Source: Kiritimatiellia bacterium (GTDB lineage Bacteria > Verrucomicrobiota > Kiritimatiellia > JAAZAB01). Taken from it: DNA of 64,000 nt. This document shows, one piece after another, positions 1-64,000 of this stretch; the first letter of the stretch is position 1; every line of letters starts with the position of its first letter. The notes under the pieces were generated by a model, which saw only the letters and a list, made by a program, of their open reading frames with translations, had not been told where the DNA came from and did no database searches. Where the stretch lies: the NCBI GenBank assembly GCA_040767085.1, contig JAXGPF010000003.1:224001-288000 (forward strand), read 5' to 3'. Made by a program: the position numbers and the translations under genes.

Positions 1-44
1 CGCCCTTTTTGTTTGGGGTGCACGGCAACGCAGGAGCGTTTGTC

Positions 45-278
45 GTGAACACAAAAAGACCGCATCAAAGACAGAATCAGGCCTTTCTATCAGAAAAGGC
101 GCATCAGGGATTCAACTGGAATCCTCTTCCCAGCAGGACCGGTTGGATAACGGCCTTAATCAGCCCTCTTATCAACAACCGCGCCTGTCCCGCTTCAGAT
201 ACACAACCGCGAATCGCTCACGCCTTGGGTGTCCACGCTTCTATCCTGTTCGTTTTAAAACAGGAGGTGGCGCAATGA
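45..278 (+). CDS. Cro/XRE-like HTH protein (possibly degenerate)
   Basis: AGGAG at 32-36, GTG at 45; C-terminus ISPLINNRACPASDTQPRIAHALGVHASILF fits the XRE pattern; stop overlaps the next ATG (ATGA). Confidence 0.55.
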   Translation: MNTKRPHQRQNQAFLSEKAHQGFNWNPLPSRTGWITALISPLINNRACPASDTQPRIAHALGVHASILFVLKQEVAQ

Positions 279-628
279 AAACTGATCCGCTGACTCTTGA
301 TTATTTCATAGGTCGATACACTTCCGCCCCCTATAGCCGACAACAAGCGGCGCTTGCCGCCTCGATCCGAGTCTTAGATGAAGTCCCGGAAAGCAACACA
401 AATGAGCCGCTTTTAACACTGGCGGAATTAACACAAGCTCTAGGTTTTAAACATTACACAGCTCTGCATAAGCTCAAAATTCAAAGAGCAGGTCAAGCTT
501 GGGCTGGCGGTCGCCTTCGATACCGTCGAAGTGCGGCGGAGGAATATTTGAAATCCCCTGCCTGCATGGAAATCCGGGAAGAACTCAGACGTAAACGCCG
601 GAAACTGGAGAAAGAGCGGTCGTTATGA
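275..628 (+). CDS. Excisionase-like HTH DNA-binding protein
   Basis: AGGAGG RBS, ATG at 275; PLLTLAELTQALG...GRLRYRRSAAEEYL is a Xis-type motif; translationally coupled on both sides. Confidence 0.7.
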   Translation: MKTDPLTLDYFIGRYTSAPYSRQQAALAASIRVLDEVPESNTNEPLLTLAELTQALGFKHYTALHKLKIQRAGQAWAGGRLRYRRSAAEEYLKSPACMEIREELRRKRRKLEKERSL

Positions 629-1566
629 ATGCACTTCAACGACGATTTCAAGACGCGCTGCGCTCCTTGCCTCAACCAGGCGGTAACGGATATCATACGA
701 GTATTCTGGGAGTGGCCAATCTGGGTGCCATGGCCGGTGTGTCTGCGGATGAACTGAAAGCCCTGATCCGTCAGTATACTCCGCCAGGCGGGCGCCGCGT
801 TCCCGATCAGGAAATCCAGGATGCGGTAATGAAAGCTGTGTCTGAATGCGGCCGGTGTGTAAATATTAAATCCTGGAGCCCAAGGACTTCGACTCAAGAC
901 CGGAATGTTGACGCAGAAGGTTTTATGTCAACATGTCTGGCCAATGCGGAGGGGATCGGGGAAGGCGATATTCATGAGGCCTCGCCCGTGAAAATTGAGT
1001 GGCCTCCCGAGAATGACGCGCAGGAGTTGTTGTCATGGCTTTACTATCCCAGAGATATTCTTTTCATTGGCGATAGGTTTGGTACACAGGTCAAATATGC
1101 TTATGAGTGGTTGGCTGATTTCAAGGCTGGGCACACCATCCCTCCACATATCATTCCCAATCCGCTATCAGGCGCATTTGCGATGACCAAGGATGGTCGG
1201 CCCAGTAAAAGGGCGGATGCATGTGTGAAATCCTTCCGGTTTGCCGTGGCCGAGTTTGACCATCTAAGCCGGGAGGACCAGTTGCGTTTCTGGTGGTCAG
1301 TGAATTTGCCGGTATGTGCATTGATTGACAGTGGCGGTAAATCGTTGCATGCCTGGATCAAGATTACAGGTGTAAATTCGACGGATACCTGGACCTGCCT
1401 GGTCGAAGAAAAGCTTTTTAGGCTTTATTTGGTGCCGCTGGGGTGCGATTCAGCCTGCCGCAATGAGGCACGGCTATCTCGTATGCCGGGGCATTTTCGA
1501 TCTGAACGGGGGCGTTTTCAGCGGGTCTTGTATTTGTCTCCAGAAGGCCGGAGGATTGGCAAATGA
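625..1566 (+). CDS. Primase (AEP/RepB'-like catalytic domain with N-terminal helical PriCT-like region)
   Basis: AVAEFD, LIDSGGKSLHAWI and RLSRMPG motifs; directly upstream of a helicase. Confidence 0.75.
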   Translation: MNALQRRFQDALRSLPQPGGNGYHTSILGVANLGAMAGVSADELKALIRQYTPPGGRRVPDQEIQDAVMKAVSECGRCVNIKSWSPRTSTQDRNVDAEGFMSTCLANAEGIGEGDIHEASPVKIEWPPENDAQELLSWLYYPRDILFIGDRFGTQVKYAYEWLADFKAGHTIPPHIIPNPLSGAFAMTKDGRPSKRADACVKSFRFAVAEFDHLSREDQLRFWWSVNLPVCALIDSGGKSLHAWIKITGVNSTDTWTCLVEEKLFRLYLVPLGCDSACRNEARLSRMPGHFRSERGRFQRVLYLSPEGRRIGK

Positions 1567-1673
1567 ATGCTTTGGAGTGCCTGGAGGCCCAAGTTGCGGA
1601 TTTTAAGATAACACAGCTTAATGGTCGATCTTTAGCTGATTACGCTAAGATGGAGGTTGATGCTGGGGCGACG
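1563..1673 (+). pseudogene. 5' fragment (37 codons) of RepA/AAA_25-type helicase interrupted by a transposon
   Basis: ATG overlaps the primase stop; MNALECLE...VDAGAT ends exactly at the transposon's terminal TGA and rejoins 5416 onward in frame. Confidence 0.85.
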
Positions 1674-1859
1674 TGAGCAGGATCGGAGTAATTGATGTTT
1701 TTCCGGGTTGTTTGAGTCACGCTAAGTGATGGACGTGGGCAAGCGTCCATCAGATAAAGTGCTTCTTTTTGCTCCCCTTGATTTTTGAGCATGCGGTAGC
1801 CTGCTGCGTCAGCAGCGGGGGCGCTGCCTCCTTGCAGCGTGCCGTGGGCGATTTCGTTT

Positions 1860-2231
1860 TTATGGCAGCGACGCTTTTAAGACTCGGTCGAGGTCGGCTT
1901 GGATTGGTTGGAGCAGTTCTATATCCATGAATCCGTCTTGCACCTGTTTTTGCGCCTTGACCAGGGCTTCCCGGAAGAATGCCGCGGCGAGCGCCGGGTG
2001 ACCTTTTTTTTCGTAGACCATTCCCAGCCCGTTAAATCCGTCGGGCACATCGGGTTGCGCGAGCATAAGTTTGTTGAAAATTTCCTCGGCGTCGTTAAGC
2101 TTGCCGGCGTCAATCAGATCGAGTCCCTGATTCCACCATTCGATGTCGTCTTCTTCCTCGAGTGGCCGGATTTGCGGGTATTGTTTTCTGATATTTGCGA
2201 TATATTCCGCGATATTTATGGGAGCACGCAT
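1860..2231 (-). CDS. TPR-repeat passenger protein (alternative starts 2237, 2258)
   Basis: WWNQGLDLIDAGKLNDAEEIFNKLMLAQPDVPDGFNGLGMVYEKKGHPALAAAFFREAL is a TPR pair. Confidence 0.75.
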   Translation of the reverse strand: MRAPINIAEYIANIRKQYPQIRPLEEEDDIEWWNQGLDLIDAGKLNDAEEIFNKLMLAQPDVPDGFNGLGMVYEKKGHPALAAAFFREALVKAQKQVQDGFMDIELLQPIQADLDRVLKASLP

Positions 2232-2786
2232 ATGCATAAGGTACTCAACAGCGGTCATTTTATCAAGTATTTAGAGCGATTTGATGGGAAGATTGCGCAG
2301 GCCGCCAAGGCGGAGATGTGCCGGTATTGCGGCGGCAAGCTGCATTGCGGCGATTATGCGCGCAAGCCGCGCGGTGTTGTCGGGTGGGATAAACGCCACA
2401 GTTTTAACTGTGCGCGGTGTCGGCGGCGCAAGACGCCGCCCAGCGTGCGTTTTCTTGGGCGCCGGGTTTATGCGGGCGTGGTGGTGGCGCTGGTGAGCGC
2501 GCTGATGCATGGTCTGAATGCTGGGCGCGCGCAGGTATTGGTTGAAAAACTGGGCATTGACCGGCGAACATTAAAGCGTTGGCTTGCATGGTGGCGCGCG
2601 GTGTTTGTGACGAGCGGGTTTTGGAAGGGCGCTCGGGCGAGTTTTATGCCACAGGTTGAGGCTACCCGGATGCCGTTGAGTTTATTGGAGGCGTTTGGCG
2701 CGGAGCGGCGCCGCGGGATGTTCAAGCTGTTACTTTTTATTGCGCCGATTACCACTGGTTCGTGTGAAATGGCGGTGGTTATGTGA
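2232..2786 (+). CDS. Zn-ribbon/HTH transposon accessory protein (DUF6431-like)
   Basis: CRYCGGKLH...FNCARCRRRKTPPSVRFLGRRVY cysteine pairs and HTH-like KLGIDRRTLKRWLAWW; ATG at 2232 is in frame with track ORF 1899-2786. Confidence 0.75.
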   Translation: MHKVLNSGHFIKYLERFDGKIAQAAKAEMCRYCGGKLHCGDYARKPRGVVGWDKRHSFNCARCRRRKTPPSVRFLGRRVYAGVVVALVSALMHGLNAGRAQVLVEKLGIDRRTLKRWLAWWRAVFVTSGFWKGARASFMPQVEATRMPLSLLEAFGAERRRGMFKLLLFIAPITTGSCEMAVVM

Positions 2787-2922
2787 TGGTTGTTTTTCTC
2801 CCGCAGAGCATGCCGCTGGAGCTTTGCGCGAGGGCGTTATACCTTGGGCGGCATTGCAACGGAATGGTCGGCGGAGCGGAATGGATTTCGCTTGGCGGCG
2901 GGCCAGACGGGAGGGGTGCGCA

Positions 2923-4419
2923 ATGCCAAAACAGGATGCGGATTATAGCGCGGGTGGCGGTGGTTCCGGGGGATGCGCGCGGTGGGCGCATTTTCGTTTC
3001 AGCGTAATTGGCCCATTATTGGCGGCGCCGCCGGGGCGGGGCGATTTGCAGGCGGAGATTGCGCTTCTGGCCGGCAAGCAATGGCGGCATCCGGTGACGG
3101 GGCAATGGGTGCGGTTTGGGTCTTCCACGATTGAGCGGTGGTATTACCGGGCTTTACATGGGGCCAAAGACCCGGTCGGCGTGTTGACGCGCAAGGTGCG
3201 CAACGATCATGGCGCCCATCGCAGTTTGAGCTTTGAGTTGCGCAATGCAATAAGCGTCCAGCACCAACAACACCCGGAGTGGAGTTGCCAACTGCATTAC
3301 GACAACCTGGCGGTGCGCGTGGCGGAGGATTCGCGACTGGGAGCGTTACCGTCTTATGTGTCGGTGCGCCGTTATATGCGTGCCGCGGGGATGTTCAAGC
3401 GCCGCCGTTTGGGCGGGCGCCGGGATACCGCCGGCGCCCGGGCCGCCGAAGCGCGGTTTGCGGCTTTAGAGGTGCGCTCCTACGAAAGCGAGTACGTCAA
3501 TGCGCTATGGCATTTGGACTTTCATCAGGGATCAATCCCGGTCTTGACCAAGCCCGGCGAGTGGTTGCGGCCGCAATTACTTGGAGTGTTGGACGATCAT
3601 TCCCGCATGTGCTGCCACTTGCAGTGGTACCTGGCGGAAACCGCCGAGAACCTGACGCATGGGTTAAGCCAAGCCATGCAAAAATGCGGTCTGCCAAGGG
3701 CGCTGATGACGGACAACGGCGGCGCCATGACGGCCGACGAAACCACGCAAGGACTCGCGCGTTTAGGTGTTTTACACGAGAAGACGCTGCCCTATAGCGC
3801 CTACCAGAACGGCAAACAGGAATCCTTCTGGGGGCAAATAGAAGGGCGGTTGCTGCCCATGCTCGGCGGCTGCCCTGATTTGACGCTGGCACAGCTCAAC
3901 CAGGCGACACAGGCCTGGGTCGAAATGGAATATAACCGCAAGGTGCATTCCGCGACCGCCCGATCGCCGGTTGATCGTTTTGTCAATGTCAAAGACGTGG
4001 GCAGAACTTGCCCATCCGCGGAAGTCTTGCGCCAGGCATTCACCGCCGGATGTTCGCGAACGCAACGCTTTAGTGATGGCACCATTAGCATTGACGGCGT
4101 ACGCTTCGAGGTGCCTTCCCGCTACCGCCATATCAAACGCATCGGCGTGCGATACGCCGCATGGGACTTGTCTTATGTTCATCTGGCCGACGCGCGTAGC
4201 GATCAAATCTTGACGCGGCTATTTCCGCAAGACAAACACAAAAACGCCGACGGCCACCGCCGCCAAAAGGAAACCATAGGCGACCATCCCGATCCAACAT
4301 CGCCGCCGCCGCGGTCAACCGGCATGGCGCCACTGTTGCGCAAATTCATCGCGGATTATGCCGCCACCGGGCTGCCGCCAGCTTATCTGCCAAAGGATGA
4401 ACTCAAAATACAGGAGTAA
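2923..4419 (+). CDS. DDE (rve/Mu-like) transposase, 498 aa
   Basis: GGAGGGG RBS; catalytic WHLDFH, LMTDNGG, GKQESFW; N-terminal HTH; Mu-transposase-like C-terminal DGTISIDGVRFEVP. Confidence 0.92.
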   Translation: MPKQDADYSAGGGGSGGCARWAHFRFSVIGPLLAAPPGRGDLQAEIALLAGKQWRHPVTGQWVRFGSSTIERWYYRALHGAKDPVGVLTRKVRNDHGAHRSLSFELRNAISVQHQQHPEWSCQLHYDNLAVRVAEDSRLGALPSYVSVRRYMRAAGMFKRRRLGGRRDTAGARAAEARFAALEVRSYESEYVNALWHLDFHQGSIPVLTKPGEWLRPQLLGVLDDHSRMCCHLQWYLAETAENLTHGLSQAMQKCGLPRALMTDNGGAMTADETTQGLARLGVLHEKTLPYSAYQNGKQESFWGQIEGRLLPMLGGCPDLTLAQLNQATQAWVEMEYNRKVHSATARSPVDRFVNVKDVGRTCPSAEVLRQAFTAGCSRTQRFSDGTISIDGVRFEVPSRYRHIKRIGVRYAAWDLSYVHLADARSDQILTRLFPQDKHKNADGHRRQKETIGDHPDPTSPPPRSTGMAPLLRKFIADYAATGLPPAYLPKDELKIQE

Positions 4420-4428
4420 TCAAACATC

Positions 4429-5259
4429 ATGAGTAAAAAACTACTTGCGCTATACAGCCTGAAGTACAACCCGTTCTGCCAGGAAGTGCCGACCGCCGCA
4501 CTATTCAGGACGCCGGCCGTCGAACATTTTTGCTGGCGGATTGAAAATCAGGTCGGCGAAGGCGGCTTCGCGTTGGTTACCGGCTCGCCCGGATCCGGCA
4601 AAAGCGTGGCGCTGCGTATTCTGGCCGACCGGCTGCGCGGCATCCCGGATATCACCGTCGGCATCATCACCCGACCACAAGCATCCGTGGCCGACTTCTA
4701 CCGCGAAATGGGCGATCTGTTCGCAACTACGCTGACGCCAAGCAACCGTTGGGGCGGCGCCAAGGCGTTGCGTCAAAAATGGCTGACCCATATTGACGCC
4801 TCGCTCTACCGCCCCGTCCTCCTCATCGATGAAGCCCAACTCATGACGCCGGGAACACTGGGTGAACTGCGCATGCTGGCAAGCGCCGAACTCGACTCGC
4901 GTAGCATCCTCACCGTGGTGCTCGCCGGGGATGAAAGACTGGTTAACAAACTGCGCAGCGACGACCTGTTGCCAATGGCCAGCCGTATCCGCTGCCGGCT
5001 GCCCTGTGACCCCGCCACCCCTCAACAACTACGCGAATGCCTCAACCATCAGCTAAAACAGGCCGGCAACACCAGATTGCTTTCAGACCCCGTAATCGCC
5101 GCGCTTTGCGAACATGCCGCCGGAAATTACCGGTCTTTAATGAACATGGCCAACGACCTCTTGGCCGCCGCATTACAACGTGAACTCGACCAAATTGATG
5201 AAAAACTCTTCTTCGATGTGTTCAATATCCGTGCCATATCAACGCAAAAATCCCAATAA
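4429..5259 (+). CDS. ExeA-family AAA ATPase (transposition helper)
   Basis: YSLKYNPF N-terminus, Walker A GSPGSGKS, Walker B LLIDEAQ. Confidence 0.9.
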   Translation: MSKKLLALYSLKYNPFCQEVPTAALFRTPAVEHFCWRIENQVGEGGFALVTGSPGSGKSVALRILADRLRGIPDITVGIITRPQASVADFYREMGDLFATTLTPSNRWGGAKALRQKWLTHIDASLYRPVLLIDEAQLMTPGTLGELRMLASAELDSRSILTVVLAGDERLVNKLRSDDLLPMASRIRCRLPCDPATPQQLRECLNHQLKQAGNTRLLSDPVIAALCEHAAGNYRSLMNMANDLLAAALQRELDQIDEKLFFDVFNIRAISTQKSQ

Positions 5260-5415
5260 AGCAACAACACTTAAACACGACAAGTAAAGACGGGGCGCCT
5301 ACACGTCACGCCCAATTAAAAAGCGAATAGGCTCTCATTAAACAAGCCAGGCCAAACACATATCCATCAATTATCACGACAAATCATCCATCATTTTTTG
5401 TGATCGCTCTCAACG

Positions 5416-6423
5416 CTGTTGGGGAACCGGTTCCTGTGCCGAGGCGGTGGACTTTTGTTTGTTGGACCTTCCGGCATCGGTAAATCATCCGCGTCCGTGC
5501 AGCAGGATATCCTCTGGGCGCTTGGACGTCCCGCATTCGGGATTCAACCGGCAAGGCCGTTGAAAATCATTACGGTCCAAGCGGAAAATGACGACGGTGA
5601 CTTAGCAGAAATGGCCAGGGGCGTGATGCATGGTTTAGGCTTGAGCGACCATGAGCGTTCCAACGTTCATAAAAACACCTTGTATATTACCGAGCGGTTT
5701 AGAATAGGCGACAAGTTCATTAGTCTGCTTGGCGAGATTTTAGCAAACCGGCCGGTTGATCTTCTCCGCATTGATCCGCTACAATCATTTCTTGGCGGGG
5801 ATGTTTCAATGGTTGATGTCGTGACATCTTTTGTGCAAGCCGGCTTGAACCCTCTTTTGCAACAGTACAACTTTGGGTGCATTATTTGCCACCATACGCC
5901 CAAGACGCATCGCAGGGATACAACGGCGTGGAAGGCTTCGGATTGGCAGTATGCCGGTGCTGGATCGGCTGTTTTGACTAATTGGGCACGTGCGATTATG
6001 GTTGTCGATCCATGCGAGGGCGACCCCGGGTTATTCCGATTCATTGCCGCTAAACGTGGGGGGCGAATTGGCTGGACTGATAAACACGGTGCAGCAGCGA
6101 ACATCAGGCATTTTAAACACGCCCGGGAATCAGGTGTAATATTTTGGGAAGGCGCCACGGATGACGAGATTCAGTCCGGTACGCAAAAAGGTCTGTCAGA
6201 AAATGATATCCTTGCTTTGCTGCCGGAGAGCGAGTCGGTCTCGAAAACCGTTTTTATTTATGATTTGAATCAAAAGCACGGCGTGGGGATAAAGAAGGTA
6301 ACTTCACTCGTCAAGAAAATGCTGGATAAGAAAAAGATATTTCAGTCTTCGAGACCGCGGTCCGGCACGCGACCGGAAATGATGCTTTCCCGTTTTTCTG
6401 TCGGTGATAATGTGCCGGAATAA
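5416..6423 (+). pseudogene. 3' fragment of RepA/AAA_25-type replicative helicase (restored protein 372 aa)
   Basis: Walker A GPSGIGKS, Walker B LLRIDPL, ICHHTPK; lacks its native start. Confidence 0.85.
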
Positions 6424-6464
6424 GATCTGGCTGTCGTCTTTCCGGTACGAGCGGGGAGATAGAT

Positions 6465-6490
6465 ACGCGCCCCCCCTTTAAGGGGCGCGT
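6465..6490. other. GC-rich palindrome just after the helicase (candidate origin element)
   Basis: ACGCGCCCC (6465-6473) / GGGGCGCGT (6482-6490) perfect 9-bp stem. Confidence 0.4.
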
Positions 6491-7078
6491 GCATCCATCT
6501 CGGGTTGTATGCGCTTTTGAACAAAATTCTGTCCGGAGTAAATCCATTTACTATTTTGGCGGGTATGGTGCGCGCGTGCCCCCCCCGCCCCCCATTTTGC
6601 CGGCTGATGGTGTAGCGCACGGCACAAAATTGATAGGTGGCTTTTCCCCGCTTTGAATGAAATTGACTCAGATACAGCGTGAAGCACCTTCGCGTTTTGA
6701 CGCTTGGTTAGATGCACGGCGACGGCGGAGGCACTCCTGGCGCCAGGAGCGGGCGTCTGCCGCCCTCATAGACACGTCAAGGCATTGTGGTCCTGCCGGG
6801 CCTCAAGACGCCTCTAAGATGGCGCTACGTGCCGTACGCCGGCCAACAGTTTCATCGCCACAGTCATCGATCAGTGCATTTGTCAGTATTGCTCAGCTTG
6901 CAACAAGGTCGCATAATCAACCAAGTGTCTAATTCGCCAAAGTCTTAACCATTTTAAATTGAACATGTTGCAGAAGACGTCAGGCCCGCGTAAATTATCA
7001 TCAAAATCGTTGAAATTTTAATGTCTTGAATATCAACTGTTTATCGAATCAGGTGGAGCGCCCTCCCTATTGGCTGCA

Positions 7079-7406
7079 ACCTGAATCCGTGACGGGATTT
7101 TATGTTGTCAAGATAATGTGCGTACAAACAACAATTTATGGCATTTTAAAATATCACCAAAAACACACGGCGCTGTTTGGCGGAAAAGACCGCCCTGCGG
7201 GTGAGGCCATTATGCCGCATCTGCTTTGTTGCGAAGGATTCGCGGTATATTTATACAGCTTCATCCTTCGCGCCTCGCATCTGCGGCATACTGACGTCAT
7301 CACGGATTCAGGTGTAACGCCAGCGGCCGGCGTTAATGCCGGCCGCTCCGGATCACCTGGCGTCGTTTAATACCCAAAGATTTCCGCGGCACCACCATGT
7401 TACACC
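7079..7406. ncRNA. Candidate large structured RNA or ssDNA structure
   Basis: Perfect inverted pairs: 7079-7092/7300-7313 (14 bp), 7211-7219/7282-7290, 7231-7239/7263-7271, 7322-7331/7338-7347, 7311-7318/7399-7406. Confidence 0.45.
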
Positions 7407-7666
7407 CGGCTGGCTCCAGCACTACTGCTGTCTCGCCCCTTTTGTCGCTCGTTTCCCGCCTCCGAACCGATTTGCCGGCATGCAAGCCCCATACTTCGAT
7501 GGCACCCTGCGCAGACACTCACTCTTTTTATCTATATCTACATTTTCACTTTAAGGCGTCTGGATAGCAGGCGCTGTACTGGTGACAGATTCTGATGGTC
7601 TATAAGCTGACAACGCTGAAGTTTCAGGGTGGCTAAAAAAAAGACGCGCGCCGGCGAACAAGGATT

Positions 7667-7981
7667 TTACGCCCTCCGCATCATCCATCTTGCAAGTTCG
7701 CCTTCAGTGATCCGGGCGTGTGCTCCTGCGTAGGGATAGAATGCTTTCAGCGCACCAGTGGAAAGCGCCCTATACAAAATGGTACGCGACAGGCCTGTCC
7801 GCTTGGCCGCTGTAGAGATATTCAAGGCTCGGCCTTCATTTACTTCTTTTGGTGGTTGTCCGCGGCGGATCGCTTCCACGGCGGCAATCTGGGCAGCATC
7901 TTCCGGCAAGGTCAGAATCCATGTTATAAGATTCAGCTTGCGGGTCTCCGGGGTTAATGGATTGATTTCGCTGCTGGTCAT
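7667..7981 (-). CDS. Excisionase-like HTH protein
   Basis: AAGGAG RBS; ALNISTAAKRTGLSRTILYRALSTGALKA...RITEGELARW. Confidence 0.75.
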   Translation of the reverse strand: MTSSEINPLTPETRKLNLITWILTLPEDAAQIAAVEAIRRGQPPKEVNEGRALNISTAAKRTGLSRTILYRALSTGALKAFYPYAGAHARITEGELARWMMRRA

Positions 7982-8056
7982 TGTATGTCTCCTTGTGCAT
8001 TATTTCCCTTCTAGTCGTCTGGCAGGACTTGATCAACCCAATTAGAGAATTAAATA

Positions 8057-8118
8057 TTGACAACACCTAACCATACGGTTTAATTTGCACAAAAAGACGT
8101 TTAAAGTCCTTTTACGCA
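8057..8118 (+). promoter_or_regulatory. abiE promoter with imperfect inverted-repeat operator
   Basis: TTGACA 8057-8062, TTTAAT 8079-8084; IR TGCACAAAAAGAC (8086-8098) / GTCCTTTTACGCA (8106-8118), 10/13 match. Confidence 0.5.
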
Positions 8119-8119
8119 T

Positions 8120-8908
8120 ATGAAACCGGTGGGCATAGTATATACCAGAAGCTTGCTGGCTGCAGGAAAATACACGTTTAGCCGCTCCGAGGCGGCCAAG
8201 GCGCTGAACCGACGCGGCGACCCCTTGAACAAGATTCTTGGGCGATTGAAGCACACCGGCTGGGTATTTCCGATAGGGAGCGATTTCTTTACGGTTGTGG
8301 ACCCTCAGAACAAAAGCCTGGGGCATATCCCGCCGGCATGGTTTATTGATGCATGGGCGCAGTTTAAAGGGATCGAGTATTACGTGGCGGGCTTGAGCGC
8401 CGCGGAACTTCATGGCGCGGCGCATCAACGGCCGCAGGTATTTCAAGTGGTTGTCAACCGCAGTATGCGTTCCTTCCGCTCGCCTTCCCTCTCGGTCCAA
8501 TTACTCTATCGCCAGAAGATAACTTCAGCGATGTGGGAACGTAAGAAAGTGCCCACCGGATATTTTCGCGTAAGCACTCCAGAGTTGACGGCATACGATC
8601 TTCTTTCATTGCGCAAGGCATGTCCGTCGCTTGATCATGCGGCAACGGTTTATGTCGAACTGGGAGAAGCCATGCGCGCCCGGCGGGTGGCAGAGCTATG
8701 CGAGGCCGGGTTTGAAACGCCGGTCCTGCAACGCCTGGGCTGGATGCTTGACCGTGCGGGTTGGAGCAAATTGACGGAGGGCTTGGCGCAAGGACTGAGC
8801 CGGCGCCGCCGCGACTGGGTACATTTGGCCACGCAACTGCCGGCGCATGGCAATCGCAATGCTAAATGGCGGATCATCGAAAATACGGATATCCAACCGG
8901 ATATCTAA
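8120..8908 (+). CDS. Type IV TA AbiEi-family antitoxin
   Basis: YYVAGLSAAELHGAAHQRPQVFQV and RVSTPELTAYDLL motifs, N-terminal wHTH. Confidence 0.88.
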   Translation: MKPVGIVYTRSLLAAGKYTFSRSEAAKALNRRGDPLNKILGRLKHTGWVFPIGSDFFTVVDPQNKSLGHIPPAWFIDAWAQFKGIEYYVAGLSAAELHGAAHQRPQVFQVVVNRSMRSFRSPSLSVQLLYRQKITSAMWERKKVPTGYFRVSTPELTAYDLLSLRKACPSLDHAATVYVELGEAMRARRVAELCEAGFETPVLQRLGWMLDRAGWSKLTEGLAQGLSRRRRDWVHLATQLPAHGNRNAKWRIIENTDIQPDI

Positions 8909-8969
8909 AAATGAGAGTAAATTTCAAAAAACGTTTTGAAAGAATTCAGCAGTCAGGAGTCAGAATTTA

Positions 8970-9074
8970 GATAATTTTAACAGCGATCTTGCAGGGCTTC
9001 TGCCTGGCGACTTTCGGTACGCACAGGCTGATGGTTTTGAGGTTCTGGAACGTGAAATCATTCCGCGCCTCTAA
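8970..9074 (+). pseudogene. C-terminal remnant of AbiEii nucleotidyltransferase toxin
   Basis: DNFNSDLAGLLPGDFRYAQADGFEVLEREIIPRL* resembles AbiEii C-termini, sits in the expected position and has no start codon. Confidence 0.6.
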
Positions 9075-9233
9075 CCAGTTTAGGGTACAATTAGGGGAAT
9101 TTATAGCCCGTAAACGCCCGAAATTGCCCGGTGTGGCGCAGACGGTATAATACAGCATAACTTGCTTAATATAAACATATTACAATGCAGTTGGCGGGCA
9201 CTTTAGAGGTGGGCGAACAAGCTGCTGGTTCGA

Positions 9234-9277
9234 CTTCCAAGCTGGCTGCGAGGGTTCGATTCCCTTCACCCGCTCCA
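9234..9277 (+). other. attR: 3' half of tRNA-Gly(TCC)
   Basis: CTTCCAA anticodon loop, GCTGG, T-arm GAGGG-TTCGATT-CCCTT, CACCCGC-T-CCA; no D-arm or 5' anticodon strand. Arm-site-like TAGGG repeats near 9080-9097. Confidence 0.85.
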
Positions 9278-9371
9278 CCCTTGCTCCCTCTGATTTGCGT
9301 CAAGTCGCGGTTCCTGCTGTGCCCAGGCAAATCACGAGCTGATCCGATTGACCGGAATGACGAAGCGGGGA

Positions 9372-9655
9372 TGGTTGGCCGGGGATGATCTTGTTGTCCG
9401 AAATTTTTGTGTTGTCAACAAGTTGTATCCTGAACATGCTCAAGAGCCAGACCGAGGCGCAAGGCAAGGCCTTTAAAGAGACCGGCGGGTTAAGCGAGCG
9501 GCTCATGGCCAGGCGCATCGAGGCGCGGGAAAAACGATGCCCCCGTCGCCCGCCTGCCCTTTGTGCGGCCAGCCCATACGCCGGCGCAAGTCGGCCAAAG
9601 GAGATTTCTGGAGGTGCTCTGTATTCCCCGCGTGCAAATGAACCAGGCCGGCATG
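9372..9655 (+). pseudogene. Four-helix-bundle suffix domain protein with topoisomerase-type Zn ribbon, frameshifted with premature stop
   Basis: MLKSQTEAQGKAFKETGGLSERLMARRIEAR, then in a shifted frame CPLCGQPIRRRKSAKGDFWRCSVFPACK*TRPA. Confidence 0.7.
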
Positions 9656-10185
9656 AAAGCAATGGAGAGAACGAACTGCCAGCGCCCCGGGCAGCAGCAC
9701 AATGCTTACGTTCGGAGGCTACATTCCTCCATAAGCCGCAATGCGTCAGGGCTTGATGGTGACGGGCTCGCTGCGGCCGGCCGCCCCATAGCCCTCGGAG
9801 AGAAAAATCCGGAAATTGTACTGGTCGCCCGATCCGCAAGGTCTATCGGCTGCCGGCCAAAGTTGACGACGCCCTTGTCAGCACCCGCCACCAGGTGGAA
9901 CGAACCGCTACTGGTTCCGGTAATGCTCACCTCGCAACGACTGTCCGGCAGGGAGATGTAATTGATAAGAAATCGCTTTTCAGGGTGACCGGGCACACAA
10001 ACCCGCCCGCCGGTGTGTGACCGTACTCATGCAGACAGGCTGACACCGGACTGCAACGCACTTTGATGAAGAAAAATATGCCAAGACGTAATCATACATA
10101 ATGTCAAGTTCGGACTAAAATATTACGAACTAAAAAACAGCTTCAGGCTCATCCATTGCGGGTGGGACTTTTTTTATCTGCCGGC

Positions 10186-10389
10186 GGGCGCATCTGCGAT
10201 TCAGTTTATTCGGCTAAGTGCAACTTTTTGGAGTGCGGCCGGCTACGCCGGATTTTGCGGGTTACATGCAAGCCTATAAACGCGCAGTCGAGCCTGCGCA
10301 CTCCCAAGCCGCTGCGCGGCAGAAGACTGTGCGAAAGGTACGAAAGCGTGCCTGGGCCGGCTTGATTGTACCTGATCGCAGATGCGCCC
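10186..10389. repeat. MITE-like element with 15-bp terminal IR and nested REP-like pair
   Basis: GGGCGCATCTGCGAT (10186-10200) / ATCGCAGATGCGCCC (10375-10389); inner TTGGAGTGCG...CGCACTCCCAA; left end recurs at 27620-27662 (37/43). Confidence 0.7.
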
Positions 10390-10525
10390 CTGCCGGGTGG
10401 ATGAGGGATTCAGAACTTGACAAAGAAATAACAGGGGCGTATTAAAAATGGAGTTTCAAGGATATAAAATGGATGCCGGGTCCGCTGTTTGTAATTTATA
10501 CAAATCTAGAGCTACGGAGGCACTC

Positions 10526-13168
10526 ATGCAGTTCATGAAATTATTGTCCCCCGCGATTGTAGTCAGCCTGGTTGGATTGATGGCGCATACATCTAACGCC
10601 GCCACATGGCACGTCAGCCCCACCGGCAATGATGCCAACGATGGGGCGAGTTGGGCAACGGCAAAACAGACCATCCAGGCAGGCGTGGATGCGGCGGCAT
10701 CTAGCGACACGGTTCTTGTTAACGATGGCACTTACGTCTTGACGGAGCAAATCAACGCCTATGCGCCAATCATTATCCGCAGCGTCAATGGACCGGGAAC
10801 AACAATTGTGGATGGGAATGGACCGGTAACATCCAACCGATGTTTTTACCTGGAAGCAGATTGCACGCTTGATGGTTTTACCGTAACAAACGGACATTCT
10901 CCACAAGGCCAAGCCGGAGGCGGGGTATATTGCGTCAATGAAACTGTTACCATTACCAACTGCATTATCTCGGGAAATACCGCAGAAGAAGGCGGCGGCG
11001 GAACGGTTGGCGGCACGCTGTACAACTGCACGATCTCCGGGAACACAGCTTGGACTGCCGGCGGGGCTTCCGGCGGCGTATTGCACAATTGTACAATTAT
11101 TGAAAACACGGCAAATTACGGCGGCGGAGTTTTCAATGCGACACTGGAAAACTGCACGATCTCCCGAAACTCAGGAGAGTACGGCGGCGGCGCGTCTTAC
11201 TGCACCTTGAACAACTGCACGCTCTCCGGAAACTCAGCCACAATGTGCGGCGGGGGAGCGTATTCTCTGGAGCATGCCTATACCTTGAACAACTGTACGC
11301 TTTCCGGGAATACAGCGGGGGAGAGCGGCGGCGGCGCGTATTACTGTGCCTTGAACAACTGCACGCTCTCCGGAAACTCGGCCGCAGTCAACGGCGGCGG
11401 GGCTTGTTACAGTTCATTGAACAACTGCATTGTGTATCATAATCCAGGGAGCGACATTCATGCGTCCACAGTGAAATACACCTGTTCGCCTGATGCAGCG
11501 GCGGGCTCCGATGGCAATATAACCAATGCGCCGCTGTTCATTGATGCCAACAACGGAAATTACAGGCTGTCGGCCGGTTCGCCATGCATTAACGCCGGAC
11601 ATAACTCCATGGCGCCTACAAATATCACCCCGCGGGATCTGGACGGGAATTTGCGAATTTGGGATGGCACAGTTGATATGGGGGCATACGAATACGGATC
11701 TTTATCCGGCCCGCTGGGCGTTTCCGCATCCGATGGCGCCTGCGCCGACAAGGTACGCTTGACGTGGAATGCTCACCCTAACGCCACCGGCTATGAGGTA
11801 TGGCGCAACAGCAACGACAACGCTGGCGCAGCCAGCCAGCTTGCGGCGGAAACCGGCACAATCCATGATGATACCGCCGCGGATGCGGGAGTTATATATT
11901 ATTACTGGGTCAAAGCGACAAATACCGCCGGCATCAGCGAGTTTAGCGTATCGGACAGCGGCTGGCGCAGCCAGGCCGCCGAGATTACCGCGCAACCCCA
12001 ATCCCTGATCAGAAATGAAGGCGAACCCGCGAGTTTTTCAATAACGGCCACTGGCTCTGAACCGCTTTATTTCCAATGGCAGAAGGATGGTTCAAATATT
12101 TCGGCTGCGAATGCCGCCACGCATGATATTGCCGCACTGACATTAGGTGATGCCGGGGAATTTCGTTGCATAGTGAGCAATCTCGCCAGTGCCGTTACCA
12201 GCACAATTGCTTCTCTTACTGTAATCCCTATGGAAACTGCAGCCGCGCCGGCATTCAATCCTGACGGCGGGGCGCATCCCGGCTTCAGCGTAAACGTAAC
12301 GATAACCTGTGCGACCGACGGCGCCACAATTCACTACACAAACAACGGCAATGAACCCACAACCAACAGCGCGACAGTGGCCTCCGGCGGTTCCGTGTCG
12401 TTATCGCTTCCCGGCACGCTCAAGGCGAAAGCGTGGAAGACAGGCATGCATCCGAGCGCAGTGAAATCTGCAAGATACACAGCAGCGCCCCAGCCGCCAG
12501 CCGCACCCGTGAACGTATCCGCATCCGATGGCGTATTCACAAATAAACTCACCGTTGAATGGACTGTAGCGGATGGCGCAACTGGCTACCGGATATTCCG
12601 GCATACCTCCAACCACTACGCCGCTGCCGAAGAGATTGGAACGTCTTCCAGAACAACATACGACGATATGACTGCCAGGGCGAATAAAACATATTATTAC
12701 TGGGTCAAGGCGGTCAATGCCGCCGGAGCCAGCGCCTTCAGCACCCCCGACACCGGCTATCTTGGTGTAATCGGTCCGTTAGTTACGGCAAATGGCATGG
12801 CGGGCGACAACATCCGTATCCGCACGACGGATCCCGTTACCATAGCCGTGGAAATGATGAATCTACCTGTTGAATACCTTGGCTTAAACATTGACTGGTG
12901 GGTAGCGGCATACGTCCAGAATGGCGGGTTATGGTTTTATTTTGACAGCGCCTTTAATCTGACGCCATTCGATGGGAATCCGGCTAATTGCCATCCCGCC
13001 TACCAGGGGCCGCTGTATGAAGTGCCGTCGCAAACGCTGGTTGAAAACATGCTCCTGCCGCCCGGGACGTACAACGTCTGGTTTGCCGTGGATTATCCCA
13101 TGGATGGGGTGTTGAATTTGACTCCGGGATATTACTTGATGGATTCCGTGACCGTGGTGGTGGAATAA
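10526..13168 (+). CDS. Secreted multidomain surface protein (beta-helix, choice-of-anchor-Q-like, Fn3, Ig, Fn3-associated, C-terminal domain)
   Basis: GGAGG RBS before ATG 10526, signal peptide, repeated LNNCTLSGNSA/GGGA units, YRLSAGSPCINAG...VDMGAYEY, two YYYWVKA Fn3 motifs. Confidence 0.88.
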   Translation: MQFMKLLSPAIVVSLVGLMAHTSNAATWHVSPTGNDANDGASWATAKQTIQAGVDAAASSDTVLVNDGTYVLTEQINAYAPIIIRSVNGPGTTIVDGNGPVTSNRCFYLEADCTLDGFTVTNGHSPQGQAGGGVYCVNETVTITNCIISGNTAEEGGGGTVGGTLYNCTISGNTAWTAGGASGGVLHNCTIIENTANYGGGVFNATLENCTISRNSGEYGGGASYCTLNNCTLSGNSATMCGGGAYSLEHAYTLNNCTLSGNTAGESGGGAYYCALNNCTLSGNSAAVNGGGACYSSLNNCIVYHNPGSDIHASTVKYTCSPDAAAGSDGNITNAPLFIDANNGNYRLSAGSPCINAGHNSMAPTNITPRDLDGNLRIWDGTVDMGAYEYGSLSGPLGVSASDGACADKVRLTWNAHPNATGYEVWRNSNDNAGAASQLAAETGTIHDDTAADAGVIYYYWVKATNTAGISEFSVSDSGWRSQAAEITAQPQSLIRNEGEPASFSITATGSEPLYFQWQKDGSNISAANAATHDIAALTLGDAGEFRCIVSNLASAVTSTIASLTVIPMETAAAPAFNPDGGAHPGFSVNVTITCATDGATIHYTNNGNEPTTNSATVASGGSVSLSLPGTLKAKAWKTGMHPSAVKSARYTAAPQPPAAPVNVSASDGVFTNKLTVEWTVADGATGYRIFRHTSNHYAAAEEIGTSSRTTYDDMTARANKTYYYWVKAVNAAGASAFSTPDTGYLGVIGPLVTANGMAGDNIRIRTTDPVTIAVEMMNLPVEYLGLNIDWWVAAYVQNGGLWFYFDSAFNLTPFDGNPANCHPAYQGPLYEVPSQTLVENMLLPPGTYNVWFAVDYPMDGVLNLTPGYYLMDSVTVVVE

Positions 13169-13269
13169 CACGTTAGGGGTCCTGTATTATCAGGGCTGCC
13201 CCTACTCTTTCTTGAATTTTGCCGCATTGTATTCTATATTAAACGCATTCATTACCAACAGGAGCAACC

Positions 13270-13629
13270 ATGGCTTACGAACTGACTGGAAAAATAAAAC
13301 TGATTAATGACGTCCAGACCTTTGAGTCCGGGTTCACCAAACGCGAATTCGTCGTGACCGTGGAGGACGGTAAATATCCGCAGGAGATTGCCCTGGAATG
13401 CATCAAGGATAAAACGCAATTACTTGACAATTTCAAAGCAGGTCAGGCGGTGAACGTGACTTTCGATATTCGCGGACGGGAATACAATGGGCGCTATTTT
13501 AACAACCTGCAGGCCTGGCGTATAGAAGCGGCCGGGGATGCCGCGCCCGATGCGGATGACGGGGACCGCCCGCCAATCCGCGAAGAGCTTGCCCCCCACG
13601 ACAATCTTAACGGTGTTCCGCCGTTCTAA
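13270..13629 (+). CDS. DUF3127 OB-fold protein (SSB-like, acidic tail ending PF)
   Basis: FTKREFVV...KYPQ...FDIRGREYNGRYFNNLQAWRI; AGGAG RBS. Confidence 0.88.
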   Translation: MAYELTGKIKLINDVQTFESGFTKREFVVTVEDGKYPQEIALECIKDKTQLLDNFKAGQAVNVTFDIRGREYNGRYFNNLQAWRIEAAGDAAPDADDGDRPPIREELAPHDNLNGVPPF

Positions 13630-13710
13630 GGCGCGCATGCTGAGCCGGCTTAACGGCCGGCCGGCATCCTCCAGCTACGCCGTATTTCCACCGCTGCCAG
13701 TTTGGCCATT

Positions 13711-14757
13711 TCACCCTGGAATCTGTTGGGCAGGCCGCGTGGTGCCGCGCAACAACAAACGGGCCGGACAGGGCATCACACGCGGCGGCGCCTTGTTTTC
13801 CATCATTTCCATCAGCAGTCCTATGCCCTGTTCCGCCATTTCCACCGTCGGCAACTGCACACACGACAAGGGTGGAACGCACAAATCCGCCAGCGGCCGG
13901 TCGCCATAGGCAATGATTTCGACATCGCGGGGCACCTGCACGCCGTTTCCCCGCAGCACATGCACCATGCCCATGGCGCAGACGGTATCGGAACAAAACA
14001 CCGCCATGGGGCGCGGGTTCGTCCGCAGCAGCCGCTCGGCCGCCGCATATCCCCGGGCCATCGGCGTAAGATCGGGATCATTAATCACCGCCACCGACGT
14101 CCATGGGATGCCGCGCCGCTGCAGCGCCTTGCGGGCAATCGCCATCTTGATTTGAAAACGTTCGGACTGGGTTTCACCCCGCACAAAGGCGATGTTGCGG
14201 TGTCCATTGCCGACAAAATGTTCCATGGCTTGCACAACTCCCGGCCCGGGATCAACCACGATGGATGCCGCCAAAGCCGGGCTGGCTTTACAATCCAGCG
14301 CCATCACGGGGACCGGAGCCGACCAACCGCGCAGCATCCGGCGCAGGTCCCGCTCGGTCCAGCCGAGAAACACCAGCGCGTCATTTTCATTGGAAGCCGC
14401 ATGCAGCGCGCGGCGGCAATCCTTCGGATTCAGCGTCACCACATTCATGGCGTAACGTTGCTGGCCCAGCCGTCCGGCCAATTCGGCCAGCAATGCGTGA
14501 TAACTGAACGCGCCGATCACGGGGCGGCTGATGAAAGCCTGGGAAATGCACAGCGCGACCCGGAAATGCCGGCGCAATACCAGGCTGCGCGCCGCCGGAT
14601 TGCCGGTGTAACCATGCCGGGCCGCGAGCGCCTGAATGTTTATGGCTATGTCCGGCCGTACCTTTTTGCGCCACTTGCCGTTAAGCACCAGCGAAACCGT
14701 CGCCGGCGACATGCCAACTTCCCGGGCGATATCGCATATTCCATAGCGCTTGTTCAT
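13711..14757 (-). CDS. LacI-family transcriptional regulator
   Basis: ICDIAREVGMSPATVSLVLNG HTH; VPRDVEIIAYGD...PPLSCVQLP. Confidence 0.92.
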   Translation of the reverse strand: MNKRYGICDIAREVGMSPATVSLVLNGKWRKKVRPDIAINIQALAARHGYTGNPAARSLVLRRHFRVALCISQAFISRPVIGAFSYHALLAELAGRLGQQRYAMNVVTLNPKDCRRALHAASNENDALVFLGWTERDLRRMLRGWSAPVPVMALDCKASPALAASIVVDPGPGVVQAMEHFVGNGHRNIAFVRGETQSERFQIKMAIARKALQRRGIPWTSVAVINDPDLTPMARGYAAAERLLRTNPRPMAVFCSDTVCAMGMVHVLRGNGVQVPRDVEIIAYGDRPLADLCVPPLSCVQLPTVEMAEQGIGLLMEMMENKAPPRVMPCPARLLLRGTTRPAQQIPG

Positions 14758-14772
14758 GTAGTTTTGCTTTCA

Positions 14773-16332
14773 TCACTGCAGGCGCAGCAATCCGGCGGCG
14801 TTGCCGTATAAAACGCGCTGCTGCTCATCCGCCTCCAGTGCAGCGCAATCCACCCGTCCGCGCTCGTAACCGAAATCGAATATCGGGTAATCCGATCCGT
14901 AAATTACCCGGTCAATCCCGGCCGTTTTAACCAGCCATTCCACCACACCCGGCACCATCCGGCTGGAGCCGAGATCCAGAAACAGATTGGGATGATCGCG
15001 GCAGGCGTCGGCCAGCTCGCGTCCGACGCCATCGCGCAGATTTATTCCCCCGGCATGCGCCGCCAGAAATTTCGCGTTGGGATAACGCACGCACATATTC
15101 CGCCAGACAGCCGGCTTGTCGCCGGCATGGATCAAGATCGGCCAGCCGCGCCGGTCGGCGTATTCCAGGGCCGCGGCATAACCTTCATCCGCCAAAGTGG
15201 TATTGTGAACATCGGCATGGAATTTGAAGCCGCGAAATGACGGATTTTCGCCGTACAACTTGATTTCGTCCCGTATTTCCGCCTGGTGCTTGGGGTCAAC
15301 GGTAATATAGCCGAACAGGCGTTCCGGATAACGCCGGCACGCCGCGGCCACTTCGGCATTGCCCGCGCGGGCCGCGCCGTAACAGGCGTCAATGGAAGTC
15401 AGTACCGCCTTGTCAATCCCGCAACGATTCATTTCGCCGATCATGCCGTCGGCATCGCCCGGGCCGCAATATGAATGCTGCCAGCGGCCGTAATGCACAT
15501 GCATGTCAATGGCGGGATATGCCGTGAAAAAGGCTTGGGTGGACTTTGAGGAAACCGGCTTTAACCCGAGCAACCGGCGCAGATTGGCGCCCAGAATGTT
15601 TTGGCGATCGGCGTCCGACAAAGCGGCCAAAGCCGTCTGCGACAAGACGCCGCCGGCGAAGACCACGGGGCTGTTGCTGCCGAACAACAGGCGCGTGCCG
15701 AATCCGCGCCGGCACAGCCGTTCCAATTCGCCCGGCACATTCAACCGGCTGATTTCCAGGTTAAGATTAGGGCATTCCTCAAGCAACCGGACATACAGGC
15801 GCGGCGCGATGGCGGCGGGCCCGACCACCGCCACCGGCAGCGCGGGATACGCCTGGCACAAGTCGCGGATGCCTTCCCAGTCAATGGATTCATCGCTCCA
15901 ATGGGTGGTTTCATAATCCACGAACAAAAGCGGGTGCGGCTGCTGGAGAAGGCTTTCAGCGATGCCGGCCAGGCACCATGGGCGGACGGGAAAATGCCCG
16001 GCGCGCGGGAAAACGCGCCCGCATGAAATGTTTTCGCGGCGCATGATTACAAGCGCGGCATCCAGCGATAGTGCTTCTGGAACCAAGGTCAGGCACGGAT
16101 GCAGCCGGGGCCTGCCGGCGATGTCGGCCCGCAGCAGGCGGTTGCCCAGGTCGGGCCCGCATTCGCGCGCCAGCACACTGTAAACCAGCGCTTCCCCGAT
16201 GCCCGCGCGGTCCAGGTAACCCAGCAATTCATCCGCGGTTTGAAGAGCCGGATACATTCCGGCTGCAAATCGGCCCAGCCCGATATTGGCGTCAAACACC
16301 GCGCTTTTATTCCATTCCATTTGTTGCTTCAT
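14773..16332 (-). CDS. Amidohydrolase with two tandem Amidohydro_2-type domains
   Basis: IDMHVHYG, FKFH, ILIH, AAHAGG, VIYGSDYP in domain 2; LLFGSNSP in domain 1. Confidence 0.85.
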   Translation of the reverse strand: MKQQMEWNKSAVFDANIGLGRFAAGMYPALQTADELLGYLDRAGIGEALVYSVLARECGPDLGNRLLRADIAGRPRLHPCLTLVPEALSLDAALVIMRRENISCGRVFPRAGHFPVRPWCLAGIAESLLQQPHPLLFVDYETTHWSDESIDWEGIRDLCQAYPALPVAVVGPAAIAPRLYVRLLEECPNLNLEISRLNVPGELERLCRRGFGTRLLFGSNSPVVFAGGVLSQTALAALSDADRQNILGANLRRLLGLKPVSSKSTQAFFTAYPAIDMHVHYGRWQHSYCGPGDADGMIGEMNRCGIDKAVLTSIDACYGAARAGNAEVAAACRRYPERLFGYITVDPKHQAEIRDEIKLYGENPSFRGFKFHADVHNTTLADEGYAAALEYADRRGWPILIHAGDKPAVWRNMCVRYPNAKFLAAHAGGINLRDGVGRELADACRDHPNLFLDLGSSRMVPGVVEWLVKTAGIDRVIYGSDYPIFDFGYERGRVDCAALEADEQQRVLYGNAAGLLRLQ

Positions 16333-16421
16333 GCTGGCGTTTTCCGGGCTGTCATTTGTAAAAATCTTTGCGCCTTGCCCCGCGTCAAACTTGAGCGGGG
16401 TAAAATTCGGGTAATATCAGG

Positions 16422-17564
16422 TCAAAATCTGATTTCCCACAAATACCCGCTGCGGTACGGGTTGTCGTTTTCCCCGGCGTAAATCACGCCGTCGGGCGTG
16501 ATGGCCACGTCATGCACCTGCCAGCAGACATCTTCACCGGCGCGCACTGCGCCCAGCAGTTCGTATTTTTCGGCGCGCGGATCGAATTTTATCGCCTGAC
16601 AGGCGCCATCGCGGCCCACTACCCCATACGCCATGCCATCCGGCCCCAGGCGCAGCGACGCCAGCCGGCTGCGCCGATCCGTGATCGGGGTTCCGATCAG
16701 CTTGCCCATGCCGCTATCCGGGTCAACGCGGTAGATGGACCCATTCCCGCCGCTGGCGAACAGTTTGCCCGGCCCGAGATTGAAGATTCCTTCCACCTTG
16801 GCGTATCCGTAAGCGCCGTCCGGGCGCGGCAGGCCGGCGTTGAAATATATGATTTTATCCTGGCGGACGTCATACCGGCACAGCCGGTGCGAATCGGCGC
16901 CGGGCTGCATTTGCCAGGCGCGGGTTAGCGACCATCCGCTCCACGCATTGCCGGCATCATCCAATTCGATGTTTTCCCCCTGCCCCATAGCCATGCCGCT
17001 GCCGATCGGTCCGAGATCCCGCGACTCGCCCGTTGCCAGGTCATACCGAAACATGCGTTCGGGGGTAAAAGTGTTGCCGTAAATCGCATTGCGTTTCTGA
17101 TCCAGGCATATGGCCTGGATGTAATGGTGCGGCAGGGGAATCGCCAGTTTTTGAATAGCGCCGCTGGCGGGATCGTAGCGCACAACCGAGCCGCCCGGGG
17201 CTTCCCAGTAGCGGTCAATGTCATGCAACAACGCCGTGGCGGCATACAGGCAGCCGTCCTTGTCGCGCAATTCAAGCGACCGGTGGAATTTGGCGTCAAA
17301 CGGGTTGCGGATGCGCGCGTAGCCGCAATCCACGAATTTTTGCGAACTGCGGTCGTAGGCGTAAAAGATATCCGCCGCGAAGGATGTTATGCCGCAATAC
17401 ACCCGGTCGGTTGCGGGAACATGGCGGCAGCAGTCGAAACTGATCCAGCCTTTGCGCCATTTTTCGTTTGTAATAAAATCGTCGTAATTCCAGCGATCCA
17501 GAACTTCCGTGTTCCACTGATCGCCAAACCGTTCATCCAACAATTTTAACGCTTGTATTTGCAT
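16422..17564 (-). CDS. Hypothetical beta-propeller protein
   Basis: GAGGAG RBS before ATG 17564; repeated RYDP/GPDG/TPDG blade motifs. Confidence 0.75.
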   Translation of the reverse strand: MQIQALKLLDERFGDQWNTEVLDRWNYDDFITNEKWRKGWISFDCCRHVPATDRVYCGITSFAADIFYAYDRSSQKFVDCGYARIRNPFDAKFHRSLELRDKDGCLYAATALLHDIDRYWEAPGGSVVRYDPASGAIQKLAIPLPHHYIQAICLDQKRNAIYGNTFTPERMFRYDLATGESRDLGPIGSGMAMGQGENIELDDAGNAWSGWSLTRAWQMQPGADSHRLCRYDVRQDKIIYFNAGLPRPDGAYGYAKVEGIFNLGPGKLFASGGNGSIYRVDPDSGMGKLIGTPITDRRSRLASLRLGPDGMAYGVVGRDGACQAIKFDPRAEKYELLGAVRAGEDVCWQVHDVAITPDGVIYAGENDNPYRSGYLWEIRF

Positions 17565-17595
17565 TACATTTCTCCTCGTTACTGAATCCGGAATA

Positions 17596-17672
17596 TTATC
17601 CACAACAGAAAGCAAAGATCACAAAGACCGAATTATTTTCTTAGTTTTCCTTGTGATCTTTCGTGGTGAATT
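17596..17672. repeat. ACCACG-family palindromic repeat unit
   Basis: AAAGATCACAA / TTGTGATCTTT inverted pair ending in CGTGGTGAAT. Confidence 0.55.
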
Positions 17673-17886
17673 TTTCCGAACACCTCATCGCCACGCTCCA
17701 GATCACTGCTGATAGCGTCCAAGGCGCCGAAAAAATCGTCAAACACATCCGCCAGGGCCAACGCGGCGGCACACTCGTCATGCGGTAATTGGATCCGATG
17801 AGACCACGCGCAATGCCGGCCCGCCGTATACATACTCGAAAGTCTTCTGTTGGCGCATTTGCATACGGCCCCTTTTGAAAACTAAG

Positions 17887-17902
17887 GTTAAAACGTTTTA
17901 AC
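17887..17902. promoter_or_regulatory. LacI-type operator for the 17564-13711 operon
   Basis: Perfect 16-bp CG-centred palindrome GTTAAAACGTTTTAAC just downstream of a minus-strand TTGACG (17934-17939). Confidence 0.7.
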
Positions 17903-18046
17903 TAAAAGTAAAAAGTAGCAGTTTTTCTGCATTCGTCAAGCATTTATTTTATGGGCCGGCTAAAGGGATGGCCGGAGCGGCTGGATTCACGCGCGACGTA
18001 ACTGGGGACGGTCGGGGTTCCGGCGGTCAGCCGCGGCGCCGCCGGC

Positions 18047-20608
18047 TCAGGATTCCGGCGGAGGGGGAGCGGACGGATCTTCCGCGGGCGCATCCGGCGC
18101 GGCGGCCGGCTCGCTGTTTGCCGGGGCCGGGGCGGCGCCTTCCGCGCCATTGACGCCGTTTTCACCGGCGGCTTCTGCCTGGTCGTCTTCCGGCTCAACC
18201 TTGGTGGCGGAGACCAGGGAATCGCCTTCGTCCAGGTTGATCAGGCGCACGCCCTGGGTCACCCGGCTGATGACGCGCATGCCGGCGACATTGATGCGGA
18301 TCATCTTGCCGCCCGCGGTAATCAGCATCAAGGCGTCATTTTCCATGACCGCGTGGGCGCCGACTACCAGGCCGTTGCGGTCGGAGGTGCGGATGGCGAA
18401 AATGCCCTTGCCGCCCCGGTGTTGGCCGCGATACTCGTCAAATGCCGTGCGTTTGCCGTAGCCGTGCTCGGTGCAGATGAAAAACGTGGCGCGCGGGTCC
18501 ACGATTTCGATGGTCTCCAGGCAGTCGCCCTCGCCCAGGCGGATGCCGAGCACACCGCGGGTGGCGCGGCCCATGATGCGCAATTCGGATTCCTGGAACC
18601 GGAGGCTCATGCCCTGGCGGGTGGCCAGCATGATGTCGTCCTTGCCGGAAGTTTGCTTGACGCCGATCAGGCGGTCGCCTTCGTCAATGTTGATGGCGAT
18701 GATGCCGGCGCGGCGCGGGTTGCCGAAATCGCTCAAGCGGGTTTTCTTGATGATGCCCCGCGCGGTGGCCATGGCCAGGAATTCCGTTTCCGGGAAATCC
18801 CGCACGCGCACCATCGCCGCGATTTTCTCGCCGGACTGCAGTTCCAGCAGGTTGACAATCGCCTTGCCGCGGGCGGCGCGGCCGGCTTCGGGAATCTCGT
18901 AGACTTTCTCCCAATACAACCGGCCGTTCTCGGTGAAAAACAGGATGTAGTCGTGCGTACTGGCCACGAAAACGTGCTCGACGTAATCCTCCTCGCGCGT
19001 TTCCATGCCCGCCACGCCCTTGCCGCCCCGTCGCTGCGCGCGGTAGGTGCTGACCGGCACGCGTTTGATATAGCCGGAATGGCTGATGGTGATGACGCAA
19101 CTGCGGTCGGCAATGAGGTCCTCGATCTGCATCTCGCCCTCATCGGGGACGATATCCGTCCGGCGCGCGTCGCCGTAAAGCTCCTTGATTTCCAGGAGGT
19201 CTTCCCGGATCACCGCCAGAATTTTGGCGCGGCTGGCCAGCAATTCACGCAGCCAGGAAATGTGCTTGATCAGCGCCAGGTACTCGTCCTCCAGCTTGCT
19301 GCGTTCCAGGCCCGTCAACTGGTACAACCGCATGTCCAGGATGGCGTTGGTCTGGATTTCCGTCAGGCCGAACCGGCGCATCAGTTCCGCCCGGGCTTCG
19401 TCGCGGTTTTTGGCGCCGCGGATGATTTTTACCACGGCATCCAGGTTGTCAATGGCGATCTTCAGCCCTTCGAGAATGTGCGCCCGGGCTTCGGCCTTTT
19501 CCAGTTCAAACTTGGTGCGGCGGGTGATCACTTCCACGCGGTGGGCCAGGAAGGCTTCCAGTATCTGCTTTAAATTCATGATCCGCGGCCGGCCCTTGTC
19601 GATCGCCAGCATGATGGCGCCGAAAGTGGTCTGAAGCTGGGTGTGCTTGTAGAGGTTGTTCAGAATAACCTTGGGCACCACGCCGCGCTTGAGTTCGATC
19701 ACGATGCGGATGCCGCTCTTGTCGGATTCGTCGCGCACATCGCTGATGCCTTCCAGTATCTTGTTCTGCACCAGTTCGGCGATGCTCTTGACCAGCGTTG
19801 ACTTGTTGACCACATAGGGGATTTCCGTGATGACGATGCTTTCCTTGCCCTGGCGGCCTTCTTCGACGCCGGCCCGGCCGCGGACGCGCAACTGGCCGCG
19901 GCCGGTCCGATACATGCTCTGGATCGGCTTGATGCCGCAAATCAACGCGCCGGTGGGAAAATCCGGGCCCTTGACATGCCGCATCAGGTCCGTCACCTCG
20001 GCCTGGGGATCGTCAATCAGCGCCACCACCGCGTCCACGACTTCGCCGAGATTATGCGGGGGGATGTTGGTAGCCATGCCCACGGCGATGCCGGTGCTGC
20101 CGTTGAGCAGCAGGTTCGGCAGGCGGGCGGGCAGGACGGACGGCTCATCCAGTTCGCCATTATAATTTTTGACCATCGGCACGGTCTGCTTGTCAATGTC
20201 CGCCAGCATTTCCTCGGCCAACTGGCGCAGGCGGGTTTCGGTGTAGCGGTAGGCGGCGGCGCTGTCGCCGTCAATGCTGCCGAAATTGCCCTGGCCGTCC
20301 ACCAGGGGGTAGCGCATGGCAAACGGCTGGGCCATGCGCACGAGGGTGTCATAGACGGCGGAATCGCCGTGCGGATGATATTTGCCGAGCACTTCACCCA
20401 CGACGTAGGCTGATTTCTTGAAAGCCCGGTTATGCAGCAGTCCGAGCTGGCGCATGGCGAAGAGGATGCGGCGCGCGCCCGGCTTCAACCCGTCGCGCAC
20501 GTCCGGCAGCGCGCGGCCGATAATGACGCTCATGGAGTAGTCAATGTAGGCGCGCTGCATCTCGTCTTCGATATTGATGGCGCCGACAATGTCATTTCTG
20601 GCAAACAT
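18047..20608 (-). CDS. gyrA: DNA gyrase subunit A
   Basis: [26 protein letters not shown] active-site tyrosine, GyrA box QRRGGKG. Confidence 0.98.
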
Positions 20609-20635
20609 CTTGATCTCCAAGGGTCCGGACCGCGG

Positions 20636-23152
<2,517 letters not shown>

Positions 23153-23251
23153 TCAAATCAGGATAGTGTAGCATGCCACAAGCTTAAAAGCAAACATTAT
23201 CCGCGCGATTTCCGCAAAATAATCAGCGCCGGGAGGGGGATGGATGCCGCT

Positions 23252-24874
23252 TCAAAATGGGATTTCGGACAGCCGGACAGCCGGGTTGCGCTCCTGGAAA
23301 TAGCGCAGGTTCCATTCGTCGGGGAAGAGGATGGCCGGGCGTTCCCGGCTGTCGCGCGCCAGCCGGGCGGCGGTGGGCAATTGCATTCCCTCGAGGTCCG
23401 TCCCGGGCCCAACCCAGCGGGTGACGGTCCACGGGGCCGGCTCCAGCCGCGAAGCGGCGCCGTATTCGCTTTCAAGGCGGGACTGGACGATTTCCAACTG
23501 CAATGGGCCGACCGCGCCCAGCACCGCCTTACGGAACTGGCCATCCAATTGGTAGGACTGCACCACGCCTTCCTGCAGTAACTGGGCCAATCCTTCGCGG
23601 AAGCGCTTGAAATTGGCCGGCTCCGGGTTTTCCAGGTACGCAAAACATTCCGGCGCAAACCAGGGAATTTCCTCGTACGCAATGGCAGGATCCTCGGTCA
23701 AAGTGTCGCCGATGGCGAATTGGGCGCTGCCGACGATCCCCACAACATCGCCCGGGAACGCTTCATCTACCGTCTCGCGCTCGCGGCCGAAGAGCTTGGC
23801 GGCATTCGACAGGCGCACGGTTTTATTGGCGCGCGCGAGCGTGACATTCATATCGCGCTCGAATTTGCCCGACACCACCCGTACAAAGGCGATTCGATCG
23901 CGGTGCCGCGGGTCCATGTTGGCCTGTATTTTGAAGACAAAGCCTGAAAATGCCGGATGCTCCGGCTGCACCACCCCGTGCCGGGAACGACGCCCAGCCG
24001 GCGCCGCGGAGAGGTCCAGGAATCCGTCCAGCAGCAATTGGACGCCGAAATTATTCAAAGCGCTCCCGAAATAAACCGGGGTCGTCTTCCCGGCCAGCAC
24101 ATCCGCCGGATGCAACTGCGCCCCGGCGGCCTCCAGCATGGCCACCTCCTCGCAAACGGCCCGGTGGGTCGTTGCGTCCAGTTGTTCGCGCACCAGCCGG
24201 TCGTTCAGGCCGGCGGTGGCTACCGGCGCCCGGCGGGCGCCGCCAGTGGTGCGTTCGTACAAATGCGCCATTTGGGTCTGCCGGTCCCATACCCCCTTGA
24301 AATCGAAGCCCGTGCCCAGCGGCCAGTTCATCGGGTAGGCAGCGATGCCCAGGACGCTTTCCAGTTCATCCAGCAGCGCCAACGGCTCCAGGGTGGGCCG
24401 GTCGAGTTTATTGATGAAGGTGAAAATAGGCACGCCGCGGCGGCGGCAGACTTCGAACAACTTGCGGGTTTGGACTTCAATGCCCTTGCCCGCATCAATC
24501 ACCATCACCGCCGCGTCCACCGCGGTTAGCACGCGGTAGGTGTCCTCGGAAAAATCCTTGTGCCCCGGGGTGTCCAGCAAGTTGATGCGGAAATTGTCGT
24601 AATCAAACTGAAGCACCGTCGAACTGATCGAGATACCGCGTTTTTTCTCCAATTCCATCCAGTCGGAGGTGGTGGCGCGCTGGTTCTTGCGGGCCTTGAC
24701 GGACCCGGCCAGGTGCAGCGCGCCGCCGTACAGCAGGAATTTCTCCGTCAGCGTGGTCTTCCCGGCGTCCGGATGCGACACGATGGCAAAAGTGCGCCGG
24801 CGGGCGATCTCCCGGCGCATCGTCCGTTGATCGCCCGCCGCGGCGGCGGCAATTGTGATATCATCGTCTTCCAT
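23252..24874 (-). CDS. prfC: Peptide chain release factor 3
   Basis: RRTFAIVSHPDAGKTT, DTPGHKDFSEDTYR, FKIQANMDPRHRDR. Confidence 0.97.
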   Translation of the reverse strand: MEDDDITIAAAAAGDQRTMRREIARRRTFAIVSHPDAGKTTLTEKFLLYGGALHLAGSVKARKNQRATTSDWMELEKKRGISISSTVLQFDYDNFRINLLDTPGHKDFSEDTYRVLTAVDAAVMVIDAGKGIEVQTRKLFEVCRRRGVPIFTFINKLDRPTLEPLALLDELESVLGIAAYPMNWPLGTGFDFKGVWDRQTQMAHLYERTTGGARRAPVATAGLNDRLVREQLDATTHRAVCEEVAMLEAAGAQLHPADVLAGKTTPVYFGSALNNFGVQLLLDGFLDLSAAPAGRRSRHGVVQPEHPAFSGFVFKIQANMDPRHRDRIAFVRVVSGKFERDMNVTLARANKTVRLSNAAKLFGRERETVDEAFPGDVVGIVGSAQFAIGDTLTEDPAIAYEEIPWFAPECFAYLENPEPANFKRFREGLAQLLQEGVVQSYQLDGQFRKAVLGAVGPLQLEIVQSRLESEYGAASRLEPAPWTVTRWVGPGTDLEGMQLPTAARLARDSRERPAILFPDEWNLRYFQERNPAVRLSEIPF

Positions 24875-24958
24875 ATTTCCGCGCCCTGATGATTGCGGGC
24901 CGGAAGTATGTAAGCAGCCACGCCGTCATGTCAATCCTGAATTTTATTTGCGCAACTT

Positions 24959-27505
24959 TCACCAATTCAAGCTGGACACACTATAATTCGAGCCGGACAA
25001 CATGACCGAAAAAGTTCGCGTTGCCGGATCGTATACGGCCGGATCGGCCTGTCCGTCATTGTCGTAGTCCCCGCCGGCGCACGCCGCCGCCGTCGGGCCG
25101 CCGAATCCAGCCGCGCTCTCGGTGACGGTATAGCCCTGCGCCGAAAACGTACACTGCCAGAATCCGCCGGCCGGCTGATAGACCATGATATCGGCCAGGC
25201 CATCCCCATCGTAATCGCCGGGAACCGGCACGCAACCCACGCCTCCCATCGTCATCAGCGAAGCCGGCGCATAGGCGCTGGCGGACAACAAGACCATCCA
25301 GGCGCCGGCGGCAGGATTGTACACGCCCGGATCGGTTTTGCCATCGCCGTCATAATCGGCGCTGGCATTGAGCCAGCCGGCGCCGCCCAGCGGCGTGCTC
25401 GCAAAGGCATACCCGGAATCCGAAAGCCAGACGGCCATCTGGCCGGCCGCCGCGGAGTACAACGCCGGATCGGCCTTGCCGTCACTGTCAAAATCGCCGC
25501 TGACCGGGACGCAACTGGAGTCGCCGATCATCCGCGTTTGCAGGGCGTAGGCCTGCGAGGAATACAGCGCCTGCCACTTGCCGGCGAGCGGGTCGTACAC
25601 GGCCGGGTCGGCCTTGCCATCGCCGTCAAAGTCGCCGGGAATCGGCTGAACGCCGATCGCCGCGGGGTGAACGCTCAAGGGGCGGGGCGCTATGGTCCGG
25701 GCATAATTATCGCCGGACTGGAACAGGGAAAAAACGCCACATTCGGCGCTGAATACGGTCAGATCGGACTTGCCATCCCCATCGTAGTCATGGCCGCCAA
25801 GTTGCAGCGGCGTTCCGTATTGCGCGATTTTCGCCTGCATGGCGGGGGTCAATTTTTTGACCAGTTCCGCGTTATACGTATGCGACGAAGTGTCGGTTAA
25901 GGACAGATTGCCGAATACCCGGCTGGCGCCGATGCCATACCCCAGCGACTTCCACGCGCACGAGTTGGACTCGACCTGCGGATCAACACAGGTCGTCAGG
26001 ATGGAGATGCTGTTGTCGTGGTTGCGGCGGATATCCCAAGTGCGAAACTGACGGGGGAAGTCCCGCAACGAAGGGGTTTCAACCTGCCAGAAGCCGTATT
26101 CCGGGTGGGCCGGGTCCGGCGACGGAAAAGGGGTCACCACGCCCATATGGCGATGCCCCGCCATCACCATGAGGAGATTCGGATAATTGTGCAGCGTGGC
26201 GATCAAGTTCGATTCGACTTGCGCATCGTAAAATGCTCCCGGCGGACGGTTGGTGTCGGTCAGGCTCGCTTGCGGACTTATGGGTATATGGCATGCAATG
26301 AGCATGAGTTGATCCGCATCCTGCCCCATCTGCAACTCGTTGGTGAGCCAGGCGTTGCGCACCGCGTCCATCCAGCCGGCCCCATAGAAGAATGGGCTTT
26401 GCCCCGGTTCGTTCGACTTGCAGGTATTGTCCAGCACGATCACTTTGATCGGCATGTTTGCCACCGGCTCGAACGCATAACAGGCCGTCAAACTGCCCGT
26501 GTGCGCCGGATTGAAGCCGTGCCCCAGCGGGGAAGATGTGCTGTTAAAGAACTCGTTGACAAAGTTCGTGGGCGTGGCAATATCCGTCGTGAGGCTGCGG
26601 CGGTCCGGATCGGCGGCGACGGTCGGGGGTGAATCGTAAAGGTTGGTCACACCCCATTTAACCACAGCGCCGTAGGGGGTGGTCCCGTCTACCACGCCCA
26701 CATACATGCCGGTCCCCTCGGAGCCCGGGGGAAACAGGGGGCCGTTGACTGAAATATTGAGCACATTGGATCCCACCAAGGCCTGTTTGATTTTGTCGGT
26801 CGGCATGCCCACTCCCATCCACATCTGATCATGGTTGCCGATCACCCCATACCAGGGAATGGCGGGATCGAGTCCGGCGGCCTGGAAGGGCATCTGGTAG
26901 TCAATGGTGTCGGCGCCGCGGTGATCGCCGGAGCTGGGCGTAATATACTGGCCGTCCATGACCTGCATGAACCAGCGGAGCTCGTTGAATTGCGAAGCGT
27001 TGCACAGATCGCCGAGCGCCAGCCCGAAATTGAACGGGGTCTGCCGATGCAAGGCGTTGATGGTCCTGACGGCGGTGTCGAGGTGGTGGGTCGTATCGAA
27101 AATGATCGGGGAATACGCCGACATATTCAGGCCGCCCGGTCCGGGATCGGTAAAGGACGCGCTCCAACCGAGGTAGGGCACCTGGGCCGGGGATTCCTTG
27201 TCGGTGATATGAATGTCGCTGATGGAGAAGAACGATAAAAGCCGCGCCGCATTGCCGGAACCCATGTAGCCATCCGGCATCAGGGTGAACTTCCGGCCCT
27301 CATTCGTGCCGACGCCCACATTCCAGGCGCTGTAGCCCAGGACCGCGTATTGGGCTACGTTGGACGGGGCAATCGGCGGCGTGTTCGGCGGCAGGAGCCG
27401 CGGCAAAATCGTCTGTTGACGTGTCGTCGGCACGGCCCCGCTGCCGGAACCGGCAAACCATAGCAGCGTTGACATACCGGCGATTGAGACCAGCGCTTTC
27501 TTCAT
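24959..27505 (-). CDS. Secreted metallophosphoesterase (TIGR03768-like) with C-terminal FG-GAP/VCBS repeats
   Basis: SDIHITDKESP, LGD, GNHD, AGHRH; six D(Y/F)DxDGxxD repeats; signal peptide from MKKALV. Confidence 0.88.
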   Translation of the reverse strand: MKKALVSIAGMSTLLWFAGSGSGAVPTTRQQTILPRLLPPNTPPIAPSNVAQYAVLGYSAWNVGVGTNEGRKFTLMPDGYMGSGNAARLLSFFSISDIHITDKESPAQVPYLGWSASFTDPGPGGLNMSAYSPIIFDTTHHLDTAVRTINALHRQTPFNFGLALGDLCNASQFNELRWFMQVMDGQYITPSSGDHRGADTIDYQMPFQAAGLDPAIPWYGVIGNHDQMWMGVGMPTDKIKQALVGSNVLNISVNGPLFPPGSEGTGMYVGVVDGTTPYGAVVKWGVTNLYDSPPTVAADPDRRSLTTDIATPTNFVNEFFNSTSSPLGHGFNPAHTGSLTACYAFEPVANMPIKVIVLDNTCKSNEPGQSPFFYGAGWMDAVRNAWLTNELQMGQDADQLMLIACHIPISPQASLTDTNRPPGAFYDAQVESNLIATLHNYPNLLMVMAGHRHMGVVTPFPSPDPAHPEYGFWQVETPSLRDFPRQFRTWDIRRNHDNSISILTTCVDPQVESNSCAWKSLGYGIGASRVFGNLSLTDTSSHTYNAELVKKLTPAMQAKIAQYGTPLQLGGHDYDGDGKSDLTVFSAECGVFSLFQSGDNYARTIAPRPLSVHPAAIGVQPIPGDFDGDGKADPAVYDPLAGKWQALYSSQAYALQTRMIGDSSCVPVSGDFDSDGKADPALYSAAAGQMAVWLSDSGYAFASTPLGGAGWLNASADYDGDGKTDPGVYNPAAGAWMVLLSASAYAPASLMTMGGVGCVPVPGDYDGDGLADIMVYQPAGGFWQCTFSAQGYTVTESAAGFGGPTAAACAGGDYDNDGQADPAVYDPATRTFSVMLSGSNYSVSSLNW

Positions 27506-27619
27506 AACCCGCGTTCCTTTAATCCATATGATAAAGAATTTGACTCCATATAATTGCCGCGGAGTATAGGAGGCAGACAAAAGTTGTCAAGCGACATTGC
27601 GCATCAATCCGGAGCGGCC

Positions 27620-27662
27620 GCGCATCTGCGATTCGGGGTATTCGGCGAAGCGCAATTTTTTG
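27620..27662. repeat. Partial copy of the 10186 MITE left end
   Basis: 37/43 identical to 10188-10230. Confidence 0.65.
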
Positions 27663-27795
27663 AACCGAATTCAAAACACTGCGACGGCGAGGAAGCAAAG
27701 CAAAATTGGGTTGCGGGCATACACCCTTGGGCAAAAATATGATTGACCACTAAATCTTATTATCATATTCTATGATTATCTGATTGGAGATATAT

Positions 27796-28077
27796 ATGCA
27801 TGCTAAAGTTCTGAGTGTTACGGAGGCGGTTAGACACTTCTCTGACTATGTGAACAGGGTGGCCTACCGCAGGGAGGCATTCGTATTGCGGCGGGGCAAG
27901 CTGGCACTTGCGGAACTGCGCCCTGTGCCGAGCGCCCGCCGCTTGGGAGATTTGCCGGGAATCATCGCGTCGCTGCCGGCCCTTTCCGAGTCAGACGCGA
28001 AGGCTTTCGCCGATGACGTTTGCAACGCCCGCATGGGCATGCGGCGTGAAGGATGGCGAGACCCATGGGACTCTTGA
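27796..28077 (+). CDS. Phd/YefM-like antitoxin
   Basis: LSVTEAVRHFSDYVNRV...RDPWDS; overlaps the downstream PIN gene; AATATGAT/ATCATATT IR upstream. Confidence 0.82.
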   Translation: MHAKVLSVTEAVRHFSDYVNRVAYRREAFVLRRGKLALAELRPVPSARRLGDLPGIIASLPALSESDAKAFADDVCNARMGMRREGWRDPWDS

Positions 28078-28469
28078 TTGACAGTAACGTGTTGATCGCG
28101 CTGGAGCGGAAGGGCTTGGAACTTTCCTCCCGAATCGCCGGACGAGAGCAAGAAGAAGTATTCCTCTCCGTCATCTCGGCCAGCGAGTTGCTGCATGGTG
28201 TCCATCGTGCCGCCACCCCCAAGTTGCGCGCAAATCGCCTCGCGTTCGTCGAGGCCGTTCTCGCGTCTTTCCCGCTGCTGGAGATTGATCTTGCGACGGC
28301 CCGTTCTCACGCTCTATTGTGGAGCCAACTTACCCAGCGCGGAGAGATGATTGGGGTTCACGACTCATGGCTTGCGGCCACATGTCTTGCGCATGGACTG
28401 AAGCTTGCCACGGCAAACGTCCGCGAGTTCATGCGAGTGCCAGGCCTCAAGGTCGAAGAATGGAAATAA
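28065..28469 (+). CDS. vapC: VapC PIN-domain toxin
   Basis: LIDSNVLI, SEL, HDSWLAAT, TANVREF..VPGL. Confidence 0.9.
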   Translation: MGLLIDSNVLIALERKGLELSSRIAGREQEEVFLSVISASELLHGVHRAATPKLRANRLAFVEAVLASFPLLEIDLATARSHALLWSQLTQRGEMIGVHDSWLAATCLAHGLKLATANVREFMRVPGLKVEEWK

Positions 28470-28494
28470 TTTCAGCGAAGAATCGTGTTCCCGG

Positions 28495-30534
28495 TCATTC
28501 CAGCGCCAGCAGCTCGTAGCCGCAAACCCGCGGCACCAGCACGCCGTCATATTCCCCGCGCGTCCGCACCGGCAGCGGCGCGCCGGATAACGCCAGGCGC
28601 GCCGACCGGACCGGCCGCCCGTCGCGGCGCAGCCAGACGGTCACATCGCGCACATCCAGCGGCTCCTCGATCACCTGCGTGGCGCGCCCGCGCAGTTCGG
28701 GCATGTAGGCCAGCAGATGAATCAGCCGACGCCGGCCCTGACGCATGACCGTGGCCTGGGCGCAAGCCGGCATGTTTTCCACTCGCACCAGCGGGTCGGG
28801 CAGACCAAGTTCCACGCAATTGCGGAACAGGTATTTGTAGGCCGGCACGGCGAATTCATAATACGCCGTAAAGACCGGGAAGCTGAAATGCAAAATGTTG
28901 CCCATCCGCACCGCCGCCGGCCGGCCGGCCGGCTTCTCGGGCGGGATGTAAAGATTTTCATGGTAGCCGTCCCAGGACTGCTGATTAAAATACGGCCGGT
29001 AAAGCGCCGCCAGCGTTTCCACCCTGCCGCGCGGCCGCACGGCCGCACCGGGCTGGTAGATCGTGGTCAGCATGTCCGGCACATCGGCCGCCACTTTTCT
29101 GGCGGCCTTGAAAAACGAAAAATGGTGTGGCTCCGGCCCGAGATAATCCAACTTGTATTCCGGCAGGGCGAACCGGGTCTTTTCCGGGTTCAAGCCGGCA
29201 GTGGCGGACGACACCAGCAGCCCGCCCCGGCGTAAATGCGCCTGCAGTTTGCGGCGCAACCCAGGATCCACGGTGACATTGTCCGGCAGGATCAATACCC
29301 GGTAACCGGACAAGTCCCCCAACCCATCGCAAAGGTCGAATTGATACTTCAACTCATTCAGCAGGCGCGCGGCGCCGCGCAGGTGCTGTATGCTGTAAAA
29401 ATTCCGCGGGAATTCCGCCAGGTCCGGACAGACCACCGCCATTTCCGAGACGGGCGCGGCGCCCGCCACCCACGGCTCGATCTTTTTAACCTCGTCATAC
29501 ACCTCGCCAATCCGGCGGTACACCGCCGGCTCCAGCCGCGCCCGGGGATGGGCGTGATCGCCCACGCTGCAGGCACTGCCCAGCGACAGCGCCTGCTGGC
29601 AATCGAACAGCAGCGATGGTTTGGAGCGCAGCCCGCCGAAATCGCGCCAACTGCGGTGGAACCGGCCGGTCATGGTCAGGCACGGCTTCTTCAGCGACCG
29701 CGCGTACCGCACCATGAAGGGAATGGCGTCATAGCCGTATTCCGGCGCCGTGGGAATGACTTCGACCTCGATATGCGTGGGCTGTTCCCGCCAGGGCATG
29801 CCGTTGAAAAACAGCAGCAAATCCGGCTTGCCCTGCGCGCGCGCCAGTTGTTCCACATCGCGCTGGAACTTACGCATTACCTCCAGCGAAAATCGTTTTA
29901 CCTGCGCCTCGTCATCAATGTTCAAACCCGCGGCCCGCATGCCGTCCAGGCATTCCACCCCGTAACAAGGCGCGGGGCCCAGGCCGTCGAAAAACAAGCC
30001 GTCCACCGGATAGCGCGCGAGCACTTCCCGCACCATGCCCAGCAGGTAATCGCGGTAGCCGGTATTCAGGCAGGGCCGGCGGAACCAGTGATTCATCTTC
30101 GCCATGTCGTAGATCTTGCCATCCCGGTCCACCTTGCACCATTCCCGCCGCCGCAGGACATGTTCGTGGTCCAAGCCGGCCTGGAAATAGGCCGCCGCCC
30201 GGATGCCGCGCGCATGGCAGACGCGCACCATACCGCCCAGCAGGTCGGGGTGCTTCAAGCCCGGATGCGGCCGGCCGATTTTGGTGGGATAATAGGCGAA
30301 ACCCAGGTTGCACTTGGCAAACACCGTGATGTAATCCACCCCGGCATCGGCCAAAGTCTTCCCGAAAGCCGTAGGATCGAATTCCGCGCCGACGTCATAC
30401 ACGCCGGGCATGGTATGGAAATCCATGTGGACCGCGCGGCGAGGGCATTGTTTGATGGCAGGCATCATGTTTGGCCTCTCAGGCCGGGATTGCGGCAGGA
30501 TAGCCAACCAAACCTCTTCATCACTATTCCTCAA
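28495..30534 (-). CDS. GHL6-type glycoside hydrolase with beta-galactosidase trimerisation domain (start may be 30468)
   Basis: VHMDFHT, FAKCNLG..YYPT, DGLFFD, TGRFHRSWRDFGG. Confidence 0.8.
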   Translation of the reverse strand: MRNSDEEVWLAILPQSRPERPNMMPAIKQCPRRAVHMDFHTMPGVYDVGAEFDPTAFGKTLADAGVDYITVFAKCNLGFAYYPTKIGRPHPGLKHPDLLGGMVRVCHARGIRAAAYFQAGLDHEHVLRRREWCKVDRDGKIYDMAKMNHWFRRPCLNTGYRDYLLGMVREVLARYPVDGLFFDGLGPAPCYGVECLDGMRAAGLNIDDEAQVKRFSLEVMRKFQRDVEQLARAQGKPDLLLFFNGMPWREQPTHIEVEVIPTAPEYGYDAIPFMVRYARSLKKPCLTMTGRFHRSWRDFGGLRSKPSLLFDCQQALSLGSACSVGDHAHPRARLEPAVYRRIGEVYDEVKKIEPWVAGAAPVSEMAVVCPDLAEFPRNFYSIQHLRGAARLLNELKYQFDLCDGLGDLSGYRVLILPDNVTVDPGLRRKLQAHLRRGGLLVSSATAGLNPEKTRFALPEYKLDYLGPEPHHFSFFKAARKVAADVPDMLTTIYQPGAAVRPRGRVETLAALYRPYFNQQSWDGYHENLYIPPEKPAGRPAAVRMGNILHFSFPVFTAYYEFAVPAYKYLFRNCVELGLPDPLVRVENMPACAQATVMRQGRRRLIHLLAYMPELRGRATQVIEEPLDVRDVTVWLRRDGRPVRSARLALSGAPLPVRTRGEYDGVLVPRVCGYELLALE

Positions 30535-32509
30535 ACACCGCCACGGCCCAGCCGGTCACCCGCGGGATCGTCACGCACACATAATTGCCTTCCACCGTAA
30601 AGGGCAGCGGCGTCCGGGACGGCGCCAGGTAGACCGTTTTGGGCGGGCGCCCGTCCAGGCGCAGGCGCACTTCGAAGTCGCGCAGCTCCAGCGGCTCCTC
30701 GATCATGTTGATTCCCGCGCCGCGGGCTTCGGGCAGGTAGGCCGTGACGTACACCATGCGCCGGCCCGGCTGCGACGTCACTGTCACCCGGCTGTAGGAT
30801 GGCGCGCCCGGCGCGCGGATCAACGGCTCCGGCAGGAACCGCGCCAACAGGTTGGCGATAATCTGGCGCATGGGCAGCGCGCCGCTGGTGTAATAGGCGT
30901 TGAAGATCGGATGGCTGATATAGGCCACGCGGTCTTTGACGACAATCGCCGGCCGGCCGGCGGGCTTGTCGGGCGGAGTATACCGGAATCCATGGCTGCC
31001 GTCCCATTCGTTGTTGTAATAGGGCGCGATGATTGTGGCCATGGCCTCCGCACCGGGGCGGGCGGCGACGGCCAGGCCGCGCTCGTAAAGCGTCACCGGC
31101 ATCTCCGGCATGCCGGCCGCGAATTCCGGCGCGAATTCGATATAGGCCGGATCATACGGGTCTTCCCCCCGATATTCTACGCCCAACTCTTCCAGCGCGA
31201 ATCCGGTCTGCTCCGGGTTCAGCCCGGATTGATACGACGCGATCAGCGCGCCGCCCTGGCGCAGGTGTTTTTTGAGCCGGGCATGTATTTCCGGGGTAAT
31301 CGCCACATCATCCGGCAGCACCAGGACTTTGTACTTGCCCCAGTCCGCCGCCAGGGTCACGTTATCAAACTGCATTTTCAGTTCGGAAAGCATGCGGGTG
31401 GCGGATTTAATCACCTGGCGGTTGCGGTTTTTAAAATCCTGGCGCGCGCCGCCGATATCTTGGTATCCCGGATAGCCGCACGACATGACATTGGCCATCT
31501 CCACCACCGGCACGGCGCCGTCAATCCACGGTTGCAGCGGCTGTAGTTTTTGGTAGACGGTCCGGTCGAGTTTCATCACCGCCCGGTTCAGATCGCCGCG
31601 TGGATGGAAATGATCGCCGATGCTGGGCGGCAGACCGTTGGCGATACCGAGGATGCAATCGTATTCCACGCTGGCCGGCGTGCGTACGCCGCCGAAATCG
31701 CCCCAGCTCTTCTGAAACCGGCCGGTCATGTTCAGCGCCGGCTTGCCCAGGGTGCGCATGTAACGCCCGATGGTCGGCAGCAATTCGTACCCCCACCCGC
31801 CCTGCGGCAGGCATTCCAACTCGAGGTAATTGCCGAAATCCGCCTGCGCCTCGTAATCAATCCCGTTGAAATACAGCAGCACTTCCGGATTAACCGCGCG
31901 CGCGGCTTCCGACAGCCGCCGGCCCATGGCCAGCATTTTGCGGTAGTTGAAATCGTTGAGCTGTACCGGGTCGTTCCAGTCCACGCCTTCGGCTTTCATC
32001 TGCTCCATGCACTCCCGGCCGATGCAGGCCTGGGTGTGGAAGCAATCGAAAAACAATCCGTCCACCTTGTACCATTCAACGACTTCCTTGACCATGCCGG
32101 TCACATGTTCCGCATACCCGGTGTTGTAGCACATCTGCCGGCAGAACGAATTGTTGAAATTTTCGTCATACATCCGGCCATCGGCCCGGAGAACGGTCCA
32201 ATCGCGCCGGCGGTAAGCTTCCTCATGGCTTAAGCCCACGTTGATGTAGGCCGAGATGGCAATCCCCCGGGCATGGCAGGCCTTGACCAGGTCGCCGAAC
32301 AGATCGCGTTGCAGGGCTGGATGCGGAATCCCCAGCCTGGTGGGGTAATAGGCCGTGCCCAGGTTGCAGCGCGCGGGGAAAACGACAAAATCCGCGCCGC
32401 ACTCCTGGAACCAGCCGGTGATGGCTTCCATGTCGAATTTTTTGCCCACATCCGGGTTGGCCGGCATGGTGTGGAAGTCGAAAAACAGCGCGCGCTTCGG
32501 TTGGTGCAT
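30524..32509 (-). CDS. GHL6-type glycoside hydrolase, tandem paralog
   Basis: FFDFHT, ARCNLG..YYPT, DGLFFD, TGRFQKSWGDFGG. Confidence 0.8.
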   Translation of the reverse strand: MHQPKRALFFDFHTMPANPDVGKKFDMEAITGWFQECGADFVVFPARCNLGTAYYPTRLGIPHPALQRDLFGDLVKACHARGIAISAYINVGLSHEEAYRRRDWTVLRADGRMYDENFNNSFCRQMCYNTGYAEHVTGMVKEVVEWYKVDGLFFDCFHTQACIGRECMEQMKAEGVDWNDPVQLNDFNYRKMLAMGRRLSEAARAVNPEVLLYFNGIDYEAQADFGNYLELECLPQGGWGYELLPTIGRYMRTLGKPALNMTGRFQKSWGDFGGVRTPASVEYDCILGIANGLPPSIGDHFHPRGDLNRAVMKLDRTVYQKLQPLQPWIDGAVPVVEMANVMSCGYPGYQDIGGARQDFKNRNRQVIKSATRMLSELKMQFDNVTLAADWGKYKVLVLPDDVAITPEIHARLKKHLRQGGALIASYQSGLNPEQTGFALEELGVEYRGEDPYDPAYIEFAPEFAAGMPEMPVTLYERGLAVAARPGAEAMATIIAPYYNNEWDGSHGFRYTPPDKPAGRPAIVVKDRVAYISHPIFNAYYTSGALPMRQIIANLLARFLPEPLIRAPGAPSYSRVTVTSQPGRRMVYVTAYLPEARGAGINMIEEPLELRDFEVRLRLDGRPPKTVYLAPSRTPLPFTVEGNYVCVTIPRVTGWAVAVFEE

Positions 32510-32639
32510 AAATTACTCCATGTATCGGCTATTTGCCTCGTCCAGACATCCCCAAGGCGGGCGCAAGCCCGCAGCCAAAATCGAAATCCAGGCAACGATC
32601 CCGATTTCGATCATCACTTGCTAACACGCGGGAAACTAG

Positions 32640-32697
32640 CATGCCTCTGGACGGGAGGCAATGGACGGAATTGACTAAGTTGTGTGTAATATTAGCC
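32640..32697 (-). promoter_or_regulatory. Candidate AraC-activated promoter for the GHL6 pair (copy 1 of a 58-bp motif)
   Basis: Same-spaced blocks CATGCCT, AATTGACT and TTGTGT-TAATATTAGCC recur at 33949-34006. Confidence 0.45.
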
Positions 32698-33011
32698 TGG
32701 AGCCAGAGCAGCTTGCGGCGTCCGGCAAACCCCGGCCGCTCTTCCGGCACGCTCGAGCATGTCTTTGGTAGCCCAGAACGCCTGGGCGCCTTAACACATG
32801 ATGCCGCCGATTCATGACAATTCGGTATTGCGTAAAATGACTTCATCCGCCTGCAATATCATTCCCAATGCCGGCTGATCGGCCGCTCCCAGCCGGCGCG
32901 CCGCATCCGGCGTCAACGCCGTGATCGCTCCGCCATGCACATGCAACTGTCCGCCCAACAAAAGTTATGCTTTAATATTGACCTACAAACGGAAACAGCT
33001 ATTATAGCCTC

Positions 33012-33317
33012 ATGTATAAAGCCAATATAACTCAAGCGAAAAACGCATTCAGCCAGTTGCTGGACCGAGTGAGGCATGGACAGACCATTATCATTATGGA
33101 TCGCCAATGTCCCGTTGCCCGCCTGACGCCCATCGTGAATGGCAACGCATCCCAAGCCTCTGTCGGACGGGTACAACGACTGGAACGCGCCGGGTGGTTA
33201 ATTCCATCCCGTCATGACACATTGCCGAAAAGCATTCTGGCGCATAAACCGCCCTCCACGGAAAACACAGCAAGCGCCGTGCAGGCTTTGCTGGACAACC
33301 GGGCAAATGAACGATGA
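33012..33317 (+). CDS. Phd/YefM antitoxin
   Basis: ANITQAKNAFSQLLDRVRHGQTIIIMDRQCPVARL. Confidence 0.88.
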   Translation: MYKANITQAKNAFSQLLDRVRHGQTIIIMDRQCPVARLTPIVNGNASQASVGRVQRLERAGWLIPSRHDTLPKSILAHKPPSTENTASAVQALLDNRANER

Positions 33318-33745
33318 AATTTTGGGACAGTTCCGCCATATTGCCTTTATTGGTCAACGAAACCACAACTTCAATCATGCTGGGGCTGCTGCGTTCCACC
33401 CAGGCAATGTCGGTGTGGTGGGGCACAACCGTCGAATGCGTTTCCGCGCTGGCGCGTTTGGAACGTGAACATAATCTTTCAACCCGAAATATGCGCCTGG
33501 CTTTGCAAAGGATGGACGAACTGGGAATTTTCTGGCATGAAGTCGCGCCGACGGAAAGGGTGAGGCAAACATCCACCCGCCTCTTGCGGACATACAATTT
33601 GCGCGCGGCGGATGCATTGCAGCTTGCGGCTGCCATTGTTGCCGCCGAGCAAATTCCATCTTCACTCGATTTCATATGCCTGGATCAACGCTTGATCGCG
33701 GCGGCAGACAGAGAGGGATTCCGCATTCTGCCGCGCAATCTTTAA
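33314..33745 (+). CDS. vapC: VapC PIN-domain toxin
   Basis: FWDSSAILPL, VECVSAL, LRAADALQLAAA, CLDQRL. Confidence 0.9.
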   Translation: MKFWDSSAILPLLVNETTTSIMLGLLRSTQAMSVWWGTTVECVSALARLEREHNLSTRNMRLALQRMDELGIFWHEVAPTERVRQTSTRLLRTYNLRAADALQLAAAIVAAEQIPSSLDFICLDQRLIAAADREGFRILPRNL

Positions 33746-34112
33746 CCAACTGCACGGCCTTATCCTTGCCATCCAGCGGCGCGTGTTCGCCATGCAGTTA
33801 TTCGCCACTTCACGGACGGATGGTCCGCACAAAAGGGCAGCAGGCTGCTGCCTTCCACTGAAAAATAATATAATTCTATATCAAGGTATTACGTTGTCAC
33901 AGAATTCTGGCTACCGAACACTGAACACTTTTGAAAGAGACTCTGGTTCATGCCTGTACGTGCCGCCCTATGAACAAAATTGACTGTTTTGTGTTTAATA
34001 TTAGCCCGAATGGAAAAACATCCCGGATTCACTTGCATGCATCCACCGGCCTGCTATCATTTGCGCATGGCGTGTAAACGGCTGAAGGCACGCCGGTGTT
34101 TGCGATCAAGCC

Positions 34113-34964
34113 ATGCCCCGCCATATCAACATCGCTTATACGCCGCAATTGACGCTGCTCTATTGCGGCCGGACCCACCTGCAAAGCTGGTGGGAAGCGG
34201 CTAATGTCAAGGTACCCTACTGGCGCCTGTACTGGAACAACCGCGCCGGTGCATGCCTGCGCGCACCGGACGCTGCCGTCGGTTACAATCTCGGGCCGGT
34301 TCATTTCACGGTAGTAGCGCCCAATACCGCGCTGGCTCGGGAACTGACCCGGCCGGTGGAGCACTTTTTCACCCATTTCACAGTTGGCCCGCCTTACGAA
34401 CATATCCATAATTGCGTCTATCGCTGCCCCGCGCCGCCAGTGCTGGTCCAGGCCATGCGGCGCGATTACACCACCACCCATATTGACACCCCAACGGAAG
34501 ACCGACCGCGGCGCTCCGCCACGGCCATGACCCTGTGCTGGTTCGCCCTGTCCGCGCTGCCGCCCCGCCTGCTGCCGCCGGAGTCAACCGATGCGCGGCT
34601 GAACAAACTTTTGCAATGGTGGGAATGCCGGCAATGGCAGTCGCTGCCCAACCGCGAACTGGCGGCGCAGGTCGCCATGCATCCCACCGCCTTCTGCCGC
34701 TATTTCCACCGTGTGCTGGGGATGCCGCCGCATACCTTCGGCCTGGTCAAACGGATCGAACGCGCCTGCCTGTTGCTGCACTTTTCCGACCTCACCATTG
34801 CCCAAATCGCGGAGGCCGCGGGGTTTTGCGACCGGTACTATTTTTCACGTCAATTCCGCCAAATGCGCGGGCTCAGCCCGGCAACATTCCGGCGCCAGGC
34901 TAACCCCACCGGGATGCTTGAGACACACATAACGCTACCCCGGCGGCCAGAGGAGACAGTATGA
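34113..34964 (+). CDS. AraC-family regulator
   Basis: C-terminal double HTH TIAQIAEAAGFCDRYYFSRQFRQMRGLSPATFR. Confidence 0.9.
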   Translation: MPRHINIAYTPQLTLLYCGRTHLQSWWEAANVKVPYWRLYWNNRAGACLRAPDAAVGYNLGPVHFTVVAPNTALARELTRPVEHFFTHFTVGPPYEHIHNCVYRCPAPPVLVQAMRRDYTTTHIDTPTEDRPRRSATAMTLCWFALSALPPRLLPPESTDARLNKLLQWWECRQWQSLPNRELAAQVAMHPTAFCRYFHRVLGMPPHTFGLVKRIERACLLLHFSDLTIAQIAEAAGFCDRYYFSRQFRQMRGLSPATFRRQANPTGMLETHITLPRRPEETV

Positions 34965-35977
34965 GCCAACAAATCGCCCGTGACGCCATCAACCTGAAAC
35001 CCACCCCGCGCCTGGCCCACACCGAATATTCGCTGGCCCTGCACAAGACCTACGCCGCCAAGTTCATGCCGCAGTCCATCCTGGACGCCTGGGAAATTGA
35101 CTTCCCGTTCACCACTAACGGCGGGCCCATCCGGTGGCAGGATGTCGGCCGCACCACCGATATGGGCCATGCCGGCTACGCCGTGGACAGCAGCGACTTC
35201 CGCCCGGTGGGCGAATGCCCGTTCACCGATGTGGAAGAGATTTACGAATTCGATCCGGCGCGCGACTACGGCCTGCCCGGACACCGCGAACTGGTCAAAT
35301 ATTACGAGCAGGTCCACCAGTCCCACATGGCGGAACACCCCAACCAACTCTGGTCGGGCGGCTATTACCCCACCGTGATCTCCGGCGCCATCCAGGCGTT
35401 CGGCTGGGACATGCTGCTGCTGGCCGCCGCCGACCAGGCGCGTTTCGCCGAAGTCCTGCGCCGGTTCGGCCGTTATACGGAACATTACGTCGCCGCCTGG
35501 GCGGAGACTTCCATCGAGGTTTTCATCCAGCACGACGACATGGTCTGGAGCGACGGCCCTTTCATCCACCCGGACTTTTACCGCGGCGTAATCTTCCCGC
35601 TCTACCGGAACATGTGGGCGCCCCTCAAAAAAGCCGGGAAAAAAATCATGTTCTGCGCCGACGGCACCTACGACATGTTCATGGAGGACATCCTCGATTG
35701 CGGCGCCGACGGCTTGATTTTCGAGCCGTCCAACGATTTTGCCGGCGTGGTTAAGCGCTTCGGGCGCCGCTGCTGCCTGGTCGGCAGCAAGGTGGATTGC
35801 CGCACCCTGGCCACGGGGTCATGGGAACAGGTCCAGCGGGAAATGGACGAAACCCTGGCGCTGTCACGCGATTGCGCGGGGTTGATCTGGGCGGTGGGCA
35901 ACCACCTCGCGCCCAATATCCCCGACGAGATGATGGACCTTTACATCAACTACCTGCGCGCGCATTGGCAGCGCTGA
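34961..35977 (+). CDS. UroD/MtaA-CmuA superfamily protein (putative cobalamin-dependent methyltransferase)
   Basis: QHDDM, FIHPDFYRGVIFP, FCADG, VGNHL; coupled to araC by ATGA. Confidence 0.75.
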   Translation: MSQQIARDAINLKPTPRLAHTEYSLALHKTYAAKFMPQSILDAWEIDFPFTTNGGPIRWQDVGRTTDMGHAGYAVDSSDFRPVGECPFTDVEEIYEFDPARDYGLPGHRELVKYYEQVHQSHMAEHPNQLWSGGYYPTVISGAIQAFGWDMLLLAAADQARFAEVLRRFGRYTEHYVAAWAETSIEVFIQHDDMVWSDGPFIHPDFYRGVIFPLYRNMWAPLKKAGKKIMFCADGTYDMFMEDILDCGADGLIFEPSNDFAGVVKRFGRRCCLVGSKVDCRTLATGSWEQVQREMDETLALSRDCAGLIWAVGNHLAPNIPDEMMDLYINYLRAHWQR

Positions 35978-35983
35978 CGGCGG

Positions 35984-36793
35984 CTATTTCCGCCCGCGCA
36001 GGATTTTCAGCGCCGCATCCACGCCGGCGTTGCCGTGCACCAGCGCGCAGATGGCGCGCGTCATGCGCACCGGCGTGGCATGGCCGAAGGCATTGCGTCC
36101 CACGGCCACCCCGCTGCCGCCGGCATCCAGCGAATCGCGGATGATCTGCAGCAGCATGCGGTCGTCCGTGAGCTTTTCCCCGCCCGCAATCACCACGGGG
36201 ATCGGGCAGCCGGCCACGACTTTCTCGAACGATTTGGCCGACCCGGTATAAGTCACCTTGACGATATCCGCCCCGAGTTCCGCCGCAATGCGGGCGGCAT
36301 GCCGGACGCTGTCCGGGTCGCTCTCGGACTTGATCTTTTTGCCGCGCGCGTACATCATCGCCAGCAGCGGCATGCCCCACTCCATGCACTGCACCGCCAC
36401 CTGGCCCAGGTCGCGCAGCATGACCGACTCGTTCTCCGCGCCGATATTGATATGAACGCTGACGGCGTCGGCGCCGAATTTCAGGGCGTTTTCCACCGTG
36501 TTCACCAGCACCTTGGCATTGGGATCGGGGCTCCAGACCGTGCTGCCGGAAAGATGCAGGATCAAACCCACATCCTTGCCTTCCCGGCGATGGCCGTGCA
36601 GAGGCAGGCCGATATGCCCCAGGACGGCATTGGCGCCGCCTTCGGCGACGGCATTCACCATATCGCGCATATTCTCAATGCCGGGGATAGGACCGACGGT
36701 CACCCCGTGGTCCATCGGCACAATCACCGTGCGCATGGTGCCGCGGTTGATGATCCGCTCCAATCTGATCAATTTTCCAGGCATGAATCCCAT
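35984..36793 (-). CDS. DhnA-type class I aldolase / ADH synthase-like
   Basis: [33 protein letters not shown] Schiff-base lysine, VIAGG, VGRN. Confidence 0.88.
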
Positions 36794-36869
36794 ATGAATT
36801 TCCTCCCCCGGGGCAGTTAATCCTGACGGCGCCATCGGACGCGGCCGGCGGACTGAGCTGCGCGCGGAT

Positions 36870-37313
36870 TTACTTGTTTTTCAGCAAATCCTGCAAATGC
36901 TGGACGTAGGCCGCGGCCCCGCCGCGCCGGTACCCGGTCTGGGCAATCACTTCGCCATCGGCTTTCAGCAAGAGGATGGTGGGGAAGCCGCGCGCTTTAT
37001 ATTGCCTCATCAAAGCTTCGTTCTGTTTTTTTTCAGCCTCGGGCAGTTGCTTGTTGCGCGGGAAATCCGCCATGAACAGCACCAGGTTATCCTTGGCAAA
37101 GTCCTTGAATTCCTGCTGCGAAAAGACTTCTTCGTCCAGCTTGATGCACCAGCCGCACCAATCCGACCCGGTGAAATCCAGCAAAATAGGCCGCTTGAGT
37201 TCAGCCGCCGTTTGCTTGGCTTTTTCAAAGTCCGTGAGCCAGCCTTCCGCCGCCGAAGTCATCCCCGCCAGCATGATTCCCGCCAGGACTGAGACGATCA
37301 TTTTTTTATGCAT
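36870..37313 (-). CDS. Exported thioredoxin-family protein
   Basis: [14 protein letters not shown], signal peptide. Confidence 0.9.
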
Positions 37314-37422
37314 GGTTATTCCCCTTGTTGAAGGTGGCACAATCTACCGCGTCCAGTGCATAGTGACAAACCCCCGCCGGCATGTCAAGCCCGCCTATCC
37401 CGATCTGGGCGCAGTGCAGGGC

Positions 37423-37574
37423 TGTGTCATGCTCGGCGGCTCGCTCCCGCGCCAGGCGGGACAAGCCGGCGGTTTACCCCGCTTTGAGCGGGGTCTCGCC
37501 CTACCCACGACAAATGCTTGTGAAACGGTAGGGCGAGGTCTCCGTACCGAGCCGTCTGTTCCGAGAATGGCGCA
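37423..37574. repeat. 152-bp REPIN/MITE-like palindromic repeat, copy 1
   Basis: CTCGCCCTACC/GGTAGGGCGAG core with nested hairpins; near-identical copy at 47177-47328. Confidence 0.85.
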
Positions 37575-37634
37575 ATCCGGAATGCCGAACACCGTTCGGC
37601 TACTACAGTGCAGAACTGCGGCGCAAGCCGGATT

Positions 37635-40073
37635 TTACTCGCGGAGGCCGGCACGGATCCCCAGCACGGCGCGCAGGCCGGCTTGATGCGCATAGGGTCC
37701 GGCATCGCCGAACGGCGCAAGGCTGAAAATATCGGCGGGATCCTGCGTCGGCGCGGCCAGCAGATAGCTGAAACGATATTCGTCCGCGCCGGCGGCAATG
37801 GCGTCCAGATCTTTAACTGCATCCGCCGCCGCATCTGCCGCCGCCGGGCCGGCGGCGCCATGCCGCAGCTTGTACAATTGCGTCCAGAGACCGCCCAGCT
37901 CAACTTCCCCGCCGCGCGGCCGGGACAACGCATCCATCCCGCCGGCGCCGGCCAGGTCCGGTAAATGTTGTTGGAGCAAATCTTCCCAGGGAGCGGCGCG
38001 CGGCGCCCAGGCCTCGCGGCCGCCGCCGCCATTGCGGATAATCGCAACCACATCGCGGGACCAGTGCCAGGCGACGGCTATACCCCCGCGCGGATCGTCA
38101 AAAAAGCGCGGCCGCTCGGGCTGCTCCGGCATTGGCGCCATTGCCAAAGTCAGGGCCGCCCCGAGAAAATCACCGAGCAGGGCGTCGCCGCAAGCGGTAT
38201 TGCCGGTTTCATAAGCCAGCGCCAGAAGCAGCATGTAACGGCCGGTCCATTCGTACAAACCTTCCGGGTCGCCCTGTTCCAGGCAAACCGTTCGGGCCGC
38301 CAGCCATTCCTGGAATGCTTTCTCCGCCCAGGCGGGCGCGGCCCTTCCGGAAACTTGCAGGCAGGCGGCGGCAAAATCTTCCGGGCGGCCCGCCGCCGCC
38401 TGGCCGACTCCGTAATACAGGATCATTAACCGGCGCAGACGTTCGGCGTCCCGGACCTGGCCCGCGCGCCAGCGCGCGGCGTCCCATGCCTGCCGCACGC
38501 GCCGCTGGCTTTCCGCTAGACGCAGCAGTTCCGCTTCGGAAAACCGGATAACCTCCGTCTCCAAACGGCGCCGGCCGGCTTCCAATCCCGGCTGGACAAA
38601 TGCCACGCGGATTTTGTCCAACTCGCCGGTTTCATCGCCCGGCAACAACTCGCCAGCCGCGCCGGCAAACACGATTTCCTCCGGATCATCGCCCCATGGC
38701 AGCGGGCGGACCGCCTGCCAGGCCAGCGTCAAACGCACGGCCATTCTGGGCGGCGGCTCCGGTTGGCCTTCCGGCGCCGGCGCGGACGGCCTCAGGGTAC
38801 AGGTCAGCGCGATCCGGGGTTGGGCGGCGGCGCCCGGCGGCGCGGCGGACAGCCAGCCGGCCAAACGCGCCGCGGGCGGCACGGCCGCGGCGCCGCCCGG
38901 AGCCAGCATCGCCGCCAGTTCCCGTTCAAGATCGCGCAGCCGCGCCTTCCGGGAATTTTCCTCCGGCAGGGCGGCGGCGTCCAGGGCCGCCTTGCGCCAG
39001 GCGGCGAACTCCGGGCGGTAAGTCCAGATAAAACCGAAGATGGCCGGCAGGACGGCGGCGTCGAAAACGGCTTGCCGGGCCGCATTCGTGGGCGCGACGC
39101 CGCGCGCCCGCAAATCCTGTTCCACCACCGCCAACATCCGGGTGGAGACGATGGCATCCAAAGCCGCCAACATCGGCCCGGCCGGCTCGCGCCGGGTCCA
39201 CAGCGTGGCGCCAATTTCCGCCAGCAATCCCGGGTGGGAGATATTTTGCAAGGCAAACGTCCAGAGTTGATCGCGGGCGGCAGGGGCGTCGGGCAGCAGC
39301 CGCCGCAATTCGAAGGGCGCCGTGGTAATTGCCAATACCGGCCCTCCCAGCGCCAGGGCCGTCTTGTCCGGGGCATGCGCCAGGCCGGCCCGCTGCATGG
39401 CCGCGGCCAAACGGCTGTGCAAGGCATCATCCGTCGGAGCGGCGGCAGTCAGGACGCCGGGCAATTCCGGATCGGCATTAAACACCAGGGCCGCCAGCGC
39501 CGCTTCCGGCATCCAATCGGGCAAGAGGGCCAGATTGCTTAAGCGGGTGTTGCCCAGGGCGGCCAGGGCGGCTGCGCCGCGCGCCAGGGGGGAATCGGCG
39601 CGGCGGAATTCCTCATGCAATCCCGCATACGCGGCGAAATAATTGTTGTAAAAAAACCAGGCCGCGGCGTTGATGCCATCCGCGGCCGATTCCAGTTCCG
39701 CCCCAGCCAGAAACCGGCCGGCATCCAAATCCTGGTATACCCGGGCCGTCCACCGCCGCGCCTGCGGCCGGCCGGCGCCCAAGGCGCCGCGCACCGCCTG
39801 TTCGTCCACGGCGTAAAGGCCGGCAACGCGCGGCACGCCGGTTTCCAACAGCCGGATTAAAGCGGCTTGCAGGGCCGCATCGCGTTCGGGTTCCATGCTG
39901 AAAACCGGCGGACAGGCGGCGCGTTCCGGCAGCCTGGCCGTGCCGGCGGAATATTCCGCCAGGCGGGTCAACTCCGCCTCTGTCCGCGGGGACTGCGCCA
40001 ACCCATGCAGGGCCAACGCCGTCAGCAGGCAACCAGCCCAGATTTTGCCGTAGTATTGGATGCGCCGGTTCAT
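37635..40073 (-). CDS. Hypothetical exported Ala-rich protein
   Basis: Long ORF with host-like codon usage; signal-peptide-like MNRRIQYYGKIWAGCLLTALALHGLAQ; no family recognised. Confidence 0.7.
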   Translation of the reverse strand: MNRRIQYYGKIWAGCLLTALALHGLAQSPRTEAELTRLAEYSAGTARLPERAACPPVFSMEPERDAALQAALIRLLETGVPRVAGLYAVDEQAVRGALGAGRPQARRWTARVYQDLDAGRFLAGAELESAADGINAAAWFFYNNYFAAYAGLHEEFRRADSPLARGAAALAALGNTRLSNLALLPDWMPEAALAALVFNADPELPGVLTAAAPTDDALHSRLAAAMQRAGLAHAPDKTALALGGPVLAITTAPFELRRLLPDAPAARDQLWTFALQNISHPGLLAEIGATLWTRREPAGPMLAALDAIVSTRMLAVVEQDLRARGVAPTNAARQAVFDAAVLPAIFGFIWTYRPEFAAWRKAALDAAALPEENSRKARLRDLERELAAMLAPGGAAAVPPAARLAGWLSAAPPGAAAQPRIALTCTLRPSAPAPEGQPEPPPRMAVRLTLAWQAVRPLPWGDDPEEIVFAGAAGELLPGDETGELDKIRVAFVQPGLEAGRRRLETEVIRFSEAELLRLAESQRRVRQAWDAARWRAGQVRDAERLRRLMILYYGVGQAAAGRPEDFAAACLQVSGRAAPAWAEKAFQEWLAARTVCLEQGDPEGLYEWTGRYMLLLALAYETGNTACGDALLGDFLGAALTLAMAPMPEQPERPRFFDDPRGGIAVAWHWSRDVVAIIRNGGGGREAWAPRAAPWEDLLQQHLPDLAGAGGMDALSRPRGGEVELGGLWTQLYKLRHGAAGPAAADAAADAVKDLDAIAAGADEYRFSYLLAAPTQDPADIFSLAPFGDAGPYAHQAGLRAVLGIRAGLRE

Positions 40074-40119
40074 CGGGAAACAATTATGCGCGCGGCCCGA
40101 TTGGAATGCAATAGCGTTT

Positions 40120-41391
40120 TCATTGAGCGGATGCAGGTTCGAGCGCTGGTTCGGCTGTGCGCCGGCGGCATAAATTATCCCGGCGATACCGGGCGGGAGT
40201 AACGCCGGCCACTCGTTTAAACTGCTTGATGAAATAACTCTGATCGCAAAATCCCGTGGCATAGGCGATTTCCGGACAGGATTGATCGGTCTGTTCCAGT
40301 AATTGCATGGCCTGGCGCACCCGCCGCTGAGTCAAGTGCTGCAAAAAAGTCCGGCCGGTGCGTTGCTTCAGGAGGTGGCTGACATGGAACGCGCTCAAAC
40401 CCGCAGCCCGGGCGGCCTCTTCCAGGGACAAGTTGCGCTGGTAATGCCGGTTGATGTAATCCAGCACCCGCAGTAAGGCCGGATGACCGACCCCGCGGCT
40501 GCGGGAATAGATACCCTCCATAAACGCGTCCAAGGCCTGCATCAGGACATGCGCCAGGGTTTCAAAGTCGCGCGCGGCGATTAATTTGCGCATCCACTGG
40601 TGGTTTTGTTCCAGCAGCGGCTCCATCTGCGCGTTATCTTCCACCGCCGCCCGCGTCAGATATCCCATCATTTCAATGGCCCGCGCGCGCAGCACCACCA
40701 GCTTGGGCGAGGAAAGAAACATCACGCCCAGCGTCTCGTTCAACACCCGGCGCGCGCCGTTGCGGTCGCCGGCTTTAATCAACGACAGCAACAGGCGTTC
40801 CTTTTCCACCGGGTAATGCGCCGGCGCGTCCGCCCCGCGCTTGCGCTGCTCATCCATGGCCTCGGCAATCTGGCGCTGCTGCATGGCTTTCCGGCGATTC
40901 TCATCCAACAACTCCGGCTGCCAGCCGCTGATCTGGTAGAAGGCGGCCGAAAGCGCCCAGGCCGCCTCGCGAATGCGCGCCGCCGGCCAGGGCCGCAGCC
41001 GCGCCAGGTAACGCCGGGCAGCCTCCGCCGGCACGCCCTGGCGCCGCAGATCCCGCAACGCTTCCTCGTCCGCGCCGGCATACGCCAGCACTTCGCCGCC
41101 CACAATCCCGCCCGCCAGTTCCCGCCGGTTCACCAACCCCACAATCCAGCTGATAATGCCGCCCGTGCGGTAAAAGACGTACGGCTCGCCCCAATGCAGC
41201 GCTTCCTGGAGGCAACAGGCCAGGGCCTCATGATACGGCGGCAACCCCGGCAATTGCCCGGCCGACCGCCCCGGCAACAACGGCCGCCCATCCACACCCA
41301 CCGGCACGGCATGCAGCCGGAAGGTGCGATAATAATCCCGGCACACCGCCAGCAAAACGCGGCGCGCAGGACCAGGAACTGGTTTTTTCAC
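40120..41391 (-). CDS. PocR-sensor AraC-family regulator
   Basis: EALHWGEPYVF...GGIVGGEVL PocR-like domain; IAYATGFCDQSYFIKQFKRVAGVTPARYR. Confidence 0.85.
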   Translation of the reverse strand: MKKPVPGPARRVLLAVCRDYYRTFRLHAVPVGVDGRPLLPGRSAGQLPGLPPYHEALACCLQEALHWGEPYVFYRTGGIISWIVGLVNRRELAGGIVGGEVLAYAGADEEALRDLRRQGVPAEAARRYLARLRPWPAARIREAAWALSAAFYQISGWQPELLDENRRKAMQQRQIAEAMDEQRKRGADAPAHYPVEKERLLLSLIKAGDRNGARRVLNETLGVMFLSSPKLVVLRARAIEMMGYLTRAAVEDNAQMEPLLEQNHQWMRKLIAARDFETLAHVLMQALDAFMEGIYSRSRGVGHPALLRVLDYINRHYQRNLSLEEAARAAGLSAFHVSHLLKQRTGRTFLQHLTQRRVRQAMQLLEQTDQSCPEIAYATGFCDQSYFIKQFKRVAGVTPARYRRDNLCRRRTAEPALEPASAQ

Positions 41392-41617
41392 AATTCACCT
41401 CTGAAAACAGCAAGATTATTATAAAAAAAACTGTTTTTGTCTATACCTAAAACGCCGGATACGGTTTAATTCCGGCCAGTTTAAACGGTCGCCAGGTCAG
41501 CGGGCTGGGACACAACCGCCCGGTGAGGGCGGTGGGTTAACGCAGCATTATTATGCAGGATAAGCGCCGGCATGCGGCACACGGCTTAAACCAGCCGGCA
41601 AAAAGAAAGGACAGTCC

Positions 41618-42256
41618 ATGAGCGGAATCTTGGAACAAATCACGGAAAACCTGATCAAGGGCAAGGCCAATGATGTCAAGGCGCTGGTGCAAAAGGCGTT
41701 GGACGACAAAGTCAACCCCGCCGATATCTTGAACAAGGGTTTGCTGGCGGGCATGGGCGTGATTGGCGAGCGCTTTAAAAACAACGAAGTTTACGTGCCG
41801 GAAGTGTTGATCGCAGCGCGCGCGATGAAGGCGGGCATGGAAATTCTGAAACCCATGCTGGCGTCGGCGGGTGTTGAGCCGCTGGGGACGGTGGTCGTGG
41901 GCACGGTGAAGGGCGACCTGCACGACATCGGCAAGAACCTGGTTTGCATGATGCTGGAAGGCGCCGGGTTCCGCGTCGTGGACGCCGGCATTAACGTCGA
42001 GCCGGCCAAAATGGTCGAACTGGCCAAGGAAAACAAGGCCGCCGTCATCGGCGCTTCCGCGCTGCTGACCACCACGATGGTGAACATGAAAAACGTCGTG
42101 GAAAGCGTCAAGTCCGCCGGACTGGCCGGCAAGGTCAAGGTCATGATCGGCGGCGCGCCGGTGACCCAGGCGTTTGCCGATGAGATCGGAGCGGACGGCT
42201 ACGCTCCGGACGCCGCCTCGGCCGCCGATCTGGCCAAGGCGCTGCTCAAGAAATAA
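41618..42256 (+). CDS. Methyltransferase corrinoid (cobalamin-binding) protein
   Basis: YVPEVLIAARAM cap, GDLHDIGKNLV, SALLTTTM, IGGAPV. Confidence 0.95.
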   Translation: MSGILEQITENLIKGKANDVKALVQKALDDKVNPADILNKGLLAGMGVIGERFKNNEVYVPEVLIAARAMKAGMEILKPMLASAGVEPLGTVVVGTVKGDLHDIGKNLVCMMLEGAGFRVVDAGINVEPAKMVELAKENKAAVIGASALLTTTMVNMKNVVESVKSAGLAGKVKVMIGGAPVTQAFADEIGADGYAPDAASAADLAKALLKK

Positions 42257-42272
42257 CTCGCCGCATTACGAT

Positions 42273-42326
42273 AAAACACAGGGCGTCCCGGCAGCCGTTG
42301 ACGGCTGCCGGGCGCCCTGTTTTTTT
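42273..42326. terminator. Bidirectional intrinsic terminator
   Basis: Long GC stem ACAGGGCG..CCCGGCAGCCGT / ACGGCTGCCGGGCGCCCTGT with T tract, between convergent genes. Confidence 0.8.
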
Positions 42327-43683
42327 ACCGGACCTGGCCATCCGCCCAGACTGACTCGCCCCGCCGGCGCGCCCACGGAACGTAACACAGGGGATGATCG
42401 CTCCACAAGGGAGATTTGCCGACGGATGGATGCACTGCCGGCGGCGCATCGCATTCGAGCCTGATCACCGGGAACAACATGCGCTCCATTTGCGGCGGCA
42501 GCCCGTTGATCGTCAATTCCCAATCATTCTGGTTGACGGATAACGGGCAGTCCGATCCCAGCAGCGCGGCCCGCCGTACCCGGGTTTGCAGCCATGGCAG
42601 GCGCAGCGACGGCCGCCGGTCCCAGAAACGCATAATCAAGTAGAGATTGTTGCCGCGGCAGGACAGGCGTCCCAGCGTGACGGCGTCCGGCAAATCCCGA
42701 GCTTCCGCGCCGTAAACCGCCTCGCCGTTCACGCGCAGCCAATCGCCAATCACCCGGGCGCGCTCGGCGAACTCCGGAGGCATTACCCCGTCCGCATCCG
42801 GCCCGACGTTCAGCAGCAGATTCCCTCCCTTGCTGGCGGCTTCCACCAGCATGTCGAGCAGCAAGTCCGCCGGACGCCAATGTTCGCCGATGGCATGCCC
42901 CCAGAGCCGCCAGGTGCTGACCTGGCAGGACTCCCACAAGCGATCCGGATCGGCGGCGAGGCTATGTTCCGGCGTGCCGAAATCGCCGAGTTCCTGGGAA
43001 TGACCGGCGTCTTCCAGCATGTTCTTGTAGGGACCAGGCACGGTAGCCTTGACCGCGGGCTTACCGAGCCGGTTGTTGATCAGGATTTCCGGCTGCAACC
43101 CGCGCATCATCCGCACCAATTCCTCCGAACGCCAATCCTCGCGCGTGCGCGGCCAGGAACCATCGAACCAGATCACATCGATTTTGCCGTAATTGGTCAG
43201 CAACTCGCGCACCTGGCCGTGCACGTATTCGCGGAAAGCTCGCCAGCCGGCCGGGTTGATGTCCGGCCCTTCCAGGTAAGCGGGCACGCGAAAATCGGCC
43301 AGCGAATAATAAAGGCCCACCCGCAGGCCGGCGGCGCGGAAGGCCTCAACATACTCGGCCACGAAATCGCGTTGAGCCGCCTGCGCCGCGCTGGTGTAAT
43401 CCGTCAGCCGCGAATTCCACAGGCAATATCCGTCATGGTGGCGAGTGGTGAAGACCGCGTACCGGAATCCGCCGGCACGGGCAATTTCCGCCCACTGCCG
43501 GGCATCGAACTTCAGCGGCCGCCAACGGCAGGCAGCCGCGGCATATTCCCGCTGGTCCAGCCACTCGCGGATCAGGACCTGCTCGCCCCGCCCCGCCTGC
43601 GCATACGGCCCCCAGTGAATGAACATCCCGAAGCGCGCTTCGGGAAACCAAGACCATTTTTCCGGCAGAGTAGTATCTTGCAT
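42325..43683 (-). CDS. Alpha-L-fucosidase family GH29
   Basis: RFGMFIHWG, RHHDGYCLW, IWFDG nucleophile, LINNR, LLLNVGP. Confidence 0.9.
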   Translation of the reverse strand: MQDTTLPEKWSWFPEARFGMFIHWGPYAQAGRGEQVLIREWLDQREYAAAACRWRPLKFDARQWAEIARAGGFRYAVFTTRHHDGYCLWNSRLTDYTSAAQAAQRDFVAEYVEAFRAAGLRVGLYYSLADFRVPAYLEGPDINPAGWRAFREYVHGQVRELLTNYGKIDVIWFDGSWPRTREDWRSEELVRMMRGLQPEILINNRLGKPAVKATVPGPYKNMLEDAGHSQELGDFGTPEHSLAADPDRLWESCQVSTWRLWGHAIGEHWRPADLLLDMLVEAASKGGNLLLNVGPDADGVMPPEFAERARVIGDWLRVNGEAVYGAEARDLPDAVTLGRLSCRGNNLYLIMRFWDRRPSLRLPWLQTRVRRAALLGSDCPLSVNQNDWELTINGLPPQMERMLFPVIRLECDAPPAVHPSVGKSPLWSDHPLCYVPWARRRGESVWADGQVR

Positions 43684-43743
43684 GATTTTAGTTCCGCAGG
43701 TTATAATTTGGCCCAGCGCCTGACAGGCGTGCGCGCGGCCGGT

Positions 43744-44826
43744 TCAGTACCGCGCCAGTTCCAGCCCGCGATCGCGGAAATAGACAAACGATTCGTAATC
43801 GACTTCCGGCGGGGTCGAGTGGTCGGTAGACAGGATATAGGGCGTCCGGGTGGCGATCAACGGCAAAATCTTTTTGCGCAGTTCGGCGTCAATCCGCGCC
43901 CGGTCATTGGAGATCAGTTCGCGGATGTCAATATTGCCCATGAACCCGAGGCGGGCGCCGTAAAGCTTGTTCAACCGCACCATGTCCATGCCGGCCTTGA
44001 CCTCCATCGCCTGCAGCATGTCAATGCCGGCTTCGATCATCCCCGGCACAAGCGGCTCAACAAAACCGCAGGAATGCATGATCACCTTCATCCCGCGCGC
44101 ATGCGCCCAATCAATAGTGCGTTTATGCGCGGGCATGATCAGTTCGCGGTACATCGCCGGCGACATGAACGGTTTTTCCTTGAAGCCCATGTCTTCCCAG
44201 AACCAGATGCCGTCCGGCAAGCCCTCCGCGTTAAACAGCATCTCCCAGAGGTTAATGGTCAAGTCGGCATAAACGGAAGCCATTTCCAGAATCCATTCCG
44301 GATCGAGCGCCATGCCGACCAGGAGGTGTTCATGGCCGCAGACCGGATGGAGTTGCTCAAAAACATTCGTGCCGGCCCACATGAAAAAGCGGTTTTTATC
44401 AGCCGCGGCCTGGCGGGTCAGGCGGTAGGCCTCAAAATTTATCCGGCGGCGGTCGGGCTTCAAATGCGGCTTAATGTGCCGCTCCCACCCGGCGCGATCC
44501 TGCACCAGGAAGTCCACATGCTCCGGCGTGCCGGACTTGGCCTTCCACTGGCGCAAGACCGCGCCATTGCCGTTGCGCACCAGCTTGGTTTCCCCATCCT
44601 CCTCCAAAATCGTTTCGGGAATGTCAAGATTGGCGATCATGTTAAAACCGCCGGCCCGGACGATATCCATATTGAAAAACTCGTTTAATCCCTTGGGCGG
44701 AAGATGCCCCTCGTCCAACCAGCGCCGCGTGGTTTCGCCCCAGAAGGACTCGCAGAAGCCGGCGCGGTCCGCCGGCCGCCGTTCCAGCAAATTGCCGATA
44801 CGTTCCCGTGAAGTCATTGCAGGCAT
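43744..44826 (-). CDS. UroD/MtaA-CmuA superfamily protein
   Basis: MTSRERI, WEDMG..FMSPAMYRE, HSCG, MGNID, STDHS; AGGAGG RBS. Confidence 0.85.
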   Translation of the reverse strand: MPAMTSRERIGNLLERRPADRAGFCESFWGETTRRWLDEGHLPPKGLNEFFNMDIVRAGGFNMIANLDIPETILEEDGETKLVRNGNGAVLRQWKAKSGTPEHVDFLVQDRAGWERHIKPHLKPDRRRINFEAYRLTRQAAADKNRFFMWAGTNVFEQLHPVCGHEHLLVGMALDPEWILEMASVYADLTINLWEMLFNAEGLPDGIWFWEDMGFKEKPFMSPAMYRELIMPAHKRTIDWAHARGMKVIMHSCGFVEPLVPGMIEAGIDMLQAMEVKAGMDMVRLNKLYGARLGFMGNIDIRELISNDRARIDAELRKKILPLIATRTPYILSTDHSTPPEVDYESFVYFRDRGLELARY

Positions 44827-44872
44827 GAACTGGTCCTCCTTATTAGACAAAACTCGCTCAGGCATTTTAAAC

Positions 44873-45880
44873 CTAGGCATGGATTTCCGCCACCGTAAAG
44901 CCGGCCGCCGCCAGCATGGCCAGGTCGGCGGAGTGACCCTGCCCGGCCGTCGTCAGGTAGCCGTTGGTGAAGATCGAATTGGCGGCGTACAGTCCCAGCG
45001 GCTGCAGCGGCCCCAGGACCGCCTCGCGCCCGCCGGCGATCCGGATTTCGCGGTCCGGCAGAACGAACCGGAACATCGCCAGGACCCGCAGTCCCTCCAT
45101 GGGAGACAGGCGCGGCCGGCCAGCCAGCCGGGTACCGGCGCGCGGGTCGAGCAGGTTGACGGGCACGGAATCGGCGTCAATCTCCCGCAGCGCGAATGCC
45201 AGATCGACGCGGTCTTCCGGCGTTTCACCCATGCCCAGCAGTCCGCCGCTGCATAATTCCAGCCCGGCGCGCTTGGCGGCCCGGGCGGACGCCACGCGTT
45301 CGTCGTAGGAATGCGTGCCGCAGATTTCCGGGTAAAACCGGCGGGATGTTTCCAGGTTATGATTGTAACGATCCACGCCCGCCGTTTTCAGCCGCCGGCC
45401 CTGGGCGTCATCCAGCAATCCCATCGAAGCGCAAACCTGCAAATGAGGATGGCGGCGCTTGATCAACCGGGCGGCATCGCAGATGTTCCGCAGGGCTGCT
45501 TCGTCCGGACTGCGGCCGCTGATGACGATGCAATAACGCACCGCATGGACCTGCACGGCGTCTTCCGCGCCGGCGGCGATTTCATCCGCCGTCTGCAAAG
45601 GATATTGCGGCGCGGCGGATTGCGCCGCCGCGCTCTGGCTGCAATAGGCGCAATCCTCAGAACATAATCCGCTCTTGGCGTTGTGCAGCAGGTGCAGGCG
45701 GACACCCCGTCCGAAATACTTTTTCCGGATGGCGAAAGCGGCCGACAGCAAGTCCAAAAGGCCGTCATCCGGAGTTTCCATGATGGATAAAGCCGCGGCG
45801 CGGTCCACGGACTCGCCCGCCAGCACGCGCGCGCTTAAAGCGCGCCAATCTGATTGCGGTTTTGCGTTTGTAGTTGGCAT
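44873..45880 (-). CDS. bioB: Biotin synthase
   Basis: CSEDCAYCSQS radical SAM motif, YNHNLETS, LCSGG, SVPVN, RIAGGRE. Confidence 0.95.
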   Translation of the reverse strand: MPTTNAKPQSDWRALSARVLAGESVDRAAALSIMETPDDGLLDLLSAAFAIRKKYFGRGVRLHLLHNAKSGLCSEDCAYCSQSAAAQSAAPQYPLQTADEIAAGAEDAVQVHAVRYCIVISGRSPDEAALRNICDAARLIKRRHPHLQVCASMGLLDDAQGRRLKTAGVDRYNHNLETSRRFYPEICGTHSYDERVASARAAKRAGLELCSGGLLGMGETPEDRVDLAFALREIDADSVPVNLLDPRAGTRLAGRPRLSPMEGLRVLAMFRFVLPDREIRIAGGREAVLGPLQPLGLYAANSIFTNGYLTTAGQGHSADLAMLAAAGFTVAEIHA

Positions 45881-46130
45881 GCGGATGGGGATACCCGGTT
45901 TAACGCCATATGTCAAGGTGGATTTTGCCCCGTTCCGTCCGCGCGGAAGTGGTGTGCGGCAAAACTTTCCCGGAGAATTACCAGGCGGAAATGCTGGCGC
46001 CGGACCTGGCGCTGCCGTAGAACCGCCTGGGCGCCTTGTTCAACACCGCCCAGCGCCGCCAGGATGTGAGCCCCTCAGGCCGGGGCCGTGGCGGCGCCGG
46101 CGTCGGCCATGCCTGATGCAGCATCACCCC

Positions 46131-46272
46131 TCATATCCACCAGACAAAGATGCCGGCGGGTACTATGGCCGCCACCGTAAAAGGAACACCTATCTCCATA
46201 AACTCGCGGAACCTTACCGTGTGCCCTATACGCCGCGACAAAAATCAGCAGACTAATCCAGGCATGATTCAC
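46131..46272 (-). pseudogene. ArsB/NhaD/SLC13-type permease reduced to its two termini
   Basis: MNHAWISLLIFVAAY joined out of frame to GHTVRFREFMEIGVPFTVAAIVPAGIFVWWI*. Confidence 0.6.
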
Positions 46273-46284
46273 TGGACACGCCTC

Positions 46285-46926
46285 TTATGCGGCGCGAATC
46301 CATTCAATCATTCTCTGGAGGACGGCAATCCCGCCCAGCAGGAGAAAGGCGAAATAGAGTGTTGTCAAAACAAGAGTCGTGTATCCAAGGAGGACGGACC
46401 GGCCGTCTCGCTGGAGCACTCCGATCGCCAGGAAGAGAATGGCCAATCCCGGCAGCGTATTTGAGAATGGGATCAGCCCGAAAGGAGCCATAAGCAGCAT
46501 CGCACCTACGATCAGCATCAGCCCGTTGATCCGCGCCATTCCAATTCCGTGTGTTAAAAAGGGAATCGAAGGCCGGCTGATTCGCCCCAGACGGTGAATC
46601 CAAACGGCGCCCTTCTCCAACGCCAAACGCAGCCTGTGGGCTGGAAACTTTTTCTGCATCAGACGATCCGGCAGCCAGGGGGGATGATGGGTCATGATTC
46701 CGACGCCAACCAGTCCGATGACCAATCCGAACACGGTGCTAACTCCCGGGATAGATACCGGCACCATGAAAGGCAGCGTAAGGAAGATGCAGAAAGCCAA
46801 CATTCCTTCGCGGCCGATAAGATTGAGGATTTCCCGCAAAGTCACCATTTCACCCGCAAGGTTATTGAGCACATACTCAACTCTCGCGGCCAATGTCATT
46901 TCTGCCTGATCACATTCTGAATCCAT
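46285..46926 (-). CDS. exoD: ExoD-family membrane protein
   Basis: LPFMVPVSIPGVSTVFG, PWLP, IPFSNTLPG, QRDG; AGGAG RBS. Confidence 0.88.
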   Translation of the reverse strand: MDSECDQAEMTLAARVEYVLNNLAGEMVTLREILNLIGREGMLAFCIFLTLPFMVPVSIPGVSTVFGLVIGLVGVGIMTHHPPWLPDRLMQKKFPAHRLRLALEKGAVWIHRLGRISRPSIPFLTHGIGMARINGLMLIVGAMLLMAPFGLIPFSNTLPGLAILFLAIGVLQRDGRSVLLGYTTLVLTTLYFAFLLLGGIAVLQRMIEWIRAA

Positions 46927-46984
46927 CTATCTCCTTTCTTCCGATCAAGACTGGCGTTGCACGCTGCCGCGGCCGCAAAGTCAC

Positions 46985-47126
46985 TGGATAAGGCCGCGGC
47001 GCGGCCAATGGACTCTCCCGCCGGCGCGCGCGCTTAACGCGCGCCAACCAGATTGCGGTCTTGCGGTTGCAATTGGCATGCGGATGGGGATACCCGGTTT
47101 TGCATAAGATGTCAAGGTGGTTTTTG
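46985..47126 (-). pseudogene. Diverged duplicate of the bioB promoter and first ~32 codons
   Basis: Aligns with 45784-45927, with a 2-bp deletion; TTGACA-17-TATCCC retained. Confidence 0.85.
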
Positions 47127-47176
47127 CGCGCACCGCGACAGTTGGATTTTACCGCGTTCCGCCCCCGCGGACGGAA

Positions 47177-47328
47177 TGTGTCATTCTCGGCGGCTCGCTC
47201 CCGCTCCAGGCGGGACAAGCCGGAGGTTTACCCCGCTTTGAGCGGGTTCTCGCCCTACCTACGACAAATGCTTGTAAAACGGTAGGGCGAGGTCTCCGTA
47301 CCGAGCCGTCTGCTCTGAGAATGACGCA
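47177..47328. repeat. 152-bp REPIN/MITE-like repeat, copy 2
   Basis: Colinear with 37423-37574. Confidence 0.85.
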
Positions 47329-47362
47329 GCCCTGCCCGCTGGATCAGCCGCCTGTCGCAATC

Positions 47363-47390
47363 TTGACATCCATCCACCGGCATTTATAAT
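47363..47390 (+). promoter_or_regulatory. Consensus sigma70 promoter of the antiporter
   Basis: TTGACA-16-TATAAT. Confidence 0.75.
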
Positions 47391-47433
47391 GTTGCCGCTG
47401 ATTTAGCAAAACCGGGCAAGGTGATGGTTTTTC

Positions 47434-49704
47434 ATGGGCATTGAATTCATTCAGGATTTTACCGTGGTCCTGCTGGTGGCGGGCATCGCCGGCGCCATTT
47501 GCCGGCGCCTGGGCGCTTCGGCCACCATCGGCTACCTGCTGGCCGGGATGGTGGTCGGCCCTTACATCCCGCCGGTGGATCTGGTGTCGAACCTGGATAG
47601 CATTAAAACCCTCTCGGAACTGGGCTTGATTTTCCTGATGTTTTCCACCGGGCTGGGCTTGAGTTTCCGCAAGCTGAGCCGTCTGGGGCTGGCCTTGTTC
47701 GCCGCGGTGCTTTGCAGCACCTTTGTGATCATCACCATCATGCGGATGGGCGGGGCGATATTGCACACCTCCACCTTGACCGCCTTGTTCATCGCCGGCA
47801 TGCTTTCCAGTTCGAGTTCGGCGATCATCAGCCGCATTCTGCACGAAGGCGGCTTCATCCACCGGCATGCGGGACAGTTGGCCATGACGATTACCCTGCT
47901 GGAAGACCTGGCGGCATTGATCCTCTTCAGCGTCGTCGGCTCCTATGCCGCGGCGTCCCAAGCGCCGCTGGTGCATCAGACGGGGGCATTCTTCGCGTTT
48001 CTGGCCCTGGTGCTCACCCTGGCGTTATTATGGGTGCCCCGTTTCCTGGCGGCCATCCAGCGCCGGCTGCAGGAAGAATTGCGGACGCTGCTGGTGGCCG
48101 GCACACTGTGCCTGCTGGCGGTGCTGGCCACTCGCGCGGGTTATTCTCCGGCCCTGGGCGCCTTTCTGCTGGGAGTAATCATCGCCGGCACACCGCAGCG
48201 CGCGGGCATCGAGCGCACCTTTACCGGCCTGCGCGACATCTTCTCCGCCGTATTCTTCGTCTCCATCGGCATGCTGATAGATGTCCATGTATTTCTCAAT
48301 CCCTGGCTGATCCTGTGGCTGGCGGTGTTGGCCGCCGGCGCAATCGCCGTGCGCCTGACCGCCGCCACCACCGGCATGTTGCTGGCCGGGTACAAAGGCC
48401 GGGATGTTTTCCCCGCCGCACTGACCTTGACGGTGACCGGGGAATTTTCCTTCATCTTTGCCCAATTGGGCGTCAGCCGCGGCGTGCTGCCTGAATCCGC
48501 CCAGGCGCTGGCGGTGGGGGTGTGCGTGGTGACGGCCGCTTTTGCTTCATTCGCCGTGCCGCGCAGCGAGCGCGTCACGGCCTTCCTGACCGCGCACCAG
48601 CCCCGCTTGCTGGCGCGGGCGATCAATGGCTGGCAAAACTTGCTGGCCGCCCTGGGGCGGCGCGGCCAGGCCAGCACGCTCTGGCGCTTCGCCCGCAAGC
48701 GCGTCTGGCAGATCGGCGTGGAAATCCTGTTTGTGACCGGCTTGCTCATCTTTGCCGAGCCCTTATGCGAAAAGATTTTCGCCCGGCTGGGGCCTGGCAC
48801 GGCGCCCGGCGCCAAAATCACCTTGGTCTTCTGGTCGGCTTTCGGCCTCCTGCTGCTGGCCCCGCTGATCGCCATCTGGCGCAACATCGGCGCCCTGGCG
48901 ATGTTTTACGCCCAGGCAGCCACCCTGGAGGAATCGCGGCAAAGTTACCGCTCGGCCCTGCTGGAAAACCTGATCAAATTGATCGCGGCGGTGGTCCTGG
49001 CCGGCTGGCTGTGGCTTTTCTGGCCGGTGCATTTCGCCTCCCTCTGGATTCCGGTGATCCTGGCGGGCGGGCTGGCGGTCATGGCCATCCTCTTCTGGCG
49101 CAAGATGATTTTCTGGCATAGCGTGATGGAAGGCCGCCTCTACCGCGCGCTCCAGGGCGGCGAGCATAAGCACGCCCAGGCCTGGCGCGACAAGACGGCG
49201 GAGTGGAACGTCACCATCGGCGAATGCGAGCTGGCCGATTACAGCCCGCACGGCGGGCGTTCCATCGCCGACCTGAACTTGCGCGCGCGGTTCCGCTGCA
49301 CGATCATCGCCATCGAACGCCAGGGATACCTGATCATGAACCCGGCGGCAACGGTGGTGATTTACCCGCAGGATAAGCTGCTGCTGCTGGGCGCGGCGGA
49401 GCAACTCGCCGCGGCGCGGGAATGGCTGTCCGGCGGAGCGCCCCTGCCGCCGGATGACGCCGACCTGGATGACATTCATTTCGAGACCATCGGCGTGCCG
49501 CCTGACAGCCCGCACCTGGGTCAGACGCTCATGCACCTGGGGATTGCCGGCCAGCTCGGCGTGCAGATCACCGGCATCCGGCGCGCCGGCACGGAGCACA
49601 TCAACCCGCCGGCCGCGGAAACCCTGCAAGCCGGCGACGAGGTGCTGGCCCTGGGACTGCCCCGGCAAATCCGCGCCTTCCGCGAGTGGCTGGCAGGGGG
49701 TTGA
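47434..49704 (+). CDS. CPA2 cation:proton antiporter with two TrkA-C domains
   Basis: GYLLAGMVVGP, SSSAII, LLEDL, LGAFLLG, FFVSIGM, GEFSF; two RCK-C repeats. Confidence 0.92.
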   Translation: MGIEFIQDFTVVLLVAGIAGAICRRLGASATIGYLLAGMVVGPYIPPVDLVSNLDSIKTLSELGLIFLMFSTGLGLSFRKLSRLGLALFAAVLCSTFVIITIMRMGGAILHTSTLTALFIAGMLSSSSSAIISRILHEGGFIHRHAGQLAMTITLLEDLAALILFSVVGSYAAASQAPLVHQTGAFFAFLALVLTLALLWVPRFLAAIQRRLQEELRTLLVAGTLCLLAVLATRAGYSPALGAFLLGVIIAGTPQRAGIERTFTGLRDIFSAVFFVSIGMLIDVHVFLNPWLILWLAVLAAGAIAVRLTAATTGMLLAGYKGRDVFPAALTLTVTGEFSFIFAQLGVSRGVLPESAQALAVGVCVVTAAFASFAVPRSERVTAFLTAHQPRLLARAINGWQNLLAALGRRGQASTLWRFARKRVWQIGVEILFVTGLLIFAEPLCEKIFARLGPGTAPGAKITLVFWSAFGLLLLAPLIAIWRNIGALAMFYAQAATLEESRQSYRSALLENLIKLIAAVVLAGWLWLFWPVHFASLWIPVILAGGLAVMAILFWRKMIFWHSVMEGRLYRALQGGEHKHAQAWRDKTAEWNVTIGECELADYSPHGGRSIADLNLRARFRCTIIAIERQGYLIMNPAATVVIYPQDKLLLLGAAEQLAAAREWLSGGAPLPPDDADLDDIHFETIGVPPDSPHLGQTLMHLGIAGQLGVQITGIRRAGTEHINPPAAETLQAGDEVLALGLPRQIRAFREWLAGG

Positions 49705-49813
49705 ATATGGATTGGTATCCGAACGAACACCCCGCCGACCGGCAGCAGATTCACCACGGAGCGTTCCTCCGCGGTAAAATCCCCATTCGACCCACATTTT
49801 CTGGCGAGGAACC
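49705..49813. repeat. Internally deleted copy of the 55889-56205 element
   Basis: Shares GTATCCGAACGAACAC...CAGCAGATTCACCACGGAG and CATTTTCTGGCGAGGAACC ends in opposite orientation. Confidence 0.8.
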
Positions 49814-49827
49814 GTTTTTGCGAGCTT

Positions 49828-51279
49828 TCACCGTACGCCAAAAAGCGCGCCCCCCGGCACGTGTTCGTAACAGCCCATGTCCGCCCGCCGGGTGAAATAA
49901 TCCTGCCGGCGCCGGCCGGCCAGGTCGGTGGATTCGGCCATCCAACCCAGATTGGTCCCGGCATCGATCCCGGGGGATCCTGAAGCCAATCGGTAATCGC
50001 CAGTATCGGCGTCCATAAAAACCGGCGCATTGGTGATGTTGCTGTAGTTTGGCGCGCTCAATTCCACCGGCAGGCTGCAATAAGCGATGACATTGCTGGC
50101 CGGCGACGGGTTGAACAGATCATTGGCCGCGCCCGTATCCGGATGCGAATTCAGCCAGACAATGCAATTGGTGACAAATACATTGCTTGTGCCGGCGCTG
50201 CTGTTGCCCAGGCTCAAACCTGCGCAGGTGCGCGCCTGATTGCTTGCAATTGTGCAGGCATCAATCAAGATCGGGGTATCGCCGAGGGTATAAGTGCTTG
50301 CGCACACCCCGCCGCCATATGAGCCGCCGGCGGTCAGACGATTTCCGGTCACCAGGCAGTTGCGCATCAGGCCGCCGCGATACACATACGCACCGCCGGC
50401 GGAGGTATAGGCGGTGTTGGACACCACCCGGCACCGGTCCAATGTGCCTCCAAAGTACAAATAAACGCCGCCGCCCTGCCCGGACGAATAATTGCCCGAT
50501 ATTTCGCAATCCACCAGCAGGGCGTTGGTGGTGTATACTCCGCCGCCGCGCCCCAAGCCGGTCGTATTGGTAGATTGATTGCCTGAAATCAGGCAGTTGG
50601 AAATCACGCAGGTGGCGCTGCCATAGGAGTAGACGCCGCCGGCGCCATTGCCGCCGCCAGTGTAATTATTGACTACCGCACTGTTATACAATCCCGCCCC
50701 ATCCCGCAACAAAACGCCGGCGCCGGTGCCGAGCGTCGTATGATTATTGCTGATGACACAGTTCCAGGCCGATGCATTTGCGCCAAGACACATCAAGCCG
50801 CCGCCCTGGGCGCCGGACAGCGTGGCGGTATTGTCAACGATCCAGCAATTGGAAATCGTGCCGGCGCCGACATACGCGCCTGCGCCGACACTGCTGCCGC
50901 CGGTAACCACAAATCCGTTGCTGAAGGTGAATCCCGCGACAAAGGCATCGGCATGATTAAGGAAAAGGCAGCGGTTGGTGACATTCGGATAATTGCCGTC
51001 CACTACGGTATCCAGCGGATTGGTTGAGGTCGCGCGCAGGGTAATGCCGCGGCTGATCCCCAAGGACGCGTTCAACACATAGACGCCGTTCGACACCAGC
51101 ACCACGTCGCCGGCGGTCAACGCCTTGGCAATGCCGTTGCTGATGGTCAGGTACGGATTCCCGGCCGAGCCGTCGCCGGCGGTGTCGTTGCCGTTGGTGG
51201 CCACGTAATACGTGGCGGCCGGCGCAAGCAAACCATAACCACAGAACACTGCAACAATTATTGCCGATTTGATGCTCAT
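49828..51279 (-). CDS. Secreted beta-helix protein, choice-of-anchor-Q-like
   Basis: Signal peptide, YYVATNGND, GGG repeats, YRLASGSPGIDAG, DMGCYE. Confidence 0.85.
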   Translation of the reverse strand: MSIKSAIIVAVFCGYGLLAPAATYYVATNGNDTAGDGSAGNPYLTISNGIAKALTAGDVVLVSNGVYVLNASLGISRGITLRATSTNPLDTVVDGNYPNVTNRCLFLNHADAFVAGFTFSNGFVVTGGSSVGAGAYVGAGTISNCWIVDNTATLSGAQGGGLMCLGANASAWNCVISNNHTTLGTGAGVLLRDGAGLYNSAVVNNYTGGGNGAGGVYSYGSATCVISNCLISGNQSTNTTGLGRGGGVYTTNALLVDCEISGNYSSGQGGGVYLYFGGTLDRCRVVSNTAYTSAGGAYVYRGGLMRNCLVTGNRLTAGGSYGGGVCASTYTLGDTPILIDACTIASNQARTCAGLSLGNSSAGTSNVFVTNCIVWLNSHPDTGAANDLFNPSPASNVIAYCSLPVELSAPNYSNITNAPVFMDADTGDYRLASGSPGIDAGTNLGWMAESTDLAGRRRQDYFTRRADMGCYEHVPGGALFGVR

Positions 51280-51322
51280 TTTGCCCTCCAATGAATGTCT
51301 AGCTTTGAGTTTATAATCTTAT

Positions 51323-51940
51323 CTAACACGCTTTAAGTATCGCGACGGCAACCATGTTTCCTAAATATTCATAGCCAGCCGGATTGTAATGGTGTTGATC
51401 GGCGGCCCGCAATTCCACGCGGCCGGCGACCGCCTGATAAAGATCGTTCACGGGAATTTGCGCGCGTTCCATGACGCGCCGCGCCGCCAGATTGCGACTG
51501 ATGACAAGCTTGTTCAATTTCGGATCCAGCCGGCGGCGGCCGCCGAGGCAAACCACCGGCGTTGAAGACGCCCAGAGCAGCTTGGCTTTGCCGGCGAGCT
51601 GCCGCAAATTTCGGAGCAATCTGTTCAAATTCCGCTCGTAAGCTTTAACCGATTGATGCAGGCCGTGCAAGCCGTTGTTGAAATGCACGATTGCATACTT
51701 ACACTCGCTGAACATATATTCCAATTCGCGGAGCAAACCCTGATCATCCAGCGATTTGGATGTTGCCAGTAAATCAACATTAAACCGGCGGTTTAATTGT
51801 TCGGCCGCAAAACGATGGTAACCGTTGGCGATGGAATCCCCGATCAGGAGCGCGCGCGGCTTGCGCATATCCGGCGCATTGCTCCACCGCATCGAACACC
51901 ACTCGATTTTTTCACGGCGAATGTATTTGGTCTTTTGCAT
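51323..51940 (-). CDS. SGNH/GDSL hydrolase
   Basis: IGDSI, FNNGLH, DQHH. Confidence 0.88.
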   Translation of the reverse strand: MQKTKYIRREKIEWCSMRWSNAPDMRKPRALLIGDSIANGYHRFAAEQLNRRFNVDLLATSKSLDDQGLLRELEYMFSECKYAIVHFNNGLHGLHQSVKAYERNLNRLLRNLRQLAGKAKLLWASSTPVVCLGGRRRLDPKLNKLVISRNLAARRVMERAQIPVNDLYQAVAGRVELRAADQHHYNPAGYEYLGNMVAVAILKAC

Positions 51941-52162
51941 ACTGGTCTGATTTTTTCAAAAAGGTGATTCTTCGCTGCATAGTTGCGGTTGCTTTGGAAA
52001 ACGAACACTCGATCGGCCTTTGGAGTTTCAAAGGTTACATGTCCGGCTCGCAATTGTCAACTGTGCGGCGGCTGTGATGCAAACATCATCATCGAAAAAG
52101 ACGGGGCGGCGCGGACCGCGCGCTGCCTTTTTCAATCAATTTGGTTATTTCTCCTGCGTACT

Positions 52163-53860
52163 CTATGTGTCCTTCGTGGTTAATATTCCCCGGGAATCGG
52201 ATTTGAATACCGCAAACGATACCGGCGGCATGATTATGCCGGCGGCCTGCGCCGACTTCCGCTCCAGCCGGCCCTCTCCAAGCACGCATTGCAGCTCTGG
52301 TCCCTCAAATTCGAATGCGGCGCGTTGCTCCCGTCCCGAGGGATTCAAGGCGATGACGAATAACTCGTTGCCGGCGGAACGTTTGTAAACAAAGGGATAA
52401 CCGCCTTGTTCGCGATACAATATATCCAAACGCCCGTCCGCCTGGAGCGCGCGATGCCGCTTGCGTAAGGCAATTAACTTGCGGGTAAAATTAAGCAGGG
52501 AATCCGGGTCGGCATCCTGGTCGGACACCGCCGGGCGGTCGGCAACGGGATCAAGCGGCAGATATAATTGACTCGCCGGCGCCCTGGAGAATCCGGCGTT
52601 GTCGGTCCGATCCCACTGCATCGGCGTCCGCGAGCCGGCGCGCTCACCGAAAAAAGCGCCGTTCGCGGAATAAAGGGTGCTGCCCTCCTTGCCGGCGACA
52701 TCCAGAAAACGCATGCCGATTTCATCGCCGTAATACAAAACTGGCACACCCGGCCAGGTGAAAAAGAAGGCATGCATGACCTTCAGATCGCGGGCGCCGC
52801 GCCCCCCGCAACAAGGCCGTTGAAAATCGTGGTTGGCCGTGGGAAGCGCGATATAGCCACTGCCGTTGACCGCCCGGTTATGCGCCAGATATTCCGACAG
52901 GAATATATTAATGTCCCCGGCGCCGCCGCGGTCGAAATAGCAGGGAAGCTTCTGTTTAAAAGTTCCCTCCGTATTAAACGCCAGGCGGCGGTAGCTTTCC
53001 ATGGTATGCAGCATGAAGTCAATATGGAACCCGGCATCCACGGCCAGCATGGGAAATCCCCACTCCGCAATCAGCACGCCCTCCGGATAACCAGACTCAA
53101 ACCAAGCCCTGATTTCCCGCCAGAGCCGGCGATTGGCGGTGCGCAGCCGGTCATCGTCCTTGACCAGGCTCGCCGCCATATCCACCCGGAACCCCGCGGC
53201 GCCGCGCTCCATCCAGAACCGCATGATGGATTTCAGTTCCGCGCGGTTGGCAAGCGGGCCGGGGGCGTCCGCGGCATCCTGCCAGGGTTCCCGCGGCCGG
53301 GCATACCCGTAATTCAATGCCGGTTGAAACCAGAAAAAGTTTCTGACATAACTGTCGCGCGGCGGGGAATTTTCATCCGGGTAATTCCGGTCTCGCCAGA
53401 TAAACCGGCTCGAATATTCGTTCGGCGTCCTGCGCGCCGACGTCTTGAACCAGGGATGTTCGTTCGAGGTATGGCCGGCCACCAGATCCAGGATCACCCG
53501 GATGCCGCGCGCGGCGGCGCCGTCACAGAACCGTGAGAAATCCTCCATGGCGCCGTAGCGGGGCGCAATTTTGTAGTAATCGCTGACATCATAGCCCGCA
53601 TCGCCGAAAGGCGACTCAAAGCAGGGATTAAGCCAGATGGCGGTCGCGCCCAATGACTTGATATAATCCAGCTTGCCGGTCAGCCCGGGAAAATCGCCGA
53701 TCCCATCGGCATTGGAGTCGCAAAAACTCTGCGGGTAAACCTGGTAAATTACCGCGTCATGCAGCCACAACGGAATACGCCCGGGCTCGCGTTCGCCGGG
53801 TACCGCGGGCGTTATTGAAGGCGGCGCGTTTGATCCTGTTTTAACGGTTTCACGTTTCAT
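52163..53860 (-). CDS. GH13 alpha-amylase family glycosidase
   Basis: YQVYPQSF, LDLVAGHTS, GFRVDMA, IAEW, NHDF, YYGDEIGM, RTPMQW. Confidence 0.92.
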   Translation of the reverse strand: MKRETVKTGSNAPPSITPAVPGEREPGRIPLWLHDAVIYQVYPQSFCDSNADGIGDFPGLTGKLDYIKSLGATAIWLNPCFESPFGDAGYDVSDYYKIAPRYGAMEDFSRFCDGAAARGIRVILDLVAGHTSNEHPWFKTSARRTPNEYSSRFIWRDRNYPDENSPPRDSYVRNFFWFQPALNYGYARPREPWQDAADAPGPLANRAELKSIMRFWMERGAAGFRVDMAASLVKDDDRLRTANRRLWREIRAWFESGYPEGVLIAEWGFPMLAVDAGFHIDFMLHTMESYRRLAFNTEGTFKQKLPCYFDRGGAGDINIFLSEYLAHNRAVNGSGYIALPTANHDFQRPCCGGRGARDLKVMHAFFFTWPGVPVLYYGDEIGMRFLDVAGKEGSTLYSANGAFFGERAGSRTPMQWDRTDNAGFSRAPASQLYLPLDPVADRPAVSDQDADPDSLLNFTRKLIALRKRHRALQADGRLDILYREQGGYPFVYKRSAGNELFVIALNPSGREQRAAFEFEGPELQCVLGEGRLERKSAQAAGIIMPPVSFAVFKSDSRGILTTKDT

Positions 53861-55871
53861 GCCGGACTCCCGCAAGGATAAATACTTTCAACTTAAACGG
53901 CGGAATCTCCGCAGTAAAAACCACCGCGCCTTTTTCCTGCTGCATGGCGGTCACCGCGCCGCCCAGCAACTCCCTGACCGCGCGACAATCCCGGGCCAGG
54001 TGCGCCGGCAGTCTTATCCGCCCGCGCCATGCATCCGGAGAGTTATTGCTTAAAGTCAGGAGCATGTCATTGGCGCGGATATTCACAAGATATTCCACCG
54101 GCGGCCCCTCAATTTCCACCGGCATCAGCGGTTGGAACGCATGATCCAGCACATGCCCGCAGATGTTCATAAAATTATAACAGCCAATCTCATGATTGTA
54201 ATGCGGTGTGGTAACCCAGATGCTGCCCCGCCCCGTTTGCTTGCGCAGCGCCAAGGGGTCCTTTTCATCCTTGTTGATGGCGATTATCTCGGCGTTTTGG
54301 GGCGCTACCGCGGTATACTCGTAATTGCCCTCCGGCAAGGCCTGCCCGCAGATTTTACATACCGAATCCTGCTGGGTCCAGCGCACCCGGCTGAGGATTG
54401 TATATCCGAACAGCCGCGTCAGGTCATCCGGAACCTGCCGGACATTGACAACCAGCGTTCCGCCGTCTTCGGCGTAATTTAACAATTTTTTACACAACAC
54501 CCGATTCAACATCAACCGCCCCAGAATGACCACCGCGCCGTATTGCCTTAGAATCCGCGCCGGGCAATTTTCCAGCACCACATCGAATGAATCCCCCCAG
54601 CGCGACGCGGCCAGGGCTTTTTCGAACGGCCGGACATCGAATCCCTGCCGGATTTTACGCTGATAATCCCGGTTGGACTGCCATGGCAGTCCGGGATGAA
54701 AGGTTTTCATGAACTCATGCCCGACATCAAGGCAGCCCGGGAAGGCGCATTTAAAGAAATTCTCGATCATGAAATCGCCGTGTTCATACGGGACCTTGTT
54801 ACCCCAGACCTGGTAACGATACTTCCAGCGCGGCGCGTCCCAGCCATGGTCGTGTTCCAGCATCAGCGCCACCGGTACATGCGGGCGGCCCCGATCAGGG
54901 CATTCTGCTTTGACAAACCGCATGAACCGTTGCGCCATCCGACCGGCGGGCGAAAGCCGGCGTTGGCGCTGCGGCTGCCGCCAGAAGGCCGTATCCGTCA
55001 TCTCCTGCATGACAAAATCGGCGCCGGAAAGGTAGCCCAGCATCCAGAACCGGAACATCAAATCCGCGGTCGGTCCATTGACGCATTTACCCGACGCCGT
55101 GTAATGCACCGGCATGCGCAGACCGCACACCGCTTCCCAGGCGGAAATGTCCAGCCCCCAGCGGCGCCGATACTGCCGGGCGGCGCCCCGGGCGAAAGCG
55201 ATCCCGAACTGGTAATTGGACAGGCCATTGCCGCGTTCCAACCAGATGGAATCGAAGCCCCACTCCAGGTAATGATGCAGCAGCATCGTGCTGGCGGCAT
55301 GCGCGATGAAATGCATGGGCTTTCCCGGCAACCCGCGCCGGATATACTCCGCCAGGCTGCCGCCGGGGAGCAAAGCCGACTTCAGTCGTTTCAAGGGACC
55401 GCCGCCTTTGACCGGCGGCAATTTATTCATTGGTTCTTCGATCAGCCATTTTTTATACCAGGCCGCCGCCTCGCGCCGGCCGCGAAAATATCCGGGGTGC
55501 GCATTCCAGTTGCAGCCGGTGTCGCGCTCGCCGAAGGCGCAGCCCTGGAATTTTAATCCATGCTGCCGCATTTTTTTCACCGCCAACTGAAATCCGCGAA
55601 CGGAAAGCCGGAACAAATCCATGATGAGCATGTCGGAGTTGGCAACCAAACCGTCAATTTCACCGCCGGTCAGGCCCCAGGCATCGCTCATGATCCTGAA
55701 GCCAGTGCCCAATTGATGCCGGAACACATGCCCGGCTTCGGTTTCAATCTCCGCGGCTTGCCGCTGCAGTTCGCGCCGGTTATTTTTATCCTCGTATTTC
55801 GGCCCGGCAATCTTGTAATTCGTGAAATATTCGCCGATGAATGCAAAACTGTTTTTCTGTTTCCTCTTCAT
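53850..55871 (-). CDS. Hypothetical glycoside-hydrolase-like protein
   Basis: 673-aa ORF overlapping the GH13 start; VPVALMLEHDHGW and NYAEDGGTLVVN resemble a trimerisation-type domain. Confidence 0.55.
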   Translation of the reverse strand: MKRKQKNSFAFIGEYFTNYKIAGPKYEDKNNRRELQRQAAEIETEAGHVFRHQLGTGFRIMSDAWGLTGGEIDGLVANSDMLIMDLFRLSVRGFQLAVKKMRQHGLKFQGCAFGERDTGCNWNAHPGYFRGRREAAAWYKKWLIEEPMNKLPPVKGGGPLKRLKSALLPGGSLAEYIRRGLPGKPMHFIAHAASTMLLHHYLEWGFDSIWLERGNGLSNYQFGIAFARGAARQYRRRWGLDISAWEAVCGLRMPVHYTASGKCVNGPTADLMFRFWMLGYLSGADFVMQEMTDTAFWRQPQRQRRLSPAGRMAQRFMRFVKAECPDRGRPHVPVALMLEHDHGWDAPRWKYRYQVWGNKVPYEHGDFMIENFFKCAFPGCLDVGHEFMKTFHPGLPWQSNRDYQRKIRQGFDVRPFEKALAASRWGDSFDVVLENCPARILRQYGAVVILGRLMLNRVLCKKLLNYAEDGGTLVVNVRQVPDDLTRLFGYTILSRVRWTQQDSVCKICGQALPEGNYEYTAVAPQNAEIIAINKDEKDPLALRKQTGRGSIWVTTPHYNHEIGCYNFMNICGHVLDHAFQPLMPVEIEGPPVEYLVNIRANDMLLTLSNNSPDAWRGRIRLPAHLARDCRAVRELLGGAVTAMQQEKGAVVFTAEIPPFKLKVFILAGVRHET

Positions 55872-55888
55872 ATCACCTCAATAAAAAA

Positions 55889-56205
55889 GGTTCCTCGCCA
55901 GAAAATGCGGATTGAATAGGGAATTCACCACGGAGATACGGAGGCACGGAGAGGAAACGCATGGCGCGTTGCATGCCATGCTCCGGTGCTCTCCCGGAAC
56001 GAGTGTTGCGCGAATTTGGCGCAGGGCGATCCCATCCTGGCCTGCATGGATTAGATCCAATGATCGCCCTGTGCCAAATTCGCGCAACGCCTCCACTGGA
56101 GCACGGGAGGAGTATGGGGGAGACTGGGCTTCTCTGTGCCTCCGTGTCTCCGTGGTGAATCTGCTGTCGGTCAGCGGTGTGTTCGTTCGGATACAAATCA
56201 GTATA
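55889..56205. repeat. Nested palindromic MITE-like element
   Basis: Outer IR 55923-55952/56131-56160 (28/30); inner IR 56005-56031/56062-56088 (26/27). Confidence 0.85.
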
Positions 56206-56305
56206 TGCGTCGCTATTGTCGTAATAAGCTTTACTGCTACATATTAAAGCATTCATCTTAGATTGGTCTCCCATAGATTATGCGGAGCAGCCATAAAAAA
56301 CAATA

Positions 56306-59300
56306 TCAAGGCTCGAATTCCGTGGGTTCCTCGCTCTTTTCCAATTGCAGCGCGTCCAGCCAGACTGCCGCCGCTTCGCCTTCATGCGGCGTCACGGAAA
56401 ACCAGATGCGCGTCGGCATCCGGATACGCCAGGAATACCTTTTCCAATCAGCGGACAACATTACCGTTTCGGCCAGCTTGCCGCTTTTGATCTGGAATTT
56501 TACGCCGGGCCGGTCGGCCTTGATCCAGATGGAGAAGAGATAGTCAATCTCCGGATCGCCGTTGTACGGATCGACATATTCCCCCTGGCTGATTGCCAGG
56601 CCGGCATAATCCCCTTGGGGCGCCATGATCTTCAAAGATTGTTTGCCATGCATGCGCTGTGTATCGTCCAGGAGGTAGCGTTTCTCCATTTCCGCGCGCC
56701 CATAGCGCACGGGGATGTAATAATCCGGCCAGCCGGGAAACGTGCTATCCTCAAAGCTGGGATTGGCAATCATGTTCTTTTTGCCAGTAAAACGCGCGAA
56801 GAGGGGCGCTTCCGTCAACGCCTGTTCCGGATGCGGCGTCATTTCCACCCGCCAGTCCGGCCGGGCATTCCCGGACGGCGCGGATTCGCGCCAGACATAC
56901 ATGCGCGTCGCCAAAGGCGCCAGTTTTTCTGTCAACCGCCCATCGGCAACCGCCATTTGTCCGTCCTCGAGCAACCGGTCAACCGCGGCAACATCGGCCA
57001 ATGACTGACTGGTGAAGCTCGCCGTCACGGGATAGTTGGCAATATTGACTGCCAGCAGCAGGCAACGGCCGTCAGGATAGCGGAAAAAGTTCATCAACAC
57101 GTCCGGAACAATCCCCTTGCCAATGTCAAACTCGCCGGGGGTGTATTCGATCGCGCCAGAGGCCGCATCCCGCATCAAGGCTGGAGCCAGCACTTGAATT
57201 TCACGCGCTAACCGGCTGAGGGTATCCCACATCAGACCGGTAAATACCGGGGCATTGAAATAAAACATGCCGCGCGCGCCGTTAATCAATCCCAGGTAAG
57301 TCTGGCAGCGCTGCTCGGACGGCAGTATGAAACGCTTGTGGGTCATATAAAGGCGTTCGCCCATCAGCAAAAGCCAGAATACTTTTTTCTCGGCATGGCA
57401 GCGCCGGTTGATCAACGCCGTCTCTTTTGCCAGCCATTGCATGCCGTAATTGGAACCGCCGCCGGTGCTGAGATAACAATCCACGCACAAAATATCCAGG
57501 AAGGACGTGGCCTGCGGCACGTCAGGAACACTGCCGCCGTAAACATACAGCAAAGGATGATATCCGTCGGTTTCGTTCAATGTTGCCTGCGCCAGCTGTC
57601 CGGCGACATCCTGCCCCAGCAGCGGAATAATCGGCTCATCGTAAATGAAATAAGCCAGCAGGTTCTCATGCCGCATGGCATGCCTGGCGACTTCGCGGTA
57701 AACGGGCAGATTGCCGCGCACGGTTTCGGTAAACAGCCAGGTAGCCTTCTGGCTGCCCAGCCCGGCGGTCCCGGAAAGTTCCGGGCGTAGAATCAACTCC
57801 TTGGAGGGGATGCCCCATAAAACGTTATTCGTCGGGTCATACCGGAATTCCGGTTGGCGTTTGATTTTTTCAAACAATTCGGCGCCCAATACATTGGCGG
57901 CGTCCGGCACCGGCGTCATGCGGTCAAATTTGTCCGGGCGTACCACTACCTGGATGGCCTGCCCGGCGGCGGTCTCGAGCAATTTTTCAATCCAGGCGGG
58001 CTCATCCGCGTTGGGTGAGGGAATAATGGCGTTCATGCCGGCTTCCGCCATGGCCGCCATGTAAGGTTTGTCGTTAATAACTCCCCACAGCCCCATCGGG
58101 AAAAAAGGCGCGTTGTTTTTCAAGATACACAACCGCTCGAGATCAATTTTTATTTCGCAGCCCGGCCTGGGCGGCCGCCGGACGCAAGTCAATTCCTGCC
58201 CGGCAATGCAGCGCCCCTGATTGTCGCGCAAATCAAGTGTAATCTTGTGCCGGCCTTCCGGCAGCAAATTCAACGGGATCGCCAGTTTGGCCCGCACGCC
58301 GGGGTTTTGCATGGCGGACAACTCGCCCCCTTTTTCATCCAAAGCCCGCAGCACCATGCCAGGCAAAATATCCGCCGGAAGGTTGATTTGCGCTATGGCG
58401 AAAGCGCTCGATTCATCGGTATAATATGACCGATCCAGATAAGCTTCGAAAATATTCAGGGCATCCGTATTGACAATCTTATCCGACTGCCATACTTCGC
58501 GGCCGCCGGGCTGCCGCATGGCAACCCGCACCGCGCGCTTCCCCATGGCCGCAACCGGGACCGGCATCTTTACCGGCATAATCGCATCACCCTGCAAGTC
58601 ACTCAACCTTTTATGTTCCCGGGGAATGCCGCCGGCCGGCTGGTCAATCACCGCCAATTCCACACGGCCGGACGGGCTGGTGCGCGTGAATAATTCCAGC
58701 TCAACATCATAAAATGACTGCCCCGCGGCCTGGTAATAGGCGCCCACCCGCGCATTGCGGAATCCGGGCAGAAACGGCGCATTGAATTCGTGCCCGGCAA
58801 GGTTAAGGATCCGGCCGAATTTGTCCGGGTCGGACCAGAAGCGGCGGCGCACGGGCGCCCAACTGAACATGACGCGTTTTTCATCAACTTTAACATGCAT
58901 CTGGTCGTAAAGCGGGATCACGCAGTGAACCATAAGGTTCAGCCGGGCGCGCGCCAAATCCAGGGAACCTGCATCCAGCATTAATGCAAACGGCAAAGCA
59001 ATTTCAGCCTGCCAGCCGGCATCGGTAATTTTGGCCGCCGAACGCCAGGGGATATCCCATGCTGTATCGCTGCTCGCCACGATCGAATTTTTCTGGTCCG
59101 ACTGCACATTGCCCGCGCTCAGCCGGAAGTGGTACCAGGGGTTAAAACCCGTTCCCGGGTCAAACAGCACCTTGACGCAATCCTCAAACTGCACCCGGCC
59201 GTCGCGCTGCTCCACCTGCGGCGCTATGCTGCCGGCATAGGGATGCGCCACTTTGAAGGCAACGTAAAGCCATTGCGCATCCATGGCCACCCATGCCTGA

Positions 59301-59506
59301 TGACTGTTCGTTTCGCCGACCGGCCCGTCCTCGCCCACGATGAACCAGTGTTTAATCTCCGCCGCATCCCGCCAGCAATCATCGGTTAATCCGCCGTCAA
59401 TCAGCGGCGGCATCCGGCATGCCGGAATGGCAACGGATGGGATTTCCGCGGCGTGAATTGAAATACATGCCAAGATAGCGGCAATGATGATGCAAAATTG
59501 TTTCAT
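56306..59506 (-). CDS. Secreted multidomain CAZyme-like protein (CBM9-like, TIM-barrel GH-like, C-terminal CBM-like)
   Basis: PPLIDGGLTDDCW, WQAEIALPF, PFFPMGLW, YFIYDEP, NMIANPSFE, VWLDALQLE. Confidence 0.7.
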   Translation of the reverse strand: MKQFCIIIAAILACISIHAAEIPSVAIPACRMPPLIDGGLTDDCWRDAAEIKHWFIVGEDGPVGETNSHQAWVAMDAQWLYVAFKVAHPYAGSIAPQVEQRDGRVQFEDCVKVLFDPGTGFNPWYHFRLSAGNVQSDQKNSIVASSDTAWDIPWRSAAKITDAGWQAEIALPFALMLDAGSLDLARARLNLMVHCVIPLYDQMHVKVDEKRVMFSWAPVRRRFWSDPDKFGRILNLAGHEFNAPFLPGFRNARVGAYYQAAGQSFYDVELELFTRTSPSGRVELAVIDQPAGGIPREHKRLSDLQGDAIMPVKMPVPVAAMGKRAVRVAMRQPGGREVWQSDKIVNTDALNIFEAYLDRSYYTDESSAFAIAQINLPADILPGMVLRALDEKGGELSAMQNPGVRAKLAIPLNLLPEGRHKITLDLRDNQGRCIAGQELTCVRRPPRPGCEIKIDLERLCILKNNAPFFPMGLWGVINDKPYMAAMAEAGMNAIIPSPNADEPAWIEKLLETAAGQAIQVVVRPDKFDRMTPVPDAANVLGAELFEKIKRQPEFRYDPTNNVLWGIPSKELILRPELSGTAGLGSQKATWLFTETVRGNLPVYREVARHAMRHENLLAYFIYDEPIIPLLGQDVAGQLAQATLNETDGYHPLLYVYGGSVPDVPQATSFLDILCVDCYLSTGGGSNYGMQWLAKETALINRRCHAEKKVFWLLLMGERLYMTHKRFILPSEQRCQTYLGLINGARGMFYFNAPVFTGLMWDTLSRLAREIQVLAPALMRDAASGAIEYTPGEFDIGKGIVPDVLMNFFRYPDGRCLLLAVNIANYPVTASFTSQSLADVAAVDRLLEDGQMAVADGRLTEKLAPLATRMYVWRESAPSGNARPDWRVEMTPHPEQALTEAPLFARFTGKKNMIANPSFEDSTFPGWPDYYIPVRYGRAEMEKRYLLDDTQRMHGKQSLKIMAPQGDYAGLAISQGEYVDPYNGDPEIDYLFSIWIKADRPGVKFQIKSGKLAETVMLSADWKRYSWRIRMPTRIWFSVTPHEGEAAAVWLDALQLEKSEEPTEFEP

Positions 59507-61410
59507 GGCGCAAATTCCTCCCGTACTACATCAACCAACTCCGGATTATCCCGAAACGTTTCAAAAAATGCCAGCATGATGCCGTTGGCGCCGACCGAGC
59601 CGGCAATTCGTATTTCCCGGCGCAGCCGCTCGGGCGTTTTTAATTTGTCGCCGCCATACGCGCCGATAAACGGAACGAACCGATTCAAGCCGAAGTGCTT
59701 GCCCGACTCACCCTGATAAGCTTCGCACAGATCCAGGATTTTGCCGTAAGACCAGAATGGCTTGTAAAACCACGCTACCGTCTGGCCGCTGTAATCCACA
59801 TGTAATTTTGCCGGATACAACGGATTCAAATCGAAATCCGGGTAGATATGGATGGCCAGCTTCAAATCCGGCTTGATTTTCAACAATAATTCCCGCGCTT
59901 GCCGGGTCCATTCTACCAGCCGGGATTCGGAATAATGCGTCAACACTTCCCTGGCATCCATTTCCGGGTGGGCTTCGGCGAATTTCAGGCGCTCCGCACG
60001 CGAGTAATCGCAAAAGCAGGCGTAATAATTGCGGTAACCGAGATAATCCAAACCGATGCCATCCAGATCGTATTTCGAAAACAATTCGGTTAAATACCTG
60101 GCTTCTTCCGGGTCCAGCCCGCGGTCGGGGCACAGCCAATCGCCGGAATGGGCATTAACACGATCGGGCGTAACGCGCGGCATTTTGATTGATTGCGCTT
60201 CCCAGGGCTGGATTGTCTGCGCCAGTTCGGGATGTTGCTTGATATATTGCTGATCCATCGCCCGCAGATTGATCGTCCAGGCATAAACCTGGATATTTTT
60301 CGCCCGCGCGGCGCGGATCAGTTCGCCCAACGGATCAATGGTCATACCATCGGGTTTGGGATAAATATCGCTTTCATAACAAACCCGGCCGTGGCCGGCG
60401 GAAGCTGCGGCAATAACAACATTGACATGCATTTTCTCCAGCGTAGCCACCAGATTACTGACAGATTCCAGCGTCAGCATGTCCTTATGGTGCACCCACA
60501 TCGCGCGCCATGCAAATTCCGCTTTCGGTATATACGCGGTTTTGGCTGTTTGCGCGAATGTCCGTTCGGCCTGGAAAAGAAGCCCGCCCCACTTGTCCGG
60601 ATTGTGACAATCGCGGACGCCGATCACCGGCCAGGTCCAGTAACTGGCCTGGCCGTCACGCGCGGCATAACGGCGTCCGAGATGGGCCAGCCACCGGTCG
60701 CCGGGCCGCGGCGGATAATTCTTTCTCTCTGCCAGGTGTGTCAGAGCGGCTAATGGAATGGCGACTTCCGCCTGCCATCCGTCGTCAATGTCATACGGGT
60801 CGTTCAGCGTCCCCCGGGTGATCACGGCGCATTGCATTCCTTCACAATTCCATTCCGGCACATCCGGATTTTCAAAGTGTTTTACTCCGATGCGGTCGCT
60901 GACTTCCCTTTTCCAGGGGGACTTGTGCCACTTATCGCAGATTTTGCCCAGGGGATTGATATGGATTTCCGTGTAGCGCTGCCCCAGGCCGTCCGGTGCG
61001 AGGTATATCTTGAAAAAACTTTCCGTATACGCCTGCTTGCGCTTGCCGGGGTTTTGCCACCCTTCAATTTGCAATCCCATGGGATCATCCCGGACGATTT
61101 TGGCGGCCCAGACATCCGGATCGCCGGCGGCCATGGCAAAATACAGGCATTCATCATCCCATAACATCCGGGCGGTTACCGGGTAACGCGCCGGGGAGCC
61201 GTCGGCCATATCCGCGAACACCGGCGACGGTTCGGCGTCCCGCCAGGCGGCCTCGTCAAATTGGCCATCAATCACAATGGGAGTTGACGCCTTATAAACC
61301 GCATATTCCGGCGGGTTATCTGGCGTAGTCTCCGCCGCCAAGGCAATATCAGCCATGGCAACCAAACCGGCAAATCCAATTATCTTTTTAATTCGATTAT
61401 TATCGGTCAT
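59503..61410 (-). CDS. Secreted CBM9-like plus GHL10-type glycoside hydrolase
   Basis: IVIDGQFDEAAW, MLWDDECLY, WRAMWV, DPLGELIRAARAKNIQVYAW, YDLDGIGLDY. Confidence 0.75.
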   Translation of the reverse strand: MTDNNRIKKIIGFAGLVAMADIALAAETTPDNPPEYAVYKASTPIVIDGQFDEAAWRDAEPSPVFADMADGSPARYPVTARMLWDDECLYFAMAAGDPDVWAAKIVRDDPMGLQIEGWQNPGKRKQAYTESFFKIYLAPDGLGQRYTEIHINPLGKICDKWHKSPWKREVSDRIGVKHFENPDVPEWNCEGMQCAVITRGTLNDPYDIDDGWQAEVAIPLAALTHLAERKNYPPRPGDRWLAHLGRRYAARDGQASYWTWPVIGVRDCHNPDKWGGLLFQAERTFAQTAKTAYIPKAEFAWRAMWVHHKDMLTLESVSNLVATLEKMHVNVVIAAASAGHGRVCYESDIYPKPDGMTIDPLGELIRAARAKNIQVYAWTINLRAMDQQYIKQHPELAQTIQPWEAQSIKMPRVTPDRVNAHSGDWLCPDRGLDPEEARYLTELFSKYDLDGIGLDYLGYRNYYACFCDYSRAERLKFAEAHPEMDAREVLTHYSESRLVEWTRQARELLLKIKPDLKLAIHIYPDFDLNPLYPAKLHVDYSGQTVAWFYKPFWSYGKILDLCEAYQGESGKHFGLNRFVPFIGAYGGDKLKTPERLRREIRIAGSVGANGIMLAFFETFRDNPELVDVVREEFAP

Positions 61411-62818
61411 TTTCTTCTTCGTGTCCGTGGTTAAATTTTCCGGCATCCCGATTTATTGCAACCAATCTCATATCCACCTTCATCCAGGACGAAACCGGCT
61501 TGAAAAGTTTCGGCGTCGCCGGTGCGTATCCATCCGCCTGCACGTTAATTTCATACTCGAAATCCGTCCGTTCCGGCGGCGCATTGGTGTTTTCCGCCGC
61601 GCGCACGCGATATTCGGCCAACACAACCGCACCGGCGTCTCCGCGCCCGGGCGTCATGCCGGCCGCATCGGTTACCCCTTCCCAGCGTGTAATGGCGTTC
61701 AAATCATGGTCATCGGCCAGCAAGCGGCAAACCACCCGTGCATTTTGAATGGGGCGGCGGTCTTCATCCGTGACCGCCATCCTGACATGCCGGTGGGATA
61801 CCAGGGCCGGCAACCCGCGGCCTTCCCGGGTTTGGCGTTCATTGCGTATCAGGTCCGGCAATGTGCCCCGCCCAAATTCGCAATCCACGGCATTCACCAC
61901 GCTGCCGGCAATCGTCAAGCGCAGGTTTTGCCGGTTGCCTTCGAACAGACAGTCGTACAATTCGGCATGAATGGGACCGCCCCAGTCCCGCACCGCGGAC
62001 TGTAAATCGCGAAAGACACAACCACGGGCCACCCACCCGTAATTAATCATGGCCGAGCCGCCATGCTCGAAAACGGTCTGCGCAACAATTGAACAATCAC
62101 GATGCAGCCCGTAAGTTGCCACTCCGTTAAACCAGGCAATTACGGCATTGCTTAACACGACGGACTCGCCGTAGAGCAAACCTCCGGCAAAGGCATGTTT
62201 GGCATCTTCCCTTGCCGCGGTAATGCGGCTGTTGTAAACGTGCAACTGGCCGCCCTGCGCGGCATGACGTGAAAACTTTTTTCCGCCAGCCGCCAAGGCC
62301 GGGCACTCCCTGACATAGAGTCCGTGCCTTTTGTCCGGCGCGGACTCGATTTTCAATACCGCCCGCGCGGCCGGCGCCCCGGGAACGCCGAGCGTCAGCC
62401 GATTGACGCAATGCGCCGCATCCCTGGGATTTTCACCCTTGATCCGGAAGGGATAAACAATCACATTACCGTTAACCACCATGGTTTCTGCCCGGTTGTC
62501 CTTATCGCCGAGTTGGAAATAAGTCCGGGAGCCGTCATTCCACCCGACCTGCAAATCGGCATCCACCCGGTAATCGCCATTGCTCTGATTATATGTCACA
62601 ATCCCCCAGTTGTTCATCCGGTCAACCCGCAATAAGGTTTCGGGCCGGCAGGGATTGGATTCCGGGTAGCCGGTCACCCGCAAGGTATTGGCAGCGCGGT
62701 CAAAAACCACGCCGGCCATAACAGATGCGGTGTTAAATAATAACGCCGAAATAAGGATTTGCCGCAAGACCAGCAGTAAAGATCGCGCGGCAACCCCGTG
62801 AATAAAACTCGTTTTCAA
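61400..62818 (-). CDS. Hypothetical exported protein (beta-helix-like with carboxypeptidase-regulatory-like C-terminus)
   Basis: Signal peptide; VTDEDRRPIQNARV...YEINVQADGY. Confidence 0.6.
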   Translation of the reverse strand: MKTSFIHGVAARSLLLVLRQILISALLFNTASVMAGVVFDRAANTLRVTGYPESNPCRPETLLRVDRMNNWGIVTYNQSNGDYRVDADLQVGWNDGSRTYFQLGDKDNRAETMVVNGNVIVYPFRIKGENPRDAAHCVNRLTLGVPGAPAARAVLKIESAPDKRHGLYVRECPALAAGGKKFSRHAAQGGQLHVYNSRITAAREDAKHAFAGGLLYGESVVLSNAVIAWFNGVATYGLHRDCSIVAQTVFEHGGSAMINYGWVARGCVFRDLQSAVRDWGGPIHAELYDCLFEGNRQNLRLTIAGSVVNAVDCEFGRGTLPDLIRNERQTREGRGLPALVSHRHVRMAVTDEDRRPIQNARVVCRLLADDHDLNAITRWEGVTDAAGMTPGRGDAGAVVLAEYRVRAAENTNAPPERTDFEYEINVQADGYAPATPKLFKPVSSWMKVDMRLVAINRDAGKFNHGHEEENDR

Positions 62819-62909
62819 TCATCCGCTCCACTTTTTCTCCGTGCTTCCGCGCCTCCGTGGTGAATTCTTATTATTTTGCCCACAGATTCCGCGTAACACC
62901 CGCTTTAAC

Positions 62910-63881
62910 TTACCGCCATCGGGCGATTTCAGATCCTGCCGCCGCAATCGCATCCAGATGCTGCCGCCGGTACTTTTGCAAGGTTGGCAGCCAGGTGGTC
63001 TGCATAAACCCGTACAAGCGCCGGGACGCGATCTGCCGGCGGCCCAGCGCCACGACGCGTTTAAAATTGTCGGGCCGCGAGCAAGTGCTGGCGGCGGGCA
63101 CCTGGTCAAAACCGAGTTTTTCCAATTCCAGCCAGGCCTTGACCGGCTTTAACCGCAGGGTTTTGGTCATATTGCCATCCTGCGGATTAGCCCGCGCCAG
63201 CACCGCTTCCGGGCTCATGTTTTTATAATACCACCAATTGCTTTGCAAAACATCTTTGGGCATGCGCCGGGCAAATTCCGCGGGGTGGTACCATTGATAA
63301 TCCGACCAAATCCACGGCCGCGCGCCGCCGCGGCGCACCTGGTCGAACAATAATTCCTGGTCATGCCAATACAAGTCGAACTGGCGGATGGCGGCAAATT
63401 GATTGTAGATCTGGTTAACGGCGGTTTCCTCATCCATGCCCAAATGGAAAAAACGCGGATGATCGAATAATTCGATGACTTCCGCGATCAGGTCGCGGCA
63501 AACCCGGTAATACACGGCGGTTGAAAGTTGCCGTTCATACGGATCCAGCCAGGCATCATGCGCGGCGGAAAAATTCAGCTTGGGGATGGGTTCCAGGCCA
63601 TGATCGCGCAGCCGCGCCAATTCCCGCCGCAGGCTTGCAAGCGACCAGGCATGCCGGACGGCGATTTCGGGATGGCGGGAGTATCTGACGCCGTCACCCA
63701 AGTCCAGCACCACCATGTTCATGCCGGCCTGCGCCATGGCCTGAATAATTTCCGTCCACAGCCGATCGTCAAACCGCAACCGCGGCTGGGCAATGGCATC
63801 GTGGTGTTTGGCCGGCAAGGCGGACGGGGGGCAATCAAACCAGAAGTTATAACTCAAGTGGATTAAATTGGCCCAGATCAT
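62910..63881 (-). CDS. GH20-like TIM-barrel protein
   Basis: IPKLNFSAAHD, FFHLGMDEE, PWIWSD, GFMQTTW. Confidence 0.7.
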   Translation of the reverse strand: MIWANLIHLSYNFWFDCPPSALPAKHHDAIAQPRLRFDDRLWTEIIQAMAQAGMNMVVLDLGDGVRYSRHPEIAVRHAWSLASLRRELARLRDHGLEPIPKLNFSAAHDAWLDPYERQLSTAVYYRVCRDLIAEVIELFDHPRFFHLGMDEETAVNQIYNQFAAIRQFDLYWHDQELLFDQVRRGGARPWIWSDYQWYHPAEFARRMPKDVLQSNWWYYKNMSPEAVLARANPQDGNMTKTLRLKPVKAWLELEKLGFDQVPAASTCSRPDNFKRVVALGRRQIASRRLYGFMQTTWLPTLQKYRRQHLDAIAAAGSEIARWR

Positions 63882-63897
63882 TGTCTCTCCCAAAATA

Positions 63898-64000
63898 TCA
63901 ATGCCCCGAACACCGGCTCCGGCTGATGACGGCGTTCATCACCCGCATGAAATTTTCCCCGATGATTTTTTGAATTACATCGTCCCGGTATCCGCGCTGC
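63898..64000 (-). CDS. 3' end of a probable membrane dipeptidase (M19), partial
   Basis: QRGYRDDVIQKIIGENFMRV resembles the M19 C-terminal motif. Confidence 0.6.
   Translation of the reverse strand, partial: QRGYRDDVIQKIIGENFMRVMNAVISRSRCSGH

Follow-up and report, generated by a model that had tools for sequence, protein, structure and literature searches.

Organization of the Locus

The window, i.e., the whole stretch of 64,000 nucleotides that was analysed, harbors an element of 3739 bp (positions 1674-5412), whose tips, TG at 1674 and CA at 5412, can be read directly in the sequence. The triplet ACG located immediately upstream (1671..1673) is repeated immediately downstream (5413..5415); direct reading and the comparison of copies identify the two triplets as a 3-bp target-site duplication. 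Four genes are embedded in the element. The first one lies on the reverse strand (1860..2258) and encodes a TPR protein (Pfam TPR_2, E 2.8e-8) of 132 amino acids according to the longest ORF, although its start may be the third Met (2231). The other three lie on the forward strand and encode, in this order, a Zn-ribbon/helix-turn-helix (HTH) protein of 184 amino acids (2232..2786), recognized from its invariant cysteines, its model, and the first ORF of Tn6049; an rve-type DDE transposase of 498 amino acids (2923..4419), assigned on the basis of Pfam/NCBIfam matches and predicted fold; and an AAA+ ATPase of 276 amino acids (4429..5259; Pfam AAA_22, E 3.4e-19), corresponding to the 'gspA/ExeA-like' gene of Tn6049. 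No TnsA-like second nuclease or resolvase domain was found in any further ORF within 1674-5412.

The comparison of the ends disclosed an asymmetric organization. The left end (1674..1760, forward strand) is composed of a terminal TGAG and of presumed transposase-binding repeats with a GATGG core, which run in direct orientation at element positions 21 (a degenerate copy) and 55 and in inverted orientation at 74. The right end (5330..5412, reverse strand) starts with TGAG, when read inwards, and carries direct repeats at 21 and 45 from the tip. The left-end layout (21, ~55, and inverted ~74) is common to all the ten elements examined, Tn6049 included, as is the right-end site at 21; a second right-end site was called at 45 in seven out of ten.

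The element interrupts a host gene, of which a 5' piece of 37 codons (1563..1673, forward strand; the peptide ends in ...DAGAT) and a 3' piece (5416..6423, forward strand) are left. The latter encodes an AAA_25 P-loop protein (Pfam AAA_25, E 7.5e-14, the match starting at profile position 29); its frame reads LLGNRF...GPSGIGKS from 5416, the listed ORF being 5419-6423. Since the ...DAGAT frame resumes at 5416, the excision of the element together with one ACG restores a single open frame, in agreement with what an earlier, sequence-only reading of this DNA had stated. The same reading had described a complete element with exact TG...CA ends and an ACG duplication, carrying the four genes in the order given above; the gene order is borne out by the ORFs and Pfam, and the boundaries by the following comparisons.

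The source genome contains five copies of the element. Four of them are the same in every base (100% identity), with matches that span exactly 1-3739, and the 3-bp direct repeats at their flanks differ from copy to copy (GAC, GTC, ACG, and TTC), the chance of four such matches being about (1/64)^4; the fifth (L005) is 97% identical, with ~73 gap positions and all four genes broken. Moreover, in contigs from four out of four public metagenome runs, the matches begin at 1674 and/or end at 5412 and then continue into other flanks. The transposase is present in only one of the 40 related genomes searched and in none of the four belonging to the same genus, which fits a recent acquisition. On the whole, these data support the presence of a complete, autonomous, and recently active transposon with exact ends. 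Three of the four identical copies are inserted into genes (AAA_25, CobW, and flavin reductase) and one is intergenic; hence, the element accounts for the disruption of these three genes in the source genome. Since the four copies are located in unrelated sites and flanked by differing triplets, the target choice is here not sequence-specific, and the insertions disrupt genes.

The Transposase and the AAA+ ATPase

The transposase is composed of N-terminal HTH domains, an rve core, a beta-barrel, and a conserved C-terminal tail (residues 466-490) that is modelled as a helix following a disordered linker; D199, D264, and E300 are invariant in the alignment. When the predicted model was searched with Foldseek, the best match was ShCAST TnsB (E 2.4e-18 over ~490 columns), followed by IstA (E 2.8e-14), Tn7 TnsB (E 2.4e-13), and MuA, both core and transpososome (E 1.2e-12); we know of no solved IS481 or IS3 transposase structure for comparison, so that this TnsB-like match does not exclude look-alike folds in those two families. 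The family profile also matches residues 87-238 of TnsB (E 4.3e-5), and Mu-transpos_C is matched weakly by 12 out of 41 family members. The model thus qualifies the enzyme as putatively TnsB/TniA-type, at the level of the fold only. Among the NCBIfam models, the best match is IS481 (NF033577; E 3.1e-32), with 112.2 bits, below the cut-off of 224; the scores for IS3 (72.6 bits) and IS21 (NF033546; 36.6 bits) are also below the respective cut-offs, which are both 160.

The ATPase possesses a Walker A (G52-S59) and a Walker B (D134-E135) motif. Its family profile, compared with PDB, gave MuB (8xvb) as the best match (E 3.7e-7), followed by ORC1 (E 2e-3) and ShCAST TnsC (E 2.1e-3). The match with Pfam TniB is at E 0.095 and the protein is not assigned to that family; IstB is absent from its listed Pfam matches. 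That the element combines a DDE enzyme and an ATPase of the AAA+ type, as already proposed from the sequence, is borne out by the rve and AAA_22 assignments. As far as their distribution is concerned, out of 80 related loci, the ATPase gene is present in all the 70 that could be assessed for it and the Zn-ribbon/HTH gene in all the 71 assessable ones. Judging from these loci, the transposition core appears to consist of three genes, i.e., those coding for the Zn-ribbon/HTH protein, the transposase, and the ATPase.

The Zn-Ribbon/HTH Protein and the TPR Protein

The Zn-ribbon/HTH protein does not match any Pfam/NCBIfam family at the curated cut-off. In an alignment of 42 homologues, C30, C33, C60, C63, and several Arg residues are invariant, and the predicted structure (pLDDT 72.5, a middling confidence) consists of a Zn ribbon and an HTH. 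The fold searches gave nothing but weak matches, with Z under 5, the closest ones (Z 4-5) being LuxR/GerE, TrpR, and homeodomain DNA-binding domains; HTH_23 matches 27/42 family members and HTH_28 17/42. None of the 42 members matches the Pfam TniQ model at E<=1, and no TniQ chain occurs among the weak matches of three fold searches performed with this model of middling quality. A TniQ-like role of the protein, without detected TniQ homology, is possible. DUF6431 is found in 32-74% of the members among the language-model look-alikes of this protein; however, an assignment to DUF6431 was discarded, in that PF20020 finds nothing at the element copies of the source genome, where its sole match (14.6 bits, below the cut-off) lies elsewhere.

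The TPR gene shows a different distribution. Homologues in the same place and orientation were found in 9/80 related loci, that is, in eight of the 38 assessable ones plus L009. Hence, this gene is an optional, clade-specific accessory.

Relationship with Tn6049

In a tblastn search against plasmids, the transposase gave alignments with copies of Tn6049 that cover 93% of its length at 53% identity. Tn6049-related transposons are named in the literature (PMC2864759, PMC6210171, PMC3414803), where 12 copies of Tn6049 are reported in Cupriavidus metallidurans CH34, one insertion being in pbrU (PMC2864759), and where its transposition module is said to be one that "could not be categorized" (PMC6210171). 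The two elements share an identical gene order (Zn-ribbon, transposase, ATPase), with identities of 36% (E 5e-27), 53% (E 2e-142), and 57% (E 4e-112), respectively. They are also alike in size (3.5 kb in Tn6049 and 3.7 kb here), in their TG...CA ends, in the asymmetric subterminal set of GATGG-type repeats, and in being multi-copy and gene-disrupting; a TG.G tip is common to 10/10 elements, including L006, which is Tn6049. The left site at ~21, degenerate in our element, reads GATGC in Tn6049. On the basis of these similarities, the element can be placed among the named, uncategorised Tn6049-related transposons of Cupriavidus as a distant member. This group is widespread and little studied, and its mechanism is uncharacterised.

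Some differences can be observed. Tn6049 lacks the TPR gene and has instead a 71-aa ORF after the ATPase; its tips are TGTG rather than TGAG. Furthermore, seven of the nine Tn6049 insertions examined exhibit duplications of 4, 4, 4, 5, 6, 6, and 7 bp (the other two being without a clean repeat), whereas that of our element is 3 bp in 4/4 copies; a 4-bp duplication is also on record for one Tn6049 copy (PMC4739549). Among the other relatives, duplications of 4-7 bp occur, and the 3-bp length recurs in L019, L021, and L025; the verrucomicrobial copy L026 has only an ambiguous 2-bp repeat. In 12 of 20 related loci with family-typical ends, no duplication was observed; nine of these loci are on contigs under 7 kb and three (L007, L044, and L072) on long records. 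The length of the duplication is, therefore, treated here as varying between clades, the 3-bp one being probably clade-specific and not a defining trait of the family.

These comparisons modify the picture drawn by the sequence-only reading. The element had been regarded as belonging to a poorly classified, distinct type; the family is indeed uncategorised, but it had already been named. Among the assessable homologous loci, the Zn-ribbon gene turned out to be universal, in contrast to the TPR gene and the 3-bp duplication. Since homologues vary in both, part of the original proposal does not hold. Its placement of the element outside IS21, Tn7, and Mu is retained, and the IS481 cut-off is not reached either.

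Comparison with Other Transposition Systems

The element resembles the Tn7-like and Tn5053 systems in the TnsB-like transposase fold (ShCAST TnsB being the best match), in the AAA+ partner, in the presence of several transposase sites per end, with ends unlike each other, and in a third small Zn-containing protein, here presumably obligatory. It differs from them in lacking TnsA (Tn7) or a resolvase (Tn5053), in having no detected TniQ homology and an ATPase outside Pfam TniB, and in its duplication, which is 5 bp in Tn7-like and Tn5053 elements; besides, no attachment-site targeting is seen among the four copies. Concerning Mu, the solved structure to which the ATPase family is most closely related is that of MuB, and MuA matches the transposase model; TG...CA ends and a near-random target choice are found in both. 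However, Mu is a phage with a 5-bp duplication, the element is a 3.7-kb transposon with a 3-bp one and an extra Zn-ribbon protein, and the Mu-transpos_C similarity of its family is weak and limited to the members mentioned above. With IS21, the element shares the two-component DDE plus AAA+ logic, the IstA match of the transposase model, and several repeats in the ends; the duplication length varies within the IS21 family. Nevertheless, IS21 has no Zn-ribbon gene, and the ATPase of the element is of AAA_22 type; the assignment to IS21 was rejected on the basis of the score below the cut-off and of the lack of IstB among the Pfam matches listed for the ATPase.

The rve catalytic core and the TG...CA tips recall IS481 and IS3, to which the latter and a DD(35)E-like spacing are common, and the IS3 duplication is 3 bp. 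Differently from these, the transposase has ~150 additional amino acids and carries a beta-barrel and a tail, and two further, presumably obligatory genes are present, with no frameshift-fused OrfAB arrangement. IS481 elements are single-gene insertion sequences of ~1-1.3 kb; with its length of 3739 bp, a set of four genes that includes three co-conserved ones, and a transposase below the model cut-off, the element does not fit this family.

Proposed Mechanism and Alternative Explanations

The explanation that best accounts for the data as a whole, and that we hold with considerable confidence, is that of an autonomous, recently active Tn6049-related transposon with a three-gene module, whose mechanism is deduced from homology and fold. 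The TnsB/MuA/IstA-type transposase would bind the asymmetric repeats of the left end (21, 55, and inverted 74) and of the right end (21 and 45), cleave at the terminal CA-3', and join the ends to the target with a 3-bp stagger. The MuB/TnsC-like AAA+ ATPase would oligomerise on target DNA, deliver the target, and activate the transposase, probably by contacting its conserved C-terminal tail. The absence of both a TnsA-like second nuclease and a resolvase leads us to favor, with some reserve, a pathway of the copy type, either replicative or by copy-out and paste-in, over cut-and-paste.

As for the Zn-ribbon/HTH DNA-binding protein, which is conserved like the other two, in the preferred reading it would position or load the ATPase on DNA. 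As such an obligatory partner, it might be functionally analogous to TniQ, with no TniQ homology detected; this proposal is a tentative one, to which we assign somewhat less than an even chance, and the protein may instead assist assembly as an end-binding cofactor or act as a regulator. In the latter case, the protein would be a mere transcriptional or transposition regulator, i.e., a repressor or activator of the operon, staying outside the transpososome. Its gene heads the operon, HTH domains such as those matched by the family are common in regulators and in transposase-associated proteins, and the weak fold matches are with DNA-binding domains of the LuxR/GerE, TrpR, and homeodomain type. 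Nevertheless, the occurrence of the gene in all the assessable loci of very divergent lineages and the invariant Cys and Arg residues are more easily reconciled with a core subunit than with a dispensable regulator, although the latter is also compatible with them; we consider this explanation rather unlikely.

Less probable still is a system of the Tn7/Tn5053 type whose Zn-ribbon protein selects the target in the manner of TniQ and whose TPR protein serves as an adaptor, two roles that the sequence-only reading had suggested. The TnsB-like fold, the MuB/TnsC-like ATPase, the several sites in the ends, and the universal small Zn and HTH protein would agree with it, and type V-K systems likewise have a small TniQ with a zinc finger. 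On the other side, in addition to the lack of Pfam TniQ matches, of TnsA, and of a 5-bp duplication, the unrelated sites of the four copies and the three broken genes give no sign of safe-site targeting, and the absence of the TPR gene from 30/38 assessable relatives implies that its product is not a general adaptor. Lastly, the idea of an ordinary IS481-family insertion sequence with the ATPase, Zn-ribbon, and TPR genes as passenger cargo can draw on the best NCBIfam match of the transposase, the PGAP label of the Tn6049 enzyme ('IS481 family transposase'), and the spacing and tips shared with IS3 and IS481, but appears very improbable in the face of a score of half the cut-off, of a beta-barrel and tail as in TnsB, MuA, and IstA, of an ATPase nearest to MuB, a transposition protein, and of two genes that never part from the transposase across many phyla, a pattern unlike that of cargo.

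Returning to the three-gene module, a broader and more speculative reading, which in its entirety we consider unlikely though worth stating, is that, among the DDE elements regulated by AAA+ proteins, Tn6049-related transposons might constitute a very widespread lineage of their own beside Mu, Tn7/Tn5053/Tn552, and IS21. A novel, obligatory Zn-ribbon/HTH subunit would link the ATPase to DNA as TniQ does, while being unrelated to it; the geometry of target capture would depend on the clade (fixed at 3 bp here, loose at 4-7 bp in Tn6049), and in some clades the small, recurrent TPR protein would modulate which partner or target is chosen.

The module represents a small and tractable system for studying how an AAA+ regulator and a small DNA-binding partner control DDE transposases, and the occurrence of a fixed and a variable duplication within one family offers a handle on the control of target spacing. 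Tn6049-type genes are routinely mis-annotated as 'IS481 transposase', 'general secretion/ExeA ATPase', or 'hypothetical protein', as exemplified in PMC9679502; recognising the compact TnsB-like, MuB-like, and Zn-ribbon module leads to a correct annotation. The family concerned is large, with more than 8000 transposase homologues at E<=1e-10 among the matches listed, at least 561 loci in one-genome-per-species collections, and 2658 cluster representatives of the Zn-ribbon protein at E<=0.001.

Boundaries, Copies, and Insertion Sites of the Element

The ends, the ACG repeat, and the four genes described in the sequence-only reading match what was read directly from the sequence and obtained from ORF and family scans. 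The element starts with TGAG at position 1674 and closes with ...CTCA at position 5412, and it is flanked by ACG direct repeats (1671-1673 and 5413-5415). It harbors, on the minus strand, a gene encoding a 132-aa TPR protein (1860-2258; TPR_2, E 2.8e-8), and, on the plus strand, genes encoding a 184-aa Zn-ribbon/HTH protein (2232-2786; no family above cut-off), a 498-aa rve-type DDE transposase (2923-4419), and a 276-aa AAA_22 ATPase (4429-5259). The plus-strand sequence upstream of the element (1563-1673) translates as M...DAGAT; past the element, translation of the plus strand from 5416 onward gives LLGNRF...GPSGIGKS, with a Pfam AAA_25 match that begins at profile position 29. A single P-loop gene has therefore been cleanly split by the insertion. 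The start of this gene overlaps (ATGA) a 313-aa ORF without a Pfam match (625-1566), and downstream of it lies a small minus-strand ORF (7667-7981) in which an HTH-looking segment can be read by eye. The host site of the insertion may perhaps lie inside an integrated mobile element.

The ends were checked against other copies of the element and found to be real. The genome to which the window belongs harbors five copies, four of which are 100% identical over exactly positions 1-3739, each being surrounded by a different 3-bp direct repeat (GAC, GTC, ACG, and TTC). These copies are located in the AAA_25 gene, in a CobW gene, in a flavin-reductase gene, and in one intergenic site; since both the sites and the triplets are unrelated, the target of the element cannot be a fixed sequence. 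The fifth copy, L005 (G000 C27:263410-267126), shares 97% identity with the others, with about 73 gap positions, many of them of a single base; it is decayed, with all four genes broken across several frames, one base of the tip is altered, and the flanks are GAC/GAA. L005 adjoins the remnants of an IS3-like gene (rve, rve_3, and HTH_21 matches). Because a transposase homologue was found in just one of the 40 related genomes searched (62% identity) and in none of the four of the same genus, a recent acquisition followed by multiplication within this genome is probable.

Contigs in which the match to the element starts at 1674 and/or stops at 5412 and then continues into unrelated flanks were retrieved from four public metagenome runs, each of a different study: one of an anaerobic digester, one of a landfill, one of wastewater, and one RNA library of sludge. 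The depth of the element contig is several times that of the window flanks. Neither an empty-site joint nor an end-to-end circle junction was present in these contigs, an uninformative result, since contigs lose rare forms. In the RNA library (X17), contigs reach a depth of 2-3 over some portions of the element and, DNA carry-over being possible, were not taken as expression.

Relationship with Tn6049

The search of plasmids with tblastn revealed that the transposase is, along 93% of its length, 53% identical to a sequence on the replicons of Cupriavidus metallidurans CH34, and that it shares 54% identity with one of Paraburkholderia phytofirmans PsJN. The matching CH34 locus is Tn6049, whose ORFs encode, in order, 181, 479, 277, and 71 aa; the first three are annotated as "transposase", "IS481 family transposase", and "AAA family ATPase", respectively. 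The Zn-ribbon protein is homologous to the first of these (36% identity, E 5e-27), and the ATPase to the third (57% identity, E 4e-112). On the basis of homology, synteny, and end architecture, the element is thus assigned to the Tn6049-related transposons, and the proposal of a distinct family is not supported as it stands, the group being already named, though uncategorized. With respect to Tn6049, the element alone has a TPR gene, TGAG tips, and a fixed 3-bp duplication.

A passage of one paper describes, for a single Tn6049 copy, a 4-bp direct repeat and imperfect 12-bp inverted repeats (PMC4739549); another states that the Tn6049 "transposition module ... could not be categorized" (PMC6210171), and a third mentions "a transposon related to Tn6049" in Acidithiobacillus ferrooxidans (PMC3414803). 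The literature searched yielded neither a mechanistic study nor a formal family description of Tn6049-type elements. The Tn6049 copies L094, L090, and L092 of Cupriavidus plasmids interrupt or abut type IV secretion conjugative-transfer, porin, and oxidoreductase genes, and published papers mention pbrU and a relaxase gene as further insertion sites; a bias of Tn6049-type insertions toward plasmids and islands is possible.

The Three Core Genes

More than 8000 transposase homologues, a lower bound, were retrieved at E<=1e-10, most of them on contigs of 2-6 kb, as expected of a repeat; when one genome per species was considered, 599 candidate stretches yielded at least 561 relatives. The record titles of the best 80 loci span more than a dozen phyla, labels that need care because short contigs made of repeats cannot be binned reliably. 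Among these 80 loci, the Zn-ribbon gene is located directly upstream of the transposase gene in all the 71 assessable cases, and the ATPase gene directly downstream of it in all the 70 assessable ones.

Residues D199, D264, and E300 of the transposase are invariant in 41 sequences, and their positions within the rve match, together with the intervals between them (65 and 36 residues), suggest that they form the catalytic triad. The AlphaFold model (pLDDT 78) comprises N-terminal helical DNA-binding domains, an RNase-H-like core, and a beta-barrel (375-435), after which a disordered linker leads to a C-terminal helix that is conserved. Foldseek ranked full-length ShCAST TnsB first (E 2.4e-18), followed by IstA (2.8e-14), Tn7 TnsB, MuA, and then retroviral integrases; the sequence profile also matches TnsB (E 4.3e-5), and Mu-transpos_C is weakly matched in 12 of the 41 members. 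The scores obtained with the NCBIfam IS481, IS3, and IS21 models are well under all cut-offs. A programmed frameshift of the IS3 OrfAB type, fusing the Zn-ribbon ORF to the transposase, was also considered, but it was dropped, since the long TTG ORF (2695-4419) that overlaps the end of the Zn-ribbon gene does so in the +1 frame, the transposase homologues begin at an aligned Met, and the first ORF and the transposase of Tn6049 are 112 bp apart.

The Walker A and Walker B residues of the ATPase are invariant, and its Pfam class is AAA_22; among solved relatives, its profile matches MuB best (E 3.7e-7), followed by ORC1 and ShCAST TnsC (about 2e-3). Database records name its homologues "AAA family ATPase" or "ATP-binding protein", whereas papers use gspA/ExeA, the labels being inconsistent across the Tn6049-related family.

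The Zn-ribbon family includes 2658 representatives at E<=0.001; C30, C33, C60, and C63 are invariant across 42 homologues, as are several Arg residues. The predicted structure (pLDDT 72.5) contains a helix, a Zn ribbon of two hairpins, and an HTH bundle, with a linker modeled at low confidence, and HTH_23 is matched in 27 of 42 family members. The same protein had been proposed to be a TniQ-like target selector; no homology to TniQ was detected, since none of the 42 members matches Pfam TniQ at E<=1 and no TniQ chain is listed among the matches of the fold searches (Foldseek pdb, VIA), all of which are weak (E>=0.19, Z<=4.8). These include Zn ribbons of the NudC/RNA-polymerase type, LuxR/TrpR/homeodomain HTHs, and the N-terminal HTH of ShCAST TnsB (Z 3.7), and the family profile gave nothing under E 1.6 against the PDB sequences. 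DUF6431, a lead from a protein atlas, was unsupported by the Pfam model on the genome of the window. The homologue is called "transposase" in Cupriavidus records (Tn6049 locus L006, 3317-3862) and "hypothetical protein" in PsJN (L007, 3300-3869).

End Architecture and Target-Site Duplications

An initial automated search for duplications and inverted repeats gave mostly noise, and a stricter scan mis-set the ends of Tn6049 and of several other loci; for this reason, the end calls rest on copy-to-copy alignments and hand-checked ends. One asymmetric layout is common to 10 elements of distant hosts. Their left end has a TG.G tip and GATGG-type repeats at 21, near 55, and, inverted, near 74, and their right end has a repeat at 21 in 10/10 elements, with a second one called at 45 in 7/10. 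The left end of the window element has a degenerate site at 21 and others at 55 and (inverted) 74, and its right end has sites at 21 and 45. Mu and Tn7 also possess multiple sites per end, arranged differently on the left and on the right.

A duplication of 3 bp is the rule in the clade of the window element, being found around all four identical copies and around L019 (TTG), L021 (GTC), and L025 (GGG), with L026 showing an ambiguous 2-bp repeat. Tn6049 duplications are of 5, 6, 6, 4, 7, 4, and 4 bp in seven of nine independent insertions, the other two having no clean repeat (L090, 2 bp; L093, none), and other proteobacterial relatives gave, in the stricter scan, 5 (L037), 7 (L038), 7 (L039), 5 (L071), 6 (L075), and 4 bp (L079). 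The 3-bp duplication reported in the sequence-only reading is therefore real for the element, but it is a trait of its clade and no hallmark of the family. The stricter scan disclosed no repeat at 12 of 20 loci having family-typical ends; nine of these are on contigs <7 kb, where the flanks of multi-copy repeats may be mis-joined, unlike L007, L044, and L072, which lie on long records. L007 (3148-6570, on a finished PsJN plasmid) has a perfect 24/24 terminal inverted repeat and no flanking duplication, possibly because two copies recombined or because adjacent DNA was deleted.

Comparison with Known Systems and Proposed Mechanism

The element probably works like Mu, Tn7/Tn5053, and IS21, yet it differs from them: it has no TnsA and no resolvase, no family match to TniQ or IstB was detected, and the length of its duplication is another one; as regards IS481, its transposase misses the curated threshold, despite the IS481 label found in annotations. 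These differences, together with the assignment to the Tn6049-related transposons, make it a new member of a known group whose mechanism is little studied. For this group, the useful results are that the core consists of three genes, that the plan of the ends is conserved, that the proteins have TnsB and MuB affinities, and that the length of the duplication depends on the clade.

Since the transposase falls in the TnsB/MuA/IstA class and its partner is MuB-like, the most economical model appears to be a Mu-like one. The transposase would assemble on the repeated end sites, nick at the CA-3' tips, and join them 3 bp apart to a target DNA that would be presented by an ATP-bound ATPase oligomer. 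TnsB and MuA contact their partners through their C-termini, and the transposase probably contacts the ATPase by means of its conserved tail. The Zn-ribbon protein is taken to be a core DNA-binding subunit, because its gene never separates from those of the transposase and the ATPase. The element encodes no TnsA-type nuclease and no resolvase, which would slightly favor a copy-type route over cut-and-paste.

Accessory Genes

Elements of other clades have different genes toward their right end, such as an AAA_25 + HTH gene in a verrucomicrobial 4.5-kb element and the 71-aa ORF in Tn6049. The verrucomicrobial relatives L019-L021 (about 5160-9699) and L025/L026 (5096-9595) are 4.5 kb long, with ~1.4 kb of extra sequence past the ATPase gene; this corresponds to a 341-aa AAA_25 + HTH gene in L019, which resembles the split AAA_25 gene of the window remotely (134 aa aligned at 25% identity), and to an ORF without family in L025. 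In L020, another sequence stands where the left end should have its first 42 bp.

The TPR protein had been proposed to be an adaptor; the homologues of the element usually lack its gene, which was found in the same place and orientation in nine of the best 80 loci, i.e., in eight of the 38 assessable ones plus L009. On the transposase tree (41 of 82 rows, not assessable, were left out of this count), its carriers form three clusters, requiring at least three changes: the window element with a Victivallales element, an alphaproteobacterial clade in which all seven assessable members carry the gene, and a single Piscinibacter element. In the window, the divergent TPR and Zn-ribbon genes have directly adjoining start codons (CAT ATG CAT, 2229-2237), the two genes exactly abutting or overlapping by <=27 bp depending on the Met used; therefore, both promoters must sit within the coding sequence of the neighboring gene.
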